A stretch of 64,000 bases of DNA from Mobula hypostoma (lineage: Eukaryota), in contig NC_086107.1 of the NCBI RefSeq assembly GCF_963921235.1, positions 100,690,001-100,754,000 on the forward strand, given 5' to 3'. A program made the position numbers and the translations under genes. The notes beneath the pieces are model-generated. The model saw only the letters and a list, made by a program, of their open reading frames with translations, had not been told where the DNA came from and did no database searches. This document shows positions 1 to 64,000 of this stretch, piece after piece. Position 1 is the first letter of the stretch; each line of letters begins with the position of its first letter.

Positions 1-250
1 TCACTTTACTAGCCTGTCACTATCTTTGTGATGTCTATTACTTTGAACCGTACTGCCAAGCTTTGTTTTGTTCACAGATTTGGAAATTGGGCATGTGACA
101 TTTAAGTCTAAGTCATTAATAAATATGAAGAAAAGCATTGCTCCTGGTACCAACCCTTGGCAATCATCACTGTGTACACTTCTCTCTAATCCAACCATTA
201 CCAAATGCACTTTGTCCTTGTCACTAAGCCAATTCAGTGCCTATAGGACT
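1..250 (-). mobile_element. Decayed CR1-type LINE RT fragment
   Basis: Minus-strand translation resembles CR1 RT (FFIFINDLD...ISKSVNKTKLG...DSDRLVK); compare the intact copy at 55820-55960. Confidence 0.6.
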
Positions 251-783
251 TTCACTGGTACTTCTTCAAGTCCAGAATGACATTGACTATTCATGGAACT
301 CCCTAATGGCATTGTCAGAATAATTCAATAGAAGATCAGTAATGATTCCAGAAGGTTTATCACCATCTTTTCAATTGCAAATAGGGGTAGGGAGTAGTGG
401 TGGGCAGGGTTCAGCATCATCTTACCAGAAAAGACCATGATGGCTTTCCAGGCAATCGCAATTCCTCATCTATTTCCCTGCTGAGTCTTTTGCCATCCAC
501 CTCTGAGTGCTCTAGTTTGCTCCCACAATCCCCACCTGGTGAGGTAGGGTTGGTAGCTCAGTTGGCTGTTGTAAATTGCCATTAGTGTGTAGGTGGATGG
601 CAAGAGAATCGGTGGGAGGTTACTGAGCATGTAGAATGTGCAAAATCCACACGAGACAACAAGACCCAGATGTTAAAACCAAACCTGGATTGCTGGAACT
701 GAGCCATACTACCTCCAGCCTCACTGTACTGTTCAGTGGTTCTTGGAGAGCTAGAAAGCAATAGGTCACACCCATCATAAATA

Positions 784-816
784 GTGTGTGTGTGTGTGTG
801 TGCGCGCGCGCGCGCG
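784..816. repeat. (TG)n(CG)n alternating purine-pyrimidine microsatellite
   Basis: gtgtgtgtgtgtgtgtgtgcgcgcgcgcgcgc, read directly from the sequence. Confidence 0.95.
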
Positions 817-958
817 CCCTTAACTCCTGGTGGAGTTGTCGGGTCGCCGACAAGCTTTTTTGGTATGCTCATTGTACGGCGTGTCTTGGGCATCTGAAAT
901 GAACTTGAGACCTCTTGCCCTGAAGTCCAGCGCTGATGCCACTACGCCACCAGCCGGC
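817..958 (-). mobile_element. tRNA-derived SINE
   Basis: Minus strand begins GCCGGCTGGTGGCGTAGTGGCATCAGCG (Pol III A-box), has a degenerate B-box-like AAGTTCATTTC, and ends in the microsatellite at 784-816. Confidence 0.6.
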
Positions 959-1068
959 GTTAATAGGACTGAGATCAATTTGCTCATTGTCTTCCATAAC
1001 AACTACAGCTTTGTTTTGTCTTCCATAATAACTACAGCTTTCTAATTGTATTGTTTTTATTCACCCAG

Positions 1069-1113
1069 GCTCACACACTGGATAACATTGCTTATATCAT
1101 GCCAGGACTTTGA
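1069..1113 (+). CDS. HMGXB4: HMG box domain-containing protein 4, last coding exon (AHTLDNIAYIMPGL*)
   Basis: Branch-like ttctaat, pyrimidine tract and acceptor ttcacccAG end at 1068. The phase-0 exon translates to AHTLDNIAYIMPGL-TGA, matching the conserved HMGXB4 C-terminus (..NTLDNIAYIMPGL). It lies just upstream of TOM1, as in other vertebrates. Confidence 0.9.
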   Translation, partial: AHTLDNIAYIMPGL

Positions 1114-4100
1114 CCTTGAGAGATGTTTGGGACTGGATCAATAGCAGAAAACTGAATATATTGTAGATAAAGATTGTTCACTGCTGAATAGCATGTTTGA
1201 ATTGTACCCTTTCCTATAGTACTGTAATTATTGTTAAATGTTGTAAAAAAACCTGCTTTGAAATAGTTGAGACAAGACAAGCCCAGGAGCATGCTGGGAA
1301 GAAGGTGCATTTCTTGAAGGGATCATTGAGTTTAACGTTGATCTACCAGGGATCACTAATGCCAAATATGAACGCCAATGCTGGACCACCTTCTGCTAAA
1401 ACATAATTGTTTCCACGGGTATGCATCATTTTGTAAGTTGGTAATGCTAAATGTAAAAAAAAAACACACCTCCAATTCTGGAATAGAAGAAAACACTGGA
1501 AACATTTAACAGGTTATTCACCAACTAAAGAACAAAGTAAGAGGGTGCTGTGATGAAAGGTCACAGCTAAAGTGCCAAACCCACCTTTTGTTTCAGTTGA
1601 TGAGCAACCTGTTGTGGACTTGCAGTGTTTTGTATTTTATTTCATTATTTTATAGCACTGAAAATGCAGCTTCTCAATGGTTCCTGCTCATTCCTTGTGA
1701 TAAACGGCCTTCAAATGGGCTCTGTTCAGTTGTCTTGTGGACTTGTCCTCTGGTAAAGTGCCCATTGTGAAGGCATTTAGCTGAGGAACATAATATTCTG
1801 TGGAATTACTATTATCCATGACTGATTTTACTACTTCAAAATAATTCTAAAACCTGATTTGAGCAAGCTGAATCCTGTATAATTGCGTCTGTCTATCTTG
1901 CATTTACTTGTGAATCCTTGCCTCCTCCGGTCCTGTGCAACCTAACTAGAATGAAAACAGCAAATGATGGAAATTCTCAGCAGGTCAGGCAACATCTGTG
2001 GAGAGAGGAGCAGAGTTATCCATTTCAGATTGATGATCTTCTGTCAGAATTTGACTGGTACCTGGTTCTGAAGTGTCTCAACAGTGAATATCATATTTGA
2101 TCTAATCAAATCTTTAGCAGTTTGCAAATATGCACTTCTCAGCTGGATCATTGGGTGGTGGTCAGGAGAGAGACTGTTGACCTTTTAGAGTATTCCATAC
2201 TGCCTTTTGTGCCTATATAGCTCTCCGAAAGTGCTATCCAATCATTCTGATTCCCTTGTCCTTTTTCATTGTCCATATCTTACCCTATCAAATTTTACTT
2301 TTCAAGCAGTAAATACAGATCTTCAATCTGCTGAATTAAAAAAATTACTTTTAATACCTTGCCAACTATTTTCTGTCTGCATTTACTAGTTGATGTTTCT
2401 TATGCTACTAGTAATGTATTTTAATTTCACCAATAAAATTCAACTCTTCTGATCCAAGGACAATTCAAAATTCTCAAGTTTTTCCATATGCTAAAGTACC
2501 ACATTCAGGCTCCTATTCTATTAAATCTCTCTTCTAAAGTTTTTCTCCCCCTTCAACTGAGGGCCTTGTCATCACCCTTGTTTTTTAAAAATTTCTGTGT
2601 GAACATTATAGCACATTAAAGAAGTGGCATTATATATTGTATTTTCAGAATATCTTAGTAGCTCCAGTAATAAATAACCCATTTCACTAATTGGTGTTGT
2701 GTGCAGGACTAGGAGGTTCAGTGGGTTAAATGCTGCTGTGACAACATTCAGTATTTTATAAATTTATGATATTTCTCAATTTAAAGTAGCTATATATTTG
2801 CTGTGATGCTCTGTATTGGAAGGAAAGTAATAATATTTCCTATTTACTGTACAGTGTTCTTTCCTCCAAACTTTACTTTAGTAAGGTCAATATGTCTGAA
2901 ACTTTTGTACAGCCTCTGTAGCCTATAAACAACTATATAAAAGTCATTAACCTTCAGCATGGAATTCATCCCATGTTGAAAAAGCTACACGCATTGAGAG
3001 ATTGATACATTCAAAGCTCATGATTTTGTCCTTTGTAATAATTTAAAACATCAAAAATTGTGTTAAACAGGCTCTGAACTATTTCAGTGATTAGTACCAT
3101 TTGTAACAGTACTTAGTTATTTAATTTGTTTGCAAGCAACATGATTGTCCCACTGTAAAGCTTGGTAGTTTCCCAGTATTTCCCTAACGGTTATATTACT
3201 TTAAAACCATTAATTGTTTCCCAACCCAATGGAGGGAGTTGTGCTTGGATAAGATCAGTGAAACAGACCACAAAAGACCACCAGGGTCAAATGTTAACTG
3301 AAGAATTGTTGGCTGAACCACTATCACTATTTTCTACCATATCTTCAGTTAATTCACATTTTAATGAGTGATTTAAAAAAAATTCTCCTTGTAAGCCAAA
3401 TTTTTCATTTTCTCCCTCAATGCAACCAGATAGATGAATGCATGTGACTGCATGAGTCTCCCTATATGAAAATGCTTGTGCTACAAGTTGATTAGTATAA
3501 TCACTTGCTTCCTGGGAAACATTTTAAGGGATTAAATGCCATTCTCAATTTGAAGGTCTTTAATATTACTGTAAAAGATGAAACTTTAATTCTAGAAATG
3601 TGGGAATACATCTGGCCTGAACTTGCTTAGGCTCACCTGTGAGAAGCTGGGTATTTGTTGCGTCAAATCCATTTCAATAATAGTTAGTTGGATGAAAATA
3701 CGAACCTATCCAGTTTTTCCCTCAGTAGGTATTTCCTGTAACTGAAGTGGCATGATTTGAAAAGCACTTTTGTGTGTGTGAAACAACTTGTTTTACTTCC
3801 TTTGTAGGTAATTTTATTTTCACAGATTCAACTTGGATGTAAATTCAATTATGCTTTGCTGAGCTTTGAAGTATTTTTGGTCAATTAGTTTGGAGGGATG
3901 TAGAAATAAACAGGGGATGTTCATCCCCTGCTGTGCTACTTAATTATATTGTGACAGATCAGCATCTTAGGTTCCATCTGCATGCCGTGGTTCAGTAACC
4001 ATTAGTACTCTTACATAATAAAGGTATGTCAATTTCAGTTCTGAAACTTATAATTAATATGTTTTGTGGGAATGAGGGAGAGGCAGGAAGTTTCAGATTC

Positions 4101-5827
4101 CTGTTTTATTTTTTGTAAAGAAGTATTTTATGACAGTCCTAACTCTTATTTTTAAAGCTGGGCCACCCCCCCCCCCCCACCTTACATATTCTAGTCGCTA
4201 CTCTTACAACTTCCTTTTCTGCTTTCAGTGAAGTGCAATGTGTCCTCTGTAAGCACAGTCAGGAGATGGAGCAAGAGGTGACCCTTGATATCTAATTGTC
4301 CACAGATGAAGTAGCGCTTTCAAACTCTTCATGAAAAGTGCCGTACATTTACTCTGCTGTGCGGTAACACCATCTACAAGCAACAAATCCACAATTCAAA
4401 TTACTTGCATGCATTATTTTGAAGGCTTTTAACTTTCAGAGTACAAAGGAACTCCATACCCCAGAAGTTGCATTGCTGAGGAGGTACCAGTGTCCTATTT
4501 CCCTTCTGTACATATCAAGGCTAAATAATCTTTTGGCTTATTTATTGTAGCACGTGCATCTTTTACATCCAACAATTGTACCTTTAATAAGTGATGAGGT
4601 GTGTGAGACTAAATGTAATAGCAGTTAATTTGCAATACCTGGAACTTGCAGCGTAGAAGAATCCAAACAGCGGAGGGCACCAGATAAAGGGCTCCCCATA
4701 ACTCAACACGTCCAGATATTGAAAGTTCAGAATGTGGCCTGTCATCAAATTAATGAAATAAATTGGAGTGGAACATTCAGTAATGAAGAACAACTTTGAA
4801 AATAAAAGATAATCATCATTTAACCCACTGATAAGAAATGGGATCTGAGTGGGTGTTCTAGTGTTCTGTTCTATTGGAGTTTACTTGCAAATACTCTTCA
4901 CATTTCGGATCAGAATTTAGGGCTCAGCTCAAATAAAAACCTCTTTGTCTGGCTAGCTAAAATCAGACAACAGGGAAAGGAGAAATGTTGATTGATACTA
5001 TCAGGCTAAATCAATAGAAGAGATTTTTCGGATGGTATGTTTTGAAGCTGAGTAGGGAGATAATACCCCATATCCAATCTGGGAATTGTAACCTGCTGCT
5101 GGGTGATAAAAACCTACTTCTCTGCTCAAAAAAAAAACCACACTGAAATAAAACTAAATATGTAGCTTTCTATCACCAGTCCTCACTATGCATATCTCCC
5201 CCAGAAGAAACCACATGATAACAGTGAGATTTGCTGAACTGATTTTATCTTTTGTAGACATATAATTTGATTGGTCATATTGGTTTGTTTTCTGATACCA
5301 CCATTGAATTGTAAGATCTGTTTATATCCAGAACAATTATCTAGTACAGTCCTCCTAATAAGTTGGGCATTTCTCTTTTAAAGGTTTATATATGTGTGTT
5401 TATTGTATCTTTTTTTTTTAAAAAAGCAAAGATTTAGAATATTTGTTGTTTTTACTTTGAGCTTTTATAAAAAGTTCTTCCCGGTCTTTCTTGATTTGCA
5501 CACAGTAAACTGTAGCTGTACTGTATGCTATATAAATAGATCATGAGTTTTTGTATTCTTCAGTCTGTTTCTCGTTCTTTCAGTAAATTGTACCCATTGT
5601 TGATATTATTAGTAATGGAAACATAGGAAACACGGGTATAATAATACAGTGACTATTGGAAAGTTGATCTATCCAAAGTAACCAATTACACATTTATTAA
5701 TGCTTGAATGGTAAATAATATCAGTGATCATTTAAACGATGTCAGTCACAATTACACTGAAAACTATGTACATCAGCCACTAGATATAAGGCAGAGATTA
5801 ATGGGAAAGAAGACCTGAGTTCTTATC

Positions 5828-5925
5828 AACACACACAAAATGCTGGAGGAAATCAGTAGGCCAGGGAGCATCTGTGGAAAACAGTAAACCGTCAACATTT
5901 TGGGCCAAGACCCTTCATCAGGACT
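5828..5925 (-). mobile_element. Half copy of the hammerhead-bearing fold-back repeat
   Basis: Minus strand reads agtcCTGATGAagggtcttggcccaaaatgttgac, followed by the family arm (..atgctccctggcctactgatttcctccagcattttgtgtgtgtt). Confidence 0.75.
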
Positions 5926-6019
5926 CATAATTATTATAATGTTTTTCACATTTTCAGATGTACTTTTCAAGTGTACCTTTCACTTTTTTTGCGATAGTCC
6001 CTGCATCGAATTTGTTCCT

Positions 6020-6270
6020 GTGCAGTAATAACCATTCATGCAAAGATAAGATTAGTGACCCTCTCATTACCTCAGTGACTCTTAATGACCCTCATATGAT
6101 TGCTAGACCTTTAAACAACTCAGAGTTCATGCTGGAAGACTACCCACCGTGGAACAGAACTGAAGAAGCCTCTCTGATGAGTGGCAAAACATCTTCTAGA
6201 CAACACAGCAAGTCCATTTGCCTTGTTTTACTACAGCTTGATATAGATGACTAAGAACCTTCATAGACAG
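6020..6270 (+). mobile_element. Penelope-like element pseudo-LTR remnant with decayed hammerhead motif
   Basis: agaaCTGAAGAagcc...ggcaAAACATCttct at 6156-6197, followed by aagtccatttgc...gatgactaagaaccttcatagac, which resembles fish Penelope termini. Boundaries approximate. Confidence 0.5.
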
Positions 6271-8972
6271 ACCAGATGATCTGTTTTAGAAAAGTAGGGT
6301 GAGAAAATATATGCTCCAGACAAGGATTAACTCTGTGTTTCTTCAAATGAAAGCCCTGTTTGTTATCTCAAGTTGTCCTAAAAGAGTCTTTACTCCAGTA
6401 CTCAAATCTTCTCATAGTAACAACCAATATATCATTTGTCTGATGTAGGGCATTGTCTGCACTGCCTTGTCCAGCTCACACTTTCAGCAGGTTTGTGTTT
6501 TGAAGCCCAGTAATGAGTTTTTTTAAGTATCGATGGGACAGAGGGCTACCACCTTTGTTATTGAGTGAGAGGACAGGGAAAGACAGTAAATTAACTTGAG
6601 TACATCATCAAGTCAGAAAGAAACAAGGAAATAGGAAGAAACTAAACTGAAAAGAGGCAAAACAAAATAGTAAACAATCTAAAATTCAAAACTTTTGAAA
6701 TTGATGTCTGAAACAAGACTCAGGTAATTGATCATCGGGTCAAACAGTACAGAAACAGGCGCTACGATCCACTAAGTGAATGCTGACCACCAAGTGACTA
6801 TAGAAACATCTCATTTTATTTTTCTCATATTCCCATCAATTTCCCTGGATTATGTCTCTTACTTACAAGGGACAATTAGCAATAGCCAGTTAACCTGCTA
6901 ATCTACACATGGGAGGAAATCCACAGCTATTCAGGGAAAATGGAGACAAATCATAGGAAGACTGTGTAAACTACTCTCAGACAGAACCAATGGTCAGGAT
7001 TGAATATGGTTTGTTGGAGATGTGAGGTAGCAGATCCACCAGAAGTGCTGGTTTAATTGGACGTTGGCTTATCCCAACCTTGCTGCTGACTACAACCTGC
7101 GACTTGGGTTATATTTTCTTTATTTCTGCCTTGCGCTCAGTTTCATCTGGTCAGCCTTGGAAAGCATGACATAGCAAACTGCCTAATGGGAACAGGTGCT
7201 TGAATTTCACATCAGATAATTACCCAGTGATTGCCAATATCCTTACAATTTTTATCAAGCAGGTAATGCTAATACAGGTCAATTTAGTACAGGTGTTGGA
7301 TTAGAATCTTAAGGATGAAATGGCCATGTACTTGGATTAAAGAGAAAATAGCCAGGATAGCCAAGATAAATGCGATTGGAGTTTTAAGGTTGTAAATAAA
7401 ATCAGTTGACAAGAATTGCACATGAACTCTGGAAAAGATGTTCACAAGGTATTCAATGAGGAAATATTAAGTCATAAAGTGAAATAATTCCAAACAGGAT
7501 TTAGAATTGGAAAGCAAGAGGAAAACAAAAGATCAGAGCAGATTTTCAAGCTGCTTAGATGTGAATGACCTAAACTCCAATTTAGGTCATTCCTGCTCAC
7601 TGTGCAGGATCAACAATTGACAAGAACATCTGCAGGGAGTCCTTCAGATTATAAATACTGTATCAAGATAAGTGAAAATCAAAAATTGCAGATGTGGAAA
7701 CGTGAATTTAAAAACAAAATGCTGGAAATATTTAGCAGGCCAGGTGGCATTTAGAAGGGCAGAATTAATGTCTCAGTATAAAGATATTTTCTTTTTATTA
7801 TCAAATAACCAGCTTTTAATCGCTATGATGTAACATTAACAACAAAATTGCAAAGAAACCTTTTCACTGAACCAGCATAGGCTCGATGAGTTGAATGCCG
7901 TCCTATATTAAAATTAAGACTGATGAAAGAATACTAGATACAAGCAAGAAAGTGGTGGTGGGGGGTGAAGATACCATTGCAAGTGCAGTAGACTGAAAAG
8001 CGTTTTTTGTACTTCTGCATGATTTAATATTTAGACAATTGATTAGGATTTTAATTGATTGCAAATGTAATTGGCACTGATGAATTACCGTAGATTTTAA
8101 GGTGCCAAAACGAGTAATCCTATCAGTTTGTCAAATCAAAATTGCACTGGTGGGACTGCAACAATTGACTCATCCTGGCATCTCACCCTTTCCACAGAGT
8201 GTTATAGAATACATTCCACTTTCCTGGCTGAGTGCAATAGTAATAACCAAAAAAAAGCCCAACCATCCAAAACAAAGTACTATGCACTGCGCCATTACTG
8301 TAACTATTCATTCCTTCCAGCTCTGTTTCATCCTGACCACAGGAAAATGCACTGCAATTATTTTAGTAGCGTTATTCCGATGGCATCTCACAATCCCACA
8401 ATACACCACAATCGAATTCGAGAGCAGCAAGCTGAAGTAAATCATGAACAAAACTTATTCCCGTTACCCAAGTAGATATTTCCAATTTGATCCCTTTCCT
8501 TTCTTAAAAAAAATGGTCGAAATCTAATGCAATATAATTAAAGCTTCAGAGTGATCTGAAACATTAACGTCATTTCTCTTAGCATAAATGCTGCCTGACC
8601 CTTTGAGTATTTCCAGCATTTTTATTCCCCTTCAAGATATGTATTTCCAACCAAACAGAACAAACTCTTCTTTCAATGACCCCTTTGCTTGGCCTCCTGT
8701 GTCAAATGACCTCTTCCTCTGCCGCAAACCTTAAATTCATATCAAACCATAAAGGTTTATAACGTGGTCATTTGAAAAATCCTTGTCCATCTGCCCAAAA
8801 AATATGGACGGTTCAGGATCATCTCACTTTCCCCATTCTTTCTTTGCAGATTGCATTCTTTAAATATTCATAAAGTACTTAAAAAATAAAGGGACCTTCC
8901 TCCGCAGATCTAATTCATTTAAGATTGTGAACCCTAACTCCAGTTACCAGCTCCACCTGTTGCTCCCGTAAG

Positions 8973-8988
8973 ACTGCAGGGGGCGCTG
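8973..8988 (+). promoter_or_regulatory. Candidate CTCF-binding site
   Basis: actgcAGGGGGCGCtg matches the CTCF core consensus, about 300 bp upstream of the TOM1 ATG. Confidence 0.5.
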
Positions 8989-9284
8989 TATTATACACAA
9001 TGCCCACCCTCCGCCCCACGCCAAAACACTCCGTTGCAGCTTCCAAAAACAATGGGGCGTGACTAAAATGAAACGGAAAATATTAGTAAAAAGTAGTGGA
9101 TCCATTCCTTTATGGTCAGTATCGGTAATGTGAGTGGAGATCAGGGATTGATTATTTTGAAAGATATCTGATTTTGTCTCACCCTCTCACGACACCCAGT
9201 GCCCATGAGGCCTTGCGGTGGCGGTTAGCTCACGTGACCCGGGTCAGCTGACAGCTAGTGCGTTCGCTCTCTCGCTCGGCGGAG

Positions 9285-9336
9285 ATGGAGTTTCTCTACG
9301 GCAATCCCTTCAGCACCCAAGTCGGTCAGCGAGTTG
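9285..9336 (+). CDS. TOM1: TOM1 coding exon 1 (MEFLYGNPFSTQVGQRV, 52 nt, phase 1)
   Basis: ATG in gagATGg Kozak context; the GNPFS..VGQR motif of the TOM1-family VHS N-terminus; GTAAGG donor at 9337. Confidence 0.92.
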
Positions 9337-10224
9337 GTAAGGAACGCGATAGCGCACTAGCATGAAGCAGTGGGGAGGGTTCTGCTGAAAGCGGCAAAGC
9401 TGATTCACTTCAAACTCAATTTCAGAAGCTGTCAGTTGCATTGAGAAAGGATTTTGATGGCCAAAGTTCGGGCCACAAATGATTGACAACAACGCGGGCC
9501 AATGGGACGGTAGTGTTTTTGGTGTTAGCCAATGTGGCGTGCGATAGGCGGTGCTTATGAAGTTGATTGAAGGTTCCGGGTAAAGTGGGCGGACTTTTGA
9601 AGCTGTAGGTTTAGGGACCAGACTTAAAATGTTAAAACACTAGAAACTGCAGATTGTGGAACTTGAGGCCGCAAGCTACTGCTGGAGGAACTCAGCAGGT
9701 CAGGCAGCACCAGTGGGGGCAGTGTTGGGGTTGAGATCTGTAAACAAAAACACTACAGAGGTTGAAAATCTGAACCGAAAACCCGAATATTCGAGATTCT
9801 CAACTGGCCAGGCAATTTCTGTGCAGAGAGAAGAGCGAGAGCAGTTCCTTTTGGGTTGATGAACATTCAGATGAAAAGTCATCAAGCTGAAATGCTGTTC
9901 TGTTTCTAGAGGCTGCTTGACCTGAGTATCAACAGTTCTCTGTTTTACTAAAAATATTTATTTCAGGGATTCATTGAAAATTGTGCAATTAAAATACCCA
10001 GGGTTCTAATTTCACCATAGGCTTCATGTCATCTAGTCTTAAAAATACTCAGTGACTCAGCATCCACTGATTTCTGGTCTGGAGAATACTAAAGTTTAAT
10101 ATCCTTCTTAAAAGAAGAACTTCCTTGTTGCACCCCTTTTTATCCAGACCCTGTGTCACATCAGTGGGAATATCCTCAAGGCATCTACTCAATTGAATTC
10201 TCTCAGAACTCATTGTATCTTTTG

Positions 10225-10436
10225 TTTAGAGGTACAGCGCAGTAAAAGCCTCTTCTGCCCCACCGAGCCTGTGTAACCCAATTACACCCAGGTGACCAAT
10301 TAGCCTACTAACCTAATCATCTTTGAATGTGGAAGGAAACCCATACGGAGAACATACGTCCTTACAGGCAGTGGCGCGAATTGAACCCAGATCGTTAGCG
10401 CTGTAGTAGTGTTGTGCCAACCACTATGCTGCTGTG
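10225..10436 (-). mobile_element. tRNA-derived V-SINE-like element (HE1-like)
   Basis: Minus strand has an A-box-like gcagcatagtggttggc, a B-box GGTTCAATTC and the V-domain-like gggtttccttccacattcaaaga. Confidence 0.6.
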
Positions 10437-10479
10437 CAATCTTGACTGTTTTGAACCAATTCATCTTTTATTCAGAAAT

Positions 10480-13400
10480 CCCATGAGAGGGATTCTTCAA
10501 GAGAGGGTGCCTTTGTTTCAGCGGCCAATTTTCTGAGCTTTCTTTGCATTTGGAGCTGTTGGAAGGTTGAGCAACTGAACTGTGGCCCTGTAGTTCAGGG
10601 GCAGGGGAGAAAACAAATATAGTTATGATTGGGGATAGTGTAGTCAGGGGAATAGACACAATTCTCTGTCGCAAGGATCAGAGAGTCCCAAAGACTGTGC
10701 TGCCTTCCTTGTACCAGGGTTTGGGACGTCTCATCTGATTTGCAGAAGATTTGGAATGGGAGGGGAAAGATTCCATTGTTATGGGCCCTGTGGGTACCAA
10801 CAATGTTGGAACAATAAGGGAAGATGTTACCCTGAGGGAATTTGAGCAGTTATGGACAAAATTAAAATGCAGAATCAAAAAGGCAAATTGGCACAGTTAA
10901 TAAGAGCAGAGAACTAAATTTTGACTCAAAGATTGGTCGTAGGAGCAGCAGGTTTGAATTTGTAGATCATTGGCACTAGTATTGGGGAAAGAGGGAGCGG
11001 TTCTGATGGAATAGGCTCCACCCATCCAAACCAAGCTGGGATCAGGATCCTGGAGAAGGCTGTGGATAGGGTTTTAAGCTAAGTAGCTCCAGGACAGCTA
11101 GTGTTGTTCTGGAGCTACATTTCTGCAAGAATAAGCACACAGCAGTTCCTCATGTTTTACTGTTAGAGTTAGCTTGTCTACCACCGAGCGGACACTGGAG
11201 CATGGCTGTGATAGGAGGGGCCAGTTTCCAATGCAGCATGGACTTCAGTACGCCTGCTGCACCTCTGCCCTCTGCCATACCGCCTCCGGTGTCTCCTCCC
11301 CTGAGCGGCTGCAACACGGTAAGATGGCCTGCTCCATGCAACAACCAGTGCCATGCAGTTCCCCAACCGTCGGTGTTTCCAAGGAGCCCGACTTGAGTAT
11401 TCTACATTACTGACGTCCAACAGAGCCCTGCGATTACACAAAAAATAATTTGCACCGTTTGTTGGACCTCCTCTGGGTGGCTGTAGCAGGTGATGACACG
11501 GTATTCAACAAGCCCGTTCTAGGAGGTCGACCTTCTGTGCTTGGTGTTCTTAATGTCCAGCAGTGTCTTGTGATTAACAGAGGGATGTAAAGGATGAAAA
11601 ATGACACCATTGGTTGGACCCAGAGAGGCTGCTGTGACCATGCACGCCTTTGTCTTACTGGAAACTGCAAGGGTAAAAAGACCCTGATGGTGTTGTATAT
11701 AAGTCTCCGTACAGTAGCCTCGACGTGGGGTACAAATTACAATGGGAGATAGAAAAGGCATCTAAAAAAGGCAATGTTACGATGGTCATGGAGGATTTCA
11801 GTATGCAGGTAGGTTGGGAAAATCATGTTGATGCTGGATCCCAAGTGAAGGAATTTGCAGAATGCTTATGAGATGGCTTTTTAGAGAGAGCTTGTGGTTG
11901 AGCCCACTCGGGGGTGGCGGGGGGGGAGAAAGCAATTCTGGATTGTGCCTTGTGTGATGAACCCGTTTTGGTTAGGGATCAGGAACCCTTACAAGAACCT
12001 TTAGTAGTCAATAATCATAACATGGTGAAATTCACTCTGTAGTTTGAGAGTGAGACACTTAAAATCTGATGTATCGGTATTATAGTGGAGTAAAGGATTC
12101 TTCAGAGGCATGAGAGAGGAGTTGGTCAGTTGATTGGAAGGGGACACTATTGGAGATTGCAGAAGAACAGAAATGGCTGGTGTTTCTGGGAGTAATTGGG
12201 AAGAGACAGAATTAGTTCATCGCAAAGAAGTATTTTAAAGGGAGAATGAGGCAATCGTGGCTGACAATAGTCATAGTCATACTTTATTGATCCCGAGGGA
12301 AATTGGGTTTCGTTACAGTTGCACCAACCAAGAATAGAGTATGGATGTAAATTATACCAGGAAATAAGTCCAGGACCAGCCTATTGGCTCAGGGTACCGG
12401 ACCTTCCAAGGGAGGAGTTGTAAAGTTTGATGGCCACAGGCAGGAATGACTTCCTGTGACGCTCTGTGTTGCATCCCGGTGGAATGAGTCTCTGGCTGAA
12501 TGTACTCCTGTGCCCAACCAGTCCATTATGTAGTGGATGGGAGACATTGTCCAAGATGGCATGCAACTTAGACAGCATCCTCTTTTCAGACACCACCGTC
12601 AGAGAGTCCAGTTCCATCCCCACAACATCACTGGCCTTACGAATGAGTTTGTTGATTCTGTTGGTGTCTGCTACCCTCAGCCTGCTGCCCCAGGACACAA
12701 CAGCAAACATGATAGCACTGGCCACCACAGACTCGTAGAACATCCTCAGCATCATCCGGCAGATGTTAAAGGACCTCAGTCTCCTCAGGAAATAGAGACG
12801 GCTCTGACTCTTCTTGTAGACCACCTCAGTATTCTTTGACCAGTCCCGTTTATTGTCAATTCGTATCCCCAGGTACTTGTAATCCTTCACCATGTCCACA
12901 AGGGAGGTCAAAGACAGGATAAAAGCAAAAGAGAAGGCATACAATACAGCAAAAATTAGTGGGAAGCTAGAGGATTGGAAAACTTTAAAACCAACAGAAA
13001 ACAATTATAAAGACAATAAGTGGAGAAAAGATGAAATATGGAGGTAAGCTAGCCAATATAAAGGAGGGTACCAAATGTATTTTAGGGAAGGAAGATTGAC
13101 ACGAGTCGGGTAGAAAATGTTGCTGGAGAGGTAGCAATGGAGGACAAAGGAATGTCCAAGAAACTGATTGAATGTTGTGCATTAGTCTTTACTGCGGAAG
13201 ACACCAGCAGCTTGCCAGAAATTCGAGTGTTGGGGCAGAAGCGAGTGTGGTCACTATTACTAAGGAGAAGGTACTTGAGAAGCTGAAATGTCTAATAAGT
13301 CACCTGGATCAAATGGACTACACCCCAGGGTTCTGAAAGAGGTAGCTGAAGAAATTATGGAGGCATTAGCAATGATCTTTCAAGAATTACTGGAGTCTGG

Positions 13401-14720
13401 AATGGTTCTGGAGGACTAGAAAATTGCAATAGTCAATCCACTCTTTTAAAAAAGGGGAGGCAGAGGCCAGGATATTATAGGCCTGTTAGCCTGACTTCAG
13501 TGGTTGAGGGTCGATAGTTAAGGATGAGGTTTCAGGGTACTTGGGTGCACAAGATAAAATAGCCCAAAGTCAGCATGGTTTCCTTGGGGAAAATATTGGC
13601 TGACAAAAGTGTTGGAATGTTTTGCGGAAATAACAGGCAAGATAGACAAAGGAGAGTCAGATCTTGTATACTTGGATTTTCAGAAGGCCTTTGACAAGGT
13701 GTCACACGTGAGGCTGCTAACAAGATATGAGCCCATCGTTTTACAGTCTGTAGCCCAGGAAAGATACTAGCACGTACAAAATATTGGCTGACTGGTAGAA
13801 GGCAAAGAGTGGGAATAAAGCTGACCTTTTTGGCTGCCAGTGTTTCCACAGTATTCCACAGGGGTTGGTGTTGGGAACCATTTCTTTTCACATTACATGT
13901 CAGTGATTTGGATGAAGGAATTGATGGCTTTGTGACCAAGTTTGCAGAGATGAGCAAAGATAGGTAGAGGAGCATGTAGATTGAGGAAGCAGGAAATCTG
14001 CAGAAAGACTTGGACAGATAAGGTGAACGGGCAAAGAAGTAGCAGATGGAATACAGTGTGGGGAAGTGTGTGTGTGTGCGCGCATTAGTAGAAAAAACTA
14101 TAGGGAGTGATGGGGAGTGAATTCAGAAATCAGAGGTGCAAAGGGACTTTGGAGTCCTAGTGCAGGATTCCCGAAAAGTTAACTCGCAGTTTGAGTTAGT
14201 GGTAAGGAAGTAAAATGCAATCTTGGCATTCATTTTGAGGGGACTAGAATATTAAAGTACGGATGTGATGCTAAGGCTTTCTAAGGCATTGTTCACGGCA
14301 TTGGGAGTATTGTGAGCAGTTTTGGGCCCCATATCAAGGGAATGATGTGCTGGCGTGTGAATGGGTCTGTTGGACGTTCACGGGGATGATCCCGGGAATG
14401 AAAGGGTTACCATATGAAGAGCGTTTGAAGGCTCTGGGCCTGTATTTGCTGGAGTTTAAAAAAAAATTGAGAAAGGATCTCATTGAAACCTACCAAGTAT
14501 TGAAAAGCTTAGATAGAGTGGACATGGAGATGATGTTTTTAGTAGTGGGAGAGTCTATAGGACCAGAGGGCACAGCCTCCGAAGAGAAGAACATCTCTTT
14601 AGAACTAAAATGAGGGTGAATTTTTCTAGCCAGAGGGTGCTGTGGAATTTGTTGCCATGGATGGCTGTTACAGGGCTGTCTTAAGGTTACAGGGAGAAGG
14701 CGAGAAGAAGGAAAAGAAGA
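10480..14720 (+). mobile_element. Old, fragmented CR1 LINE (ORF1 esterase remnant + EN + RT + 3' end), interrupted by insertions
   Basis: ORF1-like IGDSVVRG..CCLP at ~10630-10710; EN/RT remnants (YLDFQKAFDKV ~13670; MIPGMKGLPYEERLKALGLY ~14390) with many stops and frameshifts. Confidence 0.85.
12268..12897 (-). mobile_element. 5'-truncated Rex1/L2-type LINE 3' end inserted in the CR1
   Basis: Open frame YKYLGIRIDN..SQSRLYFLRRLRSF..FYESVVASAIMFAVVSWG; tail caataaagtatgactatgacta on the minus strand. The host CR1 rejoins as tggctgaca|agggaggtc (WLTREV). Confidence 0.85.
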
Positions 14721-15521
14721 GAGATTAGCTTATTTGTCACATGTATATTGAAACATACAGTGAAATACGTTGTTTTGCGTCAAAACAAATCAGTGAGAAT
14801 TGTGTTGGGCAAGACTTGCCAACGAAGCCCACAACTTACTAACCCTAAATCGTACCTCTTTTGAATGTGGGAGCAAACCAGGGCACACAAAAAAAAACCC
14901 ACATGGTCACAGGGAGAGTGTACAAACTCCGATCTTACAGCTGGTGCTGGAAAGCCTGTTGCTAACTGTAATGCTATAAAACAGCCATGATTAAATGACA
15001 GAGGAGACTTGAAGAACCTAATGGTCTCATTCTGCTCAAATGGTCAGTGGTTCCAAGGCAAATTTTAAGATGGACAAAACTGTATTGAATACTCTAAATA
15101 CATTCGCATTAAACCTGTCTAGGCTTGTCATACAGGTTCTGTTATTGCTGTCCTCTTGTGATGAAAGCTAGCATTTCATCTGTCTTAATTAGTTCTTGTA
15201 TCAGTTCAGTTTTGATGTTTTTGTCTGTTTGCTTTTTGTTTTGCTGCCAAATGTTTAACATTTCTGAATGTTCTGAGATTGTGGAAATCTCAATTTCCAC
15301 TTTACTTTGTTTCCTTAACCTTTCCCCCCCAAAAATGCTCTGAGTCATTGTTCCTTCGCTAGAAGGTAAGCACCTCAAAGTCAAAGTTGAGTTTATTGTC
15401 ATATGCACCAGTACATGTATGCATAGGTGTGATATGTCTGTGAAGGAAATTATGATTTGCAGCATGAACATCTCTCAGGCTTTTAAGGAGATGAGAAAAC
15501 ACTGCATTTTATTTAGCTCAT

Positions 15522-16400
15522 AAACATGAGAAAGTCTGCAGATGCTTGAAATGTGGAGGGAGGAGAAGATGGCGGCACGATGCAGCGCGCGCGGCCGTTC
15601 CGAATGACTATCGATATGTGTAACTAGGGGCTGTGCATCAATCTAGATTTGATGGGGACAGCCATGAAAGCACAGAGGAACATCTGGAGTAACTTCTGAA
15701 ATGCCTGCTTCGCTGCTGCTGCTATTGTGCGATCGAGAATCTCCGGGGGGCGGGGGGAAGACCCCAAATCCTCGGCTTTGCCTATTGCCTGTTGCTGGGG
15801 CCGGGTTCGAAGCGCTCGGCAGAGATGGTGCTCGGTGCATCGGTGTCGGAGAGCTGGTCGGAGGCTCGGAGTTTTTCGGACGGACTCAGAGTCAGACTGT
15901 GGTCGGATGCTTCCAGTATGCTGCATGAGCAAGTTGGCGGCGCTGGAGGTTTACTGTCTGTGTGAGATGATGGGACTTTGAGAGACTCTGAGACTTTTAC
16001 CGTGCCCATGGTCTGTTCTTATCAAATTACAGTATTGCTTTGCACTGTTGTAACTATATAATTATGTGGTTTTTGTTAGTTTTTAAGTCGGTATGTCATG
16101 TGTTTTTGTGATATCATTCTGGAAAAAACATTTTTATCATTTCTTAATGCATGTATTACTAAATGACAATAAAAGGGAGCTGCGTGTCCTCTTAATCATA
16201 ACCATAAATCCAAAGCAACACACTCAAAATGCTGAAGGAACTGAGCAAAACAGGCAGCATCTACGAAAACGAGTAAATAGTCAACGTTTCGGGCTGAGAC
16301 TACCCGAAGAAGGGTCTCAGCCTGAAATACTGACTGTTTATTCATTTCCATAAGTGCTGCCTGGCCTGCTGAGTTCCTCCAGCATTCTATGTGTTGCTTT
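15522..16400. mobile_element. Hammerhead-bearing fold-back repeat, split by the insertion at 15553-16205
   Basis: aaacatgagaaagtctgcagatgcttgaaat | ccaaagcaacacac... arms, with inverted cores agtcaacgtttcgggctgagac / gaagaagggtctcagcctgaaatactgact. Confidence 0.75.
15553..16205 (+). mobile_element. CpG-rich non-autonomous retroelement (~650 bp)
   Basis: Starts with the YY1-like AAGATGGCGGC and ends with AATAAA plus a short (aatcat/aaccat) tail; flanked by aaat repeats (15549-15552 / 16206-16209); no convincing ORF. Confidence 0.6.
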
Positions 16401-17764
16401 CCATTTTATTATTGGGAAATGAAACTTCATTCAGCACGTTATGCTTTCTTGTACCAAGCAATGCTTATTCATTCCTGAATGTTTGAATGATCTTCCTTGA
16501 AGAGTTGCAGGCATCGTGTGGGGAAGGCACAGAAGCATTACAATAGACCAGGACCTTGTGCATGATCAGATGACCCTCCTCCATCTTCAGTCAGAATGCG
16601 GTGTGTTAATTATGAATGAAGCATGCTGATTTATAAAAATTAGGATTGGGAATAGGAATAATTAGTACCTGAAGCCTGCTCCTCCATTCAGTAAGACTAT
16701 GGCTGATCCAACAGCCACCTTCCAGTTTCTCCTCATATCCTTCAGTTTAAATGCTTGTCAGTCTCTGCCTTGAATGTGCTCAGTGACTCTTGTTTCCACT
16801 ACAATGTGAGTTTGAGGATTTCAAAAATTCTCATCCCTTTGAGACAAGAAAATCCTCCCTGTTTAAAATAGACAACTATATATTTTGAAGCTATGCTGCC
16901 TCCAGAGGAAGCAACTTTCTATCTTCCACTTTGTCTATCCCCTCAGAATCTAAAACGTCAATAAAATCATATCTTGTTCAAAGTAAATGTATTATCAAAA
17001 GTACGTATACTGTGTACCACCTTGAAATTTATCTTCTTGCAAGTAGCCTCAAAACAGAAACACAATAGAACCCATTTAAAAAAAAACACATGCAAAGCCC
17101 ATCAAACACCCTATATATGGGGGGGGGGGGACAAATCATGTAAACAATAAAAGTAGAGAAGTAACACAGAATATTAACTGCAGAGTCCCTGAGAATGAAT
17201 CCACAGCCACAGAGCCAGTTCACTGCTGAGGCGAGTGAAGCTGGTTCAGGAGCCTGATGCTGCAGGCCACAGCCTCAGAGCCAGTTCACTGCTGAGGCGA
17301 GTGTCGACGGTTGCAGGCTGCAATTGCAGAGTTGGTTCAGCGTTGAAACACCTTGATCAAATTGTGCAAATATTTTTTTTAAAAAGTAGCAAAAACACAT
17401 GGAACATGAGCTTGTATCTTCTGAGTGAGTGAGTGCCCAGCCCACTCAACCTTTCATCATGCATCAACCTCCTGTTCCAGAAATTATTCCAGTTGACCTA
17501 CACAATGCCTGCAAGGCAAGTACATCCCGAAATATTGGGGACCAAAGCCGTACAATGCTCTGCTGCTTATGTATCACTCCATGTAGAGTTGTTGAAGCAA
17601 ATCGTAGCAATTCAGTTTCCAACCCTGCTTGAGTGGTTGTCTCAGCAAGGTCAGAAATCTGGCTTTACTATGGCTATCGCTCTCATAGAATCTGTTTGCC
17701 AATTTTCATTTTCTTTTCAGCACGCGTTACTTGACGCTTATGCAGATGATTTCATTTTATTTAT

Positions 17765-18060
17765 TATTTCTATTTCACGATACAGTGTGGAGTAGGCCCT
17801 TCCTGGCCTTTGAGCCTCATCATCCCAGCAACTCCTGAGAGACCTGAATGCCCCTTTGTCTTGAAAGCACAGGACAATTTACAATGACCAGTTAATCTAC
17901 CCGGGACATCCTTGGAGTGTGGGCGGAAACCAGAGGACCCAGAGAAAATCCACACTTTCCACAGAGACTTCTTACAGAATGGCACCGGAATTAAACTTTG
18001 AACTCCGGAACGCGCTGAGCTGTAATAGCGTAGCGCTAACCGCTGCACTACTGTGGCACC
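17765..18060 (-). mobile_element. tRNA-derived V-SINE-like element
   Basis: Minus strand: ggtgccacagtagtgcagcggttagcgc (A-box), ggagttcaaag (B-box), V-domain tctctgggtcctctggtttccgcccacactccaaggatgt, then a CR1-like tail. Confidence 0.7.
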
Positions 18061-18189
18061 ATGATGTGGCTTCATCTTTCAGAAAATGGTGATTCAGGAT
18101 GGTTTTCTGGGAACGCAACCACCCCGTAGTTGAAATTTGTGATGTTGTGGGTGTTGATTATCATTTCACATGAGACTGGTTTTTAGTAG

Positions 18190-19382
18190 TAATTTTAAAA
18201 AGTCCTCCAAGTAGTGGAAATCTGAAAATGGAGAACACTGGAATATTTTCAGTTGGGCAGTGTCTGTAAAAAGAAGTAATAACTACTTTTATACAGCGAT
18301 GTCGTTGCAGTTTTGGCATTTGCACAGTTCACGGCATTTTAAGTTAAAGTCTGTGGGAATACTCTGTAGTAACTAAGGTGTGCAAAAGAAGATTGTTTGT
18401 GTGTCACACTCGATCACTTTTCTCAAGTCCCTGAAGAGAAGGGACGATTAAAGTCCAACAGGTGACAGTTGGATATAAGGGCATTGACATTGCGAGCTGG
18501 GTTCAATGCTTGTAGGAGTACATTCCAAGCAGAACAGTTGTTGCACTGTTATATTCAGCAGCTCATGGAGGTCTTGATTGTTCTGCTACCTTGGCTGAAC
18601 TATCGATATCTAACTCAGGACAGACTACTGCGAGCAACCTTCCCTCAAATTTGTAATGACCATTGTGTGCAAAAATCTTGTGCAATTTTTTGCCCAGTGA
18701 CGACAACATGTGCACACTGCATTTTATATACAGAGGTATTCATTTTAACGGCTAACAAAACACTGTTTTTAAGAACTTTGATCTCCTCTGCGTTTGATTG
18801 CTTCTGCTCTCGTTCATCTGCACTCACTCAAAACATAAGTAGTAAGCCTGTAGCAGGTAATGAAGAGTTTTCTTGCCAGAGCTTTTCCTCGCTAAAAAAG
18901 TCAAGTTTAAAAAGTCAAGTTTCCAAATATCTTCCCACTCGCAAATTCTCCAGCAACTCTTGCATTGGCGACAGTACATGAAGGTAACACGAGTTTCTGG
19001 ATTGTACATGAATATTTCTCGTGGCTGTTTATTCCTGACCTCATGAACTTTCTGCGTAAAGGTTTCTACTGTTTCGTTAAGCTATTCCACTTTAAATGAA
19101 CTAGCAGTTCTTTTGCACTCAATGCCCTTTGCTTCTTTAGAATTCGACATAGTGAATCAATAATTTCTATATTAAAAACAGCATAAATACGCTAGTTCTA
19201 AAATCTGCAGACAAATCATCGCAAACTCCACGTTGTCAACACCATCCGCACCAGAAACCAGAAATGTGATTGTGTACAATCTTGAAATATACTTAACATA
19301 CTTAATGAGCTAGACGTGCAGTTTAGATTCCTTTGTGCGCTAGTAGTAAAACGTGTGTGCACACACCTTAGAGGGAGCATTG
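18190..19382 (-). mobile_element. Decayed hAT-like DNA transposon 5' fragment
   Basis: Minus strand begins caatgctccctctaagg (hAT-like terminus). Broken reading frames YNPETRVTFMYCRQCK..WKLDFL and AEEIKVLKNSVLLAVKMN resemble the zinc-finger N-terminus of hAT/ZNF862-like transposases. The left boundary is uncertain. Confidence 0.4.
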
Positions 19383-19696
19383 ACTACGGCCCTGCCTTGT
19401 TTGTAATGATGTGTGCATTTAGAATAGCTTAATGTGCAACCCTAGTAACTGATGCTTTACTACTGTAATGTAGTTATTCTGAGCCACTAGTCGTCAAGTA
19501 ATGCAGCAACCCTTCCGAGTTTAAAAGAAGTTATTTCTTCAGCACTGTTTGGTGAACAAAGGTTTTCTTTATATAATAAATAAGTGTATCCAGAATCAGG
19601 TTCCATATCACCGGCATATGTCATGAAATTTGTTAACTTTGTGGCAGCAGTACAATATAATACATGATAATATAGAAAAAAACTGAATTACAGTAT

Positions 19697-19873
<177 letters not shown>

Positions 19874-20164
19874 GAGGGAACGTGTTGTGTCCTTGAGCAA
19901 GGCACTTAATCACACATTGCTCTGCGACGACACTGGTGCCAAGCTGTATGGGTCCTAATGCCCTTCCCTTGGACAACATTGGTGTCGTGGAGAGGGGAGA
20001 CTTGCAGCATGGGCAACTGCTGGTCTTCCATACAACCTTGCCCAGGCCTGCGCCCTGGAGAGTGAAGACTTTCCGGGCGCAGATCCATGGTCTCGCAAGA
20101 CTGACGGATGCCTCTGTATAAAATATAATTTAAATTAGTAGTACTATTAGAAGTAGAAATAAAG

Positions 20165-20520
20165 AAAGTAGTGAGGTAGTATTTGTGGGTTCGATGTCCA
20201 TTCAGAAATCGGATGGCAGAGGGGAAGAAGCTGTTCTGGAATTGTTAATCATTGAGTGTGTGCCTTCCGACTTATAGCAATGAGAACAAGGCAGGACCTA
20301 GGTGATGGAGGTCCTTAATAATGGATGCTGCCTTTTTGAGGCATCCCTCCTTGAAGATGTCCTGGATACTATAGAGCCTAGTGCCCATGATAGGGCTGAC
20401 TAATTTTACAGCTCTCTCCAGCTTATTTCGATCTTGTGCAGTAGCAGCCCCCCCCGTGCCCCCCCATACCAGAAGATGATGCAGCCAGTTAGAATGCTCT
20501 CCATGGTACATCTGTAGAAA
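20165..20520 (-). mobile_element. Rex1/L2-type LINE 3' fragment (its tail continues at ~19590-19690)
   Basis: Minus frame QDRNKLERAVKLVSPIMGTRLYSIQDIF..CLKKAASIIKDLHHLGPALFSLL. Confidence 0.75.
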
Positions 20521-21814
20521 TTACATGGTCCATCTGAATTAACAATTCCAGTCAGCAGTACAATCTTCGGCTGTGACTGATGGTGGAAATTACCAAAGCA
20601 TGCCCTTTGCAGTTGGGAATTATGGTGTCACTGTTAACGAGCTATAGGCTCTTGAGTCAATGTGTCAATTAAAAATTCATTATGGGTCTCCAGACAGCTT
20701 GATTTATTTATTTTTTTATTGTAAGGCCTCATTGAGTGGAAATAAACCAATAAAGTATGATCTGATATAAAAATATACAAAGGTGAAGTTCCTTTGTATA
20801 TGTTCATGGCACAGAAGGAAATCATTTACCTAACTTTGAGAAGGTTGTCCAACTAAATCTTTCCCCTCCTCTTTTCCATAGCTCTGCGTTTTCCCCCATG
20901 CTACCTGTAGTACAGGTTCCTAATGTGAAGAGTGCTTTTTTTTAAAACTAGAAAAACAGCCTGATGTACTGCACAGTCTAGTGTACCAGATGAACTTGTT
21001 CAGCGGGAATTAGTATTTTATAGTCAGTAAATTTTTCTTGATCATTTTATTAATTGTTTCACAAGACTGTTGAGATAAGTTACTATTGAAGTGGATAATT
21101 TAAACCAGGTTGCTATGTCCTTGTAACAAGGCTACGGAGGTTTATAGTAAACAAGCCTGACTGCTCATTGGTTTAACTTTCAGATTTTAATATTTGATGG
21201 ATTTGTAACTTGGCTTTTCTAGAGTAAACCGAGGGTTCTTTTACTTCAGCTTGAAAATCATTTGTGACTTCTGTTTTGGGGGAAAAATGGTAGACTCCTG
21301 TTGATTTGATTCTGTGCTGAGGTGCTCCTAATGTGAACTGCTTGTAACCCAGATGGTTTGCAAATTGGAAATGTTGTAAACAGAGTTCCCAAGCAGCAGG
21401 TGGCAAACCCATGCCACTACTCTCCCAAACAAATGTGTGGATTGTACCTAACTCGGGTGGGTCTGTATATTGGGGGAACAGGGTTCCTTGTCCTTCTCCA
21501 GTGAAGTTTTCTTATATTCAAGGTTCTAAGTTCAATGTTGTAGAATGCAGCAATTTCCCATTTTCCCCATTATTTGGATACTTGGAATCAGTCCCCCAGG
21601 CTTTTGTTAAGAAATCAAAATGCTCTTTGTCCCATCAAGTCAGTATATTTATGGGAACAGACTTCTTCAAGTATGACTATTCTAATTTACACATACAAAA
21701 TATAAACAGATTAACACTGAAAAATTAATTGTCATTTCTTTTTACTTAGCAAAATTTTAGAGTAAAAATGGGTTTTGGTTGCTTCAGCTATTGTGTCGTA
21801 GTTCTCCCCTTCTT

Positions 21815-21917
21815 TTCCAGTCCTGCTGAAGGGTCTCGGCCTGAAACATGGACTGTTTATTCTGTTCCGTCGATGCTGCCTGGCTGGCTGAGTTCCTCCA
21901 GCATTTTGCGTGTGTTC
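21815..21917 (+). mobile_element. Half copy of the hammerhead-bearing repeat
   Basis: cagtcCTGCTGAagggtctcggcctGAAACatggactg, followed by the arm gatgctgcctggctggctgagttcctccagcattttg. Confidence 0.8.
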
Positions 21918-22924
21918 CTCTGTTTATGAAGTAGGATCAGATCAGAAATTGTACTGCAATTCATGCTTTTCTCAAGTTGAGTTTGAAAGTATACAGTATT
22001 AAGTTTTTTAAAAATCCATGCCATTTCTCCTGAAAAAGCCATTAACTCGAGTGAGCAACGATTACTTGAGCAATCAGTACCATTTTGTATAGTTAACTGA
22101 TATGTGTTTAGAATGAATATCATTATTTTTAGGTTGATCAGTTTGTGCATTTTTTTCAACTTAAAAGTAGGTACTCCTTAAGAATTAGGGGAGACACATA
22201 GGCTGGGACAGGGGTTCCAGTCTGATTGTTGCTTGGTGGATTTGCGTCACCTTCTATAGTTTGCCTGCCAATTGATCTATCAGGAATGCAAGCTAGTAAC
22301 TGGTGAGAATGATCCCTAGATTTGGAACTGTGTTACAAGGGAAGTGTTTAGATATTCACATGGCACCGTTTGAGTTCCACATGAGATGTGCAAGAACACT
22401 ATATAGCCAGTGAGAAACTATTTGACCTCCCTGTTGGAATGTAGAAAATGCACAGCAGACTTCCAAACACAGCAATGTAATAAAGAACAGATAATTGGTT
22501 TGTTAAGGACTTGAAGAATTCAATTGACCCTGGGTAATATGTCTTAGGGAAACTGGGAATTGCTCAGTGACAAGGACATCAGTTTATTTGAACAGATTAC
22601 GGTTTTGGAGAAGGAAGTGCTGAGCATGGTGTCCAGCTGGCTGAATGTATATCCCACAGTTGTGGGGCAAAAGGAAGCGAGCAAGTGGACAGGTGTATGA
22701 TGCAGTGCTGAAAGAAGTGCAAGGAAGGAAATGGGGACCAAGATGATAAATTGTAACAGGTTCAAGGTTGGTGCCAGTACCTGTAAGAAGAGCTTTGAAA
22801 TAATCACCTCTGCTGTTGATGAAGGCTCAGATTGTCTTTCTCTTTTGTCCCATTGTGTCTGCTTCACCATTCAGTAAGTTCATGGATGGTATTTCGCGTC
22901 AGTTCCATTTTACTGCACTAACTC

Positions 22925-23770
22925 TGTCACGTGATCGGCAACAATGAATATATCGAGTCAGGATTTATAAACAAACAAGCATTTATTAAACCCTGATAAA
23001 CAATGGGGGAAAAAAAACAAACAAAAACCCTAACCGGAAGTAAACGGCTATGTGGCCATTCAGTAAACCACTACTTAAAGCGATAAATGCAAAACCTGTT
23101 CTTAAAGCGATAAATTCAAACGCAGTTCTTCAAATGGTAAATTTTAAAGTCCAAGAGATTTATATAGTCAATTAGGAGAGACTTTCATGAAATAACAAAT
23201 TCCTCAAAGACACAACGTCACTGCCACTCCCAGCCGGATCCTGCCTTGTCCACAGGATTCACGACGACGGAAGTAAAACAGTTTAAAGGCACTGACCTCT
23301 TCCTCCTGGATACTGCACAGCCTTTTCTGCTGCCTTTTTAGCAGAGGCTACTTCATGCAGATCACTCTTTCTTGAACGAATTCAATAATGGTCGGTCCTT
23401 TCCAAACCCGTCGAACGTCTCCTTCAGGGTCCCGTCTTCACTCTCCAGTGTTACTGAAAAGATACATTAACAAACCTGGCAGCGATTAGTCAAACTGCCG
23501 GCCCAGTACTTCTATACCTTACAATAGAACATAAAACTCCATTTAAAGTCAAAACCGCGTCATAATGCAAATACGCAGCAGAGCGGAGTATCTCATTGAC
23601 ATTCTAACTGGAAAACTAGTTGTGTCACCAGGGGTTTTCCCTTTTATACCCCTGGTGAACATGTCATCACGTGACCTCACGTTGGTGGGAAAATTACATC
23701 AGGTGACCTCCAAAAGACCATTACATCATTCTCACAAGAAAGTCACACGATCTCTATGAGGTATGTAACA
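22925..23770 (-). mobile_element. Solo LTR (Gypsy-like)
   Basis: TGTCAC...GTAACA termini; 4-bp target duplication ACTC (22921-22924 / 23771-23774); TATAAAA (~23642-23648) and AATAAA (~22982-22987) on the minus strand in the expected order. Confidence 0.8.
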
Positions 23771-24499
23771 ACTCCAACTCCTTAGATTCCCTTTATATGC
23801 AAGTGTCTTCAAAGTTCAAAGTAAGTTTATTATCAAAGTGCATATGAGGTCTTAGTCAGGGTCGACCATGGATGTGGTGTCCTAGCTATCTAGATATGCA
23901 AGCCTGGGCAGTATGATATGGAGAGCAGGCTGTTGCCCATGTAGCAAACTCCCCCTCTCCACGTATCTGAAGAACCCAAAGGAACGGCAGAGACCGATGC
24001 AGTTTGGCACCAACAGTGTCGCAGAAGTTGCTAGTCAGCATTGAACTCAACGTAGGACTGCCTTAGGGACTTCAGCTCCTGAATTTTCCCTCTGGCTTTA
24101 CTCCTAAAGCCTTCCCCGTGAAGGCAGCGGAGGTTTGAGATCAGAGATATCCCTCTAGATGAGCTGCAACCAAGGCTGATGAGCCCCGTCTGCCCAGAGT
24201 GACTGGTTTTAAGACCCCAGTAACCCACCTTTGCCCCTTCTTCTGTCAGCAGAAACGGTTCTGCTGGGCTTAGTAGCTAAGCCACACGTGAAGTCCAGGA
24301 GCTGGACTTGGATGTCAGAGGCTATTTGAATTACACGCCATTGGGGCATTTAATAGGTTGTCTCCACTACCGCCCCCATCTATAACAATCTTAATGAACC
24401 AAAAGTATATACATGTCGCTGTATTCAACCCTGAGATTTATACTGTTGTGGAGATTCACAGTAAATACAAAGAAACACAATAAACTCAATGAAACGCTG

Positions 24500-25150
24500 A
24501 ACAAGATGGATAAACGATACCCCTCTGGTTCAAGAGCTTGATTGTTGAGGGATAATAATTGTCCCTGAAGCTGCTGGTATGACTCCTGTACCACCTCCCT
24601 GATGGCAGCAGCAAGAAGAGTTCATGACCTGGATGGTGGGGGGGGGGGGGTCCTTGATGAATGTTGCTTTCCTGCGACAGCATTCCTTGTAGATATTCTT
24701 CAGTGGTGGGGAGGGTTTTACTCATAATGGACTTGACTGTATCCACTAACTTTCTGCTCAAGGGCATTGGAGTTTCCACGTCAGGATGTGATTCAGTCAG
24801 TATACTGTCCACCGCGCATCTACAATCAACAGAAGTTCAACAAGGTTTTAGATGACATGCGGAATCTTCACAAATTACTGAGAAAATAGTGTCACTGCCA
24901 GGCTTTCTTTATAATGGCACTTACATGCTGGGCCCAGGACTGACCCACTGTAATAATAATGTCAAGGAATATAAAGTTTCTGACCCTCTCCACCTCTGAT
25001 CCCTCAAAGAGGACTGACTCATGGACCTCCAGTTACCTCCTGTAGTTAATAATTGGCTCCTTGGTCTTGTTAACACTGAGTGGGAGGTAGTGGTTGTGGA
25101 GGATGTGTTATTGCCAGTCCGAACTGACTGGGTTTGCAAGTGAGGAAATT
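24500..25150 (-). mobile_element. Decayed Rex1/L2-type LINE fragment
   Basis: Minus frames QSVRTGNNTSS and HHPGHELFLLLPSGRWYRS..SFRDNYYPSTIKLLN. Confidence 0.7.
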
Positions 25151-25699
25151 GACCCCGATCAGAGTCACGTGAAGTCACAGGAGCAGGTGATGGATATTCA
25201 TATGAGCAGCTGCTGCATATCACAAGTCCTGGTTTTGCGACCACTGACGCCAGGCAGACAATCTCTGAAGAGTATTGATAATGGCTGGGGTCACCTGTCT
25301 TGTAAAGATGCTGCCCAGAAGAAGGCAATGGCAAACCTCTTCTGTAGGAAAATTTTCCAAGAATAATCATAGTCGTAAGACCATGATTGACCATATCATG
25401 TGACACGGCACATCACGAACAAATGAATATTAGACTTTGGATTGGATGACTGCTGCTGCTGCTGATCATGAGACAATAAAATGAGAATAATTGAGAATAA
25501 ACTGCAGCCAAATTGACAGTTTTTTTCAGAGGCTCAAAAATAAAAGTTTGTTGAGAAGTTTATCGAATGACTGATACCTAAGATCCATGCTCATTGTAAG
25601 GGACAGCATCAGATTCCTTCAAAAACACTGGATTCCAGTTAATTGAGCCATCAGTTAAATTGGGGAAACTGTTTATTTGGGACAACTCTGAAGGAAGAA

Positions 25700-26672
25700 A
25701 CACAAACTTCCTATCCATATTCACCATGGAATAGGATCTTGATGGAGAATTCATGATGAGGGGGATGAGCTTCTAAATTATGTTATTTAAAAAGGGCTAT
25801 TAGTTGTCTTGGTGGGTTTAGATGCCAGGGTCTGATAAGATGTATCCCAGACTGTGAAAGGAGGCAAGGGAGGAGATTGCTGGGGCCTTCACTGAATATT
25901 TTAAATCTTTCCTGGCTACAGAGGAGCTGTCAGATGATTGGAGGACAGCAAATGTGGTCACTTTATTGAAGAGCATTAGAGATAAGCCAGGTGATTACCA
26001 ATCCATGAGTCTAATGTCAGTTGTAGGAAAATTATTGGAAATCTTTCTGAGGGGCAGGATTAATCTGCACTTAGAAAAAGTTAGGGTGGTGTGGGTCAGT
26101 TTGAACAATCTGACTGAAATCTTCAAAGGGGAAACCAAATGTATTGATGAGGGCTACATGGAGTGTAGCAAGGCCTGTGATAGGTTGTTATGTGGGAGAT
26201 AGTTTTTTTGGTTTAGGTTTAGAGATGGAGCTTGGTTACAGGCCCTTCAGGCCTAAGGAGCCCGCAGCACCCAATTCCACTCGTGACCAATTAACTTACT
26301 AACCCATACGTCTTTGGAATGTGAGAGGAAGCTAGAGTACCCAGAGGAATCCCACATGATCACGGATCACAGTATTTTAGAAATATCTAGACAAAAGCTG
26401 AAATCCCTATTGTGTATGAGGCTAAAGACCAAGTGTCCAAATAGGATTCGTATAGATGGGTACTTGGTATGAGCGTGGTGGGCCGAAAGGCATATGACTG
26501 TTGGGCTTTTACTTCTAGCGGACTTTCTTTGATTAATAAGGGCATCAAAGGTTACGGAAAGAAGACAAGAGAATAGGCTTGAGAGGGAAAATAAACCAGC
26601 CATGACTGAATGGTGGGGGAGACTCAATGGGCTGAATGGCCTCATTCTGCTCCTGTGTATTATGGTCTTATA
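25700..26672 (+). mobile_element. Decayed CR1 LINE fragments, interrupted by a SINE (~26215-26370)
   Basis: DKPGDYQSMSLMSVVGKLLE motif and a CR1-type 3' tail gggctgaatggcctcattctgctcct. Confidence 0.7.
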
Positions 26673-27811
26673 ATTCAAAACAATTTTTAAAAAATGTTCT
26701 TGTATCTTTTGTTTCTGTTTTCAAAAACAATCTGGTTGATGTTGTTACTGATCATAATTGGATCAGTTTCCTATGAAACTGTACTCTAGTTTGTGAGTGT
26801 AATCTCTGAAGTTGTAGTTGCTGAGCCAACAGAAACCAACAGTTTACATAACTGATTAGGTTGGTTTTGTTGGTTTGTTTGTATCACAAACAGGCCTGGC
26901 ACATAACTTGTTGCTAGGGAATGATGTTCCATAGTCGTGCCCATCGTGACAAGATGGTAAGCGTCATCAGAGGCCCCAGCTGCTTGACGAAGCCCAAAGG
27001 TCTCCTCATTCACCATTCCTAATGCGTTCACGACTGAGGGTGCCGTGTACACATCTCATTAAAGGGTATGGCCACTTTGCCTCTGACTCTTCCCTAGCCA
27101 GGAGATTAAATTCACTGCCTGATTTTTGGTATGCAGTGTATACATTTAGTGCTGAAAGGGGAGTGTGATGAATAAAAAACAGACCTGTGGGAATTCAGTT
27201 TGTAAAGATTCACACATCAAAAAGAATGGCTGTGATACTTTTTGCTCCTTGCTCAGGCTGTTGATGGGGCAATGTAAATGCTCTATCCTGTGGGATAAAG
27301 AAAGGGTATTGTAATATTTCACGACACTGGTTAGATTTTAGTTTTCAGTTTATTCTAGATTTGGGTTTGCTCTCACTATGGTTCCATTGTTTCATTTCCA
27401 ACCAGAGTAAACAACTTGCATTTGAGGTCTAAACAGGTTGTCTGACATCATGTTGTTGTGCATTGAAGCTTGACGTATTTCTTTTTAAATAAGGATGCAT
27501 GTTACTGCAAAGATAACAGCATTCAGGAGGACACTGGATTTGCTTCTGTTTGAGTTTCGTATCTCCTTGTGATATGGGCGGCTCTTTGGCCCATCAGGCA
27601 TGATAGCACCCAAATCAATCCCATCCTTCACTTGCTTCTCTAACCTTTTCTCATTCCACTGTGTAGTTTTTTTTTCTTACCACCCACCTGCTTAGGGACA
27701 GGTTGCAATAGCCACATCTTTGATATTTGGCAGGAAACTGGAGAAAGCCACGTCTCACAAGAAAACTGGGAAACTCCATTTAAATAAAAAAAACTGCAGG
27801 TCAGGATTGAA

Positions 27812-28005
27812 CACTGGAAAAACTCAGTAGGTCAGGCAGCACCTATAGAGAGAAATAAACAGTAGGCTTTTTGGGGCGAGACCGTTCATCAGGACTCAAA
27901 GTCAGCTGTTTATTTCCCTTCATAGATGCTGTTTAACTTACTATGCTCCCAGCATTTTGTGTGTGTCAATCCATATTTTCAGCATCTGTGGTCTTGCTTG
28001 TGTCT
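27812..28005. mobile_element. Hammerhead-bearing fold-back repeat (decayed)
   Basis: Inverted arms around ggggcgagaccgttcatcaggact. Confidence 0.65.
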
Positions 28006-29299
28006 CAGGTCAAGGTTGAACTGTCTTCAGTGAAGCTGTGAGTCGGCAGCAGTACCACCTACTCCACTCTACTGTCCCAGCACCTTATCTGCTCCAAATA
28101 TTTACTCTCTGCACCCAGCTCTTCTCTTGGCATTGGCTCCTTATTCAGCCATGTCAAAGTTTATGCTGCTCCGCAAAACATTGCCGTGTTTCACCAGTGG
28201 CTCCTTGGCCATTGGTTTCACTTTAAGTACTTGTTTTCTAATTCTTTCACGATTTTATAGCTCATCAGCTCTGTAATCTCCCCTAGGCCTTCCACCCTTA
28301 GATCTAAAGGAATTTTTCTTTCCTGACCTTAATCACTTCCATTGTAACACATGCCATCAATTTTAAGGACACACCCTCTTTAAAAATGTCTCTACCTTTT
28401 GTATTTTTTCTCCACAGTATCTTGTGTCTACAATCACTAGTCAGGACTATGATTCTTCATTTACTGGATATGTGCAGCTCCAGTAACTCAAGAAACTCAA
28501 CATTATGCGTGTCGAAGCAGTCTGCTTGTTTCTTTTATCATCTAAATCGTAGAACACTCTGTGTAATAGTACCTTCATTAGATGGACTGCATTGTTTTAA
28601 GGTGATGGATCATCATTGCCTTTTCTAAGGCAATTAGAAATGGATAATAAATTCGGAGCTTATGAGCAATGCTTACATCAAAAGAATATAATTTTAAAAA
28701 AATGATTATTGTCTGCCTTAGTAATGTAGAAAGGAGACAAGCAGACATCCACACTTGTATTTCATGTCCTCAAGAAATCCCAGAACGAATAAATACTTTT
28801 AAACTGCTCTGTCATTTAGGTCTTCAATGTAATGTCAGAATTGTGGCAGCCATCTTGCATCCGGTGAATTTCAACAGATACCTATATGGTGATGATCAAA
28901 TATTCTGTTTGTGTGCTTGATTTGAGGAATAACTATTGGGCAGGATAGCAAGAAGAACTTGGATCACATAGGAGCAAGTGTCTCACAAGCTATCTTGGGG
29001 AATGTGCTTTTAGATTGTTTCGTAATGAGTGGTCACTAAAGAATTTGGACCTTTCGGACCATTATTGTAGGTTAATTACGACAGACTCCTTTTGCTTTTT
29101 ATTTTTATTGCCTATGTTGAGCTAACACAAGAGTTAACCAGTGCTTTTATATATTTTATATATGTCCAATCACTCTTGTTCATTGAAATGGCTGTTATGG
29201 CTTTTTAAGATCAGTATTTCTCATCCTTATCTTTGGTCCAAATTCATCATTATTTTGTGTTAAGGTGATCAAATCTGTGGTACATCTTAGAGCACAGTG

Positions 29300-29570
29300 A
29301 AGTTCCCTTCAACTGTTGTTTGTCAGAACTCTACCATGGATGGTTCCAGGCCTGGCTGCGAAAGGAGGGTTGGAAATGGGGCTGGCAAACCCATCCCATA
29401 AAAAACCCATTGCTACAAAAACACTAACAGAAGCTCCAAAGACCTCACCCCTGGAAGAGGTTGGCTACACCAAGAAGATGAGTTACACCAGGAGCCATCT
29501 TGAAAGGATGGCCCAGAACAGAGGACCCTGGAGAGCTACTGTTGGCCACCTATGCCCTAGTAGGGTTTGT
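29300..29570 (+). mobile_element. Short RTE-related repeat with a twister-ribozyme-like head
   Basis: The head ggttccaggcctgg..ggagggttggaaatggggctggcaaacccatcccataaaaaa resembles RTE 5' leaders. The 3' part translates LERMAQNRGPWRATVGHLCPS, like an RTE ORF C-terminus. Confidence 0.55.
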
Positions 29571-29786
29571 AAACGCAGTCTCTATATTTAGACCTTCAGT
29601 TCACACTGTTCTCTAGGTAGTCAAATTACTGGTTAGTGTTCTTCCCAGTGGGGTTGAACTAGCATGGGATAGGGAAGTACCTGGAACTGATTCTATTCAG
29701 ATCGTATTGATTTGTTCATAATGTAAAAACAACAACATTTCATGTGTCGTTCTCACTCTGAGAACTTGGCCATGCAGCGAAACTCT

Positions 29787-30601
29787 TGTAATGCCCTGGT
29801 TAAGATTTCTACTGCTATGTTGTAGGTATTTCATTTTAGCAATTTTCTACAAAAGTGTTGTGTCCTCCTGGTAGAATGTTTTGGCTTCAGCTATAGAGAT
29901 AGGAGTCCTGCTGTTCCACTTAAGAATGTTGTGTCAGCCAAGTAGGAAAAAGTTCTAGAGAGTTTGGTGATGGACAGTGTGGTTCGCGGGTCGTTTTGGC
30001 TGGGAGCTGTGGAGAGGACAGGAGGGAAGATGGCTGAGAATGCCGTGGGAGGAAGTGTTCCTGTTGCACAGAGTGCTTTGTGCAGATGAGTGGCTCCAAG
30101 GAAGAAGGGCCGATACTCCAGAGACAGAGCCCGTTTGTTTGAGGTGGATTTTGTGTGAAGTTCGGAATGTGTGTGCTTTGATGCAGACCGTGGGTTCAGC
30201 ATGTGAGTAAAAAGATAACTGCAGGATGAGCTCCAACTTCATGTGCGCATTTGGACTGGTTTAACTATAATGGGTCTTTATTTTCTTATCTCCTTCCTAC
30301 TAACTGTTTGCGATATAGCTGAAATTTGTAAATATACTTCCTTTTTAATTTTATGCGGTGCATGTCCTGTTATTTCTTGCCAACCGACAATTGTATATGG
30401 GCAGTATTTACAGAGCTTTGCTCAAATTGAGGTTTCTTTAATCGGAACATCACAACGTTCCTGTTTGTTTGAACCCCAATCATATCGATTCTCGATGCGC
30501 ATTGTTTATGAAAGCTGGCCTTCTCGCCTCTGAATCCCATGGTTGTTAGCAGGGCCAGCTAAAGAGCCGAGTTTGCTTACCAGCCCGGTGACGGGGTTAC
30601 G
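29787..30601 (+). mobile_element. Solo LTR (Gypsy-like)
   Basis: TGTAATGCCC...GGGGTTACG termini (terminal A appears mutated) with a 4-bp duplication CTCT (29783-29786 / 30602-30605). Orientation is tentative. Confidence 0.7.
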
Positions 30602-30945
30602 CTCTCTTTAAGTACTTCATGTTTACCTGAGTATTACATCTTCTGAGGTTGCAGTTTATTTCTGTGCTTTGTAATATAACGGTGGTACTCGGGCAGTCCC
30701 AGGGCGCCAAGAGTGATTAACTTTGTTTGGTTCTGAGGTGGCTGAAGAATCCATAGACTCCATCACAAGTGAGCATTAAGTGTCAGTAAAGTAATAAGTT
30801 GCACAAGAGCTCATATATTCACCTGACTGAGACTCTCATTTTTTAGTGTTTTACTGCAAGTTCTTTCTCCCATTTTTAATTGGTTGAGAGCCAGGAATTT
30901 CCATGAATTGATGAAATGTTTGCTGTATCCTCCTGATCATCATTG

Positions 30946-31150
30946 GGGGGTGGTATGGTAGCGTAGTTGTTAGCTCGTTGCTCTACGACGATCAACAATG
31001 GGGTTTCAGTTCCTACTGCCATTTCCAAAGGAGTTTGTATGTGCTCTCTGTGACTGCGCAGGTTTCCTCCAGGAGTTTGTTTCCTTCCACATTCCAAAGG
31101 CGTACGGTTAAGGTTGGTGAGTTGTGGGCATACTCTGTTGGCGCCAGAGG
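30946..31150 (+). mobile_element. tRNA-derived V-SINE-like element
   Basis: ggtggtatggtagcgtagttgttagc A-box; V-domain ggtttcctccaggagtttgtttccttccacattccaaaggcgt. Confidence 0.7.
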
Positions 31151-31155
31151 TTCAC

Positions 31156-32130
31156 TATATATTAATGACTTGGATGAGGGAATTAAATGCAGCATCTCCA
31201 AGTTTGCGGATGACACGAAGCTGGGTGGCAGTGTTAGCAGTGAGGAGGATGCTAAGAGGATGCAGGGTGACTTGGATAGGTTGGGTGAGTGGGCAAACTC
31301 ATGGCAGATGCAATTTAATGTGGATAAATGTGAAGTTATCCACTTTGGTGGCAAAAATAGGAAAACAGATTATTATCTGAATGGTGGCCGATTAGGAAAA
31401 GGGGAGGTGCAACGAGACCTGGGTGTCATTATACACCAGTCATTGAAAGTGGGCATGCAGGTACAGCAGGCGGTGAAAAAGGCGAATGGTATGCTGGCAT
31501 TTATAGCGAGAGGATTCGAGTACAGGAGCAGGGAGGTACTACTGCAATTGTGCAAGGCCTTGGTGAGACCACACCTGGAGTATTGTGTGCAGTTTTGGTC
31601 CCCTAATCTGAGGAAAGACATCTTTGCCATAGAGGGAGTACAAAGAAGGTTCACCAGATTGATTCCTGGGATGGCAGGACTTTCATATGAAGAAAGACTG
31701 GATGAACTGGGCTTGTACTCGTTGGAATTTAGAAGATTGAGGGGGGATCTGATTGAAACGTATAAGATCCTAAAGGGATTGGACAGGCTAGATGCAGGAA
31801 GACTGTTCCCGATGTTGGGGAAGTCCAGAACGAGGGGTCACAGTTTGAGGATAGAGGGGAAGCCTTTTAGGACCGAGATTAGGAAAAACTTCTTCACACA
31901 GAGAGTGGTGAATCTGTGGAATTCTCTGCCACAGCAAACTGTTGAGGCCAGTTCATTGGCTATGTTTAAGAGGGAGTTAGATATGGCCCTTGTGGCTACA
32001 GGGGTCAGGGGGTATGGAGGGAAGGCTGGGGCAGGGTTCTGAGTTGGATGATCAGCCATGATCATAATAAATGGCTCGAAGGGCTGAATGGCCTACTCCT
32101 GCACCTATTTTCTATGTTTCTATGTTTCTA
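31156..32130 (+). mobile_element. Young 5'-truncated CR1 LINE (RT C-terminal part, open frame)
   Basis: Nearly identical to 55826-56802; YINDLDEG..FADDTKLGG..; (ttctatgt)n tail. Confidence 0.95.
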
Positions 32131-33197
32131 ACACAGAAACATCATAGTGCAGTGTACCAGCATGGAAGCTACATATGAGGCCCCGCGGACTTCACTAATG
32201 TCAGGGTTAGAAAGATTGCAAACCTCGTAAGGAAAGAGAATGTCAAGTTAACTGCAGTAGAGCTATGGCTTGGTGAAATGCTTGGAACAGGACTTAATAG
32301 TTCTGCATTTTCCAACATAAATCATTCATGTTGATCCTTAAATTACAACAGGATGATATCTAGCATGTAATAGAGTCCTTTTAGTTATGCTCCATGTTGC
32401 TTCTCTTGTGTTTTCCAGGTAACCAGCTGGTTCATAGGCCAGCTGCAGTTACTAGATCTTGTAGACTAGAAAATGAAATCCAACTTGATGCACTGAGAGG
32501 GTGCTGCATTGTCGGAGATACTAGCCTTTGGTTGAGAATTTAAAATCAGGGCTCCTGTGTTCCTGATGGATGTGAAGTGTTGCATAGTACTATTTTGAAG
32601 AAGGCTGGTGGAATGCACCCCATTATCCTGACCATCTAAATAATCCCTTCATCACCATCATCTGAAGGGCTGATGTTCTCATTGCATTAAAAGTTTTATT
32701 TTCAATTAAGCTCTTCAGAGTTGATCTGAGGATATTAAGGGTAGAGTAGAGTGAAAAGTCTTTCAGAAAGGGAAAGGTCTGTAATCAGAATCACGTTTCA
32801 TATCACCGGCATGTGTCATGAAATTTGTTAATGTGTGGCGACACTTGGCGGGCTGCCCCTAACCTGGGTGTGTTGGTTGTTAATGCAAATGACGTCTTTC
32901 ACTTTTTTGATGTACATGTGATAAATAAACTTGTATTTTGAATCAAAGCTTCCAAGGATGCTTATAAGATGTGGATTATAGAGATCAAAGTACAGCTTGA
33001 GTGTAATAGCCCATCATGAGAGAAGATTACCCTGGAATATGATCATGACAATGACAGTTTACTTGCAAACAATCATCCATGCAATCAGATCTGTAAGATA
33101 TTTACTAAGTATTAGATATGACATGACTGAATAGCTGTGTCTCTGTAATCTTTTAATCACTTTAAGCCAGTTTCTTTGCGCTTTCTTTTTTTAATAG

Positions 33198-33282
33198 AAC
33201 AAGCAACAGATGGATCTTTGCAGTCAGAGGATTGGGGCCTCAACATGGAGATATGTGATATTATCAATGAGACGGAAGATGG
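33198..33282 (+). CDS. TOM1: TOM1 coding exon 2 ([29 protein letters not shown], 85 nt)
   Basis: Pyrimidine tract and AG at 33196-33197; GTGAGT donor at 33283; phase-compatible with exons 1 and 3; VHS motif [24 protein letters not shown]. Confidence 0.95.
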
Positions 33283-34809
33283 GTGAGTGTAATATAGCAT
33301 GGCGTTCAAAGGCTGTTAGTTCTATGCAACATCCCATAGATTTATTAAAATATTTATGAAGATTAAGATGTGGAATGCTTTCACCATCTAGGCCATGTTC
33401 TCTTCTCACTGCTGCTATCAGAATCATAACCCACACTACTAGGTTCAGGAACAGCTATTACCCCTCAGCCATCAGGAACTTGAACCAATGGGGATAACTT
33501 CAAACCACTTCACTTGCCCCATCACTGAACTGTTCTCATAACCTATAGACTCACCTTCAAGAACTCTTCCTCTCATGTTCTTGATATTTATTGCTTCTTA
33601 TTATTATTATTTCTTTTTGTATTTGCAGTTTGTTGTTTTTTTGCACATTGTTGATGATTGCCCTGTTGGTAGTCTTTTGCTGATCCTGTTGTGTTTCTTG
33701 TACTTGCTGTGAATGCCCACAAGAAGATGAATCTCAGGGTTGTATATAGTGATGTATGTATTTTGATAATAAATTTACTTTGGACTTTGTGTTGTGCTTG
33801 TGTAAGGCCTTGTAGATTGAATGGAGCCTAGTATGCCATCCAGTTATAGACAGATGTGAAATTCACACCAATAGGAATTTCACTTAACTAAATTTTGTTG
33901 TTATTGGAACCTATTAGAAAAAAATGCTTTCCCCATGGTGAGGGTATTAAGACTTGCAAACTGCTTGCTGTATCTAGTGCAGTTCTTTAATTTGATTCCT
34001 TAACCTAAATTTTCCAATTTTCATTTTGAGCTTGTGAGAACTTCCCTTTCCACGAAATCTGTAGAGGGAGATGAGAGTTATTTAATTATGCATTGGGCTT
34101 TGATGTTATTTTGAACTTTGTTTATCCCTATTGGAATGTCCCTTTGGACCATTGTATTTTGATCTAGCGTAACAAACAGCCTGTTTATTCTACAGAGGAA
34201 TGCACCTCTGATCACGCTTCGTAATTTCCAGTCAGTTTTGACCAGGCATAGAAAAAGAATGCATCCAAATGAGTTATCAACAAAATACAAATCTTCATAA
34301 TCAATCACATAAAATTTGTTACTGTGTACATGATTCTTCTTGTACCTAGTCCCAGGTTTGTCCATCCTCTTGGGTTGATGAATCTACTATAGAATAGTCA
34401 TCAATTTCTGGTACTTTCTGAAGATATGACATATGGAAAACATCTTTATTGTACTAACAACCCTTATTGGGAGCTAACTACCAGTTGATAATTGCCTTCT
34501 GGTGGAAAATCAATTTTTTACTAAATATCCTACAGATGAAGACTACCCCAAGTGCCAATCAAGCAAGATTAAGCCTCAGCACCATTTGACATACTGACCT
34601 ATGAGTAATGCTGTTGAACTGAGAAATGAAAGTCATTGAAATATCTTTCCATGGTGAATAATTTGGATTTCACTTTGGACAGAAGATGTCTGAGGAGATG
34701 ATAGACCAGTGGGCAAATATAGACTTCTGTTGCCTGCCTGCCACACTTCTCTACAGTAGTCAGTTTTCAGAAATGCATCAAAGCTGTTGTCCTTTTCTCT
34801 CCATTTCCA

Positions 34810-34966
34810 TTTCTTACCTGGCAGGGGAGAGTCCATGATCATTAAGGTGGTTCTCCCAGGATGAGGCTATCCCATCGCACTTCGGGTGTGCTGGCACTTG
34901 TGATGTCCCAAAATGCGGGATGCTCGACTGCAAAATTTGTGGTAGTGGGGGACTGCGTTCATGCTT
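34810..34966 (+). pseudogene. RNU1: U1 snRNA retrocopy / pseudogene (slightly 3'-truncated)
   Basis: cttacctggcaggggaga..ccatgatca..aaggtggtt.tcccagg..gaggct..cca.cgcact.cgg.tgtgctg...ctcgactgca.aatttgtggtagtgggggactgcgttc is colinear with U1 and keeps the Sm site AATTTGTG. The U1-70K and U1A loops are mutated and the final ~8 nt are missing. Confidence 0.92.
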
Positions 34967-35082
34967 AAATTTATTTGTGACATCGATAGGATGCAGAACT
35001 GGGCTGAGAAGTGGCACATGGACTTCAACCCAGATGAGTGTGAAGTGGTTAATTTCGGTAGGTCAAATTTGAAGACAATATA

Positions 35083-37615
35083 CAAGTTTCCCCCGCCATC
35101 CGAAGGTAGAGCGTTTGAATGAAACGGTTTGTAAGCCAAAATGTCGTAAAGTGAAGAAGCAATTACCATTTATTAATATGGGAAAAATTTTTGAGCGTTT
35201 CCAGACCCAAAAAATAACCTACCAAATCATGCCAAATAACACATAAAACCTAAAATAACAGTAACATATAGTAAAAGCAGGAATGATATGATAAATACAC
35301 AGCCTAAATACTTCTTGCAATCATTAAAGTACTGTCTAGCGCAGCGAAAATCTCACGCATGCGCTCTCGGCAGAAGCACTCTCTCCAGTAACCTTTAAGC
35401 TATGAGGCTGACAAATCATACTAAACAACACAAAAATACACAGCCCATATAAAGTAGAATAATGTATGTACATTAATGTATAATATTTAATATACATTAA
35501 TGTATAATGTACATAATGTATGTACAGTGTAGTTTCACTTACGGGAATCGGGATGGTGTGTTAGGCTGAGTCGTCGGAAATTGGGGTGGTGGGAGGTAGA
35601 AGAGACTGGGGTGTCATCTCATCGTTGTCTATTTCCAATAGGGCAGCCAGGTCATCTTCTATGTCTGCCTGCCTCGATGTCGAAGGTCGAGGTTCGTCGT
35701 CTGCTGTGGCTGATGTGCAAGGCTTGAAAAATGACAGTATATTTGATTGCTGAGCCTCGCGCATTTTTAGATCATAGAGTTCTTTGTAAGCACTCAAAAC
35801 ATCCTGCAAAGCTGCCCTAAACCTACGTGCCCTTTCAAAATTAAAGTCATACTTTTCTGCAATCATTGCAGCGCTGTCAATCACAGCGGAAATCTCACGC
35901 AACTGCTTCACGCTCAGTCCCTGGACGACTTCATTTTCGGTACTGCGTTCGGTTTCAATTGTTCTCCTTTCCTCTTGCAATTGCATCAGCTCTTCATCTG
36001 TCAATTCTTGGTCATGGGATGCCAAAACCTCCTCAACATCATCTTCGTCAACTTCCACAAACCCAGCCTCCTTAACCAAGCTCACTATTGTCGTATTCAT
36101 TGTTGATGGTTCGAAACCTTTAAAATCATTCACTGCTTTGGGACATAGTTTCCTCCAAACGCCATTTCTCATCGAGACTGTTAGCCTATCGAGAGCATCC
36201 CCAATGTTGGCGATTGCCAGTTTTATATTGTAGTCTTTCCAGATCTCTCACAAAGATGCTTCGGAGTTGCCCTCTCTGTCAATAGCACTTACAATAAAAC
36301 GCATCACATTTTGCGTATAGTAAGCCTTAATTGTGGCTATTAGGCCTTGGTCGCACGGCTGCAGCAACGATGTCGTATTTGGCGGTAAGAACACAACACA
36401 AATGTTACTGCCATACTCGGTAATGTCAGGCGGATGAGCAGCACAATTATCGACAATCACAAGACACCTATTATTGAGGTTATTTTCTCTGCAGTATTTT
36501 TCGACAAAAGAACTAATGTATCTGCTCATGTACTCAGAAAAAAGCACTTGGGTGTTCCAGCTGCTTGAACGTGAACGGAACACAATGGGAAGTGTTTTCT
36601 TATCAACGCCTTTAAGTGCCCTTGGATTTTCTGAATGGTACACTAGTAGAGGCTTAGTGGCGTTAATAACAGGCATTAGGGTAAACCTGTCCTTCGATGC
36701 CTTGTGTCCCTTAGCCTGCTTTTCTTCTTTCGAAATAAATGTCTTACTCAGCAATTTTTTCCAATAAATTGCAGTTTCATCACATTTAAACACTTGCTTA
36801 TACAAATAACCACCTTCTGTAATTATTTTCTTCAGTTCTGCTGGGAACCTTTCAGCAGCTTCAATATCAGCCGAAGCACTCTCTCCAGTAAGCGTTAAAC
36901 TATGAAGCTGCCCTCGCCTCAGAAACTGATCAAACCACCCGTGACTACCTTTAAATTCCACTTTCGCAATACTTCCATCACCATCGGCCGGTGCTTTCTG
37001 TTTCAGTTTATTAAAAAGACTGACTGATTTCTCCTTAAGTATAAGATAACTTAAAGGAACACCACATTTTATACACCCATCAATCCACTCAAGCAATAGA
37101 CTTTCCATTTTATCCATTACTGGATGCTGACTAAGAGAGACCACTTTGCTACGAGCAGAACCAACAATAACATCGGCAGCTTTCAAGATTTTTTTCTCTC
37201 TGCGTAGAAATAGTGCGAATGGTGGATGCAGGCAAGTTCAACGCACGGACAATGTCCTTACTTCGTTCACCACGATCGAAATGCTTAATTATATCTAGCT
37301 TTACGCTAAGTGTAACACCCTTACGAGCTCTTTTAGGCTTTTCCGATATCTTCGAACTCATCTTGCTAACGGATGCACAAAATAAATCGAGGTAAAGCAC
37401 ATGTTTAAGCAATGGCGGCTAGAATGCAGTTCCAGGGCAGGAGCTTGGCTGCTCGGGGCGCGCGCTGCTTTTTTTTCGCACGCCGCCATTTTTTGTGCGC
37501 TGCTTTTCTCGTAACAGTGAAAAAACCTTCTCTTAGCAAAAGCAGGGTACTAATGTAGGTCTTTCATAACAGTCAGGTTTCGTAAAGCAAACGTTCGAAA
37601 AGTGGGGGACACCTG
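35083..37615 (-). mobile_element. Tigger/pogo-family DNA transposon, full length
   Basis: TA on both sides (35081-82, 37616-17); imperfect TIRs caagtttcccccgccatccgaaggt / caggtgtcccccacttttcgaacgt; internal transposase. Confidence 0.92.
35561..37361 (-). pseudogene. Tigger/pogo transposase (HTH-psq, CENP-B HTH, DDD domain), disrupted
   Basis: KRARKGVTLSVKLDIIKHF..LPASTIRTI; FKGSHGWF; CDETAIYWK, VDNCAAHP and LPPNTTSLLQPCDQG catalytic motifs; one frameshift near 37190 and one in-frame TGA at 36248-36250. Confidence 0.9.
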
Positions 37616-38394
37616 TAATATTAATGGTGAGACTCTTGGCAGTATGGAGGATCAGCTAGATCTTGGGGTCAGTGTCCATAGGATACTCAAATCTGTTGTG
37701 CAGGTTGACAGTGTTGTTAAGAAGGTGTGTCGTGTGTTGGCCTTCATCAACGGTGGGATTTTCAAGAGCCATGAGGTAATATTACTGCTATATAAGTCCT
37801 TAGTTAGACCCCAGTTGGGTACTGTGTTCAGGTTTGGTCACCTCATTACAGGAAGAATGTGGGTACTATAGAGAGAATGCAGAGGAGATTTACAAAGATG
37901 TTCCCTGAATTGGAGAGCACGCCTTCTGAGAATAAGTTGTGGGTCAGCTTGGCCTTTTCTCCTTGGAGTGATGGAGGATGAGAGGTGACCTGATAGAGGT
38001 GTATAAGATGATGAGAGGCATTGATCATGTGGATAGCCAAAGGTTTTTTTCCCAGGCTGAAATGGCTAACACAAGGGGGGCATAGTTTTAAGGTGCTTGG
38101 AAGTAAGTACAAGAGGGATGTCAGAGGTAAGTTTTTCACACAGACTGGTGGGTACGTGGAATGCACTGCCAGCGATGGTGGTGGAGGCGGACACAATAGG
38201 GTCTTTTAACAGACTCTTAGGTCGGTACATGGAACTTAGAAAAATAGAGGGCTATGCGGTAAGGAAATTTTAGGCAGTTTCTAGAGTAGGTTACATGGTC
38301 GGCACAACGTTGTGGGCCGAAGGGCCTGTAATGTGCAGCAGATTTCTATGTTTCTAAAAGTGTGACCTGGAAATGACCTTTTAGATTCACCTTG

Positions 38395-39835
38395 TCCAGG
38401 GGTTTGTCCTATACCTATGCCCAATTTGTTTGCCAATTGGTTCACTAGGGAGAGCTAATCTGAGATACACTGGACAAGAAGTTCCCACCTGCTTCAAAAG
38501 GGCCACATTTACACCAGTGCCCAAAAGGAGCAGGGTGACCTAACTTAATGACACTTGTCCAGTAGCACTCACAGCTATGGTGATGAAGTGCTTTAGAGGT
38601 GGGTTATGGCTAGAATTGACTCCTGTCTCAGCAAGAAACTGGACCCACTGCAGTTTGCTATTGCTGCAATAGATCTACGGCAGATGTGATCACATTGGCT
38701 CTTCACACGGATTGGATCACATTGACAATACCAGTACCAATGTTGGGATGCTGCTTATTGACTACAGCTCAGCATTTAACTCAATCATTCCTACAGTTCT
38801 GATTGGAAAGCTCCAAAACCTGCCTCTCTGTACTTCCTTCTGCAACTGGATCTTCGACATCCTGACTAGAAGACCACAATCTGTGCGGATAGGAAATAAC
38901 ATCACCTTGCTGACATTCAACACTTGTACACTTCAGGGATGTGTGCTTAGCCCACTGCTCTGCTCTCTCTAGACCCATGATTGTGTGGCCAGGCACAGCT
39001 CAAATGCCATCTCTAAATTTGCTGAAGACAGAACCATTGTTGGCTGAATTTCAGACGGAGCGAGATACATCTACCAGTTGAGTGATGTCACAGCAACAAC
39101 CTTTCACTCAATGTCAGTAAGACCAAAGGACTGATTGTGGACTTCAGAAAGGGTAAGATGAGGGAACACACACCAGTCCTCAGTGAGGGATCAGAAGAGG
39201 AAAGGGTGAGCAATTTCAAGTTCCTGGGTGTCAACATCTCTGAGGATCTATCCTGGGCCCAGCATATCGATGCATCTGTAAAGAAGGCATGACTGCAGAT
39301 ATATTTCATTAGGATTTTGAGGAGATGTGGTATGTCACCAAAGACACTCGCCAATTTCTGCAAATGTACCGTGGAGAGCATTCTGACAGGCTGCATCATT
39401 GGTTTGTAGGTACAGAGGGACTACTGCGCAGAATCAAAGTACGCTGCAGAGAGTTATAAAATTAGTCATCTCCGTCATGGCCACTAGCCTCCGTAGTATC
39501 CAGGACATCTTCATGAGCAATGTCTCAAAAAGGCGGTATCCATCATTAAGGATCCTCATCACCCTGGACATGCCCTCTTTTCACTGCTACCATCAGGGAG
39601 GAGGTACAGGAGCCTGAAGGCACACACTCAATGATTCAGGAACAGCTTCTTCCCCTCTGAATGGACAATGAATCCATGAACACTGCCTCGCTACTGTTTT
39701 AATTTCTATTTTTGCACTACTTATTTAATATATGTATACTTTAATTCAGATTTTCCTCTATTATTATGTATTGCAATGTACTGCTGCCACAAAAACAAAT
39801 TTAATGGCATATGCTGGTGATACCGATTCTGATTC
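38395..39835 (+). mobile_element. Decayed Rex1/L2-type LINE (RT + 3' tail)
   Basis: [42 protein letters not shown]; gattctgattc tail. Confidence 0.85.
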
Positions 39836-39984
39836 AGTTGCTGCCTTATTTACTGACAGAGCCTTGTGAAATATTTTGGTTGTGTTAAACACAATTTAAA
39901 GGCTGAATGTAATAATACAGTAAAATCTGCTTAACTTATTTCCTTTGTGTTTGTGAGCAATCACCACATCAAACGTCTATTGGC

Positions 39985-40165
39985 ACTTTACGTTCTTCCC
40001 ATGACTGTGTGGGTTTCCTCTGGGTGCTCTGTGTTTCCTCCCACAGTGCAAAGACGTACTGGTTTGTAGGTTGATAGGTCATTGTTAATTGTCCTGTGAT
40101 TAGGAATAAATTAGGGGAGTGCTGGGTGGCTCAGCTCTTTTCCACACTGTATGTCAATAAATAAA
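39985..40165 (+). mobile_element. V-SINE-like fragment
   Basis: gtgggtttcctctgggtgctctgtgtttcctcccacagtgcaaagacgt V-domain and an aataaataaa tail. Confidence 0.65.
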
Positions 40166-41004
40166 ACATCCCCCCTGTCCCCACTGCAACACCATCCATG
40201 AACAGAATTTGTGGCACCCATGGAGCATCATATCTGTAAAGACGCCACTCCAGATGTCCTTTGAGGTACATGAGATAGGAATTTATAAAAGTGCTGATTA
40301 AGTTCCTGATGACCGACAAAATACACTGCCCCGTGCCTTTTGTAAAGCCAGTCTGGTAACTCAGAGTTAGGATAAACCAGTGACATTGTATGACTACAGG
40401 GCATGTTTGCTAACGTTTATGTAGGTGCTGAGAGCGGCAAGACTGCATAATGTGAATGATTTTTCTCAGTGAGGTTGAGGGGCGATGTGTATATTAACAA
40501 TGATTTTGTCAACAATGTAAAAGCCTTCCAGTTATCTATTCACTAAATAATTTCCATTATGGTTCTGTAAACACTTTCGGAAGAAAACAATGGAGGTAAT
40601 TCAATTATTCTTTCTAAATACATCGTGAAATGAAAGATTAGAATTGATAACCCCAGTGAAGTTTTTAAAAAAAAGCATTACCAGCTTAACTATATTGAAA
40701 CCTGTAATAAAGCCAAAACACATTACAGCACTTGTTGATGTTTCCACAATAATATCACACTGGGGTGACTAGGGGCAGATGTTGAAAGAAGTAACTTTCC
40801 AATATCTTGTTGGCGGAGAGAGGAAGGATGAGAAATTGTCAGAATTTGGGCTTTGGCATTTAAAGGAAGGGTGTAATGATTTTGTTCATTAAAATAAAAT
40901 GCAAATTTGGCAATAAAACCAGGCCAGATTAGAAGAGTGCAGTGTTGGACTAACAAAATCAACAGGCAAGTGTGAGAATATATGTTTTTAAAAAAGGCTT
41001 CCTT

Positions 41005-41875
41005 AATACTTTATACTTTATTGTCACCAAACTATTGATACTAGAACATACAATCATCACAGCAATATTTGATTCTGTGCTTCCCGCTCCCTGGAGTACA
41101 AATCGATAGTAAATATTAAAAATTTAAATTGTAAATCATAAATAGAAAAGGCTGTAAAAAAAACCAAGAGGTAGGTCCGGATATTTGAAGGGTACAGCCC
41201 TGATCCGGGTCAGGATCTGTTTAGCAGTGTTATCACAGTTGGAAAGAAGCTGTTCCCAAATCTGGCCGTACGAGTCTACAAGCTCCTGAGCCTTCTTCCG
41301 GAAGGAAGAGGGACGAAAAGTGTGTTGGCTGGGTGGGTCGTGTCCTTGATTATCCTGGCAGCACTGCTCTGACAGCGTGCGGTGTGAAGTGAGTCCAAGG
41401 ACGGAAGATTGGTTTGTGTGATGTGCTGCGCCGTGTTCACGATCTTCTGCAGCTTCTTCCGGTCTTGGACAGGACAACTTCCATACCAGGTTGTGATGCA
41501 CCCTAGAAGAATGCTTTCTACGGTGCATCTATAAAAATTAGTGAGGGTTTTAGGGGACAGGCCAAATTTCTTTAGTTTTCTCAGGAAGTAAAGGTGCTGG
41601 TGGGCCTTCTTGGCAGTGAACTCTGCTTGGTTGGACTAAATGAGGTCATTTGTGATATTGACCCCGAGGAACTTAAAGCTTTTGACCTGTTTCACTTGCG
41701 CACTACCGATGTAAATTGAGTCGTGCGGTCTGCTACTCCTTCTGAAGTCAACAACCAATTCCTTCATCTTACTGACGTTGAGAGATAGGTTATTGTCTTC
41801 GCACCATGCCACCAGGTTCTTAATTTTCTCTCTGTACTCAAACTCATCATTACCCGAGATACGGCCTACAATTAC
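41005..41875 (-). mobile_element. Rex1/L2-type LINE 3' part
   Basis: VIVGRISGNDEFEYREKIKNLVAWCEDNNLSLNVSKMKELVVDFRR..FKFLGV; tail aataaagtataaaagtat on the minus strand. Confidence 0.85.
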
Positions 41876-42019
41876 AGTGTAAAAGAATGAGTGACCTTGT
41901 TCAAAAACATGTAAGGAGGCTCGATAGAGCAGACGTTGAGATATTTTCATTGGTAGGATTATCAAAATTAAAGGGTTATGGCTGCATTGTCCTCATTTAC
42001 AAACAAGTTGGAAATCAGG

Positions 42020-42650
42020 AATTGGAGGTCCATATTGCTGTTGAAAGTGGATTACAATATCCTGTTCAAGGTATTGCCAGTTGGATCAAGACAATTCTGA
42101 GATACTCATACCAGACCTGTGCTGCACGAAAACTTCTGTTCTGCTTAGGCATCCCATCACCTGCGTGCAGGGCAAGTGGATAGACATTTGCTTGTCAGCA
42201 TAGACCAGGAGGAGGCCTTTGGCATATGAACCACGTGTTGGAACACACTATCCAAAATGGGCTTTGGGGAGCCAATCGGGACTTGGATTGAAATGTTCTA
42301 CACCAATATCAACCATGTAGTTCAAATTAATGGGTGGTAAAATGATAGACTCCTCCGAGTCAGGATTCATTGTCCTCTCCAATCTTGTTTGTGTACTGCG
42401 TGGAACTCTTCGCCAAATCCGTCAGGCAGTATATAGGATACCTGAAGTTACTGGCGATCTAGTATGGAGGAATGTAAGGTTGAAGGAAAATCGAGACTAT
42501 GAGACTGGTTGTCCATCGCGATGACTGGCTACAAACATGGTTATCAGGTGTGAGGTACTCAATGCTGACATACTTGGTGCAGGTGTGGCCCGTATTCCAC
42601 TCTTCTGCGTGGGCGGTAACCTGAGTCATCTTCCTTTTCACCAAGATGGA
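42020..42650 (+). mobile_element. Highly decayed Tx1/L1-like RT fragment
   Basis: DQEEAF..WNTLSKMGFG-like remnant at ~42200-42270. Confidence 0.4.
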
Positions 42651-43445
42651 ATTGTGATGTGGATAGTAGTTGGAGTTTTGCTGTTGAGCAGTATTTGAGA
42701 AGATTGATTCTTTTGGACTAGAGGGAAAATGATAAGTACATGGAAGTTTGTGTAGTTGGAGTTGGGTTGTGGAAGAGTTTATACTCCATGTAATGCTAAG
42801 GCTTCCTGCTGTACTGCACCAAGTTCCTCCAGCATTTTGTGTGTGGCACTGTTGGAGGTGTTGTTTAGCAGGAAGTGTTAAAGTGAGCCTTGAGACATAA
42901 ATAATCTCACAGAACTTTCATCAAAACAGGATGACCTGGACAACCCTCAAACAATGTCAGTGATAAAGGTTATGTAGTAAAGATCTTGATGTGATTCGTA
43001 GGACATTTTGTGGTGCACATACTTAGCGTAATTTCTACATGTTAAATGATCTTGTGAGGAGACTTCAGGAGTACTTTAATGGCTGTGAAACTTTCTGGAA
43101 ATTCACTAATTAAAAACAGACTGATCTACATTTACACTGAAGTAACTGGCTCAAGACCTGGCCAAGCTTCCTTTTTGTCTTCTGCAATCACTTGTGTAGT
43201 GTATTGGATTTATAATCATTCCTTACATTTGATCTTTAAACATTTATTATTGTAAGATGCATGGAATGTGCTTTTTATACTTAGTAATCTATTACAGTAT
43301 TTTAGTGGAATTGGCAAGCTCTGTGGTGTATAAATCATAAACTTTGGGTGTGAAGATTATTTTTAGAAAATTGTGGAATCAAGACTGGCAACACCCTTGA
43401 AATGTATTATTTAATGTGCTTGCATTCTTGGCATACTCTTTACTA

Positions 43446-43673
43446 AAGCAATGCACACAAAATGCTGGAGGAACTCAGCAGGTCAGGCAGCATCTATGGA
43501 AATGAATGAACAGTTGACGTTTCGGGCCGAGACCATTCTTCAGATCCTGAAGGATCTCAACTCAAAACATTGACTGATTGTTCAGTTCCATGGATGCTGC
43601 CTGACCTAAATTCCTCCAGCAGTTTGTGTGTTGTTGCTTTGGATTTCCAGCCTCTGCAGGCTTTCGCGTGTTT
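43446..43673. mobile_element. Hammerhead-bearing fold-back repeat
   Basis: Inverted arms; the minus strand reads CTGAAGAatggtctcggcccGAAACGTC at 43515-43542. Confidence 0.8.
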
Positions 43674-44189
43674 ATATTTTGTACTATTTTTCTGTACTTG
43701 GTATGTTAAGTTTTCCAGGACTTCATCTATTGAATGACAACAAACTGTTCTAATTACAATACAGTCTCTTTTTTTCTCTCTTTCTCATTCTAAAATCATT
43801 TTATTAACTTTTAAATATCCTGCTTTTACGTCTCCTCCCAGCTTAGGTCCCTCACCTGCACCGCTCTAATATGTTCCGTTTGTAGGGTGGATAATTAATT
43901 GTTTCATTCCTACTTTTCTCGATTAAACCAAACACTTATACATGTATACACCTGTGGTTAGACAGTGATTTAGATCCCTAACCTCACATTTTAGATCCCT
44001 AACCTCACATTTCTTCTTCTTTTGATCCTTGTGTTGCTGGCATTCGTCTCTGGTGTTGATAGCTTCCTTCATCATGTCAGTAGCTTCCTCTCGGTTTTCC
44101 TATTAGCCATGTAAGTCCTGGGTGGAGAGTCAGGAATACCATTGCACTCAGATGTAGAAGAATTGTTCATTGCCGTTTCTGTAACAGTT

Positions 44190-45728
44190 TTTTTAAAAAT
44201 TATTTATTTTATTTCTATTTATCACAAACAAACAAAAAAAACAGCACATCCACAAAAACCACAACCGTAACAAAATCAAATTAAATATTGAGCAGCAAAA
44301 GGGAGAAAAATATAAAGGCAAAAGTAAACATACACAGCAGAGGTGTACCACACCAGAAAACCTCAGTCCTCACCCCGTAAGAAAGTCCAATACTTCAGTT
44401 GGTGAATTCATCCTCTGTATGTGCTAAACATGTGTTGATACAGTTTAAAGCAGTGCACAGGGCTCACATGTCCAAAGATAAACTATCTCGTTATTACTCT
44501 TATATTAATCCAATATGTGACAGATGCCATTCTGAGATAGCTTCTTTAACCCACATGTTCTGGTCATGTCCCTTGTTGGAGAAATATTGGAAAGATATTT
44601 TCGATATTATTTCAACGGTCCTAAATATAGACTTACAACCTCATCCAATTACTGCTATCTTTGGACTACCAAGGATAGACTTAAATAATTTAACCTCTTC
44701 ATCACGAAGGATGATTGCATTTCTTACTTTAATAGCTAGAAGGTCCATTTTGTTGAATTGGAAAGAGATCAACCCTCCTACTGTATTTCATTGGTACACA
44801 AACAAACTATGGTGTGTTTGAATTTGGAGAAAATTAGAAGTGCAGTTTATGACCCTTCTATTAAGTTTGAAAAAACTTGGAGGCCATTCATTCAGCATTT
44901 TCATTTGATGTATTTTGATCATTTCCAAACTTGTTTTATCTCTCTGTACTGTTGTTGGAGGGGATTGGAGTCGTCGACACTAAGGTTTTCTTCTTTTCCA
45001 TTTTTAAGTTGTTAGTTTTGCCCAAGTCTTTTAGGTTAGTTGATTAATTCTGTTTTTCTTTGGGGATGGGTTTTTTTTTTGGTTTTGTTTTTTTTTCTTT
45101 TTCATTTTTTTTCCCAGTTTTTTTTTATTTTGTATTATCTGTGGTTAGTTCTACATGTTTGGGAGCTTTGTTAATTTCCACTACTTGGTTTTGCAATTAA
45201 TTTTTTTAAGTGTAACATTACATCTCCTTCTATTTGTATTATGGCTATGTTCTGTTTCTGTATTTTGAAATTAATAAAAAGATTGAAAAAGAAAAAGAAA
45301 GTCCAATACAGGGCCCCATATCCTTTCAAAGATGTCCCCTCTGCCCTCATTACATAGTCTCAGTCTCTCCAAATGTAAAGTATTTGCCGGTTCTCTCAGC
45401 CACAGATCATACGTAGGCACAGAGTCCATTTTCCACATTTGCAGGATTAACTTCTTAGCAATCACCATTCCAAACAATACAGCCATTTTTTCATACATAT
45501 TGGCTGAAGATAGGGAGCTTGCTGCTCCAAGGATGGCTATGAGCGGGTCTGGTTCCCACCGCTTCCCAAAAGCCTCAGAGAAACAGTGAAAAATACTTTT
45601 CCAGTTTGCATAAATCTTACAACATGACCAGAATGTGACAAGTTACTGTTCACAGATTTACATCTATTACAAACTGGTGAAACATCAGGGTAGAAACTGT
45701 GCAACTTTTCTTTGGAATAATGGAGTAA
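44190..45728 (-). mobile_element. L1-type LINE 3' fragment (host of the 44394-45294 insertion)
   Basis: HYSKEKLHSFYPDVSPVCNRCK..; IFERIWGPVLDF; its 3' UTR continues at 44190-44393. Confidence 0.75.
44394..45294 (+). mobile_element. 5'-truncated L1-type LINE
   Basis: CDRCHSEIASLTHMFWSC zinc-knuckle; T-rich 3' UTR; AATAAA plus A-rich tail; 15-bp target duplication aagaaagtccaatac (44379-44393 / 45295-45309). Confidence 0.9.
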
Positions 45729-45955
45729 CAGTTTTGTTTGACCAGTCAGGCTTGTTAGCATTGAGCTGAACCCCTGAACATGGAGGACCAATGAACCACT
45801 GTTAGTCTGGCCTCTACCCTTTGACCTGTTTGGCATGGGTGACCCTACCAAGAGCCAAAGCATAAAGCCCTGACTCCAGCCAGCATAGCTGTCCGGGTCG
45901 CTGAGGCACGCAAACCTCCAAACCCAACGACAAGGTTGTGGACCTCTTCGAGGAA
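45729..45955 (-). mobile_element. RTE-type LINE 5' leader fragment
   Basis: Minus strand accttgtcgt..ggtttgcgtgcctca..gacccggacagctatgc..ggtagggtcacccatg resembles RTE/Expander 5' UTRs. Confidence 0.55.
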
Positions 45956-47352
45956 CCTCACGTTCATCTGGATTAAATTCCGTCCGCCATTGCTCTGCCT
46001 AACTTGCCTTTGTTTTTTGCAAGTGATTAATTTTAATTGGATCACAAAGTTGCATCCAGTCCCATTTAAAGCAAGTTCAAGGACATGATAAGAAAGTAGC
46101 ACGTACTAAATGTACATAAATGACGTGGAACCATTGAAAATGCTCAAATTTCTGAAAGTTAAAGGAAAAGGACTGTGAGTAACAATGTCAGTTGACCTAT
46201 AGATGCCAGAGAATGGAAATGCATTCAGGGTTAAAAGTCTGATCTCAAACCATGCAGTACTGTACAAGTGCACAGCGCTCCGGAATGATAGGGTACTTTG
46301 CCATACTGCAGTTTTACTTTCATTAGGGGTAAGTATCTGATTGAAATGTTCTGCTGTGGAAAGGATTGCCTGTGTGTATTAATGTAGAAAAATCCCTTTT
46401 GTATCTAGATGCTCAGAAATCTACTTGAAATAACATCTAACGTTCTTTGTGGTGAGAATGTTTCCTCTTCTCAATGCAATGCTAAATACAGATCAAATTG
46501 AACGTAAATAATTATAATTGCAACTAACATATCATATTTTTATCTTCAGATATGTTGAAATGTTCATGTAAGGGAATCATAATTTGCACTGACAAACTGA
46601 AACCACACTGTTTGATTAAAATACTAATTACGGCTTAATGTGCCATTTTTAAACCCAATCAGACCTGTAATTATTGATAAGATTTTAAGGGTGATTACAG
46701 TGGAACTCGTTTGTAGGTATCTAAGATATACGTGCACTACTGTGCAAATGTCTCAGAGGTGTGTGATTGATATATATAAGACAAATTTCATGACATGAAT
46801 GGCAATAAACCTGATTCTGATAATGGTCTCAGTTGTGGAATGAGAATGAGAAGGGGACAGGGAGTAGGGAATCATGGTTAGGAAAAGGGGAAGGGAGGGG
46901 AGGGAGCAGGAAGCAAGAGAGATATTTTGTAACCTATAAAGCAATTGTTTGGAATCAAATTACCTTGCCTGGTGTCTCAGGTCTGGGTGTGTCTGCACTT
47001 TCATCACCCCCCACCCCTGAAAGTGCTTCTCTGCTACCTGTGCCACACCCCTCCTGTGGCACTCCACCCTCTGCATTCCCAAAATCCCTTGCTCTCATCA
47101 AATTTACAAACTTGGTCTCCGCTCCACATTGACAAATACAGTACCGTACAGAAGTCGTAGGCACTCTAGCAAAGAACTGTAAGGAATCATAGATGGGTCA
47201 TTTCAGGATGATCAGGGAGTTGTAGTTCAATGTGAAGTTTCTAAAGCTGCTCAGTGTTATAGAGTTTGATGACAAATGCTTGCGGTTTTGCTGTCAATAT
47301 TTGATTCACAAGACCTTCCAAGATACCTGTACTACAATTCTGGCCTCTTGTA

Positions 47353-47856
47353 CATAAGACCATAGGATATAGGAGCAGAATTAGGCCATTTTGCCCATCG
47401 AGCCTGATCCAATTTTCCTCTTAGCCCAATCTCCTGCCTTCTCCCTGTATCCCTTCGTGCCCTGATCATTCAAAAATCTATCAACCTCTGCCTTAAATAC
47501 ACATAAAGACTTGGCCTTCATGGCTGCCTGTAGCAAAGAATTCCACAGATTCACCATTCTGGCTAAAGAAATTCCTCCTCATCTCCGTTCTTAAAAAATG
47601 CCCTCTGTGTCCCAGACCACAGGAAACATCCTCTCCACATCCATTCTTTCAAGACCTTTCACAATTCAATAAGTTTCAATGTGGTCACCTCTCATTCTTC
47701 TGAATTCTAGTGAATACAGGCCCAGAGTCATCAAACACTCCTCATATGACAAGTCATTCAATCCTTTGAACCCTCTAAGATATGGAGCCCAAAGCTACTC
47801 AATACTCCAAGTGAAGCCTCACCAGTACTTTATAAAACCTCAACATTACATCCTTT
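47353..47856 (-). mobile_element. Decayed CR1 3' fragment
   Basis: Reverse complement of the CR1 3' ORF end and tail (ataagaccataggatataggagcagaattaggcc on the + strand). Confidence 0.75.
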
Positions 47857-49493
47857 GAGACATGTACTATGTTTGAGGTTTTATCAATATAAGTTATTTT
47901 TTTAACCAAGTTGTACGATTGGACATTTAATTTCTCTGTAAAGGTTAGTTACAGGCAAATTTGAAGGAGCATCTTTGCCAATGAAAGGAGTTTGGAGAAA
48001 AGTAATCTTAAAATCATTCCTTAGTTGCAATAATTCTGAGAGCTGCCTTGCGCTTTAGTAAATTTAAGTGGTGATTTGAACCTTGCTTAGTTTTTATTTG
48101 AAAGTTCAAAGGTTCATTTATTATCAAAGCAAACAACTCTGAAATCCTTCTTCTCCAGATAGCCTCGAAACCAAGAAATAAAAGAACGACAGCACGATAA
48201 TCAATCTCCTCTCCCCCCTTACAGAAACAGCAAAACATCAACCCCCAAATCCCCCTCCCATGCACACAAAAACAAAAAGGAATGGGCGAAAATACAGAAT
48301 ATTAGGAACTATAAGACTGAAAGAAAGTCCATAGTCCGTATTCCAAATCCATGTCCATATCTAAAATGCTGAAACAGCAGCAGGCCACAAAGGCTCATCT
48401 TTCCAACAGCAGAGCAATACTACCAGTGATCAGAGGGCAGGCAGCTGGTGCTCACCTTCTGCATTCGCCTCGATGTTTCCATCTCCTTCGTTGCTTTAAT
48501 CAGCCAACAATGGAAGCTTTAATTGGCGAAATGGAGTTAAACCTCAGCTCATGCCCCTTCCTGCAGCCCCCCCACCACAAAACTTGCACTTGCTGCCTCC
48601 TGAAATTCTCTCGGAGACAGCAAAGTGCTGGATCACCCATGCGATCTCCAAACTGCATATCACAGGTTCCAACAGTTAAGTCCGCGAAAGCAATCTTGCT
48701 TTGCTGCTGCTATTGCAGAGAAATTGAAACATCTTCTAAGTTCACTGTTGATGATTTTGTTAAATTATACCTGTAAACCCCCAAGAATTATCTTTGTTAT
48801 TTCATTTTGTTGTGACTTCATTATCGTGAAAAGGAGTGTTTAGCTTTTAGCTGATGGTGTGTTTCTGAGCAGAGCATGCCTAAGAGGATCCTTCAGACAT
48901 GGAATTACTAACATTTTTGTGATAAGGGACAGGTTGGTGTGGCTGCTATTCAATTTGATAACAGTCAGACTTTGCCATGTATATCAGCTGGTTGAGTTCT
49001 ATTTTGGCTTAATTGGTGATTAAAATTACATTTATGTAGGCTTTGCGTGATTGTACCTTCAACAGGGAGGCTCCTGCTTGTGGTTCTCAGCGGAAGGCTA
49101 AGTTTCAGTTGATTTGGAGGCAGCTGATGGTGCCTGTTCCTGACTGCAAAGTCCTGTCCATGTCGACTGAGAAATATTGCCCCAGAATCATTCACCTTGG
49201 AACCAGTGCTGGTTTTGATAGAATTTTATACAGAAGGAAATCTGTGTCCTTTGCTGAATTTTACTTTTGCAAAGGGCATCCTGATTTTGGTTAGCTATGG
49301 ATGTCCCTGCAACTGTTATTCGGCAATTCCTTTAGATCAGTGATGAAGTGGATGCCAGTTTTCTAGGTTGTGGAATGACTGACAGACCAATGTGGGAATC
49401 TCGGACTGCCTCAGAATTTGGGCAGAGAGCAATAATAGACTTATAACATGGCTTGGGTGAAAGAGGAATAGTAAATCGTAAGTAGTAAAACTC

Positions 49494-49722
49494 AAACACA
49501 AGGAATTCTGCAGATGCTGGAAATTCAAGCAACACACATCAAAGTTGCTGGTGAACGCAGCAGGCCAGGCAGCATCTCTAGGAAGAGATACGTGTTTCCT
49601 CTTACTAGCTCTTCCTTCAGTTAGTCCTGATGAAGGGTCTCGGCCCAAAATGTCGACTGTACCTCTTCCTAGAGATGCTGCCAGGCCTGCTGCATTCACC
49701 AGCAACTTCGATGTGTGTTGCT
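49494..49722. mobile_element. Hammerhead-bearing fold-back repeat
   Basis: Near-perfect inverted arms; core agtcCTGATGAagggtctcggcccaAAAtGTCgact at 49623-49658; flanked by taaaactca repeats. Confidence 0.85.
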
Positions 49723-49784
49723 AATAAAACTCATCTTCCTTTTGTGTATGAGATAGGATGGAAAGGAGGAAAGTATTTTTCATG

Positions 49785-50024
49785 CAACACACATCAAAGT
49801 TGCTGGTGAACACAGCAGGCCAGGCAGCATCTATAGGAAGAGGCGCAGTCGATGTTTCAGGCCGAGACCCTTCGTCAGGACTAACTGAAGGATGAAGGGT
49901 CTCGGCCCAAAATGTCGACTGTACCTCTTCCTATAGATGCTGCCTGGCCTGCTGTGTTCACCAGCAACTTTGATGTGTGTTGCTTGAATTTCCAGCATCT
50001 GCAGAATTCCTGTTGTTTGCGTTT
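49785..50024. mobile_element. Hammerhead-bearing fold-back repeat with 14-bp TSD
   Basis: Near-perfect inverted arms; minus-strand core at 49847-49882; aagtatttttcatg duplicated at 49771-49784 and 50025-50038. Confidence 0.88.
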
Positions 50025-50199
50025 AAGTATTTTTCATGTCTTTGATTATTATTAAATTCCATATTGAAATTATTCAGTATAATATTTCTTGTGTATGTAT
50101 GGACATTGTGCCTCACAATTTCAGAGCAATTGGGATGCACAATAAACCAGTGACGTCCAAATGAATAATATGTGTGTATTTAGTTTTAACATTTCACTC

Positions 50200-50942
50200 A
50201 TGATTGTGTGGCTAGGCATAGCTCAAACACCTTCAATAACTTTGCAATAACACAAACATTGTTGGTAAAATCTGAGGGTGATGAGATGTACAGGTCTATC
50301 CTGGGACCAACTTATTGAAGGATTTCCAAAGAAGACACAACAGCAGCTGGAGTCTGAGGAGATTTGATTTTTCGCAAAAGGCCCTAACAGGTTTCTGTAG
50401 ATGTACAGCAGAAAGCATTCTGATTGTTTGCATCACTACCAATATGGAGGCTGCAATGCACAGGATTCAAAAAAAACTTAGAGGGGTGTAGCCAGTTCCA
50501 TCATGGGCACTAGTCTCCCCACCATCGAGGATGTCTTCAGAAGATGGTGCCTCATGAAGGCGTCAGCTATCATTAAGGACCCTCACCATCCAGGACATGC
50601 CCTCTTCTCATTACTGTCATCAGGGATGAGATAGAGCAGGGGTTCCCAATCTTTTTTTATACTATGACATACCGTTAACCAAGGGGTCCGTGGACCCAGG
50701 TTGAGAACCCCAGAGATAGAGAAACTTGAAGACATCAACTCAATGCTTTAAGGATAGCTTTATTACCTCCACTAACAGATTTCTGAATGGTCCATCAACC
50801 TATGAACGCTACCTTGTTACTTTTTCCTTTTTTTGCACTTTTAAAAATATATTTCTTACTGGTATTTTTAAAATGTATATCTCTATACTGCAGCTGAAAA
50901 ACAAGTTTCATGACGTGTCCTGATAATAAACCTGATTCTGAT
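50200..50942 (+). mobile_element. Decayed Rex1/L2-type LINE 3' end
   Basis: Homologous to 39000-39835; tail taataaacctgattctgat. Confidence 0.75.
50637..50713. mobile_element. 77-bp hAT-type MITE
   Basis: Imperfect TIRs caggggttcccaa / ttgagaaccccag and an 8-bp duplication agatagag (50629-50636 / 50714-50721). Confidence 0.8.
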
Positions 50943-51097
50943 CCTTCACGATTCATGGAATCAAATTTGGATTATTTTGAGTTCAGTGGTTAATCTTTAA
51001 AACAAGTTTTCTGAATCATCAATGTACTCTCAAAGAACTTCTGCTAATCGAGTACTCTGCATTCTCCTTCTAAATCGATCTTTGCTTTGTTCCTCAG

Positions 51098-51176
51098 ACC
51101 AAAGGATGCGATCAGGGCTTTGAAGAAGAGGCTTTCGGGAAACAAAAACTTTCGGGAAGTGATGTTGTGCCTGACG
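51098..51176 (+). CDS. TOM1: TOM1 coding exon 3 ([26 protein letters not shown], 79 nt)
   Basis: tttgctttgttcctcAG acceptor and GTTGGT donor at 51177; phase-compatible with exon 2; VHS helix motif PKDA.RA.KKR..GNKNF.EVML.LT. The gene continues beyond the window. Confidence 0.93.
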
Positions 51177-53715
51177 GTTGGTCCTGTGATTTGTCTTTAA
51201 CTTAAATTCAATTTGTGTTAAGAGCATTTTAATGTGAAATTAATTTTCAGGCATATCATATGACTAGATGATATTAATAATTTCTAGAACTTCACAAACA
51301 AGATAAAGTATGTTTTTAAACCTTATTTAAAAAGCCTTTGATGCTAAAAATAATTTGCGCAATGAATTGCATTAATTTTTGTCTAAGTTCATATCTTTAA
51401 ATTTATTAAATGAGGTTTAACTCAATATCTTGTCAGCAGCATTTATTAACAGAAGGAAAAGCCTTCTGTCAGCAAGGGGTCTCAGAATATCATCAGTGCG
51501 CTCTTCGGTCAGGGCCTTAGTTTCTAACTCCTGTGCTGCTTGCCTGTTGCTCTGCCTCATGGGACAGCCACAACAGTAAGGCTAGCAGGATGTTGGGCGC
51601 CTCAGTCACAAAAGGCAAATGCTCCCATTGACATCCTGAGAGCCGCAGGCCTGTCCCAGTGCAATTCTGCACAAAGTTGTTAATATAGGAGAGCTTACTG
51701 AGTAGAGCACAGTCCAGTATTTAAATTCACACCCACGGCAACAAAGATTAATACAGGTTGAGTAGCCCTTCTCCAAAATTCCAAAAGTAGTCAGGACTTG
51801 AAGTGAGAATGGTAGAATTGAAAAGAGCCTTTTAGACATGGCGTGACATGAGCTCAACCCCATGTCATGCTCCTCCTGTGCAATGTGGGAACTCAGGGAG
51901 GCTGCCAGGATGTGTAGAAACTATGTACTGCTACAGCTTCTTGTAGACAGTACGATGGACCAAGAGCAGTGAGAAAAAGAGCAATTGGGAAAGCCTTAAA
52001 AAATCAGCAACCTCGGTATTTACTAACAACCAAAGATCTTTTTTTCATTTATTCCGTGGTACTAGGCAGGGTTGCCCTCTTAGTCCATTACTATTTGATA
52101 TTGCCTTGGAACCGCTAGCTATTGCCATTCGTGACTCTCCTAATATATTTGGTATTACCCGTGGAAATGAGACTCATAAATTATCACTATATGCAGATGA
52201 TCTACTATTATATATTTCTAACCCAGGAAAATCTATTCCGGCAGTATTAACTTTGCTTGCTCAGTTTAGTAGTTTTTCTGGTTATAAACTGAACCTAAGT
52301 AAGGATGAACTCTTTCCATTGAATATGCAGGTTCCTATTTATACAAATTCTCCATTTAGACTAATTACTGATTATTTTACTTATTTGGGAGTTAAAATTA
52401 CTAAGAGACATAAGGATCTCTTCAATTTCAACCTTTTACCATTAATTAATCAGGTTAAACAACTGATTACTAAATGGTCCCCTTTGTCGCTATCATTGAT
52501 AGGCTGTATTAATGCTTTTAAAATGATTATTTTACCCAAATTTTATATTTATTTCAAGCGATACCGATTTTTTATTCCTAAATCTTTTTTTGATACTATT
52601 GACTCTAACATTTCTTCTTATATATGGCAAAATAGAAATCCCAGATTAAGTAAAAAATACTTACAGAAATCTAAGAAAGAGGATGGTTTGGCATTGCCTG
52701 TCCTAAGATTTTACTGCTGGGCAATTAATATCTGATACATAATATTTTGGACACAAGATTGGAATATAACTCCAAGCGCACATTGGGTAAACCTTGAAGG
52801 CCATTCTGTACAAGGGTTTTCTTTAGCCTCCATTTTAGGAACCTCACTGCCTTTTGCACTATCTAAAGTGAATAAACAAATTTTTATCCCTATAGTTAAA
52901 CATACATTGTGAATATGGTTTCAATTTCGTAAATTTTTTGGCTTGAATGAATTTATGTTATCAAGTCCTATTATATCTAATTTCTTTTTCCAACCCTCGG
53001 TAATGGACCAAGCCTTTTTGATATGGAAAACGAAAGGCATAATATGTTTTCGTGATCTATTTTTGGATAACTGCTTTATGTCTTTTGAGCAGTTAACTGA
53101 GAAATTTGATTTGCCTAGATCCCATTTTTTTTAGATACTTACAAATAAGAAATTTTTAAAATACTTTGTTGCCTACCTTTCTGACTTCAAATCCTTCTGG
53201 CATTTTTGATAAAATTTTAGGTTTTAATCCTTTGCAGAAGGGATTAATAGCAATAATTTATGATATAATTATGAAATTACAGCCAGATATATCTGATAAA
53301 ATTAAAAATGAATGAGAAAGGGAACTTCAACTTTCCCTGCCTACAGAGAAATGGGATAAAATTTTTCAATTAGTTAGTACTTCTTCTGTATGTGCTAAAC
53401 ATACTTTAATACAATTTAAAGTAGTACACAGAGCTCATATGTTCAAAGATAAACTAGCTCGTTTTTATTCCCATATAAACCCTACTTGTGATAGATGTCA
53501 CTCTGAAGTGGCTTCTTTAACTCATATGTTTTGGTCCTGTCCTCTTTTGGAAAAATATTGGAAAGACATTTTTGATATTATTTCAACAGTTCTATGCTTT
53601 GATTTAAAACCCCATCCTATTACAGCAATCTTTGGATTGCCAATGGTAGAACATAGATCTTTATCTTCTTCAGCCTCTGGAATGATAGCTTTTGTTACTT
53701 TAATGGTGAGAAGAT

Positions 53716-56700
53716 GGGAATCAAATTAAAGCGGCTAGGTGTGAGGAGGTTAGTTCACAACAGAGGGATGGGAACCAGTGGAGAGAGACAGAGGGGTGTA
53801 AAGTGAGCGTAGAAGCAAAAAGTACAAAGGGGAAAAGTAAAAGTGGCAGGCCGACAAATCCAGGGCAAGCATTAAAAAGGGCTAAGAGAGTTGTAAAAGA
53901 GCGCCTGAAGGCTTTATGTGTCAATGCAAGGAGCATTCGTAATAAGGTGGATGAATTGAAAGTGCAGATTGTTATTAATGATTATGATATAGTTGGGATC
54001 ACAGAGACATGGCTCCAGGGTGACCAGGGATGGGAGCTCAACGTTCAGGGATATTCAATATTCAGGAGGGATAGACATGAAGGAAGGGGAGGTGGGGTGG
54101 CGTTGCTGGTTAAAAAAGAGATTAACGCAATAGAAAGGAAGGACATAAGCCGGGAAGATGTGGAATCGATATGGGTAGAGCTGCGTAACACTAAGGGGCA
54201 GAAGACGCTGGTGGGAGTTGTGTACAGGCCACCTAACAGTAGTAGTGAGGTCGGAGATGGTATTAAACAGGAAATTAGAAATGTGTGCAATAAAGGAACA
54301 GCAGTTATAATGGGTGACTTCAATCTACATGTAGACTGGGTGAACCAAATTGGTAAAGGTGCTGAGGAAGAGGATTTCTTGGAATGTATGCGGGATGGTT
54401 TTTTGAACCAACATGTCGAGGAACCGACTAGAGAGCAGGCTATTCTGGACTGGGTTTTGAGCAATGAGGAAGGGTTAATTAGCGATCTTGTCGTGAGAGG
54501 CCCCTTGGGTAAGAGTGACCATAATATGGTGGAATTCTTCATTAACATGGAGAGTGACGTAGTTAATTCAGAAACAAAGGTTCTGAACTTAAAGAGGGGT
54601 AACTTTGAAGGTATGAGACGTGAATTAGCTAAGATAGACTGGCAAATGACACTTCAAGGATTGACGGTGGATATGCAATGGCAGGCATTTAAAGGTTGCA
54701 TGGATGAACTACAACAATTGTTCATCCCAGTTTGGCAAAAGAATAAATCAAGGAAGGTAGTGCACCCGTGGCTGACAAGAGAAATTAGGGATAGTATCAA
54801 TTCCAAAGAAGTAGCATACAAATTAGCCAGAGAAAGTGGCTCACCTGAGGACTGGGAGAAATTCAGAGTTCAGCAGAGGAGGACAAAGGGCTTAATTAGG
54901 AAGGGGAAAAAAGATTATGAGAGAAAACTGGCAGAGAACATAAAAACGGACTGTAAAAGCTTTTATAGATATGTAAAAAGGAAAAGACTGATAAAGACAA
55001 ATGTAGGTCCCCTGCAAACAGAAACAGGTGAATTGATTATGGGGAGCAAGGACATGGCAGACCAATTGAATAATTACTTTGGTTCTGTCTTCACTAAGGA
55101 GGACATAAATAATCTTCCAGAAATAGTAAGGGACAGAGGGTCCAGTGAGATGGAGGAACTGAGCGAAATACATGTTAGTAGGGAAGTGGTGTTAGGTAAA
55201 TTGAAGGGATTGAAGGCAGATAAATCCCCAGGGCCAGATGGTCTGCATCCCAGAGTGCTTAAGGAAGTGGCCCAAGAAATAGTGGATGCATTAGTGATAA
55301 TTTTTCAAAACTCGTTAGATTCTGGACTAGTTCCTGAGGATTGGAGGGTGGCTAATGTAACCCCACTTTTTAAAAAAGGAGGGAGAGAGAAACCGGGGAA
55401 TTATAGGCCGGTTAGCCTAACGTCGGTGGTGGGGAAACTGCTGGAGTCAGTTATCAAGGATGTGATAACAGCACATTTGGAAAGCGGTGAAATGATCGGA
55501 CAAAGTCAGCATGGATTTGTGAAAGGAAAATCATGTCTGACGAATCTCATAGAATTTTTTGAGGATGTAACTAGTAGAGTGGATAGGGGAGAACCAGTGG
55601 ATGTGGTATATTTGGATTTTCAAAAGGCTTTTGACAAGGTCCCACACAGGAGATTAGTGTGCAAACTTAAAGCACACGGTATTGGGGGTAAGGTATTGGT
55701 GTGGGTGGAGAATTGGTTAGCAGACAGGAAGCAAAGAGTGGGAATAAACGGGACCTTTTCAGAATGGCAGGCGGTGACTAGTGGGGTACCGCAAGGCTCA
55801 GTGCTGGGACCCCAGTTGTTTACAATATATATTAATGACTTGGATGAGGGAATTAAATGCAGCATCTCCAAGTTTGCGGATGACACAAAGCTGGGTGGCA
55901 GTGTTAGCAGTGAGGAGGATGCTAAGAGGATGCAGGGTGACTTGGATAGGTTGGGTGAGTGGGCAAACTCATGGCAGATGCAATTTAATGTGGATAAATG
56001 TGAAGTTATCCACTTTGGTGGCAAAAATAGGAAAACAGATTATTATCTGAATGGTGGCCGATTAGGAAAAGGGGAGGTGCAACGAGACCTGGGTGTCATT
56101 ATACACCAGTCATTGAATGTGGGCATGCAGGTACAGCAGGCGGTGAAAAAGGCGAACGGTATGCTGGCATTTATAGCGAGAGGATTCGAGTACAGGAGCA
56201 GGGAGGTACTACTGCAGTTGTACAAGGCCTTGGTGAGACCACACCTGGAGTATTGTGTGCAGTTTTGGTCCCCTAATCTGAGGAAAGACATCTTTGCCAT
56301 AGAGGGAGTACAAAGAAGGTTCACCAGATTGATTCCTGGGATGGCAGGTCTTTCATATGAAGAAAGACTGGATGAACTGGGCTTGTACTCGTTGGAATTT
56401 AGAAGATTGAGGGGGGATCTGATTGAAACGTATAAGATCCTAAAGGGATTGGACAGGCTAGATGCGGGAAGATTGTTCCCGATGTTGGGGAGGTCTAGAA
56501 CGAGGGGTCACAGTTTGAGGATAGAGGGGAAACCTTTTAGGACCGAGGTTAGGAAAAACTTCTTCACACAGAGAGTGGTGAATCTGTGGAATTCTCTGCC
56601 ACAGCAAACTGTTGAGGCCAGTTCATTAGCTATGTTTAAAAGGAAGTTAGATATGGCCCTTGTGGCTACAGGGGTCAGGGGGTATGGAGGGAAGGCTGGG

Positions 56701-56802
56701 TTCTGAGTTGGATGATCAGCCATGATCATAATAAATGGCGGTGCAGGCTCGAAGGGTCGAATGGCCTACTCCTGCACCTATTTTCTATGTTTCTATGTTT
56801 CT
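53716..56802 (+). mobile_element. Young CR1 LINE, 5'-truncated just upstream of ORF2
   Basis: Flanked by aagat (53711-53715 / 56803-56807); (ttctatgt)n tail. Confidence 0.95.
53803..56706 (+). CDS. CR1 ORF2: APE endonuclease + reverse transcriptase (967 codons, uninterrupted)
   Basis: EN motifs CVNARS, GITETW, GDFN, SDH; RT motifs PGPDG, NYRPVSL, YLDFQKAFD, GVPQGSVLGP, FADD. The true start codon is uncertain (the track opens at GTG). Confidence 0.93.
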   Translation: MSVEAKSTKGKSKSGRPTNPGQALKRAKRVVKERLKALCVNARSIRNKVDELKVQIVINDYDIVGITETWLQGDQGWELNVQGYSIFRRDRHEGRGGGVALLVKKEINAIERKDISREDVESIWVELRNTKGQKTLVGVVYRPPNSSSEVGDGIKQEIRNVCNKGTAVIMGDFNLHVDWVNQIGKGAEEEDFLECMRDGFLNQHVEEPTREQAILDWVLSNEEGLISDLVVRGPLGKSDHNMVEFFINMESDVVNSETKVLNLKRGNFEGMRRELAKIDWQMTLQGLTVDMQWQAFKGCMDELQQLFIPVWQKNKSRKVVHPWLTREIRDSINSKEVAYKLARESGSPEDWEKFRVQQRRTKGLIRKGKKDYERKLAENIKTDCKSFYRYVKRKRLIKTNVGPLQTETGELIMGSKDMADQLNNYFGSVFTKEDINNLPEIVRDRGSSEMEELSEIHVSREVVLGKLKGLKADKSPGPDGLHPRVLKEVAQEIVDALVIIFQNSLDSGLVPEDWRVANVTPLFKKGGREKPGNYRPVSLTSVVGKLLESVIKDVITAHLESGEMIGQSQHGFVKGKSCLTNLIEFFEDVTSRVDRGEPVDVVYLDFQKAFDKVPHRRLVCKLKAHGIGGKVLVWVENWLADRKQRVGINGTFSEWQAVTSGVPQGSVLGPQLFTIYINDLDEGIKCSISKFADDTKLGGSVSSEEDAKRMQGDLDRLGEWANSWQMQFNVDKCEVIHFGGKNRKTDYYLNGGRLGKGEVQRDLGVIIHQSLNVGMQVQQAVKKANGMLAFIARGFEYRSREVLLQLYKALVRPHLEYCVQFWSPNLRKDIFAIEGVQRRFTRLIPGMAGLSYEERLDELGLYSLEFRRLRGDLIETYKILKGLDRLDAGRLFPMLGRSRTRGHSLRIEGKPFRTEVRKNFFTQRVVNLWNSLPQQTVEASSLAMFKRKLDMALVATGVRGYGGKAGF

Positions 56803-58909
56803 AAGATCTATTTTGTTGAACTGGAAGGAAATTAATTCTCCAACTACATTCCACTGGTTTTCTCAAACCATATTAAGTTTAAATTTAGAAAAAATTATGT
56901 GATTTTTTTAACCCTTCGGTTAAATTTGAAGATACCTGGAAACCTTTTATGCAACATTTTCATATGATGTAATCTGACCTTTCCGAATTTTTTTTTTAAA
57001 TTATATGATGAGAGGAGCGGAGTTAGCGACATTATGGATCTTGTCTGATACAAGTTGTTAGTCTAGCCCTGTTTTGCCTTTTTTTGGGGGTTTTTTTTTT
57101 GTTTATCTATTTTTTTTCTTTTTATTTCTTTGTTAATGTTTAGTTTGGAAGTCTTTTATTTCTATGTCACTTAAAATTCATTTTATATATGCTGATGAAC
57201 ATTTTTCCAATCTTTGTACCAACTTTGTTATTGAGTTTATAATTTTGAAAAATTAATAAAAAGATTTAAAAAGAAAGAAAAAAATCAACAAAGAACCTCT
57301 AACCAAGCAATAAGAAAAGGGAAGATGAATTATGAAAGTAAACAGATACAAAATGTAAAAACAGATAGTAAAAGTTTTTAATAAGTATCTAAAGAGGAAA
57401 AGGGTGGCTAATGTGAACACAGATCCCTTGGAAGATGAAAAGGGGAATTAATATTGGATAATGTGGAAATGCCCGAGGCCTTGGAAAAACTATTTGTCTT
57501 TGTGGTAGAGGACTTGCCTAACATGCCAAAGAGAGATGTTAATGTGATGAGAGGTGAGGACCTCGATACAATAGCTGCCAAGGTAGTCATGAGCAAATTA
57601 GTGGGCATTAGTTATAGTAGATATATTTGTGATAATTTACCAAAATTCTCTGGACTCTGGGCAAGTCCCAGCAGATTCAAAAGTAAAGAATATCACGCTA
57701 CTGTTTTTTAAAAAAGGATGTAGGCAAAAGGCGGTTAACTATAGGCCAGTTAGCTTGATGTCTGTAGTCAAAAAATGCTTGAAACTATTATTGGGGAAGA
57801 AATAATGAGACATCTGGATAGGAGGGTTTCCATTAGGCTGACACAGCGTGGATTCTTGAAGGGCAGGTCCTGTTTGATAAAATTACTGAAGTTCTTAGAG
57901 GATATAATAAGTACAGTGGTTAGAGAGAACAAGTGGATGTTGTGTGCTTCGATTTTCAGAAAACGTTTGATAAGGTGTCGCATAAAAGACTTAGCCATAA
58001 GATAAGGATGCATAGAGTTGGAAGTAGAGGATTGGTTAACTAATAGAAGGCAGAAAGTTGGGATAAATGGGTGTTTCTCTGGTTGGCAATCTGATGGAAT
58101 GGAGTTCTGCAGGATTAGTGCCAGGCCTGCAGCTGTTCATGGTATGCATTAACGATTTGGAAGTGGGGACTGAGTGTAGCGGACCTAAATTTGCTGATGA
58201 CACTGAATTAAGAACAGCAAATTGTGCAGAGTATGCAGCGATTCTATGGAGAGATATGGATAGGTTATGTTAGTGGGCAAGGGTGTGGCAGATGGAGTAT
58301 AACAATGGTAAATGTGAGGTCATCCACTTTGTAAAGATGAGTAGAACATTGGATTATTATTTAAATGGTGAAAGATTGTAGCATGCTGCTGTGTAGAGGG
58401 ACTTGGGCGTGCTTCTGCATGAATTGCAGATGTTTTGGTTGCAACCGCAACAGATTATCATGAAGGTAAATGTAATGTTGGACTTCATTGTTAGAGGTAA
58501 GAGCAGAGAGTTTATGCTGCAATTGTACAGGGTACTGGTGAGGTCCCACCTGGAATACTGTGTGCAGTTCTGGCATTACTTGAAGAAAGACATGCTAGCT
58601 TTGGAGACGATGCAGAGGAGGTTCATGAGGTTGATTCGGGAGATGAGAGGTTAACCTCTGAGGAGATATTGAATCTCCTGGGACTGTACTCACTCAAAAT
58701 CAGAAGAATGAGAGGTGATTTTATAGAGACCTATAAAATTTGGAGAGGGATAGATGAGATAGAGGCAGGAAAGTTGTTTTCATTGATAAGTGATACGAGA
58801 ACAATTTCTAACCTGTTGCCTTTGAACAGAAGTGTAATTGGATAGGGGCATGTGTTGTATGCAGAAACAAAAAAAAAATCAGGATTGATGTTGCCAGGTC
58901 CATTTCTTA

Positions 58910-59040
58910 CAAACATGAGAAAATCTGCAGAGGCTGGAAATCCAGAGCAACACACACAAAATGCTGAAGGAACTCAGCAGGTCAGGCAGCATCTATAGAA
59001 ATAAACAGTCGATGTTTTGGGCTGAGGCCCTTCAGGACTA
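58910..59040 (-). mobile_element. Half copy of the hammerhead-bearing repeat
   Basis: aaacatgagaaaatctgcagaggctggaaatccagagcaacacacacaaaatgctgaaggaactcagc...agtcgatgttttgggctgaggcccttcaggact. Confidence 0.75.
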
Positions 59041-59393
59041 ATGGAGATTTTGCCCTACAAAACCATTATTTTTCCCAATTAACATAACTAATTTCTCAGT
59101 GTCTGGCCTGTCAATTCTCCTTGAGTTCATTTATAAGGAAGAAAGCCATATCTGATTATTTCATTGACAGATGAAAGGAAGCATAGTAGGCAAGGAAGGT
59201 TGAATTTTAAATAAGAATAAACATATAAACTTTTATTCAGATACAGGTTGTGTGATTCATAGGAAAGGCTACTGTTTATCACTTACTTTTGATTTCCCCT
59301 GTGAATATGATAGAAAATGTATGGCTGCAATCTGATCATTGAAGATGATCCAGTAGGGGATTCCCTATTATAGGGTAGGGAGTTTCAGTTTTT

Positions 59394-61551
59394 TAAAAAA
59401 TACTTTACTTTCAAAATTTTCAAAAAAAAACAATGGAATCAACAAGAACATACCAGCTCAGACATGTATAAAAATGAAATAAGCAAAAAAAAAGAGGAGA
59501 CTTAAAGAAGAGACTTAACATTAGAGGGATGCCTATTGTACAAAGTGCTCAAAAATACTAAACAGTAAATCTCAAATGAGGGCCGTGAGAAATCGGCTGG
59601 GGGGAAATGGCTCATCTGCCCCCGGCCTTGTCCAGGTAGGCAAGAAATGAATCCCAGATAGTCGAAAGTTTTTTAATTAAATTGGTTCTCAAGAACCTCA
59701 GTTTCTCCATCTGTATGACTGAGATCATATCAGTCATCCATCTCCAAAAGGAAGGGGGAGAAGGTGATTTCCATTCCCTCGCGATGCCTTTTGGCAACAA
59801 TCATCCCCAGCATTAGAGACTGTTGTATGGCTGCAGGGAAACAAATAGTAGATTGCGAGCAGCCAAATATGGCGAGACCAGATTCCAAGGGGAAGGATCT
59901 TTTATAGGCCTTTGAGTACCAGTCAAATATTTTGGACCAAAATCGAGTCAGTAATGGGCAAAACCAAAAGGTGTGTGACAACGTGGCTTCCCTCCCTTGG
60001 TATCTGTCACACATTGGCGAGACAGAAGGGTAAATCCTGTGCAATCTAAGTTTAGAATAATGGAGACGGTGGACAACTTTAAACTGGGTCAGTTGGTGCC
60101 TGCTGTTAACAGAGCAAGCCTGTATCATAGACAAACACTTATCGCAGGCAGCTTCAGATAATTCAGTGCCCAACTCCTCTCTCCAGGCGTCTCTAATCTT
60201 CACAGTAGACGCTACAGTGCAATTATCAAACAAACGTACAAACTTAGAAACGAGACGCCTGGAGTCAGGAGGGTTCTTTAAAATATCAAAAAACATATGT
60301 TTCCCTGGAGGGATTTCAAAATTGCACATCTTAGATTGAATGTAGTGTCTAATTCGTAAGTAACGAAAAAAGTGCGAATGAGGCAGCTCAAATTTCTCTT
60401 TCAGCAGACTGAATGTTGCAAACTGTCCCTCTATGTACAGGTCTTCAGTAGAAATTAGACCCTTCTCCCTCCAAGCATGGTAGGTTTTATCTGACCATGA
60501 GTGTAGAAAGGAGTGATTGAAACAGATTGGTGTTTGTACAGAGGTCTCTGGTAAATTCTGAACGCTCCTAATCTGATTTAGAATTCTGATAGAATTTTTC
60601 AAAACAAAGCTCAAACTTTTTGAAGTCCCAGGCTTCTCTAACTTAGAGAACAGCATGGCTGGCAAGGAGGAATTGACAACAGATTTAGACTCCATACATA
60701 GCCACAAGGGAGCCCCAGGGTCTAGGTTATCCAGAGCCCCTGTTGCCAAAACATTAAAGTTCTAGCATTGACAGCCCAGTAATAGTGTTTAAACACAGGT
60801 AATCCCAGCCCTCCTTCAGACTTGGGCTTTTGTAAATGAATTTTCAAAATCCTGTGATTCTTATAATTCCAGATATAAGACAATATTATGGAGTCTAATT
60901 CTTTAAAGAAAGCTAATGTAAGAAAAGTGAGGAGATTTTGAGAAAGATAGAGAAACCTAGGAAGGGAAACGGTTTTAATTGAGTTTGTACGACCAATCAT
61001 GGACAGAGGTAGGGTTTTCCAACTTTCTATGTTCTGTTTAAGTTTTGAAATAAACTCTGCGAAGTTTAATTTGAATATTAATTTAGGATCTTTGGTGATT
61101 GTCAAGCTAAGATAAGTAAAGTGATCTTTAACTACTTTGAATGGGACACTTTCCAAAATAACCCGCGTGTAGTCGTTGGAGAGCGGCACAAAGTCACTTT
61201 TTGTCCAATTGATTGAGTATCCCGATAGTCTGCCAAAAGCGGTGATTAAATCTAGAAGAGGGACTGACTTTTCTGAGTTTTGTAAGTAGAGTATCACATC
61301 GTCAGCATATAAACTAATAAGTGTTTCAATACCTCCCACTTTCAAACCCAGAATATTTGGGTGACTTCTCATTTTTAAGGCTCTGCTGCGATGACAAAAG
61401 GGCCGGTGAGAGAGGGCACCCCTGCTGGACTGAACGGTGTAGGGGAAACAAAGTTGACTTGTCACCATTAGTTATAATAGAACACATTGGGCTGGCGTAT
61501 ATCAGTTTTACCCAAGATACAAATGACTCCCCGAACCCAAACCTGTACGTC
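59394..61551 (-). mobile_element. 5'-truncated L1-type LINE (frameshifted ORF2)
   Basis: ISLYADDVILYL, GGLGLPVFKHYYWA, CDR..HTFWFC; flanked by agtttcagt(t/c)ttt repeats (59381 / 61552). Confidence 0.88.
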
Positions 61552-62115
61552 AGTTTCAGTCTTTAAATATATTTCCCATGAAGATGTTGTGGGACCTGGA
61601 GGGGGATTGCAGACCGTGGTGTAACTATACAAGTTCAGCTCCTGGAAAGTAAAACGGAGAGTTTGGAAGGTTCTGTGAAAGGTATCTTGGCAAGTTACTG
61701 CAGTGTACTTCGTAAATGGTATATGCTATGTACAGATGCTGGAGAGAAAGAGAGTGGGAGATGAGGAGCCAATGAAAGAAGTTGCTTTTTCCTGGATGGG
61801 GCTGAGCTTAATCAGTGCTGTTGTGATATGCTGGCATTCTGCCAAGTGTGGAGTGCCCATCACCACCTTCAGTTTGGAACTTTTAAAGACTGTGGGAAGC
61901 TTTTGGAGAACTAGAAACAATGTAAAGTGTTGACCAAGGCTCCAACCTGTATTTGTAACCACAGTGGTGTATGGTGACCCACTGGATGCTGGTATTGGAC
62001 TCCCTCCCCATCATCAAGAACATCTTCCAACGGCAGTGCCTAAGAAGGCAGCATCCATCATTTAAAGACCCTCACCATCCAGGACATGTCTTCTTCTTAT
62101 TACTACCATTGGAGT

Positions 62116-63205
62116 GGATGTAGTGGTTCGTCCATCGTCGTCGATGAAGACCTCGACACCATTAGTCACTTTGAGACTGGATGCGGTGTGTCCAAAGATT
62201 ACTGGTCAGGCCAATTAGGGCACGGGATGTCCTGGCACATGTTGGGCAGACGTGCAGGCACTGCAGTTGTTGCGCTGGTGGATCTGGACTTGTGCAGCTC
62301 GCGCTTATGTTGTGCTTCAGCAATGCGCCTTGCTTCGTAAGCTCGACAGCCCTCGTGGATGAGGCCACGCCAGGTAGGGCGGTTTTGTGCCAGCGTTTCC
62401 CAGGAGGTCGTGTCTATGTCAAATGACTTCAGGGAGGCCATTAGTGTGTCTTTGTAACATTTCTTCTGCCCTCCATGTGAGCGTCTTCCAGCAGAGAGTT
62501 CCCCAAAAAGAAGTTGCTTGGGTATGCGCATGTCCGGCATGCGGATGACATGACCTGCCCACCGGGTTCTGTGCTCTCATCAGCAGTGTGTGGACTGATG
62601 GCAGACTTGCTCCAGAGAGAACTTCAGTGTCTGGTACTTTGTCTTGCCATCTGATGCCTAATATTCTGTGAAGACAAGTCATGTGGAAATGGTTGAGCTG
62701 TCTTGCATGCCTTCGATACACAGTCCATGTTTCACAGGCATACAGGAGGGTAGTGAGTACCACGGCTCTGTAGACCTTCAGTTTTGTCGCTGGACTGATT
62801 CCTCAACGTTCCCATACTGTGGAGCGCAGTCTACCGAAAGCAGGACTTGCCTTTGTTATTCTGTATCAATAGTCACTGCTCGGGAGAGGGTGCTGCCAAG
62901 GTAAGTACTGTAAACTGGTCCACTGCCTGTAGCTTCTGTCCTTTGTGATTTTGGGTTCTGTGTACGGTGCATGAGGAGCAGGCTGGTGTATGACTTCGGT
63001 CTTTTTGATGTTGATGGTGAGTCCAAAGTTGTCACAAGCCATGGAGAATTTGTCCATATTGACTTGCATCTCTGGCTCCGAGCCAGCATACAGGGCGCAG
63101 TCATCGGCAAAGAGGAAGTCTCTCAGAACGGTCTCCTTCACTTTGGTAATAGCTTGAAGGCTCCTCAGGTTGAAGAGCTTCCCATCCACTCTGTACTTGA
63201 GGCCG
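62116..63205 (-). mobile_element. RTE-clade LINE 3' part (frameshifted)
   Basis: DGKLFNLR..FLFADDCAL; LLYACETWT..RILGIRWQDKVPDTEVL; RIPKQLLFGEL..GGQKKCYKD; terminal CPTC..H zinc-finger-like motif. Confidence 0.88.
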
Positions 63206-64000
63206 GGGTGTGGCCGCTGTCACATGCAAACAGCTACAGGGAGCCACAGGTGAGAGCTGAGTGCCAGGTGGGGGCCAAAGGTGGACAAACTGCCCTGAAA
63301 AGGACGCGACATGTTCCCCCACCAGAGATGCTACCCCTCCCTGATGCCCCATTGAGGGGATGGGTCGGTGGGGATGAAGTGAGAGGCTGGGAGGTGATGG
63401 ATGGATCTTGCTTTCAATCTGAAGTAAAACTTTTCACCAAGGATCTCCTTAACATTAGGTTTGCACATGATTACAGGTGTGATTGTTCACTCTGTACAGG
63501 ACCTGCTAATAATACTAAATCTGATAAATATTTTAAATAAGACATTTCCAGTCCTTGAATGTTGCCAAGACAAAGGTCCTTTACTAACCTTCTCCAAGAC
63601 TCCGCTCTCCCACCCCACCTCCCAAAACTACACCCTCCCAAATTACCCTGAAGCCAGTTAAACATCTCTCATGCCGTCCATGTAGGTATGGAGTAATTAT
63701 GGTTATAGAGTACCTGGAGCACTTTAAATAATTCCATCCTTCCCGACTGGCTAATATTAATAAATTGCAGCACTAGGTCAGACCAAATTTCCTCATATTA
63801 CAACCAAGTATTTCTGAAATCAGAGGCCTTCGTGGTTTATTGGCATATTGTCGTGACTTCCCTCCTCTACTACAGTAAAATATAGGCCACCTACCTACAT
63901 TATGACCCTTGAGAATTTCCAAGTAGTATGTAATTTAAATCCTGGAAATCAGATGTGAGGATCAGTGGAAGAAGAGAAGCATCTTCTGTTGAGTATGAGC

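Follow-up and report, generated by a model that had tools for sequence, protein, structure and literature searches.

The adjacent fold-backs E1 (49495-49721) and E2 (49785-50024), found in the 64,000-nucleotide window that forms the whole stretch of DNA analysed here, are very probably independent insertions of different age, each an extremely 5'-truncated twin insertion of an abundant and recently active Penelope-like element (PLE) that encodes a reverse transcriptase (RT) and a GIY-YIG endonuclease (EN). In such a twin insertion, the final ~100-150 nt of the element RNA would be present as a pair of cDNA copies, lying head to head within a target-site duplication of ~12-14 bp. The insertion pattern has already been described for PLEs, and E1 and E2 are real but ordinary. 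The hammerhead motif, situated ~95 nt from the end of the element, is a passenger feature of the terminal repeat of the parent element and was dispensable for PLE insertion in vitro (PMC11167929).

Structure of E1 and E2 and their hammerhead motifs

The fold-backs, direct repeats and hammerhead-like strings of the original prediction were recovered with the same coordinates and letters in a recheck of repeats and motifs. E2 is bounded by the exact 14-bp direct repeat AAGTATTTTTCATG (49771-49784 and 50025-50038, repeat family D3), and E1 by a 12-bp direct repeat identical at 11/12 positions (D5), with TAGTAAAACTCA at 49483-49494 and TAATAAAACTCA at 49722-49733, the two copies of which merge to TA(G/A)TAAAACTCA. 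Two near-perfect hairpins had been claimed, and this description fits E2 alone. The inverted repeat of E2 (I3, 49779-49876 and 49891-49988) has arms of 98 nt that are 92% complementary and 14 nt apart, and its RNA fold reaches -178.9 kcal/mol (z = -24.7), a value equalled by 0/200 shuffles. The arms of the E1 inverted repeat (I4, 49528-49591 and 49659-49722) are 94% complementary and only 64 nt long, with a spacing of 67 nt, so that E1 is only a partial hairpin.

In both elements the ends are asymmetric, one arm carrying an extra 34-41 nt. The inverted arm of E1 (49495-49591, minus strand; I4, I1 and fold-back alignment) corresponds to a 5'-truncated PLE 3' end; it lacks the hammerhead core and bears a tail at 49495-49528 that is identical in sequence to positions 1497-1530 of L045, one of the PLE loci described below. 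The direct arm of E1 (49592-49721, plus strand) is 88-91% identical to the units that lie beside GIY-YIG ORFs, and consists of a PLE 3'-UTR leader of ~30 nt, matching L045 5060-5093, then the hammerhead motif (49623-49658) and the unit up to the short end ...GATGTGTGTTGC. In E2, the short-end arm (49785-49890, minus strand; I3 and fold-back alignment) contains the leader and the hammerhead motif at 49847-49882, and the tailed arm (49891-50024, plus strand; D1, I3 and fold-back alignment) ends in a 41-nt tail at 49984-50024. A decayed CpG is common to both E2 arms (CTGTGTTC / GAACACAG). The proximal 43 nt of the tailed arm (49891-49933) match E1 49629-49671 exactly (D1) and mismatch their own partner arm, so that this copy calls for either a second template or gene conversion after the insertion.

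The E2 minus strand reads AGUC-CUGACGA-AGGGUCUCGGCCU-GAAAC-AUC-GACU at 49847-49882, and the E1 plus strand AGUC-CUGAUGA-AGGGUCUCGGCCC-AAAAU-GUC-GACU at 49623-49658. The CpG-type decay announced for the latter is present, the CUGAUGA box (49627-49633) being intact and GAAAC having become AAAAU by two CpG-type changes. A third copy, on the E2 plus strand from 49891, is cut within the CUGA box, starts GATGAAGGG and also reads AAAAU for GAAAC. The CUGANGA box is found in E1(+), E2(-) and the family motif, and the GAAA box (G12 A13 A14 A15.1) in the family motif and E2(-), with AAAA in E1(+) and E2(+). The family motif reads GAA-ACGU-C, that is, a palindromic 15.2-16.2 with no stem III loop and an H17 other than G; the ACGU position is ACAU in E2(-) and AUGU in E1(+). 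All three copies in E1 and E2 are thus mutated or truncated, and none keeps every core and stem III position. The classification as a retroelement of Penelope kind with a minimal type-I hammerhead motif, in which palindromic ACGU replaces stem III, is upheld.

The family motif reads CUGAYGA-A-GGGU(CUCG)GCCC, with a single unpaired base between A9 and 10.1; the 10.1-11.1 pair is G-C for the CCC form and G-U for the more frequent CCU form. Other hammerhead families of the same genome, compared by eye in listings, keep the bulge and G10.1-C11.1 and have quite different helix II sequences. Helix I, which in min-HHRs has 4-5 bp contributed by the flanks, is found as the UAGUC/GACUG pairing in 11/11 descriptor hits in the PLE loci. 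Helices I and II are retained in the minimum-energy fold of the monomer, thermodynamic folding being silent on catalysis, and the cofold of two motif copies is predicted to be an extended duplex, not a dimeric hammerhead, an outcome that is uninformative. When up to 3 mismatches are allowed, a 29-nt stretch of the motif has 3 matches within the window, against an expectation of 0 from 100 shuffles. The putative intact 33-nt motif CTGAYGAAGGGTCTCGGCCYGAAACGTCGACTG has 24,400 + 24,462 = 48,862 exact copies in the genome, all three CpGs being intact in these, and its reversed control 0 + 0.

The Rfam hammerhead score proposed as a check gave no match: at gathering score the scan of the window returned U1 only, and the permissive scan of 49300-50200 held no hammerhead among its 11 matches at E <= 10, where sub-threshold miRNA and snoRNA models merely fitted the hairpin shape. 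Rfam hammerhead models are assumed to expect a stem III, which minimal hammerhead ribozymes (min-HHRs) lack. A dead-ribozyme subfamily marked by CCCAAAATG, which is common to E1 and E2, was considered and rejected on counts of the CCC form: among the first 100 matches, 82 are intact, 9 and 8 carry one change each and 1 carries both, as in independent decay. Contigs from the RNA-candidate run X10 cover the repeat and not the unique flanks, a picture that low-coverage DNA would also give. In a read-through transcript, the stub hammerhead would be locked within a hairpin of ~95 bp.

The parent Penelope-like element

By their sequence identity, the arms of E1 and E2 are the last ~100-150 nt of an autonomous PLE. 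A first look at the genome gave 27,350 GIY-YIG candidates, and the arm was found in 6/12 of the GIY-YIG loci retrieved, at 88-94% identity. Autonomous GIY-YIG PLEs sharing the arm, which the original prediction proposed to look for, therefore exist. This same identity speaks against a separate non-autonomous family derived from a fold-back master.

L045 has an open frame of 871 residues (2179-4791). The frame scores 23.6 bits for GIY-YIG (cut-off 22.6) and 20.8 bits for RVT_1, below the Pfam cut-off of 29.6, and by eye it contains ADKGG, YIDD, CX4CX2C and GIY/YIG strings; its ORF has no match in PDB or NCBIfam. The corresponding values in L046 are 23.5 bits for GIY-YIG (cut-off 22.6) and 24.3 bits for RVT_1 (again below 29.6). 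In the single ORF of both loci, GIY-YIG lies near the C-terminus, after the RT. The CX4CX2C string in the RT-EN linker hints at an element of the Neptune or Nematis type. An intact motif is found ~300 bp downstream of the L045 ORF, with the short end at 5189, and upstream of the frame lies an inverted 5'-truncated copy with its tail at 1497, the entire structure being bounded by AA(A/T)GAGGTCG. L046 has the same downstream order, with the ORF at 2490-4844 and the unit ~300 bp further on.

A reading with an N-terminal EN (Naiad-like) had been suggested by L043 and L044, in which the unit lies upstream of GIY-YIG. These loci are rearranged or tandem fragments, and the reading was dropped once the order in L045 and L046 was seen. 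On C130, rearranged pieces of PLE form a tandem array of 4.9 kb, which may bear on the partial tandems that make up pseudo-LTRs in EN+ PLEs. The 3' region holding both start sites folds no better than shuffles (z = -0.69). Elsewhere in the window, a single 3'-end copy of a related PLE family (5830-5925, minus strand) is ~71-75% identical to the units of the PLE loci; its hammerhead motif is the same but for CpG-type decay, and its downstream part has diverged. A large RT ORF within the window was considered as a PLE partner and rejected, as it belongs to an APE-type LINE.

Anatomy and age of the insertions

The copies were compared in two samples. The fold-back alignment comprises E1 and 30 genomic copies picked by their similarity to E2, and is for that reason biased toward the fold-back shape. 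The motif-only sample, ordered by position, covers 28 insertions within the initial 2 Mb of a single contig, of which 7 are mini fold-backs, 2 are unequal pairs, 15 are singles and 4 have an inverted internal segment.

Within the alignment, the hairpin centre varies between copies (30 fold-backs and E1) and the outer end is truncated to varying extents. Changes at subfamily markers are mirrored as complements between the two arms, which agree at the four marker sites in 30/30, 27/29, 30/30 and 24/29 copies, compared with 19.3, 14.5, 13.3 and 12.2 expected of independent arms. Each pair has one tail of ~41 nt, in 9/9 pairs of the motif-only sample and in 30/30 of the similarity-picked copies, and E1, E2 and L045 follow the same rule. 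Because the centres vary, the arms share their markers and there is always one tail, the fold-back is made anew at each insertion; variable centres also mean that there is no fold-back master. Contrary to the idea that the element inserts as an inverted unit, the varying centres and complementary marker changes indicate that the inverted pair is created at each insertion.

Another possibility, in line with the original prediction, is a distinct, self-propagating non-autonomous family of SINE- or retrozyme-like character, whose short RNA would start just upstream of the hammerhead, be mobilised in trans by the PLE protein and be inserted inverted. Copy 5' ends do lie close together, 0-50 nt before the CUGA box of the motif, in 11/28 insertions, as a short transcript with a fixed start would produce, mini forms also make up 11/28 insertions (7 fold-backs and 4 short singles), and animal retrozymes have been argued to be non-autonomous PLE derivatives in the available text of bioRxiv 10.64898/2026.07.22.740005. 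This pile-up of 5' ends is unpredicted by plain 5' truncation, and could reflect a discrete short template RNA, as in a semi-independent non-autonomous unit. Nevertheless, the minis have no diagnostic states of their own and share their marker combinations with single and long ORF-bearing copies, their variable centres speak against a fold-back master, the arms form a continuum of length with copies of 250 to >1500 bp among the 28 insertions, and the copies are inverted instead of tandem as in retrozymes: a second direct copy adjoining the first was found in 0/28 sampled insertions, and the E1/E2 locus holds no direct array of head-to-tail hammerhead units. We consider this family improbable, and retain extreme 5' truncation of the autonomous PLE.

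A target-site duplication was found in 30/30 copies; its exact length is 12-19 bp in 28/30, with a median of 14, and it reaches at most 7 in the swapped-flank control. The long duplications originally predicted are thus confirmed. They weigh heavily in judging whether the hairpins are MITEs, or foldback DNA transposons that carry terminal inverted repeats and depend on a cut-and-paste transposase for their movement. The overall hairpin shape and small size would suit such elements, but duplications of this length exclude them: where a MITE would have a fixed-length duplication and matching terminal inverted repeats, we found long, variable duplications and termini that are not inverted repeats of each other, with the extra 34-41 nt at one end. 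Furthermore, the variably truncated outer end, the origin of the arms in the PLE 3' end, and the abundance of single-arm copies with the same ends (15/28) leave this explanation with hardly any credibility.

Empty sites in relatives, which had been proposed as a check, were also found, as judged from contig coordinates. Organism B, a related one, appears to have E1 and an empty E2 site, and in organism C, also related, both sites appear empty. The PLE family is very large and young, with insertions that differ between related organisms. Presence or absence of whole pairs across organisms fits single insertion events, and this bears on whether the palindromes arose after insertion, from single truncated copies, through local inverted duplication or as an assembly artefact. 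Palindromes are indeed prone to rearrangement and misassembly, and the E2 tailed arm forms a conversion-like mosaic with E1. However, the duplicated target encloses the whole pair instead of one arm, the one-tail rule holds in all nine unbiased pairs, and contigs of run X4, which may be the source sample, cover the E1 left junction and the stretch from E1-right to E2-left with 0 differences. A post-insertion origin is accordingly very hard to sustain, and each pair is better seen as one twin insertion.

Proposed insertion mechanism and comparison with known systems

In the mechanism that we propose for these twin insertions, the endonuclease would make a staggered cut ~14 bp wide, and the element RNA would be reverse-transcribed using both freed 3' ends as primers. 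The first cDNA would begin at an inner start site, giving the end ...GTGTGTTGC, and the second at an outer start site ~41 nt further on, giving the tail. Joining of these cDNAs would follow close to the hammerhead, its exact place being different for each insertion. Priming from both strands, a single RNA as template of the two arms and any activity of the ribozyme are inferences. A fold-back made anew at insertion fits PLE anatomy in the available text of PMC8557442, as well as the in vitro behaviour of a PLE protein, which cleaves and extends both DNA strands and initiates at a pair of neighbouring internal sites separated by the length of the tail (PMC11167929).

More tentatively, the mini fold-backs may be traces left in vivo when a dimeric PLE ribonucleoprotein acts on both strands in concert, with the hammerhead region as a pairing or stop module, although we hold this to be rather less probable than its opposite. 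The strands would be cut ~14 bp apart and two cDNAs made on one RNA, one per internal start site, which would account for the constant presence of one tail and no more. The like-sense cDNAs would be joined through the self-complementary hammerhead stems, and the pile-up of 5' ends and junctions at the motif would thereby be explained. The pairing or stop role of the region would stand in place of its ribozyme role, or beside it.

For annotation, these results imply that the small hairpins and hammerhead hits of this genome, which number in the tens of thousands, should be classed as truncated PLE insertions. Such hairpins are not a new class of ribozyme-bearing elements, miRNA-like hairpins or MITEs, and the sub-threshold matches of Rfam miRNA models on them are spurious. 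The family is also a natural data set for the two-start-site, two-strand model, which rests on in vitro work with a single lizard element; the signals relevant to that model are the one-tail rule, the same-template arms and the narrow range of duplication lengths, 12-16 bp. In twin-priming of L1, both ends of a staggered break prime cDNA, yielding an inverted 5' part. The priming from both break ends proposed here is alike, but the L1 parts are consecutive segments of the RNA, whereas both arms here are the same segment with two defined starts.

The motif resembles the min-HHRs of Cervera and De la Pena (2014; available text of PMC4209133) in its CUGANGA and GAAA boxes, pairing of G10.1 with 11.1, palindromic 15.2-16.2 (ACGU) with no stem III loop, and 5-bp helix I. 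Min-HHRs are located in PLE terminal repeats and occur, as here, as thousands of dispersed single motifs and as opposite-strand pairs, dual motifs lying 100-700 bp apart. By contrast with these, the dominant variant here differs from the CCC form by a CpG-type change that produces a G10.1-U11.1 wobble, and helix II is short, with 4 bp and a CUCG loop. The 48,862 exact-motif copies far exceed the about 4,000 of coelacanth and about 9,000 of Xenopus given in that text. Non-LTR retrozymes, in the available text of bioRxiv 10.64898/2026.07.22.740005, are likewise non-coding, PLE-related and carry a type-I hammerhead, but theirs are direct tandem repeats thought to yield circular RNAs, whereas ours are inverted pairs or singles.

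The closest likeness is to EN+ PLEs (Penelope/Poseidon, Neptune and Nematis; PMC11167929 and the available text of PMC8557442). They share one ORF with the RT followed by a C-terminal GIY-YIG, a hammerhead in the terminal repeat region, heavy 5' truncation, an adjoining inverted 5'-truncated copy, and an optional tail, often at one end only, that is 30-40 bp in the literature and ~41 nt here; the two alternative 3' ends seen here match the two internal RT start sites. Compared with the anole PLE, the motif lies ~300 bp past the stop codon instead of overlapping the ORF start, and the sense strand of the start-site region is rich in GU, in contrast to an anole template described as AC-rich. What sets these copies apart from other EN+ PLEs is a truncation so extreme that only two ends of ~100-150 nt remain, as a free-standing hairpin.

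Structure and setting of E1 and E2

The two adjacent fold-back elements E1 and E2 lie in a window whose G+C content is 33-48%. E1 (49495-49721) is flanked by TAGTAAAACTCA and TAATAAAACTCA, and E2 (49785-50024) lies between two exact copies of AAGTATTTTTCATG; the elements have opposite orientations and are 63 bp apart, or 49 bp without the E2 duplication. The arms of E2 (98 nt, 92% complementary) are separated by 14 nt and those of E1 (64 nt, 94% complementary) by 67 nt. As RNA, E2 is predicted by folding to form a hairpin of ~95 bp (-178.9 kcal/mol, z = -24.7). Both elements have asymmetric ends: one outer end terminates in ...GATGTGTGTTGC, and the opposite one is extended through TTGAATTTCCAGCATCTGCAGAATTCC..., by 34 nt in E1 and 41 nt in E2. 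Several Rfam miRNA precursor models (MIR530, mir-3926, MIR6020 and others) gave sub-threshold matches of low E-value on the hairpins in 49300-50200, and hairpins of this type are a likely origin of false miRNA calls in the Mobula hypostoma genome.

Elsewhere in the window, a related Penelope-like element (PLE) family is represented by one copy of its 3' end, on the minus strand at 5830-5925, with the same hammerhead motif showing CpG-type decay (CTTGG, CCCAAAATGTTGAC); the tail region of this copy is only ~71-75% identical and it has no inverted partner. Other features include a full-length U1 spliceosomal RNA match (34810-34973, plus strand; 105.5 bits, gathering score 69.5), an open LINE frame of 998 residues with AP-endonuclease and RT (53710-56706, plus), a pogo/Tc5-like DDE_1 transposase frame (36248-37237, minus), and three further RT fragments whose RVT_1 matches are weak to moderate (51947-52735, plus; 59730-61471, minus; 30915-32042, plus).

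The parent element and the age of the family

The original observation called for a search for autonomous GIY-YIG Penelope elements sharing the arm, and such elements exist. A GIY-YIG profile search of the genome (3.48 Gb, 200 contigs) produced 27,350 first-look candidates, of which 150 were scored and 149 had E <= 0.01, and the arm is present at 88-94% identity in 6 of the 12 GIY-YIG loci examined. One of these genomic loci, L045, contains an 871-residue open frame (2179-4791), in which GIY-YIG (residues 774-849, 23.6 bits) scores above the cut-off and RVT_1 (residues 410-524, 20.8 bits) below it. By eye, the strings ADKGG, YIDD, a CX4CX2C linker and GVIY...LYIG can also be seen in this frame. 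The term "DKG motif" is used in PMC8557442. About 300 bp past the stop, L045 has the leader CCTTCAGTTAGTC, an intact motif and then the short end at 5189. Its upstream side carries an inverted 5'-truncated copy, which opens with the tail at 1497 and continues, in reverse, into the motif and the 3' UTR, and the whole structure is bounded by AA(A/T)GAGGTCG. E1 and E2 share this architecture, with shorter arms, and a further locus (L046) resembles L045 downstream of its ORF. Each arm of E1 and E2 is a copy of an autonomous PLE's 3' end.

Rearranged PLE pieces were also seen at two other loci. L043 (G000:C130:558000-567999) has a tandem array of 4.9-kb period, where every period holds a single hammerhead unit along with two GIY-YIG segments. 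In a copy at L044 (G000:C18:109592000-109601999), the hammerhead unit is joined straight to the final third of the ORF, beside a proline/asparagine-rich low-complexity repeat.

With E2 as query, the genome yielded 1,835 first-look candidates, and all 40 scored places match on both strands. The intact motif CTGAYGAAGGGTCTCGGCCYGAAACGTCGACTG, obtained by reversing CpG-type changes, occurs 24,400 + 24,462 times (reversed control, 0). Because its three CpGs are intact in every such copy, much of the family is young. Two related organisms, compared by contig coordinates alone, date the pair itself. A contig of organism B links 49785 to 50048 through 5 nt; to within 3 nt, what it lacks is E2 plus one of the two copies of the duplication, and E1 is present in the same contig set. 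In a contig of organism C, 49485 is joined to 50046 with 63 nt between, against 67 nt predicted from loss of both elements. These empty sites indicate that E1 is older than E2 and that both are true insertions.

A minimal hammerhead motif

The hammerhead-like strings originally described are indeed present, on the minus strand of E2 (49847-49882; CUGACGA, GAAAC, then AUC) and the plus strand of E1 (49623-49658; CUGAUGA, AAAAU, then GUC). E2 also has a plus-strand copy, the third, from 49891; it begins only at GATGAAGGG and has AAAAU. G12 is changed to A in the E1 motif, C3-U4 are missing from the E2 plus-strand motif, and ACGU is broken in that on the minus strand.

In the family motif, helix I (UAGUC/GACUG) is followed by the core (C3-A9, CUGAYGA, then one unpaired A), helix II (GGGU/GCC(C/U), CUCG loop), GAA, A15.1-C-G-U16.1, C17 and the putative cut site. 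PMC4209133 lists as features of PLE minimal hammerheads an added nucleotide past position 9, G10.1-C11.1, a palindromic 15.2-16.2 and a short helix I, and all four are present here. The commoner CCU form has G-U at 10.1-11.1, a CpG-type change from CCC. By these features the motif would be a PLE-type minimal hammerhead, with putative ribozyme activity. Such motifs have low activity in vitro according to PMC4209133; cleavage is protein-assisted and dispensable for insertion in vitro (PMC11167929). A descriptor scan recovered the motif at 11 places within PLE loci and no intact motif in the 64-kb window, and scoring with Rfam hammerhead models gave no match in 49300-50200.

Other hammerhead motif families gave 1,116 genomic matches (95 in the control), and those with a longer helix II 284 (74 in the control), using patterns that set the boxes and left pairing free. 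At least four further families have helix II sequences that are unrelated yet pair by eye (GAUGGC/GUCAUC; GUCACC/GGUGAC; GUUGCC/GGUAAC; GCCUCUC/GAGUGGC, with a CUC/GAG to CUU/AAG double change), and retain the bulged base, G10.1-C11.1 and the CGAAACGUC end. Some of their copies are paired closely on opposite strands (C1:90375225(-)/90375987(+), C1:127619219(-)/127619507(+)).

The first 43 nt of the tailed arm of E2 (49891-49933) are identical to E1 49629-49671, including both CpG changes, the GTACC state and N7 = U. Counted by eye, this arm shows seven differences from its own partner between N7 and GTACC; the other ~51 nt common to the E2 arms (CCTCTTCC to the short end) match each other exactly and differ from E1 at five sites. 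The double CpG change is rare genome-wide (1 of the first 100 CCC-form matches). This mosaic in the tailed arm of E2 was probably produced by gene conversion from the neighbouring older E1 or by use of E1 in repair of the E2 insertion.

Origin of the fold-backs at insertion

We aligned E1 with 30 genomic fold-backs picked by resemblance to E2, a choice that biases copy length and not the tests of centre variation or arm agreement. Outer ends are constant and the centre varies from copy to copy, either arm being cut at varied points within the CUGA box or shortly before it, at times with a few added bases. At four subfamily marker sites the arms are complementary in 30/30, 27/29, 30/30 and 24/29 copies, where independent arms would give 19.3, 14.5, 13.3 and 12.2; five of the seven disagreements fall at the CpG marker. 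Since a fold-back master could not gain each change twice, the marker pattern argues that both arms derive from one template or sister templates. The fold-back is created at each insertion. Target-site duplications are present in all 30 aligned copies, exact over 12-19 bp in 28 (median 14), bearing out the long duplications first reported, and of 14-15 bp with one mismatch in the remaining two. With swapped flanks, nothing of at least 6 bp was found in 27/30 (maximum 7 bp).

A sample chosen by motif, the first 30 matches on contig C1 (L048-L077, first 2 Mb), represents 28 insertions, a small set from one chromosome end. It comprises seven short fold-back copies (minis), two head-to-head pairs whose arms differ in length (1170 + 257 bp; 100 + 443 bp), six singles with the short end, nine singles with the ~41-nt tail, and four tailed copies with an inverted piece from another part of the element upstream (L053, L054, L071, L072), L054 and L072 having the same breakpoints. 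In 11/28 insertions, the sampled arm has its 5' end 0-50 nt upstream of CUGA, and in the others this end is spread over >1.5 kb; a short pLTR transcript, a block to reverse transcription or preferred pairing there are possible reasons for this pile-up. The same marker combinations occur in minis, singles and long copies, so minis are no separate lineage.

The original observation is therefore real and its Penelope/hammerhead assignment right in kind. A new fold-back ribozyme element is rejected: the arms are an autonomous PLE 3' end, centres vary and minis have no lineage of their own. E1 and E2 are dead-on-arrival twin stubs of that PLE, and their insertion pattern is already known. PMC8557442 describes heavy 5' truncation of PLE insertions, whose 5' end is often joined by an inverted 5'-truncated copy, and a tail of 30-40 bp, often at a single end. 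An anole PLE protein cuts the two DNA strands and extends each of them, with reverse transcription from two adjacent internal sites, the tail being the stretch between (PMC11167929). Here, the two alternative 3' ends are ~41 nt apart. Singles have either (6 short, 13 tailed, including the four rearranged copies) and every pair has one of each, with exactly one tail in 9/9 pairs of the 28-insertion sample. The two cDNAs of a pair would be primed from both ends of one staggered break, copied from the same RNA starting at the two sites, and joined through short pairing close to the hammerhead, the stems of which would give like-sense cDNAs partial complementarity. With its two 3' ends, one of each per pair, the family fits the anole model (PMC11167929), and, being large, young and strict in its one-tail rule, it offers a useful natural test set for the PLE insertion model.
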